Source: Patellaria atrata CBS 101060 (Eukaryota). From it: 64,000 nt of DNA. This document shows, in pieces, positions 1 through 64,000 of this stretch; positions within the stretch are counted from its first letter, which is position 1; every line of letters begins with the position of its first letter. A program made the position numbers and the translations under genes. The notes under the pieces were generated by a model. It did no database searches. It saw nothing but the letters and a program-made list of their open reading frames with translations, and was not told the origin of the DNA. The stretch is taken from positions 186,001 to 250,000 of the forward strand of contig MU006114.1 of assembly GCA_010093705.1 (NCBI GenBank), given 5' to 3'.

Positions 1-2926
1 AATCTTCAAACATCAGTTCTGACAGGCCCGACGGCGTTTTCAGTGAACAATTAGTGATCTTGAATGTATCAAACAAGCTTAGTTCTAAGTTGAGAGGGAA
101 TATATCGTTCAAATACCCTTTCTCTGCTGCTCGATGCTTCACCGGAATCGAGCGCTTTGCGTAGAACAGGAAAGCAATGTTCCCGTCATTAGAAGTACCT
201 GCACAGTTGTATCGGAAGCTGCTTATAGGTATACTGGAATGACGGGTTTGCCGCTGCATTAAGTTGATTTTTGCAGCGGTAATCTTTTAATCTCTCCGAT
301 CAGGAACGAAGACGTACAGCAGTATTTCGAGTCACTAATTCAAAATCAGTGAATTTTCTGCATGGGAATTTCAGAGTTGGCTCTGATACGATTAGCTAAG
401 CTCCGTGAACATCTTATACTGGTTCAAACTATGTAAGTATTTCCGCATAAATAAAACAAGTTTCAACAGTCCATAGATGACTTAGTGAGAAGTTGAAGTA
501 CTGCTTCAACAATGTAAAGCTGATGGGAAGGCTTCCGCGCCAGCGGAGGGCAGGGAGGGAGATGTTCGTCGTTAACTCATCAAGAATACTCATGATGAGC
601 CTGAGCATGTTCCCGTGAGGTCGAAAACAATTCCTAGGTACTAATAAATATCTTTTCATTTGTAAATGTATGAGTACTAACTTTCAGTGCTAGTGTCATG
701 CTACCCCATATCATTGACTGCTATTGACAGGATTTTCTAGTAACCACGCAAGATTGATCCACTACGTCGACCAACCCATTAAAGCATTTACCATCCCATT
801 CACTCTGAAAATGTATGCTTGGTGTCGGCCTATGTAAATCGGTACAGTGTCAATTTCCTTGTAAAGATTTTTTTATTAATCACACGGAAGATACAGTCTG
901 CAAGAGTAGGATCTATAGTAACGTCGTTTTCATCGGTTTTGTAGGGCTCCTATTAGCAATTGCACAGATGTTTCTACCAGCTCTCCAGGTATACTATACC
1001 GCCCGCCAATAGTTAGACAATTTGATTGTCTTTCAAATACACGTATCTGCATGATGATTGATTATTATAGGAGCATGACCATAGGATCTCATAAGTAGCG
1101 TTCCTAATGGCAGATAAAGGAAAGGATCTTTTCTCTTGCAGTAAAGAGGCCATCTATTCTTTCTACTCACTCGGTGTCTAAATGAACAATATCATCTCCT
1201 TTATCTAGGCTGGTAACCATCTACCACTGCACGCTTGTTGAACTGTTACGGACATGCTCTTGAGTCCGAGTATCAAAATGGTTCGATCGTCGATACGGTC
1301 AACTCCTATGTACGCTTAGGAGCACTCCGTACGTCATGGGGTCCTCTATAGAGTAGAGTCGGAAAAGCTTTGGAGAGTAGGTGTACAGCACGTTAATCAA
1401 CACCGATATGCTCCTTTTATGATTGAGAGTTGCCAGAATATTCTCTTCTATTCCATATGGAAAGACCGGAGACACTTTCAGGAGTCGCCGTAAATTACCA
1501 AATCTGTATATTTTGAAGCTTCCGCTCCTCTTCAGTATACCTCGTGCATTTTTATCTTTGCCGTTCTGGGGAGACGGAGATAACTTCGGGGGCGAGACGC
1601 AAAGAGTGGGATGAACGCCATCATCGGAAAAGGGATACTGATCAAGGCCCACAATTAAGTAGGGCTGAAGGTAGATATAAGTACTTGTGGGACCGGCATT
1701 TTCAGATGCGTTTGGTGATGAGGCATATATCAGGGGGAATGATCCGAGCGAAATGGGGAATATTAAACCACAACAGATACAAATCTGCAAGGCGGAAGGA
1801 AAAGCTAAAATGAATGATAACCTCTGATAGAAGGTGCAAGATCATTTCTCAGGTTCTACCTAGGCTGCAACATAGTAATCAAGTTTGCTCTTCTGGATTC
1901 ATAAAGCTCCAGAAAACCAGCTAATTCACTTGATTGAACCCACGCCATTCCCACCTTGTACCCCATTTACCTTTTCCAGGACTATGGGCTGTTCCACCCA
2001 ATGCACGGATATTATTGCCTTTTTGTATCTTCGTGTTTCTATCTGGATCATTGTGGCCGGTGTCAGTTCCAAGAGATTGCCTCACGACTCTAACGAACCG
2101 GTCACTCCGTATATTCCCCCAAGGCTCCAGGACGTTTGCCCTCACGTCGCTCTTGGGAGCGTGATGACCCTTAGTAGATGATAATACCATACTCGAGCCT
2201 GTTGTGCGAGTATTTGCGAGTGACAAACATCTTTTCGAGCCATCTTATCCATTTGCAGGTATCGGTGTTGAGGGTTGAGAGCATGGGGGGCGAGGACGCA
2301 TTCTCAACCTTGTGCCAGGAATATCGGCCTAACGTAATGTTTATTCTGATACCGGTAGAGGTACAGTCGTTTTCATAGTTTCAACTAGTTTTGTTCATCT
2401 CTACCGTTTTATACTTGTATCTGTACATACAGTACAAGCCACACCCGATTAACCCCTGGGGTTATAGTCTCTAGGGGCGGATCCTCCTGGAAGGGCGCAT
2501 GATTGAGGCTGAACAGGTCCCGCGCGCACCAGCCTTTCTTTAAGACAACCACAGCTCCCTGTCAATTAACTTTCACTTCCCTCTTGCGATCACTTCAGAT
2601 AATTATAAATCTCCTTGTCATGTGGTTCTAACATTCACACCATCTACCTTCCATTACTGCATTTCCGGAGTACTTTCTTGTTATCATCTGCGAACGCCTC
2701 CCCACCGTTTTGTTCTACATTTCGCCAAAGCCTCGTCGGGGAGCTTTAATTTACAATATCTGGGGTATTACTCTATTCTAAGATTCTGTACGACGCGATC
2801 TCTGATCGGATCTTAAGGCTGAATCGTTCATCTTGGGGTAGCCTCGTTCTCAGCCCATTAAAGAGCTTATACTGTACTACCACACAAAAAACTCCCCCCG
2901 GGCGAAGATCTCAGGTCTAGATCAAG

Positions 2927-5053
2927 ATGGCCTTGAGTCCACCCTCGAACGCACATTCTCCCACGCGTCCTCTAAGTGTTCTGTCAAGTTCCACAATCGA
3001 ACATCAGGATGACCTACATACGGGGAGGTCTTGGGCGTCAACGGTCAAAAGCCCGTGGGATTCCATGATACTCACCCTGGATGGGGGCGGAATAAGAGGT
3101 TACTCCAGTCTGCTCATATTGAAAGAACTGATGCGCGAGGTCGCAGAGTGGGAAAACAAGTTCGAAGAGGAGGAGGGTCCGATATCCGGTACGGAAAAGA
3201 AGGTGTTTAAAGAGGAGGAATTGCTACCATGTGTATATTTCGATATGATGTATGGAACCAGTGAGTTTCCTTATTCGTACTTCCCTTAGCACATCATCCG
3301 TTGTCCTTTGGTATAATCGACGAGCTTCATTTTCCTCTACGGCAATCTAGGATTCCTAGATTGTTCTCGCATATCTCACGTATCCGTGGCGTTCCTCCAT
3401 ACAGCACGCGGTATCTTGCTTAACCTTATGTCTCCTTATTGAATTTTTGAGCAATTTACTGCTCAAAATTTGGAGAATACACTCGAAAATGCGGTACAAA
3501 GACACGAAACACGTCGAGCGTCGAGATTCCCCCTTCCTACGTCTACATATTGCTATATCATGTATGGTTCTGTACGTTTGTTGTCCATAATTTCTCTGTC
3601 AATGAAGCCGGCCTTATGGGGTGTCCTCGATGAACTAGAGGACGACGGAAAACCATCTCCACGCCTATCAGGTTTGGCGCTCATGGATTACTGTATGCTC
3701 TCTGTACATGTGCTGGGGTACTTCTAGCTTCTGGCCGTATAAGACTTTTCATCATTTGTACGGGAGGTGTACAGTAACCGACGGGTACCATTACAGACAG
3801 AGAATGAGATGGTACAAAAAGCGTACAGGATAATACACCTCAAAGTTTCTAAAACGACAAGTCACTTTGAACATGCAGCTAACTGTTCAACAGGCACGGG
3901 TGGATTAATCGCAACAATGCTCGGTCGATTACGAATGACAGTATCCCAATGTCTCACGATATACCGACGAGTCGGTGATGATCTATTCGGCCACCCACGC
4001 AAAAGAAGAATAATCCCCCTCACGACAAAATACGACCACGAGCCGCTCGAAAATGCAGTAAAACGGATCGTGAAAGAAAACTGTCCCGTCCACCCGGCCG
4101 GCGAATGTGACGGCCTCGACTGGTTCCCCTGGGACCTGGACCACGGCGACATCCTAGACTTCGACCAAGAATACGCCACCAAACCCGCCCAAATTTGCCA
4201 CTCGATCTGCCTAACCGCCACCCACAACGGCAGCATAGACGAGGCGCATCTCCTCCGCACGTATCCGCACCAGTACGTCAACATCCCCAACTGGATCACC
4301 GAGTACAACGCCGGCGCCGACCCGCTGCGCATCTGGGAGGTCACCCGCGCCACCTCTGCCGCACCCTTCTACTTCAAGATCCTCGAAGCTGACATCCGCG
4401 GCGAGATGACCGGCTTCAAGGACGGCGGCATCCGCGAAAACAACCCCTCCGGCGCGGCCTGGAGCGAGTTCATCTCCATCTATGGCGAGGAGTCCGAGCC
4501 AGGCCTCCTCCTCAGCATCGGCACGGGCCGCAGCAACGAGAACCAAGACGGCTTCGCGTCCGCGTGGCCGGGTCCCTTCGGCGAGCGCAAGATCGTGAGG
4601 AAGTGGGCGGAGAAATTCGCCGTGTTTAAGAACGTGCTGATTAAATATACCGAGGGCGAGAGTAAGCATAAAGCGATGGTCCATCAGGCGAAGGGCGAGC
4701 ATGGGTGGTATAAGCGTCTTAATGTCTCTGAGGGCTTGGAGAAGATGAAGTTGGATAATTGGGAGAAGGGCAGTTGGAGGGATCCCCGGACGGGGGAGGA
4801 GAAAGTGGTGCCGGGTGGAAAGAGTTTGACGCGCATGGAGGAGGCGACGGGGAGGTATTTGAGTAGAGAAAGGAATAGACGGTTTGATACGTATGCGGCG
4901 CCGAGCGTTATGGTCAGCCAGGTTGCGGAGAAGCTTGTTAGGCAGAGACGGGCGAGGGAGCGGACGAGGGAGACGGATCCGGTACGCTGGGAGAGGTTCG
5001 TGGGCGCGTTGTTGAGGCCGGAACCGGCTGCCGTGGTGGTGGAGTCGCCTTAG
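2927..5053 (+). CDS. Patatin-like phospholipase (exons 2927-3260, 3894-5053)
   Basis: Oxyanion motif LTLDGGGIRG; nucleophile motif GTSTG rebuilt across a 633-nt intron (GTGAGT...GCTAAC...CAG); RATSAAP and the catalytic DGG motif are present. Confidence 0.92.
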
Positions 5054-5879
5054 GGATCTGGATTCGGTGATGGAGCTGCGTGATGGTGTGTGTGTGTGGT
5101 GTGGATATTTGATACCCCCCTTTTGAATGAACTTTGCATTAGCGTTTGGAGAGCATTTGGACGGGATGGGTAATGTGATGTATCTGTCTATCTGTACGGG
5201 AATGGTACTCATTTACGATATCAGAACCTTGGTGTATGGACCGACTCCACTTTGTGCGTCTGCGCTGTACGGCCTGCTCTGGCCGATCTAGTATAGGAGA
5301 CGTTCGTCTATGTTTGACGTATATAGTTGGGTAAAGCACGTATATCGGCGCAATGGGGCAGAATCCAAAATATAGAATACCCGAGAAAACTCTACATGGA
5401 GAGATTCTATCGTACCTTGGCGATATCTATCATATCTAAATGCTTACACAAAATATATGAGGTCCACCTACGACCCAGAATAAAACCGCAAAAACCACAC
5501 CGATATGCGCCTCGCTCCGTTCGTAAGACATTATCCGTGATCATAAAAATAACATGAGAGGAGAGACGTACGTCCATAGACCTACCGAGCATCCAGAGCT
5601 GGGTAGAAAGCGTCGAGTAAGAGAGATATATAAAAAAAAGGGGGGGCCGGGGAGGTGTGGTGGGTTAGTAAATAGGATATACCGGATAAACCAACGAGCT
5701 CCTAAAAACCCCCGCTCAACCAAGAAGAAAAACACAGAGAGGAGTAGCCAGTATCGAGCGCACAAACGCACAAAACAGTAAGGTGAAATCATCTACGAGC
5801 GTGTCCATCCCATCCAAGCATACCCTCAAATTGCCAAGATAACCACCAAAACCCCTAGTCGACAAAAATTAAGGGGGAT

Positions 5880-7730
5880 TTAGACCTCCCCCCAGACCCC
5901 AACCGCGCTCTCGGTCCCCACGGTCCTCGCGCTCCCGGCTAGATCCCAGTAGTGTCTACTACTGCCCTTACTCTTACTCTTCCTCGTGCTCTGAGACGCG
6001 CAGCTAGACCGGCTAGTCGGCATCATGGGGGTATATCTATGTTTCTTATTCACATTCCCGCTCGCGCTCTGCAGCTGTTCTCTAGCGGACGTGGAAGTAC
6101 GATACTCATTCTCATTTTCGAGTTCGTTAGCCAAAGGATGAAGCCGTCTGATCATCTGCGCTCTCCTGCCGGCCTCTTCTACACGCTTGACCTGCGCCAC
6201 AGTGACCGGGATGGTGTGTCTTGGAGCCGAGGGGGTGGTAGTGGAGGAAAGGGAGGAGGAGGATGGAGGACGCGAGGAGAAGCGGTTGACGAGGAAGGAG
6301 AAGACCATTTTTACGTCAAAGTCTTTTTCCCAGTATGCTCTTTCCGTCTCCATGTCGCGGGCTGCGTGATTCGCGAGCGGGGATGGATTTTTGGGGGTTG
6401 AGTCGAGGTCCGGGGTTGGATCTGTGTCGATGCCCCAGTGGGATACTTCATTTACCAGAGGTGGAGAGGCGGTGAGAGTAGGGGCGAAGAGGTGGGCTGT
6501 TGTGGTTGAGATGGGGGATGACGTGTTGATATTGTTGAATGAAGCTGTTGAGGTCGAAATGGGGTTTAGGTTGTCTATGTTTGTTCCTGACAGTCCAGCG
6601 TAGAGTGACGGTTCTTGCGTGCGGAGGTACGTAGTAAAAGCTCCAGGATGTTCGGAAAGCTGGTTGACTATGATACCTAGCTCTCGTGCTATACGCTGCA
6701 GAAGCTTATATTCCCAGTTCTGTACGTCATAGGTCGTGAGTTCCTGGCCTTCGGGGACTTCAGGTAGAGATAATGTTGTAGAGGTAGATGGTCCTTGTGC
6801 TCGTATCTCTTCCGGTAACGCTTCTCCAAATATGACGGAAAGAAGATCCTCATCAATCCCAATCAAATCCCTAATCCTCTTCGTGAAACGTTGCCAAAAG
6901 TTCTCCCTCTCATTCGCCTCTTCTGCTCCTTCAGCTCCCACTGACACCGTTGTTACCGCCGCTAACTTCGATCTTCGGGTAGGCATCGTTTCTGTGAGAT
7001 GGGCACTGTCCCTCCGATTTCGATTAATGTTCCTCGTACTCAACCTCCTCCTCCGTCTCGTCTCCCTCTCCACCTCTTCTAAAAGTGCCAAACTCTGCTC
7101 CATCCTCCACTTCTCAATCCGTTTCGTCCTTTCATCTTCCTCATCCACCTGCTCCTCTTGCATCGTATCTAATCTCTTCTGTACACTCGACCTCCTTCTA
7201 TGCAATCTTCTCCGTGGATTATACCGCTCGAACTGCCAAAGATGCTCTTGAATGGCTTCATTCGTGCCGAAAGTCCCTAGCCCATCGTGCGTAGGGAGCA
7301 CGCCAGGGTGTCTATCACTTTCGTCTAAGCGCCGAATAGGGGCACTGTATTCGGACGGCTCATGGAAGGCGTGCAAGCCGTCGTCTAGGCTGTCGAGCTC
7401 CCCCTCCTCCTCTTCATCACCGTAGATTGTTTCTCCATCCTGGCCCTCGCCGTGTCGGTCAGAATGCGCGGCAGTATCTAGAGAGCCGAAGTCACTGAGC
7501 CGTGATAGACCTGCGGTACGAGGTGTACGTTCGGTAGATGTGGTGTGGGTTCTCGTGAGGGTCGAGGGAGCGGCAACGGAGGGAGAGAAGAGGACCCATT
7601 CTTCAGATTCTTCTAGAGCGCGTTTCCGTTGTGGAGAGGCGGCGGAGAGCTCTGCAGGTTGTGGTGTAGGAGAGGAGTAGGAGGGCCGTCGTAGGGGAGG
7701 GGGCCGGTGTTGGGTTTGTTGGAATGCCAT
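5880..7730 (-). CDS. Uncharacterised 616-aa fungal protein, single exon, largely low-complexity
   Basis: Long uninterrupted ATG-initiated ORF with protein-like blocks (EEWVLFSPS, RIARELG, HPGAFTTY, YWEKDFDVKMVFSFL); no domain recognised. Confidence 0.8.
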   Translation of the reverse strand: MAFQQTQHRPPPLRRPSYSSPTPQPAELSAASPQRKRALEESEEWVLFSPSVAAPSTLTRTHTTSTERTPRTAGLSRLSDFGSLDTAAHSDRHGEGQDGETIYGDEEEEGELDSLDDGLHAFHEPSEYSAPIRRLDESDRHPGVLPTHDGLGTFGTNEAIQEHLWQFERYNPRRRLHRRRSSVQKRLDTMQEEQVDEEDERTKRIEKWRMEQSLALLEEVERETRRRRRLSTRNINRNRRDSAHLTETMPTRRSKLAAVTTVSVGAEGAEEANERENFWQRFTKRIRDLIGIDEDLLSVIFGEALPEEIRAQGPSTSTTLSLPEVPEGQELTTYDVQNWEYKLLQRIARELGIIVNQLSEHPGAFTTYLRTQEPSLYAGLSGTNIDNLNPISTSTASFNNINTSSPISTTTAHLFAPTLTASPPLVNEVSHWGIDTDPTPDLDSTPKNPSPLANHAARDMETERAYWEKDFDVKMVFSFLVNRFSSRPPSSSSLSSTTTPSAPRHTIPVTVAQVKRVEEAGRRAQMIRRLHPLANELENENEYRTSTSAREQLQSASGNVNKKHRYTPMMPTSRSSCASQSTRKSKSKGSSRHYWDLAGSARTVGTESAVGVWGEV

Positions 7731-9312
7731 TGTTATTATACGTTCTCCTAATGTATAGTGATAGGTACTCCTGAAGATAGGTATGCTGGTGTATATTAGG
7801 GGAATAGGTATAGTTATATCGGGTATATGGCTGATGAAGGAGGTATTCTAGGTCCAGGACTTCGGCGGGAGATATAAGATGCCTGTATAGCAAGCTGATT
7901 TGCTCCTGGGAGCCTCTATGAAATGCAGGTGCGGTTGCGGGTTTTGTCTAAGAAACAGTGATGACAACCATGTCTCTCATAGAGTCCAGTACAGTGCGCC
8001 GTATCCGTAAGGAATAATAAGCAAAGTACAAGTACAGTCAATATACGTCAATTTGTGCCTCCTCAATAGGATTCGCAGGATCTGGTGACCAAATGGCGAC
8101 TTTAGGGTATGCTTGTTCCTCGTAGTTGACAGAAGCTCCAGCAACCAATATCAAGCTCAACGCTAAGGGGCGCGTATGATGCAGATGACCTGTCACGGTG
8201 AAAGAAAGAACAGTGAGGTAAAACAGAACAGTCTTCGATGTAAGGCAGTCAAATACTGATATACAAGTTTGTGGAGTAAGGCGGGAAAGGGTCAGACAAA
8301 AGTCCGTTGGGCGGTCTTGTCTCTCGCAACATTTCTTGTTGTCGCAAGGCAAAGGCAAGGTAAGGGAAGGGGCTGGCTGGCGTGGGTTGAATGCTGTGAT
8401 AGATTTTCCGCTATACCTGAATGAGCTTAGAAAGGTCATGTTTCGGATCCCTAATCCGTCTCTAGCGTGCCCGATAGATGACGCTTGGGTAATATCGATA
8501 ACGATAATGAAACTAATTATAAACTTGCTCCCAATTCTCATCTCTTCACAGACACTTTTCCTATATTTATTTATTTAATACGATACACATCAACAGCAAG
8601 ACATTGTTCCCATCTATCTCATCTCACTGTCTAGCTTATCCCCCGTCTCAGCTTCAAATTGATTGACAAACATATCTCAGCACTCAGTCCCTAATTCATC
8701 CTTCCAACTCCAATCCCCCTGCCCCTCATCAGCCCTACTGTTTATCCCACCGCACTCCGCTCCAGCAATTGGACAACTGCGCAAGAAACGAAAATCTCCC
8801 ACTTCCCTGGTTCGGTGCAGTATCCAGGATGATCAATTTATCAGTGACTCATCTTACATGTCTCATGGAGGTACTTTCCTCTTATTCGTCGTTCGAAAGC
8901 TGATGGGATGATGACTGTACAGCATAATTTCGAAATGCGGTGCTGACGGGATGTGCATTCTCGTGTCAGAGAAACTTAGGGTCCTTACACCGTAGTTCAG
9001 GTCGGTCTGTCTGGTGTAGCTTCTGACTGGCGTGATATTTTTATGATCGAATACCACAAGTCCTTTACTCTATCGTTTGAGGGTCATACACATCATCTAT
9101 TATCATAACCCCTGATTGGCACGTATCAAGTTGCTGGAACAGAATATGCGGAAATCCTTGCTACAGGACCGACCGATCAGCTATATACACTTATCGGTTT
9201 ACCCCTAACATATTCCCATCTCCGACTCTCAAGCAAAGGCATAACCCAGAGCACAAATATACGCCATCCATGCCTTAGTTCAACTCAACCTCCCACAACC
9301 AATATCTCACGT

Positions 9313-10285
9313 CTATGCCTCAGCGGAGAAAGCATCGGGGAATCTCTTGATATTGTCGGCAAGCTTGCCATGGTTGCTGAGGAACTGGACGTAAGCACCA
9401 TCGACCTTGAAACGGCCCTCCTGGCGCTTAGCGATATACTCTTCGCGACGGAGGGGGGTGAAACCCCAGTTCTTGGAGACGATGATCTTTTGTCGGCCGG
9501 GGAACTTGTACTGGGAGCGGCGGAGGGCCTCGATGGCGGTAGCGCGGTGCGAGTCCCTGGTGCGGACGGAGAGGATGATCTGGCCGATGTTGACACGGGC
9601 GACGGTGCCGTTGGGTTTACCGAACGCGCCGCGCATGCCTGTTTGCAGCCTATCGGCGCCGGCGCACGACAACATTTTGTTGATGCGGATGACGTGATAA
9701 GGATGGGCGCGGACACGCATGTGGAAACCTTCCTTTCCAGCGACCTTGACGAGGTATCTTTCGATCTCGAGTTAGTACTAGTTTTTCGGTTTACGATAGT
9801 GTGTGAGGTTGCCGGAAGGGAAGGATTAGGCTCTGTGACTCTCTTCCTTCCTATCTCGCAGTAGTTGGGTTTCAAGGTGTGAACTCACTTGTTGGCGCAA
9901 ATACGGGCGGCTTCGAGCGCTTCGGAGCTTAGCTGCTCATACTCGTTGGAGACAAGGTGAATGCACTATGTGATATGTGAGTTTCCGATTTGTAGGATGT
10001 TGCGCTTCGGCGTAGACTTACTAGAGGGAACTCATCGACGTTCGCGCGCTTCCTTCCAAGATCGAAGATACGGATCTTAGGGTCTGGCACACCACGGTTG
10101 AAGCGAGACTTCGGATACGGCTATGAGGCATCTTGTCAGTGATCATTCAACAAAGGTGATTTTGATTACAGCCAGAGCGCTTTATGTGTTCTCTTCGGGT
10201 AGATGAATGAGGAAGCGCTGAAGCGTTGAAAAGGTCTCACCTTGTTCTTGCAGTAACGATAACATCTAGCTGGGCGGCGGGCCAT
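9313..10285 (-). CDS. RPL10: 60S ribosomal protein L10/uL16 (exons 10285-10241, 10120-10022, 9965-9889, 9757-9313; 221 aa)
   Basis: [37 protein letters not shown]...[28 protein letters not shown]; three introns give a full-length frame. Confidence 0.98.
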
Positions 10286-10418
10286 TTCGACGGTATTTCA
10301 GGTATGTATTATCGTGGTATGAAAGAAGTGAGGTTGAACGGGGCCCCCGAGGGTTTTGAGGTCACTGATCGAATTTCTAAGCAAGGTGGTTTTGGTGGCG
10401 GAGTCCCACAAAGGGTAA

Positions 10419-10428
10419 GCTAAGCGAG
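10419..10428 (-). promoter_or_regulatory. Candidate ribosomal-protein promoter motif CTCGCTTAGC upstream of RPL10
   Basis: Identical 10-mer in the same orientation upstream of both RP genes (134 nt and 180 nt from the ATG). Confidence 0.45.
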
Positions 10429-10635
10429 CGGACTCAAAATTGCCCCGACTGTCTCACATAACGGATGAATTTTGAATTTAAACAATCAATAATAATTTCA
10501 ACAGTGAGTCACAGCATATTCACAGAGAGATCAAGTTGGTAGATATGTGCATTGGTATCATTGGCTTCATTTTGTTTTATAGTATCATTGACCTATACTG
10601 GCAACCCATAGAACCTCGAAATTGCCTCACAACAT

Positions 10636-11313
10636 CTATGCTTGAGTGCTTAGGATATCCGAGTCACCGGCATCGATGATTGCCATGGTACTGCATCTGA
10701 ACAGCTTACCGCAGGCGGTACCGAGCTCAATCTGTATGCATTGGAGAGTTAGCATTCGCTTTCACCCTCCGAAGTCCAAATCGAGACCTCTTCTCAGGGT
10801 GAGCAAAATTCTCAGAATGAGGACCTGCAGTCACGACCGCTTTCATGCGGATTGTACCAGTATAGTGCTTCTTGCAACTTCCTGCACCCCAAGACCAGAC
10901 TTCTAGAAATGGGCGTAACTTACGTTTGAACCAGCGAAGTGGTGGACTGACGTCTTGGCCAACATAGCTATTGGGAGTCAGTTTTGAATTTCTAAAATAT
11001 CCGTGCTGGTATGATCTTACAGTAATATTCGAGCTCAGACTTGCGGAGAGCAGGAGTGTTGCCCGCAATGATAACGAGCTTGGCCTTGCCAGAACGGAGA
11101 GACTTGAGGGTGGACTTATATCCAAGAACGACTGAACAACTTGTAATTAGCTCTGGGCATTCTCGAGAGTCCAAAGATGTTTGAAAATACTAAATCAGAA
11201 GTCAGAATGTTCTCTTCAGCTCGTAAATACATGACATACCCTTTACCAGACTTCATCACCAAAGCCAAACGACTGTTGATGGAGTCGGCGGTCTTGGTCT
11301 TCTTTGGTGCCAT
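10636..11313 (-). CDS. RPL30: 60S ribosomal protein L30/eL30 (exons 11313-11241, 11131-11021, 10967-10924, 10731-10636; 107 aa)
   Basis: [107 protein letters not shown]. Confidence 0.97.
11132..11240 (-). other. Putative [D1,2] stwintron in RPL30 (internal intron 11239-11190, 50 nt; external intron 59 nt)
   Basis: Coding strand reads G|GTATGT...CTGAC...TTTAG|TATTTT...GCTAAT...CAG. Removing the internal intron creates donor GTATTT, and this route restores the KSGK-VVLG frame. Confidence 0.8.
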
Positions 11314-11492
11314 CTTTGCGCGTCAGGATATGAGATAAACTTCCTGAGAAGTGTTTGATGCGCTCCGGTTGATCTGGAAAGTAAAGAAAATAGGGAAGGT
11401 TTGATGTAGTGTGAGATATCTAGAATACGATATTCAGCAAAGCGAAGAAAATGTGTAGAGTCGCTAAGAGGGAAGCTAGTCCTGAAACAAAT

Positions 11493-11502
11493 GCTAAGCG
11501 AG
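11493..11502 (-). promoter_or_regulatory. Candidate ribosomal-protein promoter motif CTCGCTTAGC upstream of RPL30
   Basis: Same 10-mer as at 10419-10428. Confidence 0.45.
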
Positions 11503-12109
11503 AAAAGATCAAACAGGACAATTTATGCAAACAAGGCAAATAAAATCGTCCTCAATGTGCCCCTACTGTATTAGAATGGTGAAGGAAACCTGTAATTCCT
11601 GTGGTCTGAAGATTATAGGACGTCACTTAAGAAGACGCTTCCTTCTCCTATTGACAAAAACCGGGCAATCATGACTTAACTTCCCCCATGATATTGTAAG
11701 TTTCAGCTCGTGCTGAACCAAAGGGAGACCAGTATGGGGATTTTATGTAAGCATCCCCCTAGGGTTATGGTGTGCATACCTTGGTCCAAGCTGTCTCTAT
11801 GAAACAACGGCAAATTAATGCAACACGATCCCTATCGTTACACTGTTTTCTAAGACTTGCAGGTCCTACTTCGCGACTTCGCGTCTTGATCTCTAATCGT
11901 ACATGATTTAGGCTTCCCATTATATTTGTTGGGTTCTAAACCCCTACAAACACACTGCTGCTTCTGTACAGTGCAATACACAGCCTGGTCGATTGTCGTA
12001 CTATTCTTAGCAGTCATCGATCTTACAGTTTTGAGTAAATGCGCTGATAACCTGGCACGTCTTCATATAATCTTATACTGTAAAGACGTAAATTCCGGGA
12101 TCGCACACG

Positions 12110-14105
12110 ATGTCTGCTGCTGCAGTCAAGAAATTACCCTCGTCAGGACCGCCGAACAAGACCAATACCACAGGTACTCCGGCATCAACGTCTCGAAGTC
12201 CCTCCAGAACGAGCACTTCCACAACAACCTCGCCCAATGGCGTTAGTAGAGCAAGATCGGTCAGAAGTGGAACAGGCACACCTTTGTCAGCACGCGCAGC
12301 TGTCAAAAAACCAGGGACACCCTCTACACTTAGCCAGAATGTATCGTCCTCAGCAGACGACGGAGATGAGGATGCCCGAGAAGAGGCGGCTGCTCTCATT
12401 CAAGACCTCAAGGAGCAGTTACAGAAAGTGGAGAATACATCGGAGGAGTATATGAAACAGATAGAGGTTCTCCAAGCCCGCTTCGACGATGCCATAAAGG
12501 ACCAAGCAAAGCTTGAGGAAAGGACCCACGAGGAAGAGGAGCGGGTAGAAAGCCTGCTAAACGAAAAGAAAGAGACTGTACGACAGATGAGGGAATTGGA
12601 AAGCATATATGAAGCCGAGCGTGCGGCAACTATGAAAGAGAAAGAGGAAGCATTAGCTCGCGAAGAGGAGTTACATGGAATAATCCAGAGATTAAAGGAG
12701 AGTTTATCACAACGTGAACCTCGCCCTGGCGTGGAAGATGAGCCAAGAATGTCAAGGACTTGTATGTGTCCACGCATGTTCTCGCTATACATCTACTGAC
12801 AATCTACAAGCGAGCTTTCGTAGTAACTCAAGAAACAGCTCAACACATGCTCTCGGCGACGGTGGCCAATTCGCTCCCCCTACATCTCTCCAACGTAGCA
12901 ATTCGAGGAGTGACTCCAAATTACTTCTTCAGAAGGATAAGTTGATCGAGTCTTTACGTCTAGAACTTGCAGAATCCCAAATCAAGCTCGTTGAAATGGA
13001 GAACATGGGTGGTGGTCGTCTTCAAGAGCTGGAGAAGGTTCTTCTTGAAACCAGGATGGCAAATGCACGTTTGATGGAAGATAATGAAAGCTTCCAACTG
13101 TTGCTTAGTGAGAAGACACTCAATGGCGATTTCTCCCGCGGTGAATTCATGCATGGTGTAAAGGAAGAGCGAGTTCCGTCCCGAGCTGGTCCTAGTACCA
13201 GCCTTGCGGACGAGCTACAGTCAGCAACTGAGCAAGATGATGATAATTCCCGTCGTCTAGAATCGGAGCTCAATCAGCTGAAGGACCAAAATAAAGCTCT
13301 TACGCTCTATATTAACAAGATTATTGAGCGCCTCCTAGCTCATAAAGGTTTCGAAACTATTCTATCGGGCGATATACAATCTCCAAATGTCAACGTCAAT
13401 AAGGATCTCCCTCCTCCACCTCCTGCTAAAGACGAAACAGACCCAGCACCTTCCTTACTTCAACGGGCGAAATCGATGGCTGCCCGTCGACCCCGTCCTG
13501 CAAGCCAAATCATGGACAAACCCGTCCTTCCTCCAACTGCAGAAAGTGTTAACACAGATCCAGCTACCGCACCGAGCATACCGCTACAACGTTCACAATC
13601 AACGCGAATTAATCCACAAAATCCTCATCGCCGTTCTACTTCCGAATGGGTTGGGGCCGCGAACGTGGTGAATAACATGTATCGTGGACCGTCCAACCCC
13701 ACTCCGCCGGCTTCTGGAACCGTGAGTCCTGGTCTTGTCTCTCCGCGCAATTCTTTTTTCGGATTTCCGAACAATTCCCAGCGCGTCCCCTCGTCAGGAT
13801 CCGCTCGCCGTCCTAGTGTCGACGATTTTGCTGGAGGTGTCTCGAACACCCCACTCGAAACAACCAGTAACTCAGATAGCGGTACTGCTATTGATGCACC
13901 ATCCCCACCACGAAGCCTTGCAAGTTCGTCTGATAGACAGGGAGGTGCCATCATGGCAGGAAATAAGATTCGCCCTCTAAGGCTAGTTCAGGAGGCTGCG
14001 GAAGATGAAGCTTTGCAGAAAAAGAATAACCGTGGTAGCTGGATGATGGGCTGGTTCGGGAAAGGGGAGAACGCGAGCCCGGGAGGTGAAAGACCTACCT
14101 CCTAA
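12110..14105 (+). CDS. Uncharacterised coiled-coil protein (exons 12110-12761, 12811-14105)
   Basis: Two long ORFs joined in frame by a 49-nt intron (GTATGT...ACTGAC...AAG); heptad-rich segments (LLETRMANARLMEDNESFQLLL, QNKALTLYINKIIERLL). Confidence 0.85.
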
Positions 14106-14874
14106 AGGGGATAGCAATGGAGAGACGAATTAGTCATTTGCGCTAACGGATACGACACTGATTAGAATGTTATGTTGCGAATGTGCATTGGGACGGAAGG
14201 TTTGTGGGACGATTTTTCATCTTTAACGAATATTTTTACTAGCTTATGGGATTAACCGTGTACACTCAGTATCTGTAGTAGTTTTATTTACCGGGAAAGA
14301 TGTACTCGAGCTCTACGTGCTGTATGTTGTAGTGTATACTTGATAGGTTTTTCAACAGAGCTCCGCCCAATTCAAGCCTCAACCCTGTGACCTTGGTGTG
14401 AACCTAGAGTACTGGGTATTGCATATCTTCACATATACTCAATGTTCTGCACAGTTATCCCACGATATCAGAAATAAGCAACATACAGGCTGAGCTTTAG
14501 GTGAATCTGGATGAGTATGACCGGGATTTACCCATTCTAGTAAACAATCCCGTAGGAGCTCCCTTCAATACTTTAAAAAAGAGTTTTTGCGATACAAAGA
14601 CTACATGACGAAATAACATGTATTCGAGATTGATGAATTATCGGACTACGTAATTTAGATCTAATGAGACTTTGTCTGTTCGCTCACTTTTTGGAAGATA
14701 GAAGGATATAACATTTTTGTGCTTCGGCAAATGATACACGTTGCAGTTTTGAAGACGGGTCCTCACCTCTTGCATTTGAATACTGAGTAAAACTACTCGA
14801 CCCAGCAATTGAGACACACATTTGATATGCAGGTGTTTCCTATTTCAAGGTCTTTGGAAACATAGATTCTCACC

Positions 14875-17800
14875 ATGATAACCCTTCGCTGGCTTTCACG
14901 AATTGAAGCCCTGCTTTTCCTTACATCGTTTCAGTCGCTACACGTTCAGGGCAGTCCTGCAGTTAATGTGGCTCTGAAAGCTTCTTTTAACTCTGCTCCT
15001 TTTTTAGTTGAACTTTTGTAAGATCACCGGACGCCTTTATTCAGCGGGAATCTAATGTTCTATAGAGAAACAGCGGCAGACGAAAACTCCACATCCTACT
15101 TCCCCTTGCTAGACCGAATCGCGGACGGGTATTTCAAGCAGACAACAGATCGCGAGCTATACGACTCCTTTTTACGGCTATTGCAGGACGACGGCCATAT
15201 CACCGACCCTAATGCTCTCTCATCCTTCGAATTAGCACTCTCCCTCCGGACCGCCGCACCCAGAATAGAAGCCCACTATCAGTTTTATAATACATCCGTC
15301 GAGCCATCGCTCCCTAGGGAAGGGGTAGAATGTGAAACATGGATAGAATTTGGTGGGAAGCAGTACTGTACACCTGTACTGAGTGAAGAGAAGGGGGAGG
15401 TAAAAAATCATATGTAGGTTTATATATATTTGTTTGAATACGGCATTAGTTAACTAGTGGTCTAGAGACCATGTTTTACCGTTCGATAGAATCCTCGGAG
15501 ATTCTGCTAATCCCATATCTTCCATTTTATATACCGACATAACGTCACCGGAATTCAGTAAATTCCATAAAACAGTCATCAGTACCGCAAAAGGGGGTGT
15601 AACATCGTATCGCATACGACATAAACCTCCCAAGTCATTCAATGGTCAGTCTGTAACAGTCAATGGGTATGGTGTCGAGCTTGCTTTGAAGAGAACGGAC
15701 TATATTGTCATAGATGATCGACAAGACGAAAATGCGGTTACAGAAGCGGTGAAGCCTCCAGAGGCAACTCTAGGAGATGAAGAAATTGCAGATCTAAAGC
15801 CTCTTTCTCAATCAGAGCTTTTGGAACTAGGCGTAAAAGCAGCCAGTTTTGTCTTGAATAACCCTGATCCAATGGATACGCTACTCAAGCTCTCCCAGGA
15901 TTTTCCTAAACACTCTCATGCTGTTAGTGCACATAATATCTCCGCTGATTTTCTTGCCGAGCATCGTGCAAATCGAGCTCTTATTGTTCCAGCAGGTTAC
16001 AACGTCCTTTGGGTCAATGGATTGCAAATCAGTCCTCGCGAGATCGATGCGTTTTCCCTTCTGGAACGTCTAAGGCGGGAAAGAAAGTTGGTAGGCGGCG
16101 TGCAAGGACTGGGTCTATCTGGTCGACAAGCTATTAATGTCCTATCTCACAAAGCTATTACTGAAGTACAATCAAGCGACGACCCTCAACGCTATGATTT
16201 TAGGGATGAGATTGAGGGTGGTAATGTCATACTATGGATGAATAATATTGAGAAGGACAAGAGATATCAAGATTGGCCGGAAACCTTGAATGCGGTAAGT
16301 AGAATACAATTCAACGATGACCCGTGGTTTAACGAAGATATAGCTTCTTCAACGGACATTTCCAGGGCAGTTACCATCAATTCGAAAAGATATACACAAT
16401 GCCGTGATGCCAGTTGACTTCACCAATATGAGGGATATCTCGATTGTGGTTGAGACTCTTCAAAACTTCGTTCGGCGCAAAGTACCGATTCGGTTCGGGC
16501 TTGTGCCAATTACTGATAGTACTGAGGCGACTGAACAAGCTCGACTTATCTATCACCTCCTAGATACCTATGGTCTAGGCGCTGTTATGGATTACCTTGA
16601 GCAAGTAAGTAGTTTTCACGTAATCTTCCCGAAGCTGGATATGTTGTTAATGTTACTAGTCGATATCTAACAAGCCGAGAACTTCTCCACACAGAGAGCA
16701 TTTTGAATCCGCAATTGGCCGTGCTAAGCTCCGGAAAGACGCCACCGCACGCTCATTTCAAGAGGTTCTTAAGTTAGAAGAACTCGAGGCTAGGATCGCC
16801 TCTGCAAAGAAATATCTAAACCGGCTCGGTGCTGATACTAAAAATGGTCCATTTTTCATGAATGGAATTGCTATACCACGAGATGATGATTGGATGCAAA
16901 ACATGAGTGATAGGCTCAGAATTGACCTGCAGACGATCCAACGTGGCGTGTTCGAGGAATTATTCGAAGAAGATACCTGGCTACCACAATACTTCCTTTT
17001 CCAAGCTTCAACCCGACGGAATCCCCTTGTGATCCCGGAAAATGAGAAAACTATCAAGGTAATTGATATGGCTCATATTCATGCGGAACACACACAGGCA
17101 TTTGATGGGTTACCGAGTGTTACAATAAATAGCGACGAGAAGGACAAATGGGCACACCTACTTGTCATAGCGGATTTTGATTCCAAACATGGGTTGGACC
17201 TTCTTACTGCAGCTAAAGAATTCCGCAAGGAACATGATGGTGTTCAGTTAATTTTACTACATAGCGGCACTCCAGCGCAAGAGGAGGCTACGTCAGCTCG
17301 ACTGTTCAGTATCGGGCGGCATGCATATGTGGAAAGTCTTGATGACCTGACAAAACCAGCAGATGGTAGTAGTCTCACTGCTGCGTTCAAACATTGGACG
17401 CTTAGTAAACCGCTGGTCAAAGCCCTTGGATTTGAACCCGGACAGGCTGGTCTTATCTTAAATGGAAGAGCTGTAGGACCAATTCCACCAACTCAAGGGT
17501 TTTCCAAGGATGATTTCGATACCCTTCTCTCATACGAAATAAAGAGACGCATCCAACCAGCAATCACTGCTGCTAAGGATTCTGGGTTGGATGATAAGAT
17601 TACAGATCCCTTCACCGCCGCTAAACTATCCTCACTCATTGCCCTCTCTATGGTATCAGATGTTCCAGAGGGAATCTTTGAGTCAACTCCAACCACAAGG
17701 ACAGACATTTTCAAAATGTGGAATTCCACTTATACGGCCATCGAGGTAGGAGACTATGATACAGCAGTCATACAGCTAGTTGCATCTGTTGATCCTTCGT

Positions 17801-19569
17801 CCGAAGCTGCCCAACGTTGGCTTCCGATATTGAAAGTGCTCTCTGAGCTAAATGGAGTTCACTTAACTTTATACCTTAATCCCAGAGAGAGGCTAGAAGA
17901 GTTGCCTGTGAAGCGCTTCTACCGCTATATTATGGAGTCGAAACCCAAATTCGCAGAGGACGGTTCATTAAAAGGCCTTGCAGCACGGTTTAAAGGTTTA
18001 CCTGCGGAGGCTCTGCTTACTATGGGAATGGATGTACCTCCTTCCTGGTTGGTTGCTCCACAGGTCTCAGTCCATGATCTAGACAACATCAAAATCAGCT
18101 CTCTAAAGACTGATTCGAATATTGATGCAGTTTACGAGCTTGAGCACATTTTGATCGAGGGACACTCGCGTGACAGCGGCGCCCAAGGAAGCCCCCCTCG
18201 AGGAGCTCAGGTTGTTCTCTCCACGGAGAAGAATCCTCATGTTGCTGATACCATCATCATGGCCAATCTTGGATATCTACAGTTCAAGGCAAATCCTGGG
18301 TTCTTCAGGATTGAACTCGAGAAAGGCCGTAGCCGAGATATCTTTAGCCTTGACAGTGCAGGAACCCAAGGGTATAACCCGGTGCCCGGTGATGAGAATA
18401 CAGAGATAGCTCTGATGAGCTTTCAAGGCGTTACGCTATATCCTCGCCTTTCACGTAAACCAGGAATGGAAGATGAAGACGTTCTAGATATACCAGAAAC
18501 TGTAGTCGACAACCTCGCAGCTAAAGGTGCCAAGCTAGCAGATACCCTACTAGCTAAAGTAGGTCTGAAAGAAGTCAATACTGGTAAATATGTCTCCCAA
18601 GCGCAGAGTTTCTTATCGCGCTTCAAATCTCGGACCGGAATCACTGATCTTATACCAGCATCTTCTAGTCAAGCTGATATTAACATCTTTTCGGTTGCAA
18701 GCGGACATCTTTATGAGCGAATGTTGAATATCATGATGCTCAGCGTTATGAAGCACACTAACCACACCGTCAAATTCTGGTTCATTGAGCAATTCCTCTC
18801 ACCCAGCTTTAAAGAATTCCTCCCCACCATGGCCGCCGAGTACAACTTCCAATATGAAATGGTGACCTACAAATGGCCGCACTGGCTCCGGGCGCAAAAG
18901 GAGAAGCAAAGGGAAATCTGGGGCTACAAGATCCTCTTCCTCGACGTGCTCTTCCCCCTCAACCTCGACAAAGTCATCTTCGTCGACGCCGACCAAATCG
19001 TCCGCACCGATATGTACGAGCTCGTGCAACACGACCTCCAAGGCGCGCCCTACGGCTTCACCCCCATGTGCGACTCCCGCACCGAGATGGAAGGCTTCCG
19101 TTTCTGGAAACAAGGATACTGGAAAAACTTCCTGCGCGGCCTTCCCTACCATATCTCCGCCCTCTACGTTGTCGACCTCGTGCGCTTCCGGCAAATAGCG
19201 GCTGGTGACCGACTGCGGCAGCAGTACCACCAGCTCTCCGCCGACCCGGCCAGTCTGAGCAACTTGGACCAGGACCTCCCGAATAACATGCAGATGCAGC
19301 TCCCGATCCATAGTTTGCCGCAGGAGTGGCTGTGGTGCGAGACATGGTGTTCGGACGAGAGCTTGGGCGCCGCCAAGACGATCGATCTGTGCAATAATCC
19401 GATGACGAAGGAGCCCAAGTTGGATAGGGCGAGGAGGCAGGTGCCGGAGTGGACAAGGTACGATGAGGAGATTGCGGCGTTGGCGAGACGGGTTAGGGGC
19501 GTGAAGAGTGAGGTCGTGACGAAAGGGGAACGGGGGCTACATGAGCTGCCGAGGAGGGATGAGTTGTAA
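14875..19569 (+). CDS. KRE5: UDP-glucose:glycoprotein glucosyltransferase, GT24 (exons 14875-15017, 15066-15413, 15466-16294, 16344-16604, 16660-19569)
   Basis: Signal peptide; GYGVELALKRTDYIVIDDR; catalytic domain INIFSVASGHLYER, IFVDAD, DQDLPNN, WCETWC; ends in RDEL ER-retention signal. Confidence 0.97.
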
Positions 19570-19706
19570 GATTTACAGTAGTTAGAGTTATAGATTGAAA
19601 CGTATGAAATTTGTATGATTCTTTCACATATGGGTTAGAGTGATATATCACCACTCATCTTTAAGAGTTCCTGTACCGTACAGCCATGATTGTGAGCATG
19701 TGATAT

Positions 19707-19949
19707 CCTCAGGGGGAACCCATTCACAAAAGAGTCACATAAATTACAAACGCTGCACCCGGAATTCTTCCAGTAGCTTATGAAAAACATTTCGGCAACC
19801 GTTTGCCATAACCCCCGGGTTAATAGCCTAGTGGCAAACCCACTAGGCACCATCGAGAACCCCGGGGGTCGAATCCCCGAGGGGGCAACTTGCCCCCATA
19901 TCTCGGGCCCCATCTGGGGCAGCAGATGTACCATGTACCTCCCCTGAGG
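19707..19949. repeat. Hairpin-dense GC-rich element bounded by a 9-bp inverted repeat (CCTCAGGGG / CCCCTGAGG)
   Basis: At least six short perfect stem-loops packed into 19795-19920; see findings. Confidence 0.5.
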
Positions 19950-19985
19950 GCGTGAGAACTGTTTTGCATTTCTTTTCTTTTTTTT

Positions 19986-20085
19986 NNNNNNNNNNNNNNN
20001 NNNNNNNNNNNNNNNNNNNNNNNNNNNNNNNNNNNNNNNNNNNNNNNNNNNNNNNNNNNNNNNNNNNNNNNNNNNNNNNNNNNNN
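19986..20085. other. Assembly gap (100 N)
   Basis: Run of N after a poly-T tract. Confidence 1.
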
Positions 20086-21173
20086 TGGTTGTTTGTAGAT
20101 TTCGGTTATTGCGTTGTCCTTTGTGATATCTCCTCAGTGCTCTGTCTCTAGATTAACGTTGAGGAACGTGGAAGGCTATTTGGCCGAACGGGATCAAAAT
20201 ACACGCAAAGATCCCAATCTCTATTTTATGATCTAGGGGAGTGTTAGGCTTGATACAGGCTTTCTTGGATTCAATGCGCTGCTTAGCATTCACATCATTC
20301 CCCAGTGTCAATTCAACTAGAGCAGGTAACTAGGAAAGGGTTGGCCTTCAAGCTTAAGCCCCTAGGCCTGACGATGGTGGGAGAAGGGGTTTCGCCTTCT
20401 TTGTAAGTGCGTTCTCTTCATCGCTTGTTTTACGTGTTTTCCGCAGCGATACAAAATAGAGGTATATTCCATGTCTTAACCTAGGTCATTCGATATTACG
20501 TCGTCCTGGGATAGAGCTCTGATAAGTCCTGTTTTGGCAATAAAGGTGGCTTTTGCGAGTTTGAGCAGCATGGGCAAATCTAAAAGGTTAGTGGCGGACT
20601 ATGGAATTAAGTGGCTCATGGAGACCTTCATGAAATTGACTGCCTGAGATACAAAGTTCACTCTAAGCTGAGGCATTGATAACACGGAGTAGCGAAACGG
20701 AAAACATCAAATATTGACGCAAAACCAATCAGGGAGCTCTGTTGATCATGATGGAGTTATTAAACATTGTTAAATGAAACAAAAGCTGGGAATCGTTGTT
20801 ATTGAAGGTTGGAAATAAGACCACGCTGAGATGCATTGACGTCGCCTACCGTAACCACTAATAATACACCACGTACAGGATAATGCCTCGTGTAAACCAT
20901 TCATGGTACAAAATAGGTACCTCTTGACCAAGGAATCGAACCATAAGCCATGACCGGGTATCAACGTAGTGCCATGACAGCGGAAATAGAAATCTAGGGT
21001 CTCTATGCAATGACAAAACCTAGCCCAACGTGACGATGAGGAACCTTTCTAAAGTTGGATGAGAAACCAAGGAAAATGACAGAAAGTACATCAGATGCTC
21101 CCGCTCTTCCCATTCAAAAAAAAATGACGTTGACTAAAACTATGTGGTAGCTAAAGCTTGGCGAATGGTCTGA

Positions 21174-22103
21174 TCAGCCCTCGCCAGACCCCGAATCTAA
21201 ATCAATTGCCATAGGATCCGATACCCTCCAAAAGGGTAGTGCGTCCAGTGTAAAGTCCTCAATATCGGAAGGAAGGGAGGGTGGCCCTCTGTCAACACCA
21301 CTCTCAGGTTCTGAGACCTCGACGATGTGTGGATGTGGCATGTCCTCAAAGATCAACGACGAGCGATCTCCAGGGCCTCTAACCCGCCGCCTAAGTCTTC
21401 TTGCGCTTGAGCCAACATCGTGAGCATCCAAAGCCTCCACATCCTCCATATCAGAGTCACTACCAACACTTTGACTATGGCTACGCTTGAAAACTCCAGC
21501 ACTCCAACGTTTCTTTTTTGCTCTGTAGCGTCGTGTTTGTTCGTCACTCTCAGAATCCGCTTCGCAGTTCAATTGCTGAAAGCTATCAACAATCCCCGTG
21601 TGGCTACCGCTGTCTCTTTTGGTTGCATTTTCACTCCTTGCGTCTTCGAATTGGTCCGGTCTGACAACCTCCGTTTCGCTATCATTCTCAGCATCACTCT
21701 CAGTAATCTCTTCAATAGTGAAGTCAGCGTCATCAGCCATACGAGACTGCACAGAGTGATACATGGAAGCTGGTAACTCCTGGGAGCTTTTCTCATCTTC
21801 TGAATCTTCCGGAAGCGATAGCCGCTCATAATCCGAGGGAGTCGATGGTCGAGATTGAGTTTCAGTTTTCTCAGTTTCTTGTGGCCTTGTATAGTTGAAT
21901 GATGGACCCTGGCCGATAGGTGCGATATGCTCCAACGGGGGTGAATGCGCCGGACCTATGAATCCCATGCGCTTGTAATTTGGTGATGTATGACTAGCCA
22001 TCGAAGGAAAGCGTGAATGCGTGCTATTTACTGGTGTTGCGGGAGGAGAAGTAGGTCGATTGGTTGGTGGGTTGAAAGCTTGCGACTGACTCGACCCCTC
22101 CAT
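21174..22103 (-). CDS. Uncharacterised 309-aa Ser/acidic-rich protein, single exon
   Basis: ATG-initiated ORF with basic clusters (RRYRAKKKRWS, ARRLRRRVRGP) resembling nuclear localisation signals. Confidence 0.75.
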   Translation of the reverse strand: MEGSSQSQAFNPPTNRPTSPPATPVNSTHSRFPSMASHTSPNYKRMGFIGPAHSPPLEHIAPIGQGPSFNYTRPQETEKTETQSRPSTPSDYERLSLPEDSEDEKSSQELPASMYHSVQSRMADDADFTIEEITESDAENDSETEVVRPDQFEDARSENATKRDSGSHTGIVDSFQQLNCEADSESDEQTRRYRAKKKRWSAGVFKRSHSQSVGSDSDMEDVEALDAHDVGSSARRLRRRVRGPGDRSSLIFEDMPHPHIVEVSEPESGVDRGPPSLPSDIEDFTLDALPFWRVSDPMAIDLDSGSGEG

Positions 22104-23391
22104 AGTTATGACAGTTGACGAGAGGAGACTCCTACAATATTTCGGAGGTTTTTCTAGAGATGAAAGAAAGACAAAATGAAGAAGTCAAATACTCTAAGGG
22201 ACCGGAATCCGGTAGAGTCTAGGTTTGCGTAATATGACCTTTGTGTACAGTTTCATTTTTTTGGAGATAAAAGGACCTTTCGATTGCTATAGTTCTGAGC
22301 AATCGATATGTGAGGCGGATAGCGGGGGACCCTTTTTCAAAAGTCGAACCCTGCAAATGGCTTGGCTTATCGAGAAAAAGGGAGAAAAAAATATAGGTTC
22401 AGTATGGCAGCAATGCAGAAATACAAGTCAACAATGAGCAAAGATTGCCCAGTGAGTGGCGGATGGAGCGCAGGCAGAACAAGTACCTACTCCGTATTTT
22501 GGCTGAGTTGTGGAAAAGCACAAGTAAAAATATGCGACGAGCGCGGGAGTACTGATGATGTGTTGTTCACGTTCCCTTGCGTGCAGGATGCGCTCTTTTG
22601 CATGGGCACCTGTAGGTCACTGAATGGGCTGAATCGATCAGAATGATTCGAATGATGCTATTCAAGCTGTTTCAGGCTTGACCTTTGAATGATTTGGCCC
22701 GTCGGCGTTGGACAGGCGTTCCTTGACCCGAAGTATCGACCCAAGTCATGATATGTGTCGGCCATCAATTTGTGTGGGTGCTGTCGCTAATAGCATTGTG
22801 CATCGAGCAATCTCGCGCTGCGTCCTCAATCGTCCGACTTCAGGCCAATGACAATATCCAACTTGATTAGATCCATCACGGTCGAGCGCAGCCTGCAGAA
22901 GATCAGCAATTGGAAGATCTGGAAGCGCGGAGTGATTGAAGAGAATGAAAAGGCATGAAAAGGGTAGCCTACATGTAACGGCGGCTTGGAGGACGGAACT
23001 GGTGACTGGGAAGGACTTCCGTAGGTTGGTGGTTAGGGATCGATCACGTGCATTGAAAAGGCCCTGGTAACCCTGAGGTGGGAAACGGCCGTAGAGCAAA
23101 CATATCAAACATAGCAAACACTGTTTTGTCTTGACCTTAGTCATCAATCGCTTGATCACTCCCGCCAAGGAACGAAATGTGAGCTGCATCTCGCATAGGG
23201 ACACATATCAGGGTCTATTGGTGGCAGCAATCAGAAGAGATAATATTGCGGTAAAAGGGCATGAAAAAGTTTACTGCTACTTCTACCTTCGCAATTACTA
23301 TCATCCGAGTTCCCACCACACGTCTACATCTACACACTGTAGGGGTTGTTCCTTCCCATATCTGAAGCTGCGGCTTCACCCTCAATCCACC

Positions 23392-26248
23392 ATGTCCTCT
23401 CCATCTATGTTAACAAAGGTAAAGGAGCTCCCACTACTTCATTAAGGATGAAACTTTTTCTAATGCAAGCTGCGTTAAAGTTCGAGTCGAAGTCTTCCCG
23501 AGCGAAAGGCATTGCTTTTCATCCCAAGAGGTCGCCAACCCCCAATATACCCTCCCCCACTTCCTTGTGCTAGGCTGATACGCTGCTAGACCATGGATCC
23601 TCGTTTCCCTACACTCGTCCACAATCCAGTTGTGGGATTACCGCATGGGTACGCTCATAGACCGATTCGAGGAGCATGATGGACCCGTTCGAGGGATTGA
23701 TTTCCATAAAACACAGCCGCTGTTCGTCTCTGGGGGTGATGACTACAAAATAAAAGTATGGTCTTACCAGACGAGAAGATGTCTGTTCACACTGAATGGA
23801 CATCTGGATTACGTTCGTACTGTGTTCTTCCACCATGAACTACCCTGGATTCTTTCGAGTTCCGACGATCAGACAATTAGAATATGGAATTGGCAGAACA
23901 GATCTTTGAGTACGTGAAGAGGAACATGATTGTGAACGGTCCTGGGTTGCTGATAATTGCTAGTATGTACAATGACTGGCCACAATCACTACACCATGTG
24001 CGCACAATTCCACCCTAAGGAGGATCTCATCGTTTCAGCGTCGCTTGACCAGTCTGTTCGCGTGTGGGATATCTCGGGGTTACGAAAAAAGCATTCGGCT
24101 CCCACTTCAATGAGCTTCGAAGACCAAATGGCTCGTTCAAATCAAAACCAAGCAGACATGTTCGGGAACACAGATGCTGTAGTCAAGTTTGTCCTCGAGG
24201 GTCACGATAGAGGTGTTAACTGGGTCGCTTTCCACCCAACCCTACCTCTTATCGTATCCGCCGGTGATGACAGACTTGTTAAATTATGGAGGATGAGCGG
24301 TAAGTCCAAGTCTGTGCACCTCGAACACCTTAATTGACGTTTCACAGAAACCAAGGCTTGGGAAGTCGAGACATGTCGAGGTCACTTTCAAAATGCTTCC
24401 GCTTGTCTCTTCCATCCTCATCAAGATCTCATACTTTCCGTTGGTGAAGACAAAACAATTCGCGTCTGGGATCTGAATAAGCGGACCCCAGTTCAGTCGT
24501 TCAAGCGCGAAAACGACCGTTTCTGGGTGATAGCGGCACATCCTGAAATTAATCTCTTTGCTGCCGGTCACGACAATGGAGTCATGGTCTTTAAACTTGA
24601 GCGGGAAAGGCCTGCATCTACCGTTCATCAAAATCAATTGTTTTACATCACAAAAGAAAAGCATGTACGGTCCTACGATTTCACAAAGAACGTCGAATCA
24701 CCCTCGATGCTATCTCTCAAGAAGTTAGGTTCTCCGTGGTTACCTCCTAGAACGCTATCTTATAACCCTACGGAGAGATCTATTCTTGTGACCTCCCCGG
24801 CAGACGGAGGCATTTACGAATTAATCAGCCTACCTCGAGATGCGAGTGGTGCGATTGAGCCGACGGATACTAAACGAGGTTCTGGTAATTCTGCGGTATT
24901 TGTCTCTCGCAACAGATTCGCAGTGTTTACCCAAAGTAACCAGCAGATCGATATCAAAGATCTGGCAAACTCTACCACCGAGACTATCAAACCCCCACAT
25001 GGCACAACTGACATATACTTTGGAGGTACGGGGTGTCTTCTTCTTATCACAGCTACGCAAGTGGTCCTATACGATATCCAGCAAAAGAAGAATCTTGCCG
25101 AGCTTGCGGTGAATGGGGTTAAGTATGTAGTTTGGTCGTCAGACGGATCACACGCGGCCCTCCTCAGTAAACATAATGTTACGATTGTTACGAAGTCATT
25201 GGAACAGGTTAGCACATTACACGAAACCATCCGGATCAAGAGTGCGACATGGGACGACGCAGGCATTCTACTCTATTCGACACTCAATCACATCAAATAT
25301 ACTCTAATGAATGGGTAAGTCTAATCAATCGGCCCCTGAAGGATATGCTGACCGTGCTACAGTGATAATGGAATAGTTCGTACTCTTGAACATACGGTCT
25401 ATCTCGTAAAAGTAAAGGGTCGTAATGTGTACTGCTTAGACCGCGCTGCTAAACCGAAAATTCTCACTATCGATCCTACAGAGTATCGCTTCAAACTGGC
25501 GCTTGTCAAGAGGAATTATGACGAGATGCTCAACATCATAAAGAACTCAAGTTTGGTTGGGCAGAGCATCATCTCCTATCTACAAAAGAAAGGATATCCA
25601 GAAATTGCTTTGCAATTCGTTCAGGATCCGCAGGCTCGTTTTGAGCTTGCCATTGAATGCGGAAACCTAGATGTTGCAGTTGAGATGGCCAAACAGCTCG
25701 ACCGCCCAAAACTTTGGACGCGTCTAAGCCAAGAAGCACTCGCTCATGGAAATCACCAAATTGTCGAAATGACTTACCAAAAGTTACGGAATTTCGACAA
25801 ACTATCATTCCTTTATCTGGCAACTGGGGATAGAGAGAAACTTACACGGATGGCCAAAATTGCAGAGCATCGCGGGGATATGACTTCCCGCTTCCAGAAC
25901 TCACTTTATCTCGGAGATGTGGAGAATCGAATCGAAATGTTCAAAGAAATTGATTTATATCCACTTGCGTACGCGACAGCTAAATCACAAGGACTCCAGG
26001 AGAAAGCTCAAGAGATCCTAGAAGCCACCGGACTCAGCGAAGAGGAAATAACCCTTCCGGAGTTGGGCACCCCCCTATCGCCTCCGAAACCCGTCGTACC
26101 TACCTATAAGGCAAATTGGCCTGTCAAGGGTACCTCCTCATCTGTTCTAGAGAAAATACTACTTGGTGAAGGAGCTGAGGAGGAAGATGGTGAAGAGGCA
26201 AACGGAGAAGATGAAGAAGATCTTATTGACGCCGATGCTTCAGATTAA
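23392..26248 (+). CDS. COP1: Coatomer subunit alpha, C-terminally truncated, about 861 aa (exons 23392-23418, 23481-23530, 23590-23909, 23964-24299, 24348-25314, 25363-26248)
   Basis: [23 protein letters not shown]...[23 protein letters not shown]40 propellers; alpha-solenoid [15 protein letters not shown] in the acidic linker after NWPVK. Confidence 0.95.
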
Positions 26249-26890
26249 ACGCGCGAATTCTTCCGTGGTTGAGGATATGTCTGAGTTCATTCATGTGAAT
26301 TGGAGGCCTGTCTCATCTGGCGTTGCAGTCAGGTATGTATCAAGTCTCCATTTAGGACTTGACAAAAGTTAGATGCGAAAATGTAGCATTGGTGTAATAG
26401 TGAGCGATATGAAGGTACGAATTGCACGAACAGTTGCGTCAATGTACCGTTTTGTCTCTTAGTTGATGGGTGTGGATGGCATTCTAGAAAGATACAATGA
26501 ATAAGTACTCAGGATACAGAATATCGAAATGTCACTTCACTTACTTTAGTGCTGTGCAAATGCTGTTCGATACTCATACCCCTATTGAAAGTTGCGGAGT
26601 AATTTCCTGAGGCGGGGTCCGGGGAAAAGTTCGTGCTTCCCATTTACCCCTTGGCATTTCGCCCCCAAAATTAGGCCGCCTGTTCCGTCTGTACATACAC
26701 CATACTTGTAGCTACGATTCAGCCTTGTAGACGGATCTGGGGTAGAACAGGTCGATCCTTCAGTTACTTGTGTGTACTCTTGTACAGCCGTATTCTCTGT
26801 AGATATAAGCAATACTATATTTGGCTTTTTGTGCTCCAACCTTCTAGTTTCCAGTTGAAGCTGTGTGTTTAGGAGCTGACGAGCAGAACC

Positions 26891-29549
26891 ATGGGCACAC
26901 CGCCCAAAAACAAGAGAACGAAATCCGCCTCAGTTGCGAAACCGCCATCAATAAATGTTGAGGATGTCAGCAACATCGGAGGAAGACCACCTAGCGGGAC
27001 AGTTGGTGAGTATAATGCCCACAGCTCTCTGGATCACGGGCAACATTATCGCTAACTCCTCATTAGAAGCTACGTTACCAGACGTGACGCAACTATCCGA
27101 AGAGCATAGATTCGATCACAGAAATAAGACTGACACATGGAAGCACCATCACAGGAAACAAAGTCCTGGTGTTGAATGGCGTGAGAAATGGACACAAGAG
27201 AGCTGGAAGCATGGAAGAGTGTTGTTGATCGATTATGTTGGTAAAGGTGTGGCCCAAACATGATGGTACCGGTTCGTCTGCAGACTAACAGTGCATTTCT
27301 AGATGATACACATGATGGCAGGCGAAGGATTCAAGCTCAAGAATTCCATGATGTAGATGGTTTGAGGAGATACTATAATAATGTAAGCGAGCCTTGCGGA
27401 ATGCTAGAATTGACGATAGCCCATGCGTTAACTGTTCATCAAGACAGATTTATCACGAAAGGCTGCTCTACGCTTAATGTAAGGATATCCCATAAAATTA
27501 TCATTGAGATGTAATTAGCATTGATGATCCTCTCACAGACATGTACAAAATGCCTCATGGGCAACCCGGTTTCTTCTCCGTAAATTTAACATTGATCACC
27601 ATAATGATCTCGTAGGAACAACATTTGGACGATGGGCTCGTTACGAAAAGCCGCAACGAAGAGCTGGGAAACCGGTCCTCAACGGCAAGGCTTTCCGCAC
27701 ACAACGTGATCCATGGCGAGGCATAAGTCGTTGCGCTTTTGGACTTGATTATCTGAAGTCCTATGATGCCCACAAAACCGCACTTACACCAAGCGACATT
27801 GAAGTCAAGATGATGGAGCTGAATGGGTATGATAATATGGATAATCCGAGTTATAAGTACGATGTCTTCGTCCAGCGTCTTTCCGTGTACATACAGAGGA
27901 GTGAAGGGGAGACCTATTCTCCGACTGATCCGAATATCATAAGTCCTTATAGTACCGAAGAGAATCAGGAGGAGTACAGAGCGATGCAGGAGCGTCATGG
28001 GTCCGATGCTGAGGACGTCTGGTTTAGTGGATATTCGCCGCACCTGGACGAATTAGACAACGGAAACACCATTATCATCTTTGAACACTCTCAATCAGGT
28101 TCAGCTATAGATACTTTGATTGGTGCGAGACAAGAAATCGAAAACCGATGGCGAAGACTCACGTTTTATCTACCGAAGGACGATGCTCTGAGCGAAGACT
28201 GGCTGGTTGATGAGTCTATGGATCTCATCTTAAAGGACATTTTCAAAAGGCTCTCTCATGCGTGGGAGAAATACCTTGACCGGTGCGAGACTCATGTCGG
28301 GATCTTGGAGGACAAAATCTACGAAAACCCAGCAGACGAGTCTCGCGCTCCCGAACTATGGCAAAACGGCAACCTCTGGCTCAAAGTCGAGAAACTAGTC
28401 TACATTCATATTGACGTGGCCAAAGAAATAAAAAACGAAATCAAAGCTCTTGTCAACGACGACAGCCAAGACGAATGGCTCGAGAACACCGTCGAGGACT
28501 TCGAAAAGCTCGCCAACCTCGTGCAAGAAGACCTCGTCAAGCCGACCGCAAACCTCTCCGACCTCATGTACAAGTCGGTTGAGATCCGCGACAGCCGCCA
28601 TTCCATCGCTCTGGGACTGAGTATGTGGCGTCTCTCTTGGATCACCTTCATCTTCCTACCGCTGACGTTCATGGTCGGCTTCTTTGGCATGAACGTCAGC
28701 ACTTTCTCCGATGAGTCCCTACCGAGCATAAAATGGTTCTTCATCGCCGCAATTCCCTTCGCCCTCGTCATCGTCGTCGGATGGTATTTCGTCAAACACT
28801 CCCTCGCGAGGAATAAGCAGTCTCCTCTTCGCAGAGGCCTGTACGAGAACCTCTTTCACGACCTCGCCGCCGACCATCCCTCTATGTGGTCCCGCGCCGG
28901 GCCCCGCGAGACAGTCGTCCCCGAAGGTATCGTCTCTAGCATCAAGTGGCGCCTCATCAGCATGTGGTACCAACCCGACAAGACCATCGTCTCCCGCGGC
29001 TACGACCCAGGGAACGACGAGCTCGGCGTTTGGGCCCGCACCAAGCGTTTCTTCGTGCGCAAGTGGTTGAGCGAAATCCGCATCACGCCCGCTTCCTCCG
29101 CAGCTGCAGCGGCAGATATCACGGAGACTGGCGACGTGCACTCTCTCGATCAGGACTTGGGAGCCGTCACGGAACTGTTGAGCGTGGCGACGCAGATAGG
29201 GGTCGGGTCGTTGGAACCGAGTGCTGCAACGGTCAGCACGCCGCCTACGGGTTCACCGAACAGGAACCGGAGCCGCAATAGGCCGAGAAACAGAGATGTC
29301 AGTCCCCGCCGTAGTCGTGCGCGGGGAAGCTCTGATGCGCTTGCGAGACCGGGGAGTGCGCATTCGAGCGGTGGTGTTATGGTTGAGGAGGAGAGTGATG
29401 ACTCGGATGAGGGCAGCGAGCCTGAAGACGCGATGAGGAGTGAGAGACGGAGGGATGAGAGGAGGAGGGAGAGCGTGCAGAGACCGTTGGTCACAGAACG
29501 GTTGAGTGTGCCTATCTTTCCGGGGCGAGCCAGTGAGCACACACCTTGA
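26891..29549 (+). CDS. CorA-like Mg2+ transporter family protein (exons approx. 26891-27005, 27067-27246, 27303-27382, 27444-27478, 27539-29549)
   Basis: Two C-terminal TM helices with ITFIFLPLTFMVGFFGMN (GMN signature); four introns give a continuous frame. The exon 2 donor could be 27241 or 27247. Confidence 0.88.
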
Positions 29550-30607
29550 ACGCTCACAACGGGTGTCCTTCTATGATGGTTGGCTTGAAGGTCAGGGTAG
29601 AGGTGTAGATGGCAGATTTTATTACATTTACGATGGTATGTATATTTTCAGGTTCTATTATATATTTAGCGCTGACCCGAGGACTACGGGCGTCAGACCT
29701 CGGTGTCGGTGATATAGTTGTATAGCATAGTGGTATATAGTAGAATAGCTGTTCCGCTTTGCATAGGTAGATAATCATCGAGACCATCAGAAAAGCTCGA
29801 AACCCCATGAAGACTTCTCATATCTTCTTCCCGCCAACCCCGTCACACCCCTAACATAAACACAACACGCAGACATGGAGACCACCCGCGCCGTGAAGTA
29901 GACCGTGAAGCAGAGACAAGAATCCAGGACCAACTTGCCCTCTCCCCCATTCACCCAAAAAATAAGTACATCCCCACCCCACATCGACCTCATAACCAAC
30001 AATTCCAACCTCCGGGTTTTCGTAGAAATTTGCGACTAAGTAATCGATTCCCAGTTAAATTGGTCTCCTCTAGTATCCTGAGTACGATCCCGCGTTGTCG
30101 GGAATTTGCATCCCAGGCTACTCGCTCAGGCGGGGGAACCATTAAATTCCCCCCTCCTAAAAAAAAAAGGGGGGGAGCCGCGATTTCTTTTTTTTAATTC
30201 CTCTTTCTGAGGGTTATGGGAGGTTATTGTGGTACATAGTGGTCGTGAGCATTTTCTGGAGTGAGCCTTAGCCGACGCGGGGGCGATGCTCTATAAATAG
30301 GCTCGCTAGTCCTAAAGCGGAAACCTGCATGGATCAGAATTTCGTCGAACGTCTGCGCGAAAATCAGAGGTCTCAACAACCAAAATAAAAGTAAGTTTTT
30401 TAATTGCTTCCACAACTGTTAATGAAATTCTGAAAGTTGGAGTCGGATAAGAACAATATTTAGAGCATATCTACAATTTTATCAAGAAGTTAACAGCGTT
30501 GGTGGTATAGTAAATAGACTGAGAGGGATTCTATATATAAAATATGCCAAGATAAATGCTCGTTGTGGTGTGATTGGTTGGTTCTACAGCGGACTCTAGA
30601 ACCAGAG

Positions 30608-31163
30608 CGTGGAACAATTTCTAATGCTCCCCCGTCGACCAAAAGCAGTTTCAATCACTATAGCAGTTTTAATTACTATAGCAGTTTTAAATAGCACCTT
30701 AGAAGCGTCTTGTAAGGTTTAGCCGCTAAATCCCGTCGGCCCTTCGGTCTGAAAATGCTGAGTTTTGATTATTTCAAAGCGCTGAGTATAATACTAAAAC
30801 GAAGCATCTCAGAAAACGAGCTTTCTATCTAGAGAAAGCCATCTATTTGGAGAAGAAATATATTCAGAGAATATATCTATACGACAGGTGATAGTAAATT
30901 CGGTGTATCATTATTAAGGCTAAAAAACGGCGTGAAGGCGTCTTTAATATCCACCAACCTAGGCTGCTACTAAATCGTTAAAAGTTATTAACACTAGATA
31001 GAAGCCATAGTCTAAACCTATTTGCGGTGCTCGGTGATACCAAAGCACCGATTGAGTCGCTGAATCTTATAAAACAGTGCTAAGTGTGCATTTGAAACTG
31101 CTGTAGTAGATTGTCGTAGTTGAAACTTTTTTGATCGACGGGAAGCATTAGAAACAGTTCCTC
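30608..31163. mobile_element. Non-autonomous DNA transposon (MITE), 556 bp, 8-bp TSD (hAT-like)
   Basis: Imperfect TIRs GGAACAATTTCTAATGCTCCCCCGTCGACCAAAAGCAGTTTCAA vs reverse-complement GGAACTGTTTCTAATGCTTCCCGTCGATCAAAAAAGTTTCAA; direct repeat AACCAGAG at 30600-30607 and 31164-31171; no ORF in the track. Confidence 0.85.
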
Positions 31164-31534
31164 AACCAGAGTTAAATACTTTCTACTTTACTTGATATGT
31201 TTCCGGGAAGGTCCTTGACTGTACTTTGAGTAAGAAACACCACCACGGATAGAACCCACCTTAGAAAAAGATATTCGATACGGCTTGCTTGTGCGTGCAC
31301 TTTTCCTAGGTAGTAACGCTTTATTCACACCACAACATGCGAGTACGGGGGATTACGAGACACCACCAGGAGCTGCAAAAGTCGCGGTCTACCAAAGGTC
31401 GAGGACGAACCTATGCAATATATTTTTCATTTCTATGGTTTCTTAGACCAGCCTTTACCCACTACTCAGAGCAGCAATAGCGATCCCTCCTTTCAATCTC
31501 CTCGGTTCCCCCAGTTTCCAATCTTCCCGCTTTT

Positions 31535-32386
31535 CTACGCCGTCCATGTAACCGCAGTGGTGCCCGTGGTTGTACCGTTCCCCTGGATGACGTTGATCGC
31601 ATTCACCAACGCCGGCCACCATCTCGCCGCCATCTTCGTATCACCCGCATCGTTGGGATGCACGCCATCCCTCAGGTCGGTCTGTGCATTATATCCAGTG
31701 TACTGGTCGACGACCCAGATGGGGGAGTTGGTCTGGTTGAGCCCTTGAGCCCATGGGATGATGGCCTTATTCAGGTTCTGGATCTGGGTGTTGTAGTTGC
31801 CGATTTGGATTGGGATAATTTGGGCGACCTGGAAGGGTTGTTAGGTTGAAGGGTGCAGTGAAGGATTGTGTGCAGTATAGAGCGTGCATCGGAAAGGGGA
31901 GAATAAAAGAGACTTAGGCGCAGAAAGGATTTGGCTTACGATGATCTTCATGTTGGGATTCGAGGCTCTCATTTGACCCACAAGCTTTGTGAAAGCAGTA
32001 ATAATGTCATTAACGGGCTTATTCTGCTGCACGATGTCGTTGGTACCCAAATGCATGGTGATTAGGTCCGCAGGGTTGCGTTGCAACCAACCGACGAGCT
32101 GGTTCTGGTTGGCGATGTTGATGGCAAGGAAGCCCGAGTGACCTTCATTGTCCTTGTCGTAGTTGGGGATTCTGCAGCCGGCACCTTGGGCGTTGCCGTT
32201 GGTGCCGGAGCCGACGAAGTCGATATTGGTGTAGCCAGCTTGTTGGAGCTGTTGCCAGATGAGACCTCGCCAACAGACGATTTCGGTGATAGAGTCGCCG
32301 AAGGGCATATAACGGATCTTTGAGGTTTGTGCAATGACGGAAGAGATGAGGAGGGCGAGACCACCGAGGCCGCTGAGCTTGACCAT
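31535..32386 (-). CDS. Secreted SGNH/GDSL esterase, CE3-like (exons 32386-31940, 31828-31535)
   Basis: Signal peptide MVKLSGLGGLALLISSVIA; blocks PFGDSIT, EGHSG, HLGTND, DGVHPN. Confidence 0.93.
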
Positions 32387-32746
32387 TTTGAAAGATTGGA
32401 AACGATGAACAGAAAAGTAGAAACGATTGTATGTACAGAAACTTACAGCGACTAGATAACTAGTTTGAGGGTAGATAAAGAAATATATATACTTAGTTAT
32501 TCCCACCAAGAAATCTTCTCATAAAGATTGAGCATCACCAGTTCAATGATGTATACCATCATAGTTTCCCCGCATTTGTTAAAGGAAACAATGAAGAGGC
32601 GGCCCGGAATACGCGATCGTGCGGGAACATCAAAGAATTAACTGGAAATGAGTAGGCTTGATGGAAAAGTCTGGGGAATATTCATAGTGGATAGGTCAGA
32701 CTTGTCGACCGATGTCTGATTGAAACGCGTAAAAGCGACATAGTAA

Positions 32747-32800
32747 CTAGATACGGTACCCAGATACGGGACCTAGATACGGGACCTAGATACGGGACCT
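32747..32800 (+). repeat. 13-bp tandem repeat x4 (CTAGATACGGGAC)
   Basis: CTAGATACGGTAC CCAGATACGGGAC CTAGATACGGGAC CTAGATACGGGAC. Confidence 0.9.
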
Positions 32801-35139
32801 GGTGAGATGATGTTCCAATCATTCTTCTCGCCGGTACCGGGAGATTTTGGTGAACATGGTATGGTACCTGGTGAGAGAAGATCATAGCCAGGTGAATAGA
32901 ATTTCTCGTTTTGCAGCCAGGTGAGCAATAGATTCCTTGAGGTAAGGTAGCTCTTCATTGGAGATATATGAATATTCAATCTATTCGGCACTTGAATGTC
33001 TGATCCATGTTCCTGAACCGGGTAATTCGTGATGCGGATTTCTTGGCATCTTCCAGAATCCGTTGTACAGATGGTGGCTGCCGCTGTCAAAATCAAAATA
33101 TGGGAGGTCGTTACGTCTTCCAGATGTGACTGGGTTATTCTCCACGATTGGTAGTGTCAACGGTATTGACCGGGATAAGAGGCTTAAGAAATTAGCGAAA
33201 AGGGAAGGGGAACAACCAGGGGTCGAAGATATTAACAAAAGGTCCTGCTACGGACAAAAGGCGACCCCTCAGTTTAATTAAAAGGCATTGAATCAAAACT
33301 CAAAATGAAAAAAAAGCAAGACAAAGACTTTTCAAAATTCAACAACGAACGGGAACCTAAGGATTAATAAATAATATCACTACTGTGACTTGTAGTGGAA
33401 GACATGCGAATACGGATACCACGTGAATCTTCTGCTTATATAAATAAGGACCAAAAACGAAGTGAACAGACATAACATGACTGATAAAATATGTAAGAAC
33501 AAAAATTGTAGTGCAAGCATTGTCCACCTGTTTGAAGATATCTCAAAGTCAGTCTAGTGTGCTAAATAATCCGAAAAAATAATATCTGGGTAACCTAGGT
33601 AACTAGCTGTATTATTATTGTTGCATCCCAAGATCCAGCATATTTCGGGTTGAGATAAATTAACCTTCGAAGAAAGCGGATTGTTCAAAAGTAATGAAGA
33701 ATAATCAAAGTAGAAGCGTCTCAGCCCGGGAGACAAGTCGGTAATATTCGATCCCTTAGTCCGCTCGTGGAACGCCCCACACTTATAGGTGATCCATATA
33801 TACAGGCAGCAGTAGTGTGCAAAGGACTGAGGTACTTAGTCAATCTCGCAGTGTTGAATTTCCCTAGCAGCACCTCTGTTAAGTGAAAAATGAGAGGGTA
33901 GTGGAAGGGAGTAGATAAGAGAATACTGTATCGACCTTTTTGGGCCTCACGACAGTACATATTGCATAGTCTCCTTCCACGTCCACTACATGTAATGCAA
34001 TTATACCGCTAAGAATGCACGCACTGTGTTGTTAGTAGAGGGCACACCCCTAGAAGAAGAGGTCAAGAGCAATCTCTCTGGGGTGGTTCCTTCGTTGCGA
34101 GAACTTTCGAGAGGAAGGCACTTGCTCGACTATTAAGTCCCTTAGTTGTAGCGAAGATCGCGTGCGTTATACTGAAGAGTTATGATTTGACCGTAGAATG
34201 TGTGTCTAGTGGTGATCACCTCGATATAGAGGGTCCTGAGAGAATTCGATCCCGCCTATCATATGATTTTTCCGAAAGTTGCATTTCCCGACGCATAGAG
34301 TCTGTATATCCGGGAAAGTAGAATGAGAATCTTCAACATAGTTGAATCTCCGGCATACCCGATGGACTTTATCTCTTCACTGATGTTTTGTGATGTTGCG
34401 AATGCCCTAGGAGGATACATACCCTGGGGATAGGGGATGTTAGGAATATCTAGAATGATTTCGAGATCTCTTTTAATCCTCGTTGGTGTGCAGTTGACAC
34501 AAGTAGTAAGTAGGGGCATTTTGTAAGATTCTATCATATGGACATTTCCGAAATAGATCTAGAGGCTTTCCCGTAATGAAAGGGTTCACAGACGTAGAGT
34601 ATGGTTGAGGGACAACAGCACAGTGAGGGCTGAGAGTGAGTCCTCGTCAAACACGGTAGTAATGAACTAAAAGTGAGCGGATCTTCAGTTTCTATATTGA
34701 GGCCAGTAAGATTTGATTATCAACGTACTGGAGTTGAACTTCAGAGATACTTTTAATAAGTTTGGTGCAGAAATCCTGGAGACGTTCACATGCGTGCCAA
34801 GCTGCACACGTCCTAGAAAGCTTAGCTCTCATCCCAAGGGTTATGTAACTCTCCCTGAGACACCAACACTTGCGCATAACCTTCATACTAATCTCTGTCA
34901 GGACCTACACGGAAAGATTACTATAGCAACTTAGACGTTGACATCATCAAGCTCTTCTACCAATACCAGGAACTGGAGCTTGAAAGAGGAGGGAAAACGA
35001 CGAGTATTTGAACAAAGTCCTGGACGCGCGTTACAATCCTAACAGCTTTAGATCCTTTCATACTGTCGTGCGACTTCAAACCTTTGCGATAGGGCCTCAC
35101 ATACGTCACAACTAAAAACATATCAAAGACATCGCGAAC

Positions 35140-35606
35140 ATGGGTGCTCTTGGCAACATCGTTCCACTGGTGATTCTACTCGGGTTCACTGCATTTGGAG
35201 CATACATTGGAATACAGCTTTACGTATGGGTGAACGAGCTTGCCGACCGCGGCATAAAGAAGATGGAAAAGAAGAATGTCGTCTTCTCCAAGGACGGGAT
35301 GAAGGTTGGCGTTAAGGAGGTGCGCGACGAGGATATCGCAGATAAGACACAAAGGTACCCCTACCGAGCGATCATGGTTAAGTGGTGGTATTGTGCTGAT
35401 GTTCGATGATTGTAGTTTGTTTGTAAAAGCATGGTCTTATACTTCGTTTCCCGCATATAAGAGCAGATTGGGATGGAAAACTACAGCTGATGATGCGCCA
35501 GCGTACGTCCCCTTAGAAGACTAAAGGATAAGGCACTTATATTGACAAAGACAGGGTACCTTCATCGAAGGGACAAGCGGCGTTGAATAGGAATCGGACG
35601 ATGTAG
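35140..35606 (+). CDS. Small single-pass membrane protein of unknown function (exons 35140-35354, 35416-35502, 35555-35606)
   Basis: N-terminal hydrophobic helix IVPLVILLGFTAFGAYIGIQLY, then KMEKKNVVFSKDGMKVGVK; two canonical introns keep the frame. Confidence 0.8.
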
Positions 35607-35846
35607 TTTGAGAAGGAACTTATTTCCACTGTGATGTGATGTAGGGCAAATAAGTGCATGATGAACGTCTATGATTCACGAAGCAAGTGATGCCAGAGAT
35701 GGATAATATTCTTTTTGGGGGGGAGGGGAGGGTGGTTAACACCCAGGGAATACGAACACTGTTACCTAGAGACCCCATCAAGAGACTTTTCTACAAATAG
35801 AATGTGCTGGGAGTCAATATTCTATTTTCTAAATCTATTTGGCCAT

Positions 35847-38301
35847 TTACCTATCGGCAACAATAGCTCTTGCTCTTTGTCGTTCGCTCTTATCAAGTAC
35901 CCAAGCCATCCCACTTTCTCCTCTACTTTCTTCCTCCTCTATCTCCTCCCACTCCTCATCGTCCATATTAATTATCAGCGTCATCTGAGTGCACTTCGCG
36001 AATGCATCTCTTAAGCCATACTTACCACCTGCCACCGCTGCGTTAACGATTCCTGCGATATCACGTTCCAGTCTTACAGCTCCAAGCTCGTTGACCTTTC
36101 CATAGAAACCCCAGATTCTCTTTTCCATGGCCTTACTCAGGTACGATACCGCGGCCGTGAGCAAGCGATCGAAGTTTCGATCAGTTAGAATCCGCTTAAT
36201 TGGCCGTGTGAGTGCACCCCAACCGCGATCAAACCTGCTTTTCACAAGATCGTCTGCGAGATTATCATCGATCCCATCTTCATCGCCATCTCTAGTGAGA
36301 GCTACGATATCATCTGAAGTTAGAGCGTAGTCAATGTCGCGGAAGGTCTCAGTCAATATGGGCCTGATGCGAGGTTTCATGACTTGGTGGAATGTGACTG
36401 AAACGCTTTCATTTAGGAGCTCTATTGTTTTGGACTCGAAGCCGTGGAGCATGGATTTGAGTGCATTTTCGACGAATGTAGCATCGTGAGCGAAAGGAAA
36501 GAGGTCTGCTAATTGGGTTGATGATGCTGATTCCGTTGGCTGGTCCGGTTGACCAAGCTGAGATTCGATGATGCGTTTAATATAGTCGTTTGAGACGTCT
36601 AGATTGTTCATAAGGACCAAAAAGGCGATAATCTTGTCCTCGGGGGGTAGGGCGCCTTGAATTGCGGCTTTTGGGTAACTCTCATCCCTCATCTTTCGTT
36701 GAATCATACCAACAAAGTCGGAGCCAAGGACTCGGCCAATTGCTGGCACAACGCTAGCGATAACTAGACGTTGAGAGGTTGCGATGGATCGTTGAAGAAT
36801 TTGATTGACAATGTACATCACATCATCCACTGAGGAGGTGATAAAAGGGGAATTAGCTCCCAAAGGCTTATTAGGATTTAGTGTTAAGTCTGATGGTGGT
36901 TCATCCAGCTGGAAGGCTTTCTCCACCGATCGGCGGAAGAAGAAGGTAGTCATGATATTGAAAGGTTCGATAAGGTGACTTGATATTTTTTTCATGAGCG
37001 TGCTGTTAGAAAGATACGTAGGCATAATCAATGGTGAAGTATCGCCATCTACGGAACCGTCTACAGAAAGTGGCTGCTAACATTAGCGTTTGTTATTGGA
37101 CTGTATCAGGTGATACCCTTACCGTGTTCTTAGAGGCAAGAAAGCGAGTATACAGCGCCCATCTCCCTAACATTATGGCCTCCTCTCCAAGGAGACCATC
37201 GACTTCTTTCATATCCACGCCCTCGTCCTCATTTGGCTGGCCTGCCGAGCCATCCTGCTTGAACGGAGAACCGGTCCTCTGAGTACCTCCAGCACCCCTT
37301 GGAGTTGAAAGAAAACTCTGGACTAGAAATGAAAACGCATATGACTTGATGTCAGTCAATTTCCTATCCACCGTTCGCTCATCGTACCATGTGTCAAGCA
37401 CGATACCACCTTGAACGTCAGCTTCAATTTGAAGCCGCTCTATGACCTTGACCATAGTGCCTGTGCCATAGTGATGTTCTACTAATGGTTGATGACCATC
37501 AACAATTTGTGCAATGTGCTCGAAGAGCTTAGTGAGTGCATTTGCATAGAAGAGGCCTTCCCTGGTTCCTCCGGCGCTTGAAAGGTTTGTTCGTGCTCGA
37601 GATGCTACACCGTGACAGACATAACGTCCATATGCATCAAGACCTACATCTGATCTTCCGATCAAGGGAAATAGTTTGAAGAACCTTGTCACTCGAGAAC
37701 CGTCTGCCTCTTTAGCAGCTTTTTCGAACTCTCGAAGAAATAGACCACATAGAGATTCTGCTGCCGTGTCTAAGGTTACCCTTGGAGGATCCGGGACCTC
37801 TGCAGTCGGTACAATCTCTTCAGAAAAGCTGCTATTGATGACCTCTGCTGGTATTTTCGAAGCACGACCAAGGTAACTTGCTGCGGTTTCCCAGTCTTGC
37901 GGTCCACCCATAGAGCCGTGAACGCCTAATACGCAAGCTTTTAACTCGGCGACCTGTTCAACGACATCTAAAGTAGCTTTTACATTGGACTGTTCTAGGT
38001 CTAGTCTCTTCACGGCGCGAGAGAGTCTTCTAGCAGTCGAGGCAGCATCAGATAGCATGCCATTGCTGATAGCTCGTGTAGTCACAAGCTGAGATCCTAG
38101 GTGTGCACGCAGAAGATCCAGTCGTCCAAGTTCACGAGAGAGATCTTTTTGAGAAGCTATCAAAGCATCCAGTCGATCTGTCACTGCGGCCTCCTGGCGG
38201 TTGAGATGAGCGAGGGACCGTTGTATTTCCGCCACGGAGGTGGCATTGTATATATCGGGACCTGCATGATTGTTTGCCTCATGGATCAAATGGTTCTCCA
38301 T
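35847..38301 (-). CDS. COG4: Conserved oligomeric Golgi complex subunit 4 (exons 38301-37123, 37073 or 37076-35847)
   Basis: RVTRFFKLFPLIG, FFFRRSVEKAFQLDE, ITSSVDDVMYIV, NELGAVRLERDI motifs. Confidence 0.93.
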
Positions 38302-39300
38302 GCTCCATTATGGCCTTTAGCACGATATACAGTACCAGATTGAATTTTACAGAGCGGCGATGTTGTCGTGGGCGAAGTTCTCGATTAGGTGAAGTGTGGC
38401 CGTCAATTTGGCTATCGCTGCTCTTTGCGTCTTTTCGGCTGATAGTTGCCCTGGTGTGTTCTGGCTTGGCTGATGTCTTGCGCATGGCTCCCCTTTTGGC
38501 CCCACGGAAGCCTGGATTACCAGGTTTGGCACGTCTGGCAGAGGTCGCATGGGAACATGATGGGACAAAAACCAAACATCAACTTCCGCACCTGCGAAAC
38601 ACCTATTGACTCGTATCCATACTGAAGAAATTACAACAAGCGCCCAGCTCCGGCTTTTACTATTCTCTCAATCATTTCGATCTTTTCCCAAATTCCAGTA
38701 TACCATCCCAAGGGACGCACAGCGGCACAGTAAGTTACCACCTTCCCGCTCCACTCTACTGTAAGCTGCATCCAAGCTGCACTTCGCCTTCTAGACGCTC
38801 CATTTCAAGCCCCCGAACACAATTCGAATACTCTCTACAGTCCCGATTAACATTAGATAGATATAACATCCTTACCCGAGTTCTCAATTACGACGACTCA
38901 CGAACCGGGACTCACAATTGTTCACAAGCATACTCCACATTGACTGCACTGCCCTTTTCGTACGCCATCCTACACGAGTAGCATTAGTTTGAGCCGTCTC
39001 AGACACTTTGTTCAGCGGCACGTTCTACACATACGACAACGAGCCACACCCAACACCGCAGGGTCCTTCGAGTTCGCTGAGTCTTCAGAATATCTGTCGA
39101 TACTGCTGCATCTCTAGAACTCATGCCGCCGCCACGGATACGATATCCTTAGACCCTCTCCTTTCCTCCTTGACCCCCACTCGTTCCTCACAGTCTTATG
39201 CGTTTGCTGGTATTAGTGAATAATTATAGTACCTCACTTGGTATTGAAAGAGACGGAGGGAGAATCAGTTCTGTAGTGAGCAGGGAGCCCGGTTGTAAAC

Positions 39301-41496
39301 ATGGACTCTGATAGTGACGTGATCGTGACAGCCCATCAACTCTATGAACGCTCTGGAGGGGCTCTCGGGGACCCTCAATCACGACCGCCGGTTTTCAAGA
39401 TTGTTGGAATCATCCTTGCAATCTCTTCTGGCCTGTTCATCGGTGTTTCCTTCGTTTTGAAAAAGCACGGACTCCTAAAGGCGAACGTCAAGTACAATGA
39501 AGAAGCTGGAGAAGGCTACGGATATCTCAAAAATGTTTGGTGGTGGACTGGTATGACACTCATGATTATCGGAGAAATCTGCAACTTTGCAGCGTATGCC
39601 TTTGTGGACGCCATTCTTGTCACACCCATGGGGGCCCTCTCCGTCGTGGTAACAGCAATCCTATCTTCCATATTTCTCAAAGAACGTCTCAGTTTCGTTG
39701 GTTGGGTTGGCTGCGTGAACTGCATTATTGGCTCTGTAGTCATTGCCGTCAATGCTCCAGAACAGTCTGCAGTTGCGACTATACAGGACATGAAAGACCA
39801 CGTTATCGCACCTGGATTCTTATCCTACACCGGTGTGGTTATCGTTGGCTCCGCAATCGTCGCTCTTTACCTAGGACCGAAATATGGTAAAAAGTCCATG
39901 TTCGTTTATATCAGCGTCTGTAGTTTCATTGGTGGTTTGAGCGTCGTCGCAACCCAAGGGCTGGGTGCCGCTCTCATTACTCAGATCGGCGGTACTCCAC
40001 AGTTCAATCAATGGTTCACATACTTTCTCCTGGTGTTTGTGATAATCACACTGCTGGTAGAAATAGTCTATCTCAACGTAAGTACTCTGAACTTCTCCTT
40101 ACCCCTTCAACGACGCTAACTGCTATACCTTCAGAAAGCACTTAATATTTTCAATGCAGCCTTGGTCACCCCTACTTACTATGTCATCTTCACAAGTTGT
40201 ACCATAGTCACGTCAGCCATTCTCTTCCAAGGTTTCAAAGGCACCGCAATGTCTATATTGACCGTAATCTTGGGTTTCCTTCAAATCTGCACAGGAGTTG
40301 TCCTTCTTCAGCTCTCCAAATCTTCCAAGGATGTACCCGACACTGTAGTATTTAGCGGAGAACTCGATCAAGTGAGGACAGTAGCTGAACAGAAAGAGCC
40401 CGAATACGAACCTAGAGCGGATACTATCCGTGGAGGTGCTTCGCTACTTCGGTCGATCTCTCGAGTACGGTCACAGCGGGTAGTCGAAGAAGCGAAAACG
40501 ATTCAAGAAGAGCGTCTAGTGCCGGTGGGTGAGAATGAAGTAGTAGAATGGGATGGACTCAGAAGACGCACCACAGTCCTTGAACCGGGGAACCCGTCAC
40601 TTCGCAAAAGACAAAAATCATTACATCCACCACTAGGCATGTCCGAATTCCCGAGTGACGGCGATAGTTTACGAAGTGATGATGGCGATAGTCTTCACCC
40701 GGGTTTCTTCTCCAGGTTAAGTTTTAGGCGAAGGGCTCATAGTGAACTATCGGAACACTCTCCCGGAGCTCCTGTTCCGCTGAAGGGTATGTCTGCGGTA
40801 TCAAGGGACAAGAGTTTACCACCTTCGCCACACGAAGGTCTAGAACATGCACGTTCTCATATCTTTGGACTTCCCTCTCCTCTTTCAAAAGAGCACAATG
40901 AAGATACAGCCTACAAATCCCAGAGTTCGTCACAGATTCAGTGGGCTGAAGAGGTGGGGGACGAGACACCCAAATCTCGAGGGAGTCTAGCCCCTCCAAA
41001 ACCTCCTCCCCATACCGCAAGGCGGCAATTCTCGTTTCAAAATGTTTTTGGTAGGAGTCGACGAGAGGAAGAGTCTCGTGATGGCGAATCTTCCCGTCCC
41101 TCTTCTCGCCCTGCCCTCAGTTTTCACTCCAGGAAACATAGTCACCACTCTCAACGTGGTGGAGATGGAGCGACAGAAGAGGAGCGCTTAGGTTTGGTGA
41201 AAGGAGACTCTTCCCATGCGCTTCCACTCCCAGAATACACTACGTCTCCGCCGGAGTATTCCGATACAGACGATGATTATCAAGCAGCGGGCTCCAGGAG
41301 GAATGATGAAATTCGTGTCATATCCCCTGGTGGTGGGAGCTCAGCGGCGGCAATAGATCGATCACAGCTCCCACAGTTCAACCTTGAGCCTCGTAGGCGC
41401 AAGGATCATGATGACGATGACGATGATGACCGTTACGATTCACCAGACGCAAAGGAGTTTGAGGGGAAGAGTGGAGGAGGTGGTGCTTTCGTGTAA
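39301..41496 (+). CDS. NIPA/DUF803 magnesium-transporter-like membrane protein (exons 39301-40077, 40135-41496)
   Basis: WWTGMTLMIIGEICNFAAYAFVDAILVTPMGALSVV, YLNKALNIFN, VTPTYYV; multiple TM helices and a long disordered tail. Confidence 0.92.
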
Positions 41497-42637
41497 TGTA
41501 CGTTAGAATACTTACAGGAGCTTTTTGGATCATCTTGGATGTTTACTCGGACTTTCTATTGTATTAAGATACCTCCATCGGGATGGTGGGAATTAGCATG
41601 GCGCATCGAGTATATATATCTGAAATGATGTTTCATTATTGTACAATCAAGTACACTTTTATGTCATCTGTGAGAACTGCTTCCTCTTACACCAGGTATT
41701 ACCTTCCTATAAAATTTTAAAAGAGTACCGCTGTCGAGAACTTTCCTAAAGTATCTGTGTAAGTCACGTGTGGCTTAGCAAAACATCTTAAAGAAGTGAG
41801 AACAGCAAACCCATACCGTCAAACACCAACTCTCAACATACCATCCAACACTTTGGCCAAGAAAGTTGTTTTCGTGATTGATCCCTTTCCACGAGTTGTC
41901 CGCGCATAGCTGTAGAGGTCTTTCTTGGCATACTCTTATTTTTGTCTTCCAGTTCTGTTCGTGGCAAAGGGGCCGATGATATGAAACACTTTGGAGAACC
42001 AAATCGTATCATGTACATTCCTTCCCGTCTTTTCAGGAAGGCGATCATATGAGCCCCATAGTTGAATACGAAAAACAATCTCTCCGGATTTCAGACTGTG
42101 TTTACTAAGTCGAAATCCCCAGTTCGGGAGGTTTGCAACGATTCTCAGCTGTTTACCCTACGTTCCTCTGATGGTTTCATTATGGACCCGGAATGATTTT
42201 GAGACGAGAAACTTGTAAATTACTAGTTTCTATCCTCTGAAAATTCCTTACTTGACATGAATACAGTCGAATAGCTTGACGATTTTCCAAAGACTGCAAG
42301 TCTTTCGACCCCACAACCGAAGCCGCAACCCGAGCCACTGCAATATTCCCACTGTTTCGAATCCAATGTGTATTGAATCGATAGCCTGGGCAATAACAAT
42401 GGCCATTTGCTTGAGACTACCATGTCCGTGTCGTCCTGCAAGGCTGTAACCCTCCGCAGTAGCGGCGATTCCATTATAATGTGGGCTTTATCTGCCTTTT
42501 ATTCCTCTCAGCCTCTAGAAGTATCCCAGGTATTTTCACAATTTGTACGCATTCGTTTCTTTATAGTCACTGCGTGACCCCTTTAATACCTTCCTTTCTT
42601 TTTGCTTTCTTTCTTTATTGTTACATAGGTCGACAGA

Positions 42638-45300
42638 ATGCATTTCCTCCTCCCTAGTCAATTACTCGCGTTATCATTTTCTATACTCACTACAATCGCT
42701 CTTTCACACAAAAGTCATGACGTTCGCAGTATGCCGCACAAACAATTACATGCTGCAACAAGACATCTGGAATTGAAATCTAGGAACAATGATATTAAAC
42801 TCTGTCACACTGCGGAGCTCGTATATGCAGAATGTAAGAAACAACTGAACTACTTACATCTATGGTGCTAAAGGATATCCATAGCCGAGAATAGCAAATA
42901 TAGGGGTTCAACATTTACTTCGCGAGTAAAAGCCGTCTCGGATACTCCCATACTAGTATTGGAGGAAAACGAACATCTTCTCACCGATATTAGCTGCGTT
43001 CGTTCTACTATTAGACTTGGCGTCACGTCTTGGACACGTCATGTTGAGACGGTAAAGGCTTGTAGCCAACCTGAAGGTTGTTTGGTCGTTACTTCGCACA
43101 TAGGTTGTAACGATGACGGGGAACGTGGACTTTATAGGTAAGTACAACTCTATCTCATTTCTTACTGCTCGTCCGGAGGCTAATCTAGCGTAGGGTTCAA
43201 GGGATCAATTACCGGAAAGCAGATTCTACCGTCATTCTCAATGTTGAACGGGTGTCGTGGAAGAAATCATTCCGATCATTCAATATCGATTTTGGATACA
43301 CCGAGAACGAGCACATTTTACGTCACCATTTCCCTCAGATTGATACCAGACAAGCTCTACCACCAGTTAATCCGGAAAGTATAGACCCTTCAACTTTTCC
43401 ACTGCCCACAGATACACCTGAGGCAGATTCAGCAACCGTTGATCTCAGTTTCCAAGTGCTTGACATCGACTTTGTTCCATCTATACTTGGAGACATCCCG
43501 TTCGAAATAGGATGCAAAAATTGTACAACCTCGGGGTCTGTGACACTGTCCAGTGGCGAGTTCGATATAACCCCAGAGTTCTCTTTCGGCAACCTAGATC
43601 AAGGGATTGACTTTATCCAAGGCGGGTTTGTCGAGCTTACAGTAGACTCCTTCGCCGCCCGCATCGAGCTCGAAGCTTCACCGGTCGCCTCTGTTGCTTT
43701 TGCCCAAGAACTGATTGTTCTTCCCATCGTCGGCTTCGTCATCCCTGGTATTGGTCAAGCTGGGATTACATTTGCGCCACAAATTTCAGGCTCATTTGAG
43801 CTGGATGGCTGCATAGACATCACTTATGGATTCGAACTTGAAGTACCAGACGGGTCGAGTGTCAGACTTGACCTAGCCGATTTATCAAACAGTGGCACCA
43901 CTGGTTTTGAAAACACCAGGCTTGCCTCTCTTCCGTTTGATGCTGATTTTGGCATCGATTCTCTAACCCTTACTACCGCTTTCCAACCTCGAATTCCGGT
44001 CGGATTCAGTTTCTTAGATGACGCACTTGTTGCTGAGGTTGCTGTTGTGGTCGATCTTCCTTCATTCGCTGTCACTCTCACTCCTCTCACTGGTGTTGAT
44101 GATCAATGTCAGCCTCTGGCCGGTGCTGAGGAGGCGACGGAAAATTTGGGTACTGGAACTAACCTCAAGATTGAACCAGCACTTGCAATCAACCTAGCTG
44201 TGGAAGCAGAGCTTGCTGCTGTAATCCCTGGTCTTCCCGATGCCGCATTCGCTACTGCGGTCACTCTACTCAGTACAACCTTCGCTTTACCGACGGCTTG
44301 TGTACCTATCGATATCGTTGCTCCGAGTTGCACACCTCTACCAGGTGGAAATCTCACTGAAATTGTCCCAACCGGAACTGGTTTCATCCCATCAGGTGTT
44401 GCACCGCCTTCTGGGATCTTAGCACCCACTGGGTATATCCCGCCACCGAGACCAACGGAAATCTCCTGGAATGCCACGGTGATTGTTGATGTAGAGAACA
44501 ACCGTGTCAAGACGGCCTGGATTATTGAAACTGGTGCTCTTCCTCCAGCAGCTACCGAAGTACCCGCTCCAAGTGTCACTGAGGTCGTTACTATGGTGAT
44601 TTCTGTAGGTGTCGACGACTCCGGTGTGCCAATCATGTCTACAATCACTATGGATGCTTCCGAACCCGAGGCAACCGAATCCACCGATTCAACTGGTTCA
44701 GCCGACACAAATGAATCAAGTAACTCCAGTGGTTCAAATGATTCAACCGACTCATTCCATTCTACCGACTCAACCGACTCAATAGAAGGAATTCCAGGTG
44801 ATAGTTCATCGCCCTTAGAATCCATCCAGTATAATCCTTATATGCCATACACCGGCTCAGTGAGACCTACCCTGACCATCCAAACACCAATACCCTACGT
44901 ATGGACACCTCCAGCACAAGTACAACCAAGCGCAGCGGACGACTTCTCGATATTACCCTACGTCCCATCATTAGCCACTGATATTCCAAGCCCACCTGTC
45001 GAGTTCCCCGTGGAAGGTGATCCGACACCTGGCACCGAATATCCCATAGAGGTCTCAATTCCAACTAATCCAATTACGGTAACCGAAGTAACCAATATCA
45101 TGCCGACCGGGGCGCCGACTTTCGTCTATAATACTGGCAACGGGACCTTCCTCAATCCTACGGGTTCAGTCATCACTCGCACTGTTCCGGTCGTCACCTC
45201 AATTGTGCCTTTCGAGGGCTCGGCGTCTTCGACCCAGTCGTTTGAAGGGCTGGCGCTGTCGTTCTTGGGATTCGTTGCGGGCATCATGGCGTTCTTGTAG
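42638..45300 (+). CDS. Secreted, probably GPI-anchored Ser/Thr/Pro-rich cell-surface protein (exons 42638-42833, 42885-43137, 43194-45300)
   Basis: Signal peptide; beta-rich Cys-containing domain (IGCKNCTTSG); S/T/P stalk; small-residue site followed by hydrophobic C-terminus LALSFLGFVAGIMAFL. Confidence 0.85.
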
Positions 45301-45568
45301 ACAGGTCAACGGCTTAACGGGGGGAGCATGTAATGGAGCGGAAAATTTGTTTAGCATTTCGTATAGCATGGTTTGAAGGAAGGATTGAGATTAATGTACA
45401 GCTACGGCAGGCTTGAATGATACCCACGTATATAATTTGTATTTACTATTAGACGACCCATCACGTCTTGACGACACCACACCACAAAAAATTCAATCAC
45501 TCTTTACAATTCTTTCTATATTCCCCCCTCCCTAAATTCTACGGTCTTGAGCAGTGTATAGCTCTCTA

Positions 45569-48203
45569 CTATATCTCCCCCCGTAGCTCTCTTAGCCGCG
45601 GACTCACCGCCTCCGCACTCCTCAACGTCAGTCCAGCCGCCCTCTGCGCGACCCCAAGAACGTCCTCGACCTCGCGTCCGGCGACCAATCCCGCAACCAC
45701 GGCGCCGAGAAACGTATCCCCGACACCGTTCACGCTCACGACGTCTTCCTGCGCGATCGTCTCCGGGACAGGGAAGAGCCGCATATACACGCCTCCTACG
45801 CCCTGCTCCCCACCCCCGCCGTCATTCCTACTTACAACCCACCGCTGCGCCTCCGGATCGCGCAGCAGCGCCGAAGAGGACGGCAAGAGCATCGTCAGGA
45901 GCACGCCCTCAGCGCCCAGTTTAACGAGAACGGTGGGGCAGAACGGCAAGAGCTGGACGCTCATCTGCGGGACGCCCTTATCCACCAACTCGGCGCCGGC
46001 GATGGCGGAGAAAGCGGCGCGTGCGCCTGTGGAGGGGATGTTAAGGCTGTTGATGAGGTTCCACCAGGGGGTTTGGGAGAGGAGGCCGGACTGCTGTGCG
46101 TGAGCGTGGAGGGCGTGAAGTTCGTGCGTGTTGGGGGTTATGAGGTTGACTAGGTTGTTTGGGAAGGTTGGGAAGGCGGATTGGCTGTTGGCAGGGGGAG
46201 GGGAGAACAGACGGGTGGATTTGGCCGCAGAGACAGGCTCGAATGCAACTGGGATTCTGAGCGTGCGGGCGGCGCGCAGCCAGGCGTGGAGGGTGACGGG
46301 ATCCCAGTTTGCGTCTAGGACGAGGTGGGTAGGGTTTGCTTGCGCCAGGAGCGGGAGGTATGTTGAGTCGAAATCGGTGTGTGGGGTTTCGAGGATACTC
46401 ATGTCTGCCATTCCAAGGTGGAGGTCTTTAGTTGTTGTGTTGATGGCTATGTATTGAGCGGTTCGGCTGCCGGAGGATGGTAGGGTTTGGATGGAACTTG
46501 TGTCTAGCCCTTCGGTCCGTAGTTGGGCCAGCGCTGCTTTCCCGCTCAGATCGTCGCCGACGGCACTGCAGAGGCGGACGGAGCTGCCGAGGAGATTGAG
46601 GGCTTTTGCGACGTTGTGGCCGACACCGCCGAGGGTTTGGGTTATTCTGGCTGGGTTCGAGGTGTGCAGAATGGGGGACGTGGAGGGGCGCCCAGGGAGG
46701 GGAGTGAAGTCACAGGAGAAGTCGATAGCAAGGGCCCCGGCGACAAGAATGTCTACCGGAGATTGCATTTCTGGGATGTTTTCGTTTCCAGGGGATACGG
46801 AAGGTACGGCATCACTTGTTTGGGGTCCGGCGCTGGTATTGGCTTGTGATGCCACTGTCATGGCGGGATATACTCTATCTACACTATATACATCTCCATC
46901 AGCTCCTGACATAACTTCATAAATCGTAAAAATTCTCACTGAGGACCTCCTTCAATAGCTTCAGCAAATTCTAGTCGTCTAAGTTCTTTCGCTACCATAG
47001 TCCCTCGTTTAACGTTGTTTTCTATCAAAGCTCGGTTTGCGGGTATACTCTTGCCTCCTGTCAATTCCTTTATCTTAGCTAGAACAAATGGAGTGTTGTC
47101 CTTTCCTGTAGCACCGGCATCGTAAGCTTCTTTAATAGCTTTCTTTATCACGGAATCCATCTCTGCTTTCGGGATCGAGACAGCTTCCGGGATGGGATTC
47201 GCGAGTAACAGCCCCGAGTGTATCGGAAATGAGAATTGGGCGTCTGGCGTAGAGTTAGCACTCGGGGGTGGAAGAAAGTGTCATTTACTCTTCTCCTGAA
47301 AAACTTACGAATTATGGCTGCTGCCGCTTTCTCGTCTGAAATAGTCAATGGACTAATCACACCGCTATCCCTTGACCAAAACCCAGGAAAGTCAACTTTG
47401 CCTTCCCTACCATCTGCAAAAGTGGCTACTCCAACACCCTGAGTTTCGAGATATTCCAAAGTCCTCGGAACGTCTAAAAAGCTCTTACATCCACTACTTA
47501 TCACAGCAACCGGCGTTCTCCCGAGTTCCGTTAAATCTGCAGAGATATCCATACTCGACTCAGCTCCCCTATGCACACCCCCTAAGCCACCAGTCGCAAA
47601 TACCTTGATCCCAGCAAGATGCGCCAACAACATCGTCCCCGCAATCGTCGTGCCACCGCTGAACTTCTTGCCGGTGAGTCTCTAACGAACACGGCGAAGT
47701 CAGACTCTGGACATACATAGTAGATGGTATATGCTATGAGCGCTCATACCATGCCGCAGGCGTACGCCAGATCCCGCCTGGAGAGCTTAAGTGTGTTTTC
47801 TTTCCCGGACGATTGAGTGAGGCGGATGAGCTGGTCGGACGTCATGCCTACGTGTGCAACGCCGTCAAGAATCCCGATTGTCGCGGGGACGCCGCCGTTG
47901 ACGCGGACGATGGATTCGAGGTGGGATGCTAGGGCTACATTATCGGGGTATGGGAAGCCTAGTATAGATTAAGACGGGTTTCCTTATAAACAGGGTAATA
48001 TATGCCGTACCATGAGTGTAGATAGTAGTCTCAAGAGCTACTACAGGCTTCCGAGTTTGCAGTGCTTCTCTAACCTCGCCTGAGATCTTGAAGAAGCTAT
48101 TATCGGAGCTGATCGCGTGCCTGAAACGGCGCGAAGGGGCTCTAATACATTTTCGAGGTATAGAATGCCGTATATAAGGTGATACGGCTTCGGGAAATGC
48201 CAT
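45569..48203 (-). CDS. Bifunctional pseudouridine-5'-phosphate glycosidase (PsuG/IndA) + PfkB-family kinase (exons 48203-48011, 47958-47750, 47681-47309, 47243-46940, 46883-45569)
   Basis: [46 protein letters not shown] (PsuG); [29 protein letters not shown] (PfkB). Confidence 0.93.
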
Positions 48204-48486
48204 TGTAAATATACTGTACCTCAACAATGTTGGGAGCAGATAATATGCTTCGAGCTCTCGTCTGATGATTGTAAAAGTAAAGTTGCGGGGCGGAGCGGAA
48301 TAGCTCCCAAATCTTGGCAGAGTGGAACCGAACGAGCCACGACGCATCAAGCAACAGTTCAGTCTAGAGAGTCCAAAAAGTTAAACAACCTTCCAAACTG
48401 CACCACCACGCTTCCCCTGGATCTTGTGAACCAGCAATTGCTGGGTTTACCAATTTCTCTCACATGACCGCAGACGTTTTCGCACG

Positions 48487-50125
48487 ATGAGGTCTCCCAC
48501 TCTGGTACTGAGCTGTTTAGCAGCTCTAACCTCTACGGTATGTGCTGCTGAGCGCAACAGCACAATGCCGTTCCCCGCCAAACACTTCGTCGACGTCCAA
48601 TTTACGCCGCCGGAGGTATTTGAGCATAAAAATCTAGTGCGGAATATCAATTTGGACAAAGAGTACCCCCGAGAGATAATCAATGCGATCGTTGAGAATG
48701 TTTCCCAAGAGCCACAGGACGAGTACTGGATACCCTTCCGAGCGAATATCATAGACAATGTGGGAGGTTTAGAAGTCAAAGATAAAAAGGACCCAAGCAA
48801 AGGTGCATTCCCTTATGAGTACTTCGGTCTGGCCCCCGAAATCAAAGCGTAAGCACCGTTCAACACCCTCACCATTCCCGTCCCATCTCCACTCAGAATA
48901 GCACCTTACCTATACACAGTCACACCGAATGGTTTCGCGTAAAACTCCCCACACCTCTCGCACCCGGCTCCCAGCAAACCCTCAGCATCTCCTATTCGAT
49001 CCTCTCCTCCCTGACCCCCGTCCCCTCCACAATCGCCCAAACCGACAAACAATATGTGCGCTTCGAATTCTCCCCATACGCACCCTCATCCTACAAAACC
49101 CACCGCCAAAAGACCAAAGTCAAGTTCCCCTCCAACGACGTGCCCGACTACACCATCCTTCCCGCGCCGAACGCAGACAACCAAGAAGACCCACAAAGAC
49201 AAGGCAGCACATTCACCTACGGCCCGTACGGCGAGGTCCCCGCGCTCCCCAGCGTCCCAATCCACGCCCGCTACGAGTTCACAAAGCCGTTAATCCACGC
49301 AGAGAGGCTAGAGCGCGACGTCGAAGTGAGCCACTGGGGCGGCAACCTCGCAACAGAAGAGCGGTACTGGCTCGTAAACCGCGGCGCGGCGCTCAAGAAC
49401 CACTTCAGCCGCGTATCGTGGCAGATGACATCGTACGCGAACCCGGCGACCTCCGCCTTGAAAGAACTCCGTATCCCACTCAAAGTCGGCGCCGCGAACG
49501 CTTACTTCATCGACGACATCGGCAACGTCTCCACCAGCAACTTCCGCGCCGATCGCCGCGAAGCTAATCTCGCCCTTCGACCCCGCTACCCCGTCTTCGG
49601 GCAGTGGAAGTATAAGTTCCGCGTCGGCTGGGACGCGGATCTGAGCGCGTATCTGCGGAAACTGAAAACGGGCGAGCGGTACATCCTCAAGATTCCGTTT
49701 CTCGAAGGGCCGAGCGCAAGAGAAGGGATCGAGTATAAAGAGGTGCAGATACGGGTTATATTGCCAGAAGGCGCGACGTAAGCCTCCCGATCAGCACAAC
49801 CCCTATCCCGTCCCAAATTCTGTTTCAAGCTAACCTGACAAAAAGCAATATCAACTTCAACTCCCCCCTCCCCATCGTCTCAAATACCACATCCCTCCAC
49901 CGCACTTTCCTCGACACGAAGGGCCGCTCCGTCCTCACCATCAACGCGAGAAACCTCGTCGACGATCTCAGGGATAGAGAGCTCATCGTCACGTACGATT
50001 ATCCCTGGACCGCCGCTTTCATGAAACCTCTTGGCATCTTCGCTGCCTTTTTGTCGCTTTTCGCAGCCATTTACGTCCTCAGCTCACTGGATGTGAGTAT
50101 CGCGAGTAGAAAGGTGAAGAGGTAG
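48487..50125 (+). CDS. OST1: Oligosaccharyltransferase alpha subunit / ribophorin I (exons 48487-48848, 48920-49777, 49846-50125)
   Basis: Signal peptide; ERDVEVSHWGGN, DDIGNVSTS, LRPRYPVFGQW, ILPEGA, TFLDTKGR; C-terminal TM helix. Confidence 0.96.
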
Positions 50126-50466
50126 GGAATAGAGGTGTATTGTACGATTTGCGTGAATTGTACTTAAGTTTAGAGTCTGAAAATTATGAACTTTTTTTTT
50201 TTTTGACGTGTTTTGAAAGGGGAAATCTGAGAACGTGAACATCGAGACCGATTTCTACTTGACGGATTCGTAAAATGCACCGGATCCCTCGGTCAGGAAG
50301 ACTGATGAATCGAAGTTTTAAACAAAAACGTAGGGTAAATACAACGATGCTCATATGTCCAAAATATACAGATGGTAGTCTAATCGAACACTGATCCCCC
50401 CATCTCCCTTATAAAGATCCCTTATCTCTCAAACCCATCCCGTCCCATCCCATCCCATCCCCACCA

Positions 50467-52994
50467 CTACCCCTTCAACCCCCCCTCATACCCCCCCCTG
50501 GCGACCCTAAACCCAAAACTCACCGCAACCGCGACAAACAGTCCCACACAAAGCACGCTCGGACCCCACCAATCATGATACGTGACCGCCCTCCTGGCCC
50601 TAATCTTGCCCACGCGCCACAAATACAATCCCATACTGTACCCCAGAGCGGCACACGCGAGCCCGGTAAACGCCCATGCCGAATACACCGCGACGCCGTC
50701 GCCGAAATTCAACAAAGTGGCGGCGATGGAGCCGAGGATGATGGAGAACTCGAGCCAGGAGAGGAAGGTGCGTTCGGTGGCGAAGAAGACTTTCGGCTCG
50801 ACGCGGACGGGGACGTGGATTCTTTTCCCGCGGGGGGCGCGGAAGCGGCGGGTTTGCGGGAGGTCCTTTGGGACACCCATGGAGGGGCCGGTGGAGGGCA
50901 TGGGGGTGGGTTTGGGGGTGGGTGTTGCGCGTTTGAAAAAGGTTGCGGTTTGGGAGATATGGTGGATGAGGAGGGCGCGGGCGCGGGACCAGCGGCCGGC
51001 GCGTTTGGTGGATTCGAGGTCGTCTTCGGAGGCATCTTCGTCTTCGGAGTCGTAAAGGGGGTAGTCGTCTTCGTTGGGGGCGGAGGCCGCGATGCGTTCT
51101 TCGATGTCGAGGGTGTTGCCGTTGGCGGTGGCGGTGCCGTAGTCGCGCTGTTGATCCATGTCGTGCTGTTCCATCGCGTCCCTGGCTGCTCTCAGGCGTC
51201 GTAGATCCTCGTTTTCCTCTTCTCCTTCTGGCGCTGGGGGTAGGAGTTCCAGATCCTCGTCGTCTGAATCTTCTAGATTTGCGCTGGTGCTTACATCCGC
51301 GCTCTGTCCTGGTCTCTCGATACCGAAGCGATGTGTAATTGGTTTTCTTATGTCGACGTCCATTTGCGGCATCCAGAATGGGAGCAGATGGATACGAGTA
51401 GGGTTGAGCGTTGCGGTGCCATGAATGAATTTGCTGAACTTAGGGACCGCTTCGACGAGATGCGAGGCGGTGAGCTCGCGGATCCATTCAGGAGGCTGCT
51501 GACCAGCTTGCGTTTGAAGCTTTACTTCGAGTACCGCGTAGGGAAAGCGCTCGCCGTCTTCAGGCGGGAGCTGGGGGAAGGGATAGTCGATACCGATGTC
51601 CATGCGTCGCCAGTTGTTGCCCGCCCGTTGACGGCCGTCGAGATTGTCTTCGCGGACCATTGTTAGTTCCGTGTCTAGAGATATGCGGACGCGAGCATCT
51701 CCTGGCAGCTGAAAAGCTGTCCTGTTGTAGAATGATCGGGTTACTGGTACTAGTTTCCTAGTGAGTACCCTGTATTGGATCTCTCTGGCAAGTTGTTCAA
51801 GGTCGGCAATCTCCTTCTCGCCCTTCTTTCCGTCTTTGCGCATTTTCTCGAATGCTTGCTCGACGGTATATTTCCCGGACATGAAAGCATTCACATTTTT
51901 CTCTTTCAGCGAGAATCTAGCTTTGACCGATTTCTCTCCTGTCCAGTCTTCTCGATGGGTTTTACGTTCGACGAAGATAGTATCCGTTTCCATGCCACCA
52001 TACCAACGTAGGCGTATGGCTTCCGCACCCTCAGTCTTCTTAAGACGACCGGTATATAATTCCCATGTGTCTATATTATCATAATATATGGATGAGATGG
52101 CAGAATCCTTTGGGTCGAACTCCTTGCTCGCATTAAACACTAAGACAGGAAGATGCTGCCGTACTAGTCAGTAAATGGGTATCCAAGGCGAGGGTACCTC
52201 CTACCTTGAGAATGATAAGCTTCAATTCCGTAATGTTATCCGGATGTACCCAATACTTCGTAGTCTGACGAACGAAGTTCTGCTGTCCTCCTCCAGCAGA
52301 GGAATCACCCTTTGTCGGATTACCCCTAGTCCTTACGAGATCGTAAAGTTTCGACAACTTAACAATGAAGGCATCATAATTATCCTTAAAGAAAGGTTTC
52401 GCCTTCAATCTTGCAGCAAAGACAGGCTTGAGGTGCCATTCCGTCTGCTTATCATGCTTCTTGATGATCTTCTGAAAGCCCGTATAATTCAACTGTGTGA
52501 ACTTTGCCAGATCATGCACATCTGCAATGATATCGCTCAAGTCCTCCTCAAGCAACATGAAATCCTCTTCTGTGGGAACATCAGCTTGTCCTCTCCTCGC
52601 TTCACTCTCGGCCTGCGGCTCAGCCTTCGCGATGACCTCTTGAACCTCTTTCTCAGAAGCCTTTATGCGCCTCACGATCTCCTCGCTCTTGACTTTCTGA
52701 AAGGTAAATACTTTGTCCAATTCAGCCTCCAGGTCTTTGACGAACTTCTGTTCGTACTCCTCCGTCCATGGCTTTCGCTGTGGCTTCGGGTTATCCGGAG
52801 TAGGCTCGGTCTCGTAGGGTGTCTTGAGGCTCTCTTTCAGGTCATCGTAGGATATATAGTAGTAATACCAATCTTTTATCAGAGACGTCCTAAGTTGCTG
52901 GCCAAACCTAGCGAGCGCAATTGGTGTTAGTCCATATCCGCATGATTACGTAGAGGGGTTTATAACGGGTAGAGGAAAGAAAGCGGTACCTCAT
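50467..52994 (-). CDS. VTC4: Vacuolar polyphosphate polymerase Vtc4 (exons 52994-52990, 52907-52205, 52155-50467)
   Basis: SPX domain (MRFG...[24 protein letters not shown]); VTC tunnel ([24 protein letters not shown]); three C-terminal TM helices after [15 protein letters not shown]. Confidence 0.97.
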
Positions 52995-53786
52995 GATGAA
53001 CGCGACGGGAGCTCTTTCAAGCACCAATTGACGCTATGGAAGGATAAAAAAGCGAAAGGAAGCTTCAGACATGAGAGACGAATACTGAGGTAGTTATACA
53101 GTAATCAAGATTTACTACAAAGAAGCCAAGTTCTCTAAGGTGATGTGAAGAGAAGGTAGACTCCAGGTGATAAGTGATACGTTGTTTCCCGGCGGTGATG
53201 CGTGGGGCTTTGCGAACAGAACATGTGCGGAGCATTTTGGCGAATGGGAAGCTCGAAGTGAGGCAACGTGCTCTCCTGCCCTTTTGGACTTGCATGCCAC
53301 CTCCCTTTGACCTTTTGTCCATAACAATCGATGTCGTGAAGAAGTTCATATTTTAGAAGATGTGAATGAAGAAAAGCAAAATTGTAAACTGGAAGTGATT
53401 GTGCAGCCGAACACTACACTCAAAGCAGGCATGAATTAGTAATGACATCAACCCAACGGAACGGCTTTAAAGAGAGAGACATCATAAGCTCCGGTTATGC
53501 AGGATTTTGGATTTTTCAGCAAAAGTCATAGGATCATTTCCTCTCACGCCCTATAAGGTAGAGGATTGACACGAAATGCATGTACTGTACAGTATGATAT
53601 TACTGTTGGAAGTACCATACACAACATGCAACCCCTGAATTCCCTTGAACTTGGTTTCAAAGCATATTATTAATATACAAGAATATAAAGCAGGAAGCAG
53701 ACTATGCTTAGGTTTTCCTCTCGCAACAGTGAACAAGTTCCTTGAACAGTTCTACCATCATACAATCCCTTCTAGACCCTTTCCCA

Positions 53787-54926
53787 ATGGCCCCTATCCG
53801 TGTCGGTTTCATAGGAGCTTCGGTGAACAGCTGGGCAGCTCGAGCACACATCCCTTATCTCAAGAACACCTCCAAATATAAAGTGGTTGCCCTTCTTAAC
53901 ACAAGTGTTGAGGCAGCTCATAAGGCAATCGAACACTTTCAGTTTCCCTCCACCACCAAGGCATACGGGGATCCCAAAGACCTAGCAAACGATCCAGATG
54001 TAGACCTAGTCGTCTGCAGCGTCCGCGTCGATCGACATTATGAGACCATCTTGCCAGCACTCCAAGCAGGCAAAGATGTTTTCTGTGAATGGCCTTTGGG
54101 AAAGAACATATCCGAGTCGGAAGAATTGAGTGCTCTAGCTAAGAAAAAAGGAGTAAAAACAATGATTGGACTACAAGGAGAGGCCTCGCTGTCCCTGAAC
54201 AAAATCAAGGAACTGATTCAGGGTGGAGCAATTGGGAAGGTTTTCAGCACCACTGTTGTTGCAGTCGCTGCGGGATGGGGCCCAAATGGTAGGGTAGGAT
54301 ATGAGTATCTGAATGATATTGAGATTGGGGGCACCATGGTTTCCATCGCCTGGGGACATCGTAAGTTCTCTCACCCAATAATTAAAATCTCGAGCATGGA
54401 TTGATTGACACTTGAAGTCATGGATGTGGTACTGTACGTTCTCGGCGACGGAAAAGAATTGAACTCCATTCTTGACAGGAATCGTACGGAAATCCCAATG
54501 CTCGATTCTGAAAACAAGCATGTGGCCACCATGAAGCGCACAACACATGATCAGATCATGGTGCAGGGCCGTCTTGAATCTGGCGCTCTCCTTTCTTACC
54601 ATCTTCGCGGTGGCAATTCGTTCCCTGGGACACCGGTTTTTGACTGGCGTATCTACGGTGAGAAAGGAGAAATAAGGCTCACGGCGAGTACTTCCATGGT
54701 CCAGGTTATCTCAGATGATGTTGTTGTTCAGCTCCACAAGTTTGGGGGTGGCGAGGCCGAAACGGTCGACTTTAAGGATGATACGTCTGGTTTGTTCCCT
54801 GAGGGTACAGGGAGATTGTATGAAGCATTTGCGAGCGGGAAGAAGGAAAGTTATCCCGATTGGGACTTGGCTATGAAACGGCACAGAATGATTGACAACA
54901 TGTATAATCAGAGACCATTTAAATGA
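53787..54926 (+). CDS. Gfo/Idh/MocA-family NAD(P)-dependent oxidoreductase, Gal80-like (exons 53787-54360, 54418-54926)
   Basis: MAPIRVGFIGAS Rossmann start, DPDVDLVV, GKDVFCEWPLG, GEKGEI. Confidence 0.9.
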
Positions 54927-55351
54927 AGCTACTTATAACAATATAGGCAATTGAGATAATGAGATGTTTAAGAGTACTCAATCCCTTGGGTAGAGGAAAA
55001 TTAAAGGTTCTCACAGACTTCGTCACGATAAGAAATTGCACAAGAACTTATCAAATCCATGACTTTCAATGAAATTGACTGAACGACAACTGAGATATGA
55101 TGACGAGGTAGATTTGTACGGATAGCGCGGACACCTCATAATGTGCCCCTCGCTACATGCCCCACATACGGCGTCAGTGAAGTATATAGAGCTCCAACAG
55201 AGCAAGTTCTCGAGCATAGCCATAGAGCTAAAGTGACTTCCAAGTTGTCAATTGCTATTTCAGAATTCTCCCTTCTTAGAATCAGGAAAGTATCTAGGCA
55301 CTAGCCAATACTTGATCATTGTTCTCCTTCGAAACTCGAACTTTAGCAAAT

Positions 55352-56525
55352 ATGCCCAACCGCGTCCTAATATCAGCAGAAGGCGATCATTTCGACTACA
55401 CCGCCCTAGAAGAATGGCAGGATGAAGGTGATTATCGAGTTTCTCATCGTAGAAAACTCCTATTGACCTCGCAATCGCTAGGCTTCGAAGTGACATACGT
55501 TCCCAACAACGAGAACCTCAAAGCCTACACCTTCGCCATCGAAAGTCTAGCAGACGAGCTCGAAGACGGTGAAACATACGCCATCATCGCCTTCGGCGAA
55601 GCCGCAACATCCTGTCTCTCCGCACTCGAATACGGGATGCCCAAACTAGGGGCATTGATCGCATATTATCCGTCGTCAACTTCAACCATAGCCAAACGCC
55701 TGGCTCATACGCATGTCATTGTGCATATAGCTGGTGAACAGGGGTTTGGAGTTAGCGAACAAAGTTACAGATATGAGGGTACCAGAGTCGGATTTGCTGA
55801 ACGTGGGAGTGGGGTGTGGGACAAAGTAGCCTCGTCCCTGGCCTGGAGCCGGACGTTGCGTGTGTTAAAGAGAGCTTTCAATGTACATCCGCAAGAGCAA
55901 CTGGAAAGGGTTTGGGATGAACACACTGAACGTAAGTGATATACCCCAGTTTATGATGTTGAAAGTATGATTCGGTTCGTTTAAGACTTAAGTAGTTGAG
56001 TTTGCGACCAAAGATGCTGGGGCAACCATCGAGACGATGGGCCCTAACCCATATGTCAATCACGTCCCTACCATGACAGGGGGTATCGGTAAAAAGGACT
56101 TATACCGCTTCTATCAGGAGTACTTCGTACCTTCAAACCCTCCATCTTTTAAGATGGCCCTGATATCTAGAACCACTGGGGTAGATCGAGTTGTTGATGA
56201 GTTTATCATCAAGTTTAGACATACGTGTGAGATGCCATGGATATTACCAGGTGTAGCACCTACCGACAAGGAAGTCGAGGTAGCTTTCGTGAGTGTGGTA
56301 TGCATACGTGGAGGTAAAGTATTCCATGAGCACATTTATTGGGATCAAGCCACCGTGCTATTCCAGATAGGACTTCTAAATCCAAACCTGGTGCCGTCTG
56401 AGATGAAGGCGAAAGGTACCAAGCGGATGCCCGTCGTAGGTGCGGAAGGTGCAAGAAAAGTCCTTGACGAGAAAAGTGAGGACAGTAACGAACTAATCGA
56501 AGACTGGTGGAATCCGGACGGTTGA
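55352..56525 (+). CDS. Dienelactone-hydrolase-like + SnoaL/NTF2-like protein (exons 55352-55427, 55482-55931, 55996-56525)
   Basis: LIAYYP, ASSLAWSRTL, PYVNHVPTMTGGIG, DRVVDE, HEHIYWDQATVL. Confidence 0.85.
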
Positions 56526-56531
56526 ATTAAA

Positions 56532-57843
56532 TCAACCGATAAAACGGCACGTAGGTAACTTGTATTTTGACAAAGTCCAGTAGCGGCGTCGTACACCATC
56601 CCACTCTCCGGTCCGATCGAGATCAGGTATGTCGATAGTCTCCCACTCCGTGTCGAAACCCGCTTGAAAGAGATCCATTTCTGATATCTAGAAGGGATCA
56701 GTCGCTGGGAGTCGCGCATGGAGCATACATGTTACTCACCTTGCCATAGACATCGTAGCACACTTGTCTATCAGCACCTAGTCCGTTGAAGAAAGCAAAG
56801 ACACCTCCATTGCCATCACTTCCTCCTGCTGGATCCAGTAACCCAATCACATACTCGGAGAAGAAGTCTTTAAGGGCAGTATAGTCCTCCGCGAATGTAT
56901 CGAAGTAGATAGCATCAAACATCGTATTACTATCCACCAGTATAGGAACAACGTCTTGCCACCGTCCTTCGTGGATCACAACGCCAGGTTTATCGTGCCA
57001 ATTTTCTCTGCGCATCTGGTCTAGAACGGAAGGGTGAGCTTCGATGATGTGATGAGAGGCGGGATTTTTCTCTTGGAAAATTGTATCGATGATCCCCATA
57101 CCGTGTCCAACATTGAGCACCCGTAAATTTGGAGCAGGTAGAATAAGCTCAGCAGTACGCTGCATGATGTCCTTCTCCCAAGCCATCATCACCCCATTGC
57201 TCTCATCATCAAGAAGTTTATCTTCCGTAAACGTCAGACCAGATCTCAAGTAATCCGCGCTGTTGACATCTGCGGTATTGTCCGTGGCCAGTTGCCCATC
57301 CTGAGGGGACCTCGCATCCTCTTCAACACCCCCATTAATCCCCCCATATTCCTCATCGTCATCCTCCTCTTCCTCCTCCGACTCCCCACCCGCAAGAACC
57401 TGATACTCCCCCAACCTACTGAACAACAACTCCGCCCTAACCCCCGCCTCAACAACCATCCCATAAATCTCCTCTAACCCCAACCTCCTCGCTACACACC
57501 CGGGCGTCTCTCCCTTCCCATCCAACTCGTTCCAAATAGCGCCATTCCGGAACAGCAGCCTCACGATCTCCGCCGCGTCCTCCAGTTCCTCTTTTCGGTA
57601 CGTGTGGCTGTTCACCCCATCAGACGTGCCATTCGGGGGATTGGAAGGCGTGGAGGGCGTGGCTGGGGTCGAGGACTCGAAAGACGCGATACAGGCGTGC
57701 AGGGGCGTGATGCCGGTCTCCGGATCGCGGACTTTGGCGGGGACGGTGAGGAGGAGGCTGCGCACGGCGGGGAGGTCGTGGGTTGAGGCGGCGAGGATGA
57801 GGGATTGCACGAGGAGTGAGGGGTCGGATGAGGTGGCTTCCAT
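56532..57843 (-). CDS. RMT2: Protein arginine N-methyltransferase 2, ankyrin-like N-terminus + GAMT-like domain (exons 57843-56740, 56687-56532)
   Basis: TPLHAC, NGAIWN, GVMMAWE, VLNVGHGMGIID, IIEAHP, FDAIYFDTF, FFNGLGADR, RRRYW. Confidence 0.95.
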
Positions 57844-58261
57844 TATTTCGTGGAGGTTGTTGTGGGGATTGTGATGTTCAGGAAATAGAGAAGTGGTAGA
57901 ACTTTTAGAATTTTTATAATTTTTAAGTCGTAGACGAGGGGGTGACATCAGACTTCAAATGTGGAAGGGGGAAAATTACGGTACAGTATACTGCCGCGAA
58001 ACATAAAAAGAGGAGTGTTTTGGGATACTCTAATTACCGTATTTGAGGTGACTTTAGGTTTATGTTGAATTCCAATTTTCTTTTTCTGAAGTCATTTTGT
58101 TATGAGGGTTAAACTGTGCCGTTAATCTTACTTAAATGTGTGAGAGTCCTTAAGGGGGACTTTGTAAAACGTCTACATCGTGATCCACTGATATGGGGTA
58201 TACTCTATTGGTCATGATCGGACATTAGATTGTAGACTAAAAAGCATTATGCTACTGTATC

Positions 58262-60516
58262 TCAAAAAGCAAACCGCTCTTCCCCCTTCTTAACCAACCG
58301 CAGCGGAACCTTGCCTGCCGACATCTTAATAGTAATCGCAGTCCTCATGCCGTGTGCAAACAGCCAATCCGCACGATCCTTCGCCTTCTCCCAAACTTGT
58401 CTTCTCGCCTCTTCTGACATCCTCTCCACCTCCTCATCCGTCGCCCATTCCCCAACATCCAGCTCTACACTCCATGTCCGAAAGATGTACGCCAACACCG
58501 CACAAAGTTCCACCTGTGCAAACCTCCTCCCCAAACACGACCTGAATCCCTCACTGAAAGGAATAAAAGCCCCCCTCGGAGGTGTGTATAGCGATGATGG
58601 TGTATGACTACTAGCAGGACCACCAATACCCTCGGTATCCGCATCTTCTGGTCCATTCGAGTGGTCGTGGGACGCTCCATCAACTGCGCCTGGCAGCCAC
58701 CTCTCCGGCCTGAATTCATTGAGGTCGTTTTCATGTAGTTTCCCATCGGGGTCGCGCCACGCGGGCCAGTATCTGGGACTTCGCTGGACAGCTACGGAGT
58801 TCAGAGTTACGTAGGTACTGGCTGGTACAACGACCCTCTTGCCGCTAATGGTAAGCGGTTGTAGCTGCGATGAAGTCTTCTTCGGTATTCCGATGACAGG
58901 AGGGATCAGTCGGAGAATTTCGTTCATCACTGCGCCGGGCATGCCTCCAAAGAGCTTGGTGAAGTCTTTGTCGTAGTCCCAATCGTTGGCTGGCCGATCA
59001 CCGAGTATATCCTCGAGCTCCTTTTGGAGTCGCTTTTGACTGTCTGGGCACATAGCGAGGTAGATGAGTGAGTAGTGGAGCGTGTTCGCTGTTGTTTCAT
59101 GTCCTGCGAGGAGGAAGACAAAGGCGTTGGAGAAGATTTCACCATCTGTTAGAAGTTGTTTGGATTTTTTTTCTTCCCCATTATCTGGACCAACGGTAAC
59201 TCCGGCGCCCTTGACGATGGCACCTGCAAGATCATTGTCAACAATTGTTACTAGAGCATGATTTCTAGGAAAGCAAGTATGTATTCCGGGGAGGATAGGA
59301 AGCAGGTGAAAATGAGAATGAAGAAAAATGTATGACTTGAGGAAGGTGATATACAGTTTAATCTGATACTGGGATAATGCAGCATCGCAAGACAAGGGGT
59401 ATCGATACTGGACTTAATATGTGATTAATCATAGAGCACCTACCGAAAAGATCTAAACCTTCTGTCTGAATACCAAGCCGAATGTCTTGTTTACTCTTTT
59501 CGAGCATTTCTTTCATGTACTTGAACCACTCCTTGTGTGCGCGGTACGCAACTTTGTGAGCCTTGAATGGCGAAATTGCTGACGGAGTATCAAATCAGCT
59601 GTTGAACATGCACATAGGTGCATATCATAATTACCTAGAAACCATTCAGGGAAAATCGCTACCCAAATCAATCGGTCTAATAGCTGACTGAGAGCATCAA
59701 TGAACGAAAAACTGTGTCCAGCGGGAAGCTCAGTATCCGCAAGGTTGATACGACCTTCCGTAGCATTTTTCTGTGCTTCTTCGTGCGGCCAAAGTAGACG
59801 CATACCGAAGCCAGCGCGACTGATGACGTATAAAGTCAACCTCATGCTGTCCGCACCTGGGTCACGGATAGCGAAATCCTCCAAATGCCACTTATCAAGC
59901 ATGGATTTAGCCTGCTGCACGCTCTCCTTAAACACGAGAAAGTTATTGCTCTCTGTGAAGGAAGGAGAAGTAATTTTTCGATGATGACGCCATACTGATC
60001 CCTCGGTGGTTACTACACTACTCCCGTATATATCAATGTTTCGATACATTTCAATCGGCTTTGGAAAGTCACTACGCCGTGAAGTGATTTGCGCGATAGC
60101 CTCCGCATCAGCTACAAAAAGCGTGTTGACGCGTGGTGTTACATGCATGAGGGCGTCCATCTCTAGCTTTTCGAAGGGAGAATAGCGCCCAGGCCAGCTC
60201 CAGTTCGGTTCTAGATAACTATTGAAGGGAAAAGTGAGATTAGTGAGTGTATCAACGTGTTGCTAGAATATCTCGCAAGGCGTTGGGCTACATACTACAA
60301 CCACGGAGACGTCCATGACTCGGGCAGTTTCTTTAGCAGAGGTAAGAGGAATCGCTGCGATGAGAACCAGAAAAGAGTGTAAACGTAAATAGGAACGATC
60401 ACATAAGGAATACCGGACTTTTTCGCATCCGCGAGATTTCGAGAGAACTGTCGATAACTGATGAAGAAATAGTAAGCGATGGAAGCCAAGGCCACCATCT
60501 GCCACAAAGAGATCAT
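58262..60516 (-). CDS. Cytochrome P450 monooxygenase (exons 60516-60296, 60218-59635, 59578-59444, 59223-58262)
   Basis: N-terminal membrane anchor; WRHHRK; AGHETTA (I-helix); EILR; FRPERW; heme motif FSEGFRSCLG. Confidence 0.95.
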
Positions 60517-61608
60517 GTTGGGTAAGGTAGGTGGGGAAGAATAGTATGAAAGTAAAAGATTCAGAATTCTCTTTTCACATTCATCGTACAATGATAAAGA
60601 CGAAAAAAATAAAATAGATGGCGTCTACCTTAGCAGACTTCTCAAGGTCAAACACGCTGTTCGCGAACCACAAGTTTATGACGACTAAAGAAACCCCTTG
60701 ACCGTTTTCGGTCTTCGATTGGCGATGAGCATCTTGCGGATCCCTCGCGTAGAAGGGTCTCGCATGATTGCTGCCCTCGTTTATGACGAGAATCGTTTCA
60801 TTCGTGCTTTACCGACCTCCTCTTCAACCTCTGACAGGACGAAAATAAGACAGAAATATATAAGCATCTCCCAACTTGATAAGTTGATTTGCATTTTGAT
60901 GGTGCTCGACCCTCAATTTTGCCTCGCGAGCTCTAAGCGAGGTGTGAGAGTCTTTATTACGATTTGCGAAGCGCGGTCACGTGCCAAACCGTACCTTTGT
61001 GGAAAATGCTGCTAAAAAGATGATTTGAGAGACTTTGGACTTGAGGATTGGCGTGAGACATGACGTTAAAAGGGAACGATGATAGACAACGGAATCGACA
61101 AAGGAACGAAGCCAATCCATCTTACCATAGGTAGCCTACTCCCTCGCAGTGCTTAGAACTACCTTACCTTAAACTCGGAAGCGAAGTGAAAGTGTTATAA
61201 GAAATTAATATCTATCCTGTCGTGTACCTGGCACGAAGGAGGAAACGCGAGAAAATCGTAAGCCGGCACAAGGCGAAGCACTTTCTTTAACGCCGGATGT
61301 TCGCTCAGATGAAAAGAAGACCAAAATTGACAGGAAAATCACGATTGTTACGGGAAATGTGATCTGCTTGCCCTGGATACAAGTTTATACTGTGAAGTGG
61401 TGACACCGTACGATTTCCCCGTAAGCTTCTGGGATACTTTATAAGATAGATCGGCATCGAGTTTATGTGCGGATTTCGCTCTTCCTTTTCGGTTACTACT
61501 GAGATTATGATCTTTTAAGATCATCTCACGCGCGGGATATACCTGGTCAGCGTGCATCTTATTGTATCGCGTCGATCTGTTGTGCACCCAGTGTCTGCTT
61601 TTTTTTTT

Positions 61609-61708
61609 NNNNNNNNNNNNNNNNNNNNNNNNNNNNNNNNNNNNNNNNNNNNNNNNNNNNNNNNNNNNNNNNNNNNNNNNNNNNNNNNNNNNNNNNNNNN
61701 NNNNNNNN
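61609..61708. other. Assembly gap (100 N)
   Basis: Run of N after a poly-T tract. Confidence 1.
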
Positions 61709-64000
61709 ACGTAACACGACATCATTTTTGTGAGCTGTCAATTACTGACGCCTATCAAATTGTCAAAGGTGAGGCAGAGGGATTTGGAGCTTATTCATCA
61801 GCATGCCTATATCGCATCGACGAATGAAGAATTGCAGCTCTACATTGTGGTGGAAACCTTGAAATTTCTGTTTTCACTAGTTTAGCGCTTGATGCGCTCA
61901 GAATACCTACACCTCACCGCTTGTACCGGTATTGTACAGTACACTCATATTTTGTAAACCTCTTACCAAGGGAGGTACCAAAGGTACTCTACTGTACGTA
62001 CATAACAACGACTCAACGAGATTGGCGTTAGCAAAAAAAGCAAACCAAATTGTGAGCGGGAGCTATCAATTAAAGAAATGACTAGCTAATAATAAGAGCT
62101 GTGGTGTAGGATAAATGGAAAATGAGCCCGAGGGCAAAAGGCAACGCCTTTTAGCAATATCAAAGGATATAAGATACAAAAGTGTAATCAGATCAACAAT
62201 TGAACAAAAGAGATTGGTTACAAACGGTCAGATGATCTGATATTCGAGCCCTGCAGGGAAAGCTCCCTTGCCGTTAAGATATAGCCGAATATACATATCG
62301 ACCAAAGAAGAGAACCGTCTTACCTCAAGCTTCAACGTCTATCACATCTCACCAACGTTCTTGGACCATGGTACTACCCTCAACTTTACTCAGACTTGGT
62401 TCAAGGATATACCCAAGTCAACCTACTATGGCTTCCGGTCAGCTAGCAACACGCACGTGGTAAAGCTGCGACTATATTAGTTTTCTACGGCAGGTATTCA
62501 AAGGTTTTACTTTGTAGAGTTCTGAACGAACCAATGAATATCAATATAGCACCTGGCATGTTTTGACTTTCTGACGATATTGGAAAGACACGAAAATGTT
62601 TGAGATTCATAATCATACCACAGATGCAACTGAGGATAAAAAATCACGACCGGTGCGAGCTTTCTTGGTACGAGCAGGTCTTGGTAAGTCACAAAGTGAT
62701 ACGATATCGCAGCACTTCGCTAATTGACATCCGAGCGTGGGAGCGGAGACGTTAGGCCCAGAGCAATACCTCCTTCAATTGCACCATCGACACCTCCACT
62801 TTGTCATTTTGAAACATGCTGAAACATCTTGAACGAATCGTTGTTCTCTAGGCACGCATCAACAGGTAGGTTTTATACAATAGTCTCGTACAATAATACG
62901 GAGTACCATGCACCTCAGTACTGAGCGGAACCAAAAGACGACGAGAGTTCTTGATATCCTTACCAACAACGCGGCTGCCGAAGAATAGGAACGTGTTAAG
63001 CGTTAAGCGTTTCATAATTAAAACGGTCCCAACTTTCAACCTTGGGAGCATGAACAGCATTATTGAATCCCATAACCCCTGTACCGGTAAGATATCTTGC
63101 ATGACATCTGAACTTTGCCAATAACAGGATGATCGCTGTATGGTAACCTTCTATATCCGGGGAAATTTGTATTTCAGACCAGAGTGATGAGACTGCGCAC
63201 TAACCTAGGCTCGATTCCAACGATTCTGTGAAATCATTCCTGGATACTGCATGACTGGTATTGACTTGCATGCTTATCTGGCAATCTGGGCCGAGTTCAA
63301 GATGAAAACTGAACAGGCAACACAGGTCGTAGGAAAAGATCCCCCCTCATGATGATCGGTGGGAGTTAAGCTCCGCGTCTGCCGCCCCGACTCGCTCATA
63401 TCCAGGCAAATCCTACGGCTTGGCTTTGTTGACAGATCGGCAGCTCGAGCATCTGACTTGTGATTATTTAGAATGATGTCGAAATAAATGGGGATCAAAA
63501 GCCAGACGCCAACAGTTTCCCGGGGCTTCAGCCTTGGGCGCTGATGAATAAAACCACCAACATGATGATAGGAAAGGTTAGATGGATGTGTGGCGAACGG
63601 CTGCTAAACTTGCTAAACTTGCCAAAGTCTATACTAGATCTACCATAGCCAAGTGAAAGGTATGGAGCCACTGCCCTGTACTCGTTACACTCGCGTGTGA
63701 TGCCTGAAGAGCTGAGAAGCTAGTGTGAAAGGTTTTTCGTTGGATAAAATATCGACGTACTATAGAATTTGCTTACCGTATATCTCTCAGAACGAGCATT
63801 ACGAATTGCGACGGATGATACATGTGGACGAGGAGCTCAGTCAAAATTACCCGAATCGCTCTCGGAGCTGGTAGGGATCAGCTATGGATACCGTACTGTC
63901 CACTATGCAAGAGTGGAGTTTTAAAGCTCTATCTTAGGGGTCGTCATTCGTCAAGTTGTTGCCAGACTGCCAGCAGTTCGACTCGTTCGAAGAGAAATAC

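Follow-up and report, generated by a model that had tools for sequence, protein, structure and literature searches.

How is a ribosomal protein gene spliced correctly when its first intervening sequence does not begin with GT? This question is raised by RPL30 in the Dothideomycete Patellaria atrata CBS 101060 (Patellariales). The gene was examined within a stretch of 64,000 nucleotides of contig MU006114.1, referred to here as the window. The most satisfactory answer is that the first intervening sequence is probably a spliceosomal twin intron (stwintron) of the [D1,2] type, an uncommon arrangement that is known from earlier work. The original prediction, made from the letters of the window, had proposed this arrangement and had added that it acts as a switch between productive splicing and NMD, tied to the autoregulation of L30. 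The structural proposal emerged from the present analysis as the best explanation, and the regulatory one found no support.

The RPL30 gene and its protein

A four-exon gene was delineated on the minus strand between positions 11313 and 10636, with its ATG at 11313 and a TAG stop codon at 10638-10636. Matches to PF01248 (L7Ae/L30e family) were found in exon 2 (35 bits) and exon 4 (23.1 bits), both above the cutoff of 22.1. Joining of the segments 11313-11241, 11131-11021, 10967-10924, and 10731-10636 produced a protein of 107 amino acids that is identical at 107/107 residues to P0001 (KAF2834843.1), the L30e-like protein deposited for Patellaria atrata CBS 101060, and 69-89% identical to the proteins of relatives over the best aligned segments. 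The four exons are intact and no further lesion was seen in them. Only one L30 named for Patellaria atrata was present among the best 120 of 526 matches. Judging from the PF01248 match and the full-length identity to an annotated L30, this gene is identified as that of ribosomal protein eL30. Its features are collected in Table 1.

Table 1. Positions in the window of the RPL30 gene parts and of the predicted splicing signals
Feature	Position	Strand	Remarks
RPL30 exon 1, coding part	11241..11313	-	24 residues plus one base; ends AAA G, phase 1
RPL30 intervening sequence 1	11240..11132	-	109 nt, starts GG
Extra G, first base of predicted external donor	11240	-	in contigs of both DNA runs; absent from 11 canonical orthologous introns
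Predicted internal intron, 50 nt	11190..11239	-	GTATGT...TTTAG; fits GTRWGY-N27-DYTRAY-N8-HAG
Internal-intron donor GTATGT	11239-11234	-	motif match
Internal-intron branch element TCTGAC	11206-11201, A at 11202	-	27 nt past donor, 8 nt before TAG
Internal-intron acceptor TAG	11192-11190	-	motif match
Rest of predicted external intron, 58 nt (59 nt with G 11240)	11132..11189	-	TATTTT...GCTAAT...CAG
External-intron branch element GCTAAT	11151-11146, A at 11147	-	33 nt past donor hexamer, 11 nt before CAG
External-intron acceptor CAG	11134-11132	-	motif match
Competing acceptor AAG	11140..11142	-	3 nt past GCTAAT
Cryptic donor GTAAAG	11241..11246	-	in frame with CAG 11132
RPL30 exon 2	11021..11131	-	PF01248, E 1.2e-08
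RPL30 intron 2	10968..11020	-	53 nt, GTAAGA...TAG
RPL30 exon 3	10924..10967	-	joined CDS
RPL30 intron 3	10732..10923	-	192 nt, GTAAGT...CAG
RPL30 exon 4, coding part	10636..10731	-	PF01248, E 6.1e-05; stop TAG 10638-10636

The third intron of the gene, with 192 nt, is long in comparison with the roughly 56 nt typical of the window. At 31 distinct related loci, it ranges from 60 to 216 nt and mostly exceeds 115 nt. Its position is conserved in the related loci, and the snoRNA-like Rfam matches found nearby were all sub-threshold.

A nested parse of the first intervening sequence

The peptide K-V-V-L-G-Y-K-S requires that AAA G, which ends at 11241, be joined to TC GTT, which begins at 11131, and the 109-nt intervening sequence must therefore start with GG. 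The minus strand at the junction reads ...TCT GGT AAA G/G/GTATGT..., and the GGG at 11241-11239 appears as CCC on the plus strand. The sequence confirmed this unusual start as originally described, and the division of the region into a single G, an intron of 50 nt, and a remainder that gives a 59-nt intron with a GTATTT donor and its own branch site was exact in its lengths. Removal of the inner intron would bring the G next to TATTT and regenerate the external donor as GTATTT, which has T, not G, at position +5, a departure that the original prediction had not pointed out.

These features were compared with the criteria used to search for [D1,2] stwintrons. The screen described in the excerpt of PMC5587772 has the form GGTRWGY N25-120 DYTRAY N4-24 HAG TRWGY N25-120 DYTRAY N4-24 HAG. 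The heptanucleotide GGTATGT at 11240-11234 matches the GGTRWGY with which such a stwintron begins. The internal intron has the required length of at least 42 nt and a DYTRAY element located 25-120 nt past the donor and 4-24 nt before an HAG acceptor, and in the external intron the branch element GCTAAT and a separate acceptor fall within the allowed distances. The one departure concerns the U2RWGY sequence expected after the inner acceptor, where TATTT agrees with T, R, W, and Y but has T at +5. With T in place of G at +5, GTATTT escapes the published search motifs. The U2RWGY criterion is a search heuristic of its authors, and failing it does not prove that a donor is non-functional.

The whole region, with 109 nt, is about double the length of a window-typical intron. 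In the window, a screen based on the joining of open reading frames proposed 24 introns whose donors fit the consensus; their median length was 56.5 nt, and 21 of the 24 measured 80 nt or less. Measured against this median, both halves of the region (50 and 59 nt) are normal-sized. The screen serves for intron length; the base frequencies that it gives at +5 are too noisy to quote, because the rule of taking the shortest candidate selected many spurious introns of 42-43 nt.

The probability of finding such a parse by chance was estimated by keeping the 7-nt head and the 20-nt tail of the region fixed and shuffling the 82-nt interior 5000 times. A full nested parse was present in 1.2-1.7% of the shuffles when only a T was required after the inner acceptor and in 0.2-0.5% of them when TRW or TRWNY was required. 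The window was also scanned on both strands with a strict pattern, in which TRWGY follows the inner acceptor, and with a relaxed one, in which this element is TRWNY. The RPL30 region conforms to the relaxed pattern only. The strict [D1,2] pattern had no match on either strand of the 64-kb window, and the relaxed pattern had a single match, at 11240, versus about 0.3 expected. These results indicated that the nested parse exceeds chance.

Other candidate introns of the window showed related features. Two single-solution candidates, 59579-59634 (minus strand) and 18372-18427 (plus strand), have the donors GTAATT and GTATAA, both without G5, which suggests that such donors are used in this genome. 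In a candidate intron at 43138-43193 (plus strand), GTAAGT...GGCTAATCTAGCGTAG, the continuity of the open reading frame needs the second AG. The AG located right after the CTAAT element is skipped in this predicted gene model, which would be an in-genome precedent for the skipping of an AG close to the branch element.

Support for the additional G

The nested parse depends on a single nucleotide, and independent assemblies of the raw data were consulted. Logan contigs of two DNA runs from one sample (21 kb and 10 kb) keep the extra G. These were the only public runs found to contain the stretch, and no RNA run was among them. Across positions 10560-11420, these contigs and the window do not differ by a single mismatched letter or gap, and the word depth was 319 and 454. 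The two runs may be the source reads of the assembly. Since both come from one sample that is possibly the assembly's own, the agreement is one between assemblers and not between samples.

The same site in relatives

Metagenome contigs were scanned with P0001 and 80 loci were identified. The coding sequence is contiguous at the site of the first intron in 54 of them, which are cDNA-like or intronless, and 10 had no match to the peptide anchors. The remaining 16 loci have an intervening sequence at the site, and these represent 12 different sequences, of which 11 are canonical phase-1 introns of 51-80 nt, G/GT...CAG/, at a site identical to that of RPL30 in the window; none of the 12 starts with GGGT. 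The survey of orthologues proposed with the original prediction thus found plain GT...CAG introns in 11/12 distinct loci and the extra G in none. In the twelfth locus, L028, the first intron is located 2 nt upstream and reads AA/GTACGT...TAG/G GTC.

The protein sequences gave a concordant picture. Among 225 L30-like proteins, 139 read K-[VY]x-LG right after KSGK, and a three-amino-acid insertion is present in none. Another 64 of the 225 are open reading frames that read through into intron 1; 54 of them are of the type "G.." and 10 of the type "YV/YA", and the type G-[YCW]-V, expected of a GGGT start, was represented by 0/64. When the exon-1 read-through open reading frame of the window was used as the query, nothing similar was found past exon 1 (best match, 40 bits).

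The presence of plain introns at the identical site in relatives indicates that the intron position is old and that it is ordinarily occupied by one plain intron. Because the nested arrangement was found in no relative sampled, conservation offers no argument in its favor, and the nested form appears to be private to this lineage as far as the sampled relatives reach. Donors without G5 were present in 2/11 of the intron-1 sequences of relatives (GTAAAT in L026 and GTACCA in L047) and in 0/31 distinct intron-3 sequences from related metagenome loci. Donors of this kind therefore exist in L30 introns but are uncommon.

The intron form located 2 nt upstream is also seen in 10 read-through open reading frames, P0130, P0139, P0140, P0165, P0176-P0178, P0183, P0215, and P0223. 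The discordant position that it creates in some L30 genes of Pezizomycotina, shifted by 2 nt, falls in the same codon pair as the nested form of the window. A different case is P0143, an annotated protein from a metagenome-assembled genome (MAG) of a lichen fungus, in which V-T-L is missing at the junction. This resembles a mis-called splice site of the same intron.

Predicted splice products and competing explanations

The products of the possible splicing routes were translated. Removal of the two introns in succession leads to ...KSGKVVLGYKS... and is the sole GT-AG route to the conserved protein. A one-step reaction from 11239 to 11132 produces a +1 frameshift and K-G-R-S-W-I-stop, and the RNA from which the inner intron alone is removed reaches a stop after 15 further codons. 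Both nonsense outcomes had been part of the original prediction and were reproduced. Unspliced RNA likewise reaches a stop. The translations therefore agree with what is expected of a [D1,2] stwintron, in which exact removal restores the conserved open reading frame and the joining of the distal sites in a single reaction shifts it by +1. Two in-frame products that the original prediction had not mentioned were also found. One-step splicing from GTATGT (11239) to AAG (11140) adds three amino acids (G-C-S), and splicing from GTAAAG (11246) to CAG (11132) deletes two (G-K).

Each of these in-frame products corresponds to a different reading of the locus. The AAG acceptor would define a single ordinary intron of 100 nt with a strong donor and would place a three-residue insertion (K-G-C-S-V-V-L-G) in the turn that precedes strand 1 of the protein. 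AAG is the first AG past the GCTAAT branch element, and AAG acceptors are seen among the candidate introns of the window, e.g., at 12762-12810. However, its 3-nt distance from the branch element, the only one nearby, is under the empirical minimum of 4 nt between branch element and acceptor reported in the excerpt of PMC5587772, and a length of 100 nt is atypical of this window. The insertion is present in 0/139 contiguous L30 sequences at that position and is missing from the deposited protein, and the CAG at the end of all 11 canonical orthologous introns immediately precedes the T/G-C of the Val codon. This route would, in addition, turn the complete inner-intron parse into a coincidence of 0.2-1.7%, and we consider it very improbable, if slightly less so than the other alternatives weighed here. 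The GTAAAG donor could be spliced to CAG either directly or after the inner intron is removed, and the product would be an L30 without G-K. By our own count against the U1 consensus, GTAAAG forms five contiguous pairs with U1, similar to GTATTT. Nonetheless, it lacks both G5 and T6, K-S-G-K is retained in 139/139 contiguous sequences, and relatives with GGT AAA codons have the same cryptic GTAAAG yet use the downstream donor. Of all the readings considered, use of this donor seems the least probable.

The extra G could also reflect a mistake in sequencing or assembly, or a lesion private to the strain, in which case the true intron would be a canonical GTATGT...CAG of 108 nt. A difference of one base in a homopolymer would be the simplest source of GG at a conserved G/GT site, and the two supporting DNA runs represent one sample that is perhaps the source of the assembly. 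Against this stand the agreement of both runs, put together by a different assembler, at the depths given above and without differing letters; the length of a 108-nt intron, twice the usual size; and the nested parse, which an error would leave as a rare coincidence (about 1% or less). An error or private lesion is thus rated as exceedingly unlikely, only ahead of the use of GTAAAG. Alternatively, the nucleotide may be real and the copy crippled by the +1 insertion, so that most transcripts would be nonsense and functional L30 would be supplied by a gene elsewhere in the genome or by some rare rescue event. The outer donor GTATTT is weak, and a second L30 copy could exist outside the 64-kb window. 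Pezizomycotina usually have a single L30 gene, however, and the only L30 named for the species among the best matches, the absence of further lesions from the exons, and the preservation of all four of them together with the identity to relatives argue against a decaying copy, which we regard as very unlikely.

A probable stwintron in RPL30

The [D1,2] stwintron remains the preferred explanation. According to it, a U2-type intron of 50 nt (11239..11190) would split an older 59-nt intron within its donor, between nucleotides 1 and 2. The older intron would occupy the position conserved in Pezizomycotina. By intron definition, the strong GTATGT would first be paired with TCTGAC...TAG, the branch element and acceptor closest to it. 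Ligation of the G at 11240 to the TATTT that begins at 11189 would then create the donor AAG/GTATTT, which would in turn be spliced to GCTAAT...CAG (11132). The fusion of AAA G to TC GTT would result in normal L30. If the outermost sites reacted in one step, the G would be kept in the mRNA, with a +1 frameshift and a stop after six codons; this +1 G RNA is probably a minor product of mis-splicing that is cleared by NMD. By our own count against the U1 consensus, GTATTT and the cryptic GTAAAG would be about equally complementary to U1 after the first step, and competition from GTAAAG may occur. The analysis shows the sequence, the rarity of its parse by chance, the translated products, and the plain intron of relatives; that the two steps take place, in what order and how efficiently, and that an intron was inserted into a donor, is inferred. 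The plain intron in relatives and the nested form here fit the model of origin in the excerpt of PMC5639578, in which an intron appears inside the donor of a pre-existing intron.

Other origins and routes were considered and set aside. Tandem duplication of an intron was rejected on the grounds that the halves share only GTATTT and that 605 of 1000 shuffles scored at or above the observed value. A mobile or introner-like origin gained no support, as no similar copies were found in the 64-kb window or the 80 loci. The alternative [A2,3] path does not apply, the first exonic base downstream being T. An explanation by programmed +1 frameshifting of the ribosome along the one-step mRNA was set aside as far less parsimonious.

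The deposited protein contains a junction that gene callers following GT-AG rules should miss, which hints at a transcript-based gene model. The genome paper (PMC7082219) names only the JGI pipeline for annotation. In the excerpt of PMC5587772, automatic annotation of [D1,2] stwintrons is described as always wrong, and gene callers as not trained for them.

The nonsense outcome and regulation

The original prediction had gone further and proposed that ordered splicing acts as a productive-versus-NMD switch. In a fuller version of this idea, the weak GTATTT, the one-step route, and the in-frame AAG route would make RPL30 output follow the kinetics of the first splice; the cell, possibly by way of L30 bound close to the split donor, would adjust the balance between productive and NMD-sensitive RNA, and the stwintron would have been recruited as an autoregulatory device. 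We consider this scenario very improbable. The nonsense outcome is not special to RPL30, since any [D1,2] stwintron is built in such a way that one-step splicing shifts the frame by +1. The excerpt of PMC9024468 states that one-step splicing of any [D1,2] stwintron at its distal sites leaves G1 exonic with a +1 frameshift, that NMD usually removes the +1 G RNA, and that this RNA reflects infrequent mis-splicing in Hypoxylon.

Structural analyses of the region gave no support for the switch either. Its predicted fold has a minimum free energy of -22.1 kcal/mol and a z-score of +1.90, and 198 of 200 shuffled sequences folded at least as well. Neither a terminal inverted repeat nor a stable stem was found in the region, and no Rfam family reached its threshold (best E value 3.1; 14-17.5 bits versus gathering scores of 39-50). 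A structured RNA, snoRNA, or regulatory element was rejected on the basis of these sub-threshold matches and of a fold weaker than that of the shuffles. A regulated switch or a link to the autoregulation of L30 is therefore unsupported.

Implications and comparison with known systems

If the prediction is confirmed, a Dothideomycete would have a stwintron in a ribosomal protein gene that is both essential and expressed at very high levels, and the absence of G from +5 of a regenerated donor would prove compatible with function in a [D1,2] stwintron. As published motif screens all demand G5, stwintrons would then be undercounted. The locus offers a clean natural substrate in which to study how faithfully and in what order nested introns are removed, and what load this places on NMD. 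It is also a warning for annotation, the RPL30 junction being beyond the reach of GT-AG rules.

The best studied relatives of this arrangement are the [D1,2] stwintrons of Pezizomycotina described by Flipphi, Fekete, Karaffa and coworkers, which, in the excerpts of PMC5587772, PMC5639578, PMC9024468, and PMC12403724, start with 5'-GGT and have a full U2 intron between G1 and U2. RPL30 shares this structure. It is likewise made up of two introns of ordinary size that both carry a DYTRAY element and an HAG acceptor, and it lies at a position that a canonical intron occupies in other taxa. It differs in its external donor, GTATTT, which, with T at +5, is excluded by every published search model; those in the excerpt of PMC9024468 explicitly demand G5. 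The RPL30 case also differs in being a prediction from sequence.

Another difference is the host, a core ribosomal protein gene, of which there is no example among the [D1,2] stwintrons listed in the texts and supplements searched. The terms "ribosomal protein", "L30", "rpl30", and "60S" are absent from the main texts of PMC5639578 and PMC9024468, as is "ribosomal" from that of PMC12403724. The text supplements of PMC9024468, PMC12403724, and PMC8469720 contain no ribosomal protein host, the sole match being "non-ribosomal peptide synthetase". In the excerpt of PMC6616335, "ribosomal protein" is limited to the title of a reference, and PMC7049729 deals with plant mitochondria. No report of a stwintron in RPL30 was found in the stwintron literature searched, the 2013 and 2015 papers in Fungal Genetics and Biology being outside its scope.

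Two special groups of stwintrons can also be compared. Unlike the "sister" stwintrons of Hypoxylaceae and Xylariaceae, the RPL30 region has neither a terminal inverted repeat nor a stable fold, and a search for sister copies in the 64-kb window and the 80 loci gave only chance matches of 9-16 nt. The alternatively spliced [D1,2]/[A2,3] stwintrons, which in the excerpt of PMC5587772 are associated with a 1-nt intron shift, resemble RPL30 in their nested geometry and in the discordant intron positions among relatives. They differ from it in the base that follows the distal acceptor, which in RPL30 is T (CAG/T) and not G.

Beyond stwintrons, two systems bear a partial likeness to RPL30 of Patellaria atrata, and the first belongs to the same gene family. 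In Saccharomyces cerevisiae, L30 controls the splicing of its own transcript by attaching to a kink-turn that lies at the 5' splice site of the RPL30 pre-mRNA. Both genes have a 5'-proximal intron whose splicing decides the output, but the intron position differs, and neither the predicted fold nor the Rfam search pointed to a kink-turn or stable structure in the Patellaria region. The second is recursive splicing, with the zero-length-exon ratchet points of Drosophila and vertebrates, where the whole of the regenerated GT is contributed by the sequence on the downstream side of an AG/GT site. As in recursive splicing, the first step in RPL30 would regenerate a donor and removal would be stepwise. 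Here, in contrast, the G and the T of the donor flank the inner intron, and it is the splice signal itself that is interrupted. The probable RPL30 stwintron opens no new kind of mechanism. Stwintrons are a well described kind of intron, to which this case probably adds a regenerated donor with T at +5.

Follow-up and report, generated by a model that had tools for sequence, protein, structure and literature searches.

In canonical alpha-COP, the C-terminal domain (CTD) binds epsilon-COP. Singleton tryptophan motifs, which matter for tethering at the ER and for the self-association of alpha-COP, are bound by the helices of this domain; the same source places the Trp-motif site in the COPI_C region and describes the CTD as essential to COPI integrity (PMC10866661). 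The canonical COPI_C region has been solved together with epsilon-COP. According to a second paper, coat linkages I and IV have alpha-epsilon contacts at their centre, and yeast epsilon-COP is non-essential (PMC5482573). Deletion of epsilon-COP in A. nidulans is described, in a further report, as leaving vegetative growth unaltered and reducing fruiting-body formation (PMC4397377). In the H. polymorpha allele ret1-27, alpha-COP lacks more than 300 C-terminal residues, and the account of this strain describes it as viable, needing external Ca2+ and altered in secretion (PMC4696657). Viability without the CTD or without epsilon-COP is, in other words, already known from laboratory mutants. No report of natural alpha-COP fission, CTD loss or epsilon-COP loss was found among the open-access papers searched. 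Here, we describe an alpha-COP gene that is otherwise intact and conserved but lacks the whole CTD in the sequenced DNA. It lies in a window of 64 kb, by which we mean the whole stretch of DNA analysed.

Gene model and predicted product

The features of the gene and of the DNA that follows it are as follows.

23392-26248, + strand: alpha-COP gene (6 exons; 861 codons, then TAA at 26246-26248)
23392-23418, 23481-23530 and 23590-23909, + strand: alpha-COP exons 1-3 of the gene model
23964-24299, 24348-25314 and 25363-26248, + strand: alpha-COP exons 4-6 of the gene model
25364..26173, + strand: retained alpha-solenoid, the beta'-COP-pairing part (solved chains and PF23953)
26165..26245, + strand: acidic linker stub starting GEGAEEED, which aligns with the beginning of the orthologues' linker
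26186..26250, + strand: zone of homology loss, the TAA at 26246-26248 included (limits of blastn and protein similarity)
26249..26890, no strand: spacer of 642 nt without CTD trace (tblastn, HMM, blastn and Pfam all blank)

The five introns, each of the GT-AG type, measure 48-62 nt, and the ORF of the last exon extends over 25427..26248, with the stop codon TAA at 26246-26248. Over residues 1-856 of the orthologue P0017 (1215 aa), the predicted product shows 87.4% identity. Full-length alpha-COP orthologues have 1170-1231 residues, and the coding region in the sequenced DNA is ~350 residues short of them. Pfam matched WD40 (the N-terminal beta-propeller) on exons 3 and 4 (E 1.8e-20 and 3.8e-19, respectively), the second beta-propeller PF04053 (B-prop_COPA_B_2nd; E 2.6e-68, profile positions 1-220 of 248) and the alpha-solenoid PF23953 (TPR_COPA_B; E 7.1e-26). 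The last exon matches two solved alpha-COP chains (5a1u_C and 9qpq_D; residues 557-826) as well as almost all of the 177-residue alpha-COP chain 3mkq_B (positions 1-175), whose structure entry (3mkq) also contains a beta'-COP chain.

The best named matches of the last exon are from Dothideomycetes and allied fungi, with 78-83% identity. The highest identity in the protein database was 84% for full-length matches and 92% for a match to part of the query, and none of the longer or near-length proteins matched the last exon at 100%; the organism's own proteins are thus absent from this database, in which a CTD of its own would go unrecognised.

The end of homology and read support at the site

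Nucleotide homology to the loci of 80 relatives (blastn) stops at or before 26185, with no match past 26200, and protein similarity extends further, to 26239-26245 (tblastn and a tail HMM). The TAA falls inside the acidic linker, a few codons past the last homologous residues. In orthologue tails, 'EEDL' is followed by ~15 variable acidic residues and a conserved Trp-acidic motif, after which come another conserved acidic stretch and then the CTD. This order was seen in all 10 tails inspected, as was the Trp-acidic motif itself, and the ORF of the window ends ahead of the motif.

The initial annotation had noted an alpha-COP ending at about 861 aa without its C-terminal domain, and this is borne out by the gene model, Pfam, tblastn and the tail HMM. 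COPI_C (PF06957) is without a Pfam match on the alpha-COP exons, and tblastn with three full-length orthologue queries (E<=10) gave no CTD match anywhere in the 64 kb. The tail HMM, built from 68 orthologue tails and searched against all six frames of the 64 kb with filters off (--max) at E<=1000, gave no match to the CTD or the Trp motif; its sole match involves profile positions 1-50 of 408, at 26102-26245. As a reference for the missing part, residues 885-1229 of the orthologue P0005 match the solved CTD chains 6tzt_B, 3mkr_B and 3mv2_A.

The next ATG-led ORF begins at 26891, so that the 642-bp gap to the next gene, described at the outset as holding no ORF able to carry the missing part, stands as described: the longest ORFs of the spacer are 69 aa on the + strand and 85 aa on the - strand. 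No Pfam family was identified on the spacer ORFs or on the first exons of the next gene. The only Rfam match on the spacer, to an archaeal snoRNA, scored 22.8 bits, which is below the family threshold of 50, and no repeats or tRNA genes were found there. No transposon or repeat is present at the break; repeats of at least 25 nt are absent apart from a 13-nt tandem at 32747-32798, and RIP-like (repeat-induced point mutation) composition was not seen. A shifted-frame peptide just after the stop, VVEDMSEFIHVN, exists as previously reported, but its likeness to the orthologue linker, which had been taken as a hint of decay, is at chance level: its Smith-Waterman score against the linker of the orthologues was 32, shuffled sequences gave 26.4 +/- 4.1, and a score this high was reached by 36 of 300 shuffles. 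The peptide was also not reported by the orthologue-tail HMM (E<=1000).

Two public sequencing runs of one sample (X1 and X2) were compared with the assembly over 21000-33000, and every sampled word of the region was present in both. In X1, one contig of 41,598 nt spans the entire 21000-33000 with 0 differences at a word depth of 307; in X2, a 22,081-nt contig spans 24245-33000, the truncation site included, likewise with 0 differences, at a word depth of 435. The assembly was probably built from X1 and X2 themselves, and the result is therefore an agreement of the reads with the assembly and not an independent replication. At the site, the contigs of both runs are free of joints, loose ends, indels and other letters. 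The X2 contigs are broken near 24214-24244 by a minor variant with a depth of only 4-32. Since a variant of this depth sufficed to break the contigs and the site itself is unbroken, no comparable alternative path exists at the truncation, and the contig evidence argues against a second allele or near-identical copy running on into the CTD.

The locus in related fungi

Loci of relatives (n=80) were taken from metagenome contigs. The CTD status was checked in these relatives, and the CTD follows directly after the solenoid in 60 of the 60 loci with at least 1600 nt of room. When CTDs cut by a contig end are included, it is present in 76 of the 80 loci, and the remaining four have at most 211 nt of room. 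The neighbouring genes used in the comparison are listed below.

15022-19566: UGGT (UDP-glucose:glycoprotein glucosyltransferase) gene block, near alpha-COP in 5-6 loci
21174..22103, - strand: upstream neighbour gene, a marker of the ancestral alpha-COP locus
26891..29549, + strand: CorA-like Mg2+ transporter family gene (Pfam CorA, E 4.7e-15)
35140..35409, + strand: small membrane-protein gene (tblastn matches in loci L030, L031, L047 and L051; no Pfam family)

In 16 of the 80 loci, the homologue of the upstream neighbour has the same position and orientation, ~1.4 kb ahead of alpha-COP, and a reverse search identified the upstream neighbour in 19 loci. The order and orientation of the UGGT block vary among loci, indicating that local gene order has been shuffled in the group. 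On the downstream side, where 36 loci extend at least 5 kb past the solenoid, the CorA-like gene was beside alpha-COP in none of the 80 relatives' loci. The small membrane-protein gene is the sole exception among the window genes downstream of the break, the others being found in none of the 80 loci; in the four more distant loci named above, its homologue comes immediately behind a full-length alpha-COP. The genes that follow alpha-COP in the relatives encode PapZ_C, LCAT, Rpb2, MFS, class I tRNA synthetase and HET. Because these downstream neighbours vary among relatives, the downstream synteny fits a deletion plus insertion, an inversion or a translocation alike.

A tree was constructed from the two long exons (594 columns) of the window and 46 loci, with 34 loci omitted since these exons were interrupted or incomplete. 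The window nests among its relatives; its end branch (0.09) was not flagged as long and falls in the range spanned by sister lineages such as L027 (0.17). Measured against relatives, dN is 0.08-0.13, with saturation at synonymous sites (NG86). Taken together, the tree, synteny and dN indicate that the locus is an alpha-COP orthologue that was constrained for most of its history, and the shared upstream neighbour marks it as the ancestral alpha-COP locus.

Should the break be recent, a normal branch and a low dN are uninformative on the selection acting after it, and the nearest relatives, with dS saturated, are too far removed for dating.

Interpretation and comparison with described coats

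The explanation that we favour is that the ancestral alpha-COP locus was broken within the acidic linker, either by a deletion or replacement or by a rearrangement breakpoint, and that this break, which would be specific to the lineage or strain, left a working alpha-COP without the CTD. The predicted 861-residue product retains both beta-propellers, which would bind cargo motifs, and the alpha-solenoid that would pair with beta'-COP, and is without the linker Trp motif and the ~350-residue CTD. On balance, we lean towards the view that this protein works and is probably the sole alpha-COP, in a coat without anchored epsilon-COP and alpha-CTD contacts, and that this state is tolerated or compensated. 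With the CTD lost, epsilon-COP could not be anchored in the coat as it normally is, and alpha-epsilon contacts between coat triads would be missing; Trp motifs, including the one in the Dsl1 tether, would presumably also have no binding site on alpha-COP. Such a coat should be viable, with costs in trafficking or ion homeostasis to be expected by analogy with the laboratory mutants. Because every relative that could be examined retains the CTD, and because it is called essential for COPI integrity in PMC10866661, its loss should be costly.

Three other readings were weighed against the proposed break. A misassembly near 26250, which the initial annotation had named as a refuting condition, would be a false join that conceals how the gene really continues. 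Two 100-N gaps do exist in the scaffold, but these, the only N runs in the window (19986-20085 and 61609-61708), are 6 kb and 35 kb away from the site on its upstream and downstream sides, respectively; in addition, no repeat is present at the site, and single contigs of X1 (depth 307) and X2 (depth 435) span it without differences, joints or loose ends. An assembly artefact is thus very improbable, and we give it by far the least weight of the three. The locus might instead be a partial copy, with a second full-length alpha-COP elsewhere that would render the present locus redundant. The presence of alpha-COP with a CTD in every relative checked would fit such a copy, but the present locus has retained the ancestral upstream neighbour, its frame and introns are intact, its branch length is normal, RIP-like composition is absent, and no near-identical second copy or allele branches off in the contigs of X1 or X2. 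The earlier suggestion of a truncated paralogue is weakened by the same upstream synteny and branch length and by the lack of an alternative path in the read graph, and we consider a partial copy unlikely.

Gene fission is doubtful too, if marginally less so than a partial copy. In this scenario, the same break would have moved the CTD part elsewhere, and a separate protein would bind epsilon-COP and join the coat non-covalently. A break in the linker between folded domains is the one place that leaves both parts foldable, CTD constructs have been solved alone (chains 3mkr_B, 3mv2_A and 6tzt_B), and gene order near alpha-COP is reshuffled in relatives, so that rearrangements are common there. 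However, a 3' fragment would require a new promoter and start codon, and a stand-alone CTD gene adjoins alpha-COP in none of the 80 relatives' loci. When the database was searched for shorter, CTD-only proteins with residues 880-1223 of P0072 as the query, the best 120 of 1007 matches were mostly exon calls on short contigs, together with one 338-aa Verticillium dahliae model of uncertain standing, and no paper joining alpha-COP with gene fission was found in the open-access literature.

Under the preferred explanation, in which the break left a CTD-less alpha-COP in use, the Golgi-to-ER coat may run without the epsilon-holding part of alpha-COP. A broader statement, to which we attach less than even weight, is that a free-living filamentous ascomycete has a beta'-COP-like core as its only alpha-COP, has no usual hold on epsilon-COP and carries out ER tethering without the alpha-COP site. 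If true, a natural CTD-less alpha-COP would mean that the module can be lost outside the laboratory too. It would offer a natural COPI coat of the six-subunit type and a natural background in which to ask whether delta-COP, Dsl1 and Ca2+/Mn2+ handling have changed to compensate. Were the CTD encoded separately, the organism would provide a clean natural test of the importance of the covalent link.

Among database proteins, the 'putative coatomer subunit alpha' P0092 (872 aa) of Sclerotinia borealis F-4128 resembles the predicted product in ending in the linker and being without PF06957, but it shares only 80% identity with the last exon of the window, and so comes from another organism, and may be a split gene model. 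P0092 is located on a contig of 304,675 nt, and no CTD-only Sclerotinia protein, including any from S. borealis, was present among the best 120 of the 1007 short matches. In domain architecture, the product of the window gene also resembles beta'-COP (about 814-905 aa in solved chains), which has two beta-propellers and an alpha-solenoid and no CTD; however, the last exon is far closer to alpha-COP chains (E 6e-90) than to beta'-COP (E 1e-10), and a beta'-COP identity is ruled out.

With respect to the coat, the epsilon-COP deletions of yeast (sec28) and A. nidulans (aneA) are comparable in that coatomer without epsilon-COP is expected in each case, and these strains are viable (PMC5482573 and PMC4397377). 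In those strains, the alpha-COP CTD and Trp-motif site are kept, whereas in the present case the CTD itself is missing. The nearest precedent is ret1-27 of Hansenula (Ogataea) polymorpha, in which the propellers and solenoid are retained and the CTD region is gone (PMC4696657). That allele is, however, a laboratory allele of a budding yeast, for which the report describes no growth on Ca2+-depleted medium and altered secretion and glycosylation (PMC4696657), whereas the present case is found in the sequenced DNA of a filamentous ascomycete. Canonical alpha-COP (Ret1/COPA, about 1170-1231 aa) shares with the window gene 87% identity, the introns, its place in the tree, the upstream synteny, and the two propellers and solenoid. 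The window gene differs in being without the linker Trp motif and COPI_C, and because both the Trp-acidic linker motif and COPI_C are absent, it is best placed as a truncated variant of alpha-COP rather than as a canonical member.

Gene order around the truncated alpha-COP gene

The features considered here, in window coordinates, are as follows.

15022-19566, plus strand, UDP-glucose:glycoprotein glucosyltransferase (UGGT) gene
19986-20085 and 61609-61708, two scaffold gaps of 100 N each
32747-32798, tandem array of a 13-nt unit (three and a half copies) in a region with few genes
35140-35409, plus strand, small predicted membrane protein without a Pfam family
35847-38307, minus strand, COG4 (conserved oligomeric Golgi complex subunit 4), two long exons

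A homologue of the small membrane-protein gene lies directly 3' of a full-length alpha-COP gene in four relatives' loci from metagenome contigs (L030, L031, L047, and L051). This arrangement raises the possibility that the approximately 8.9 kb between the truncated alpha-COP gene and the membrane-protein gene is an insertion that took the place of the C-terminal domain (CTD). The UGGT block is found close to alpha-COP in five or six of the relatives' loci, being inverted and upstream in L034, L048, L061, and L062, and downstream in L003. Such local reshuffling of gene order is typical of these fungi. COG4 showed no sign of damage at 35847-38307, and all three of its Pfam domains (N, middle, and C) were matched. 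Alpha-COP and COG4, both Golgi trafficking genes, are 10 kb apart in the window.

Contigs of the two sequencing runs

In X1, one of two public sequencing runs of one sample, a contig of 41,598 nt extends over almost exactly the stretch between the two scaffold gaps. The contigs of the other run, X2, are broken at 24184-24274, in exon 4 and intron 4 of alpha-COP, by a minor single-letter variant path with a word depth of 4-32, versus about 390-435. This variant could reflect either an error or a polymorphism present at low frequency.

Comparable models in other fungi

The alpha-COP model of Sclerotinia borealis F-4128 (database protein P0092; 872 aa; source contig, 304,675 nt) ends within the linker and lacks COPI_C (PF06957), and Verticillium dahliae has a stand-alone COPI_C model (P0248; 338 aa) on a 3.19-Mb contig. 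In each case, the gene could be genuinely split or could have been divided only by the annotation.
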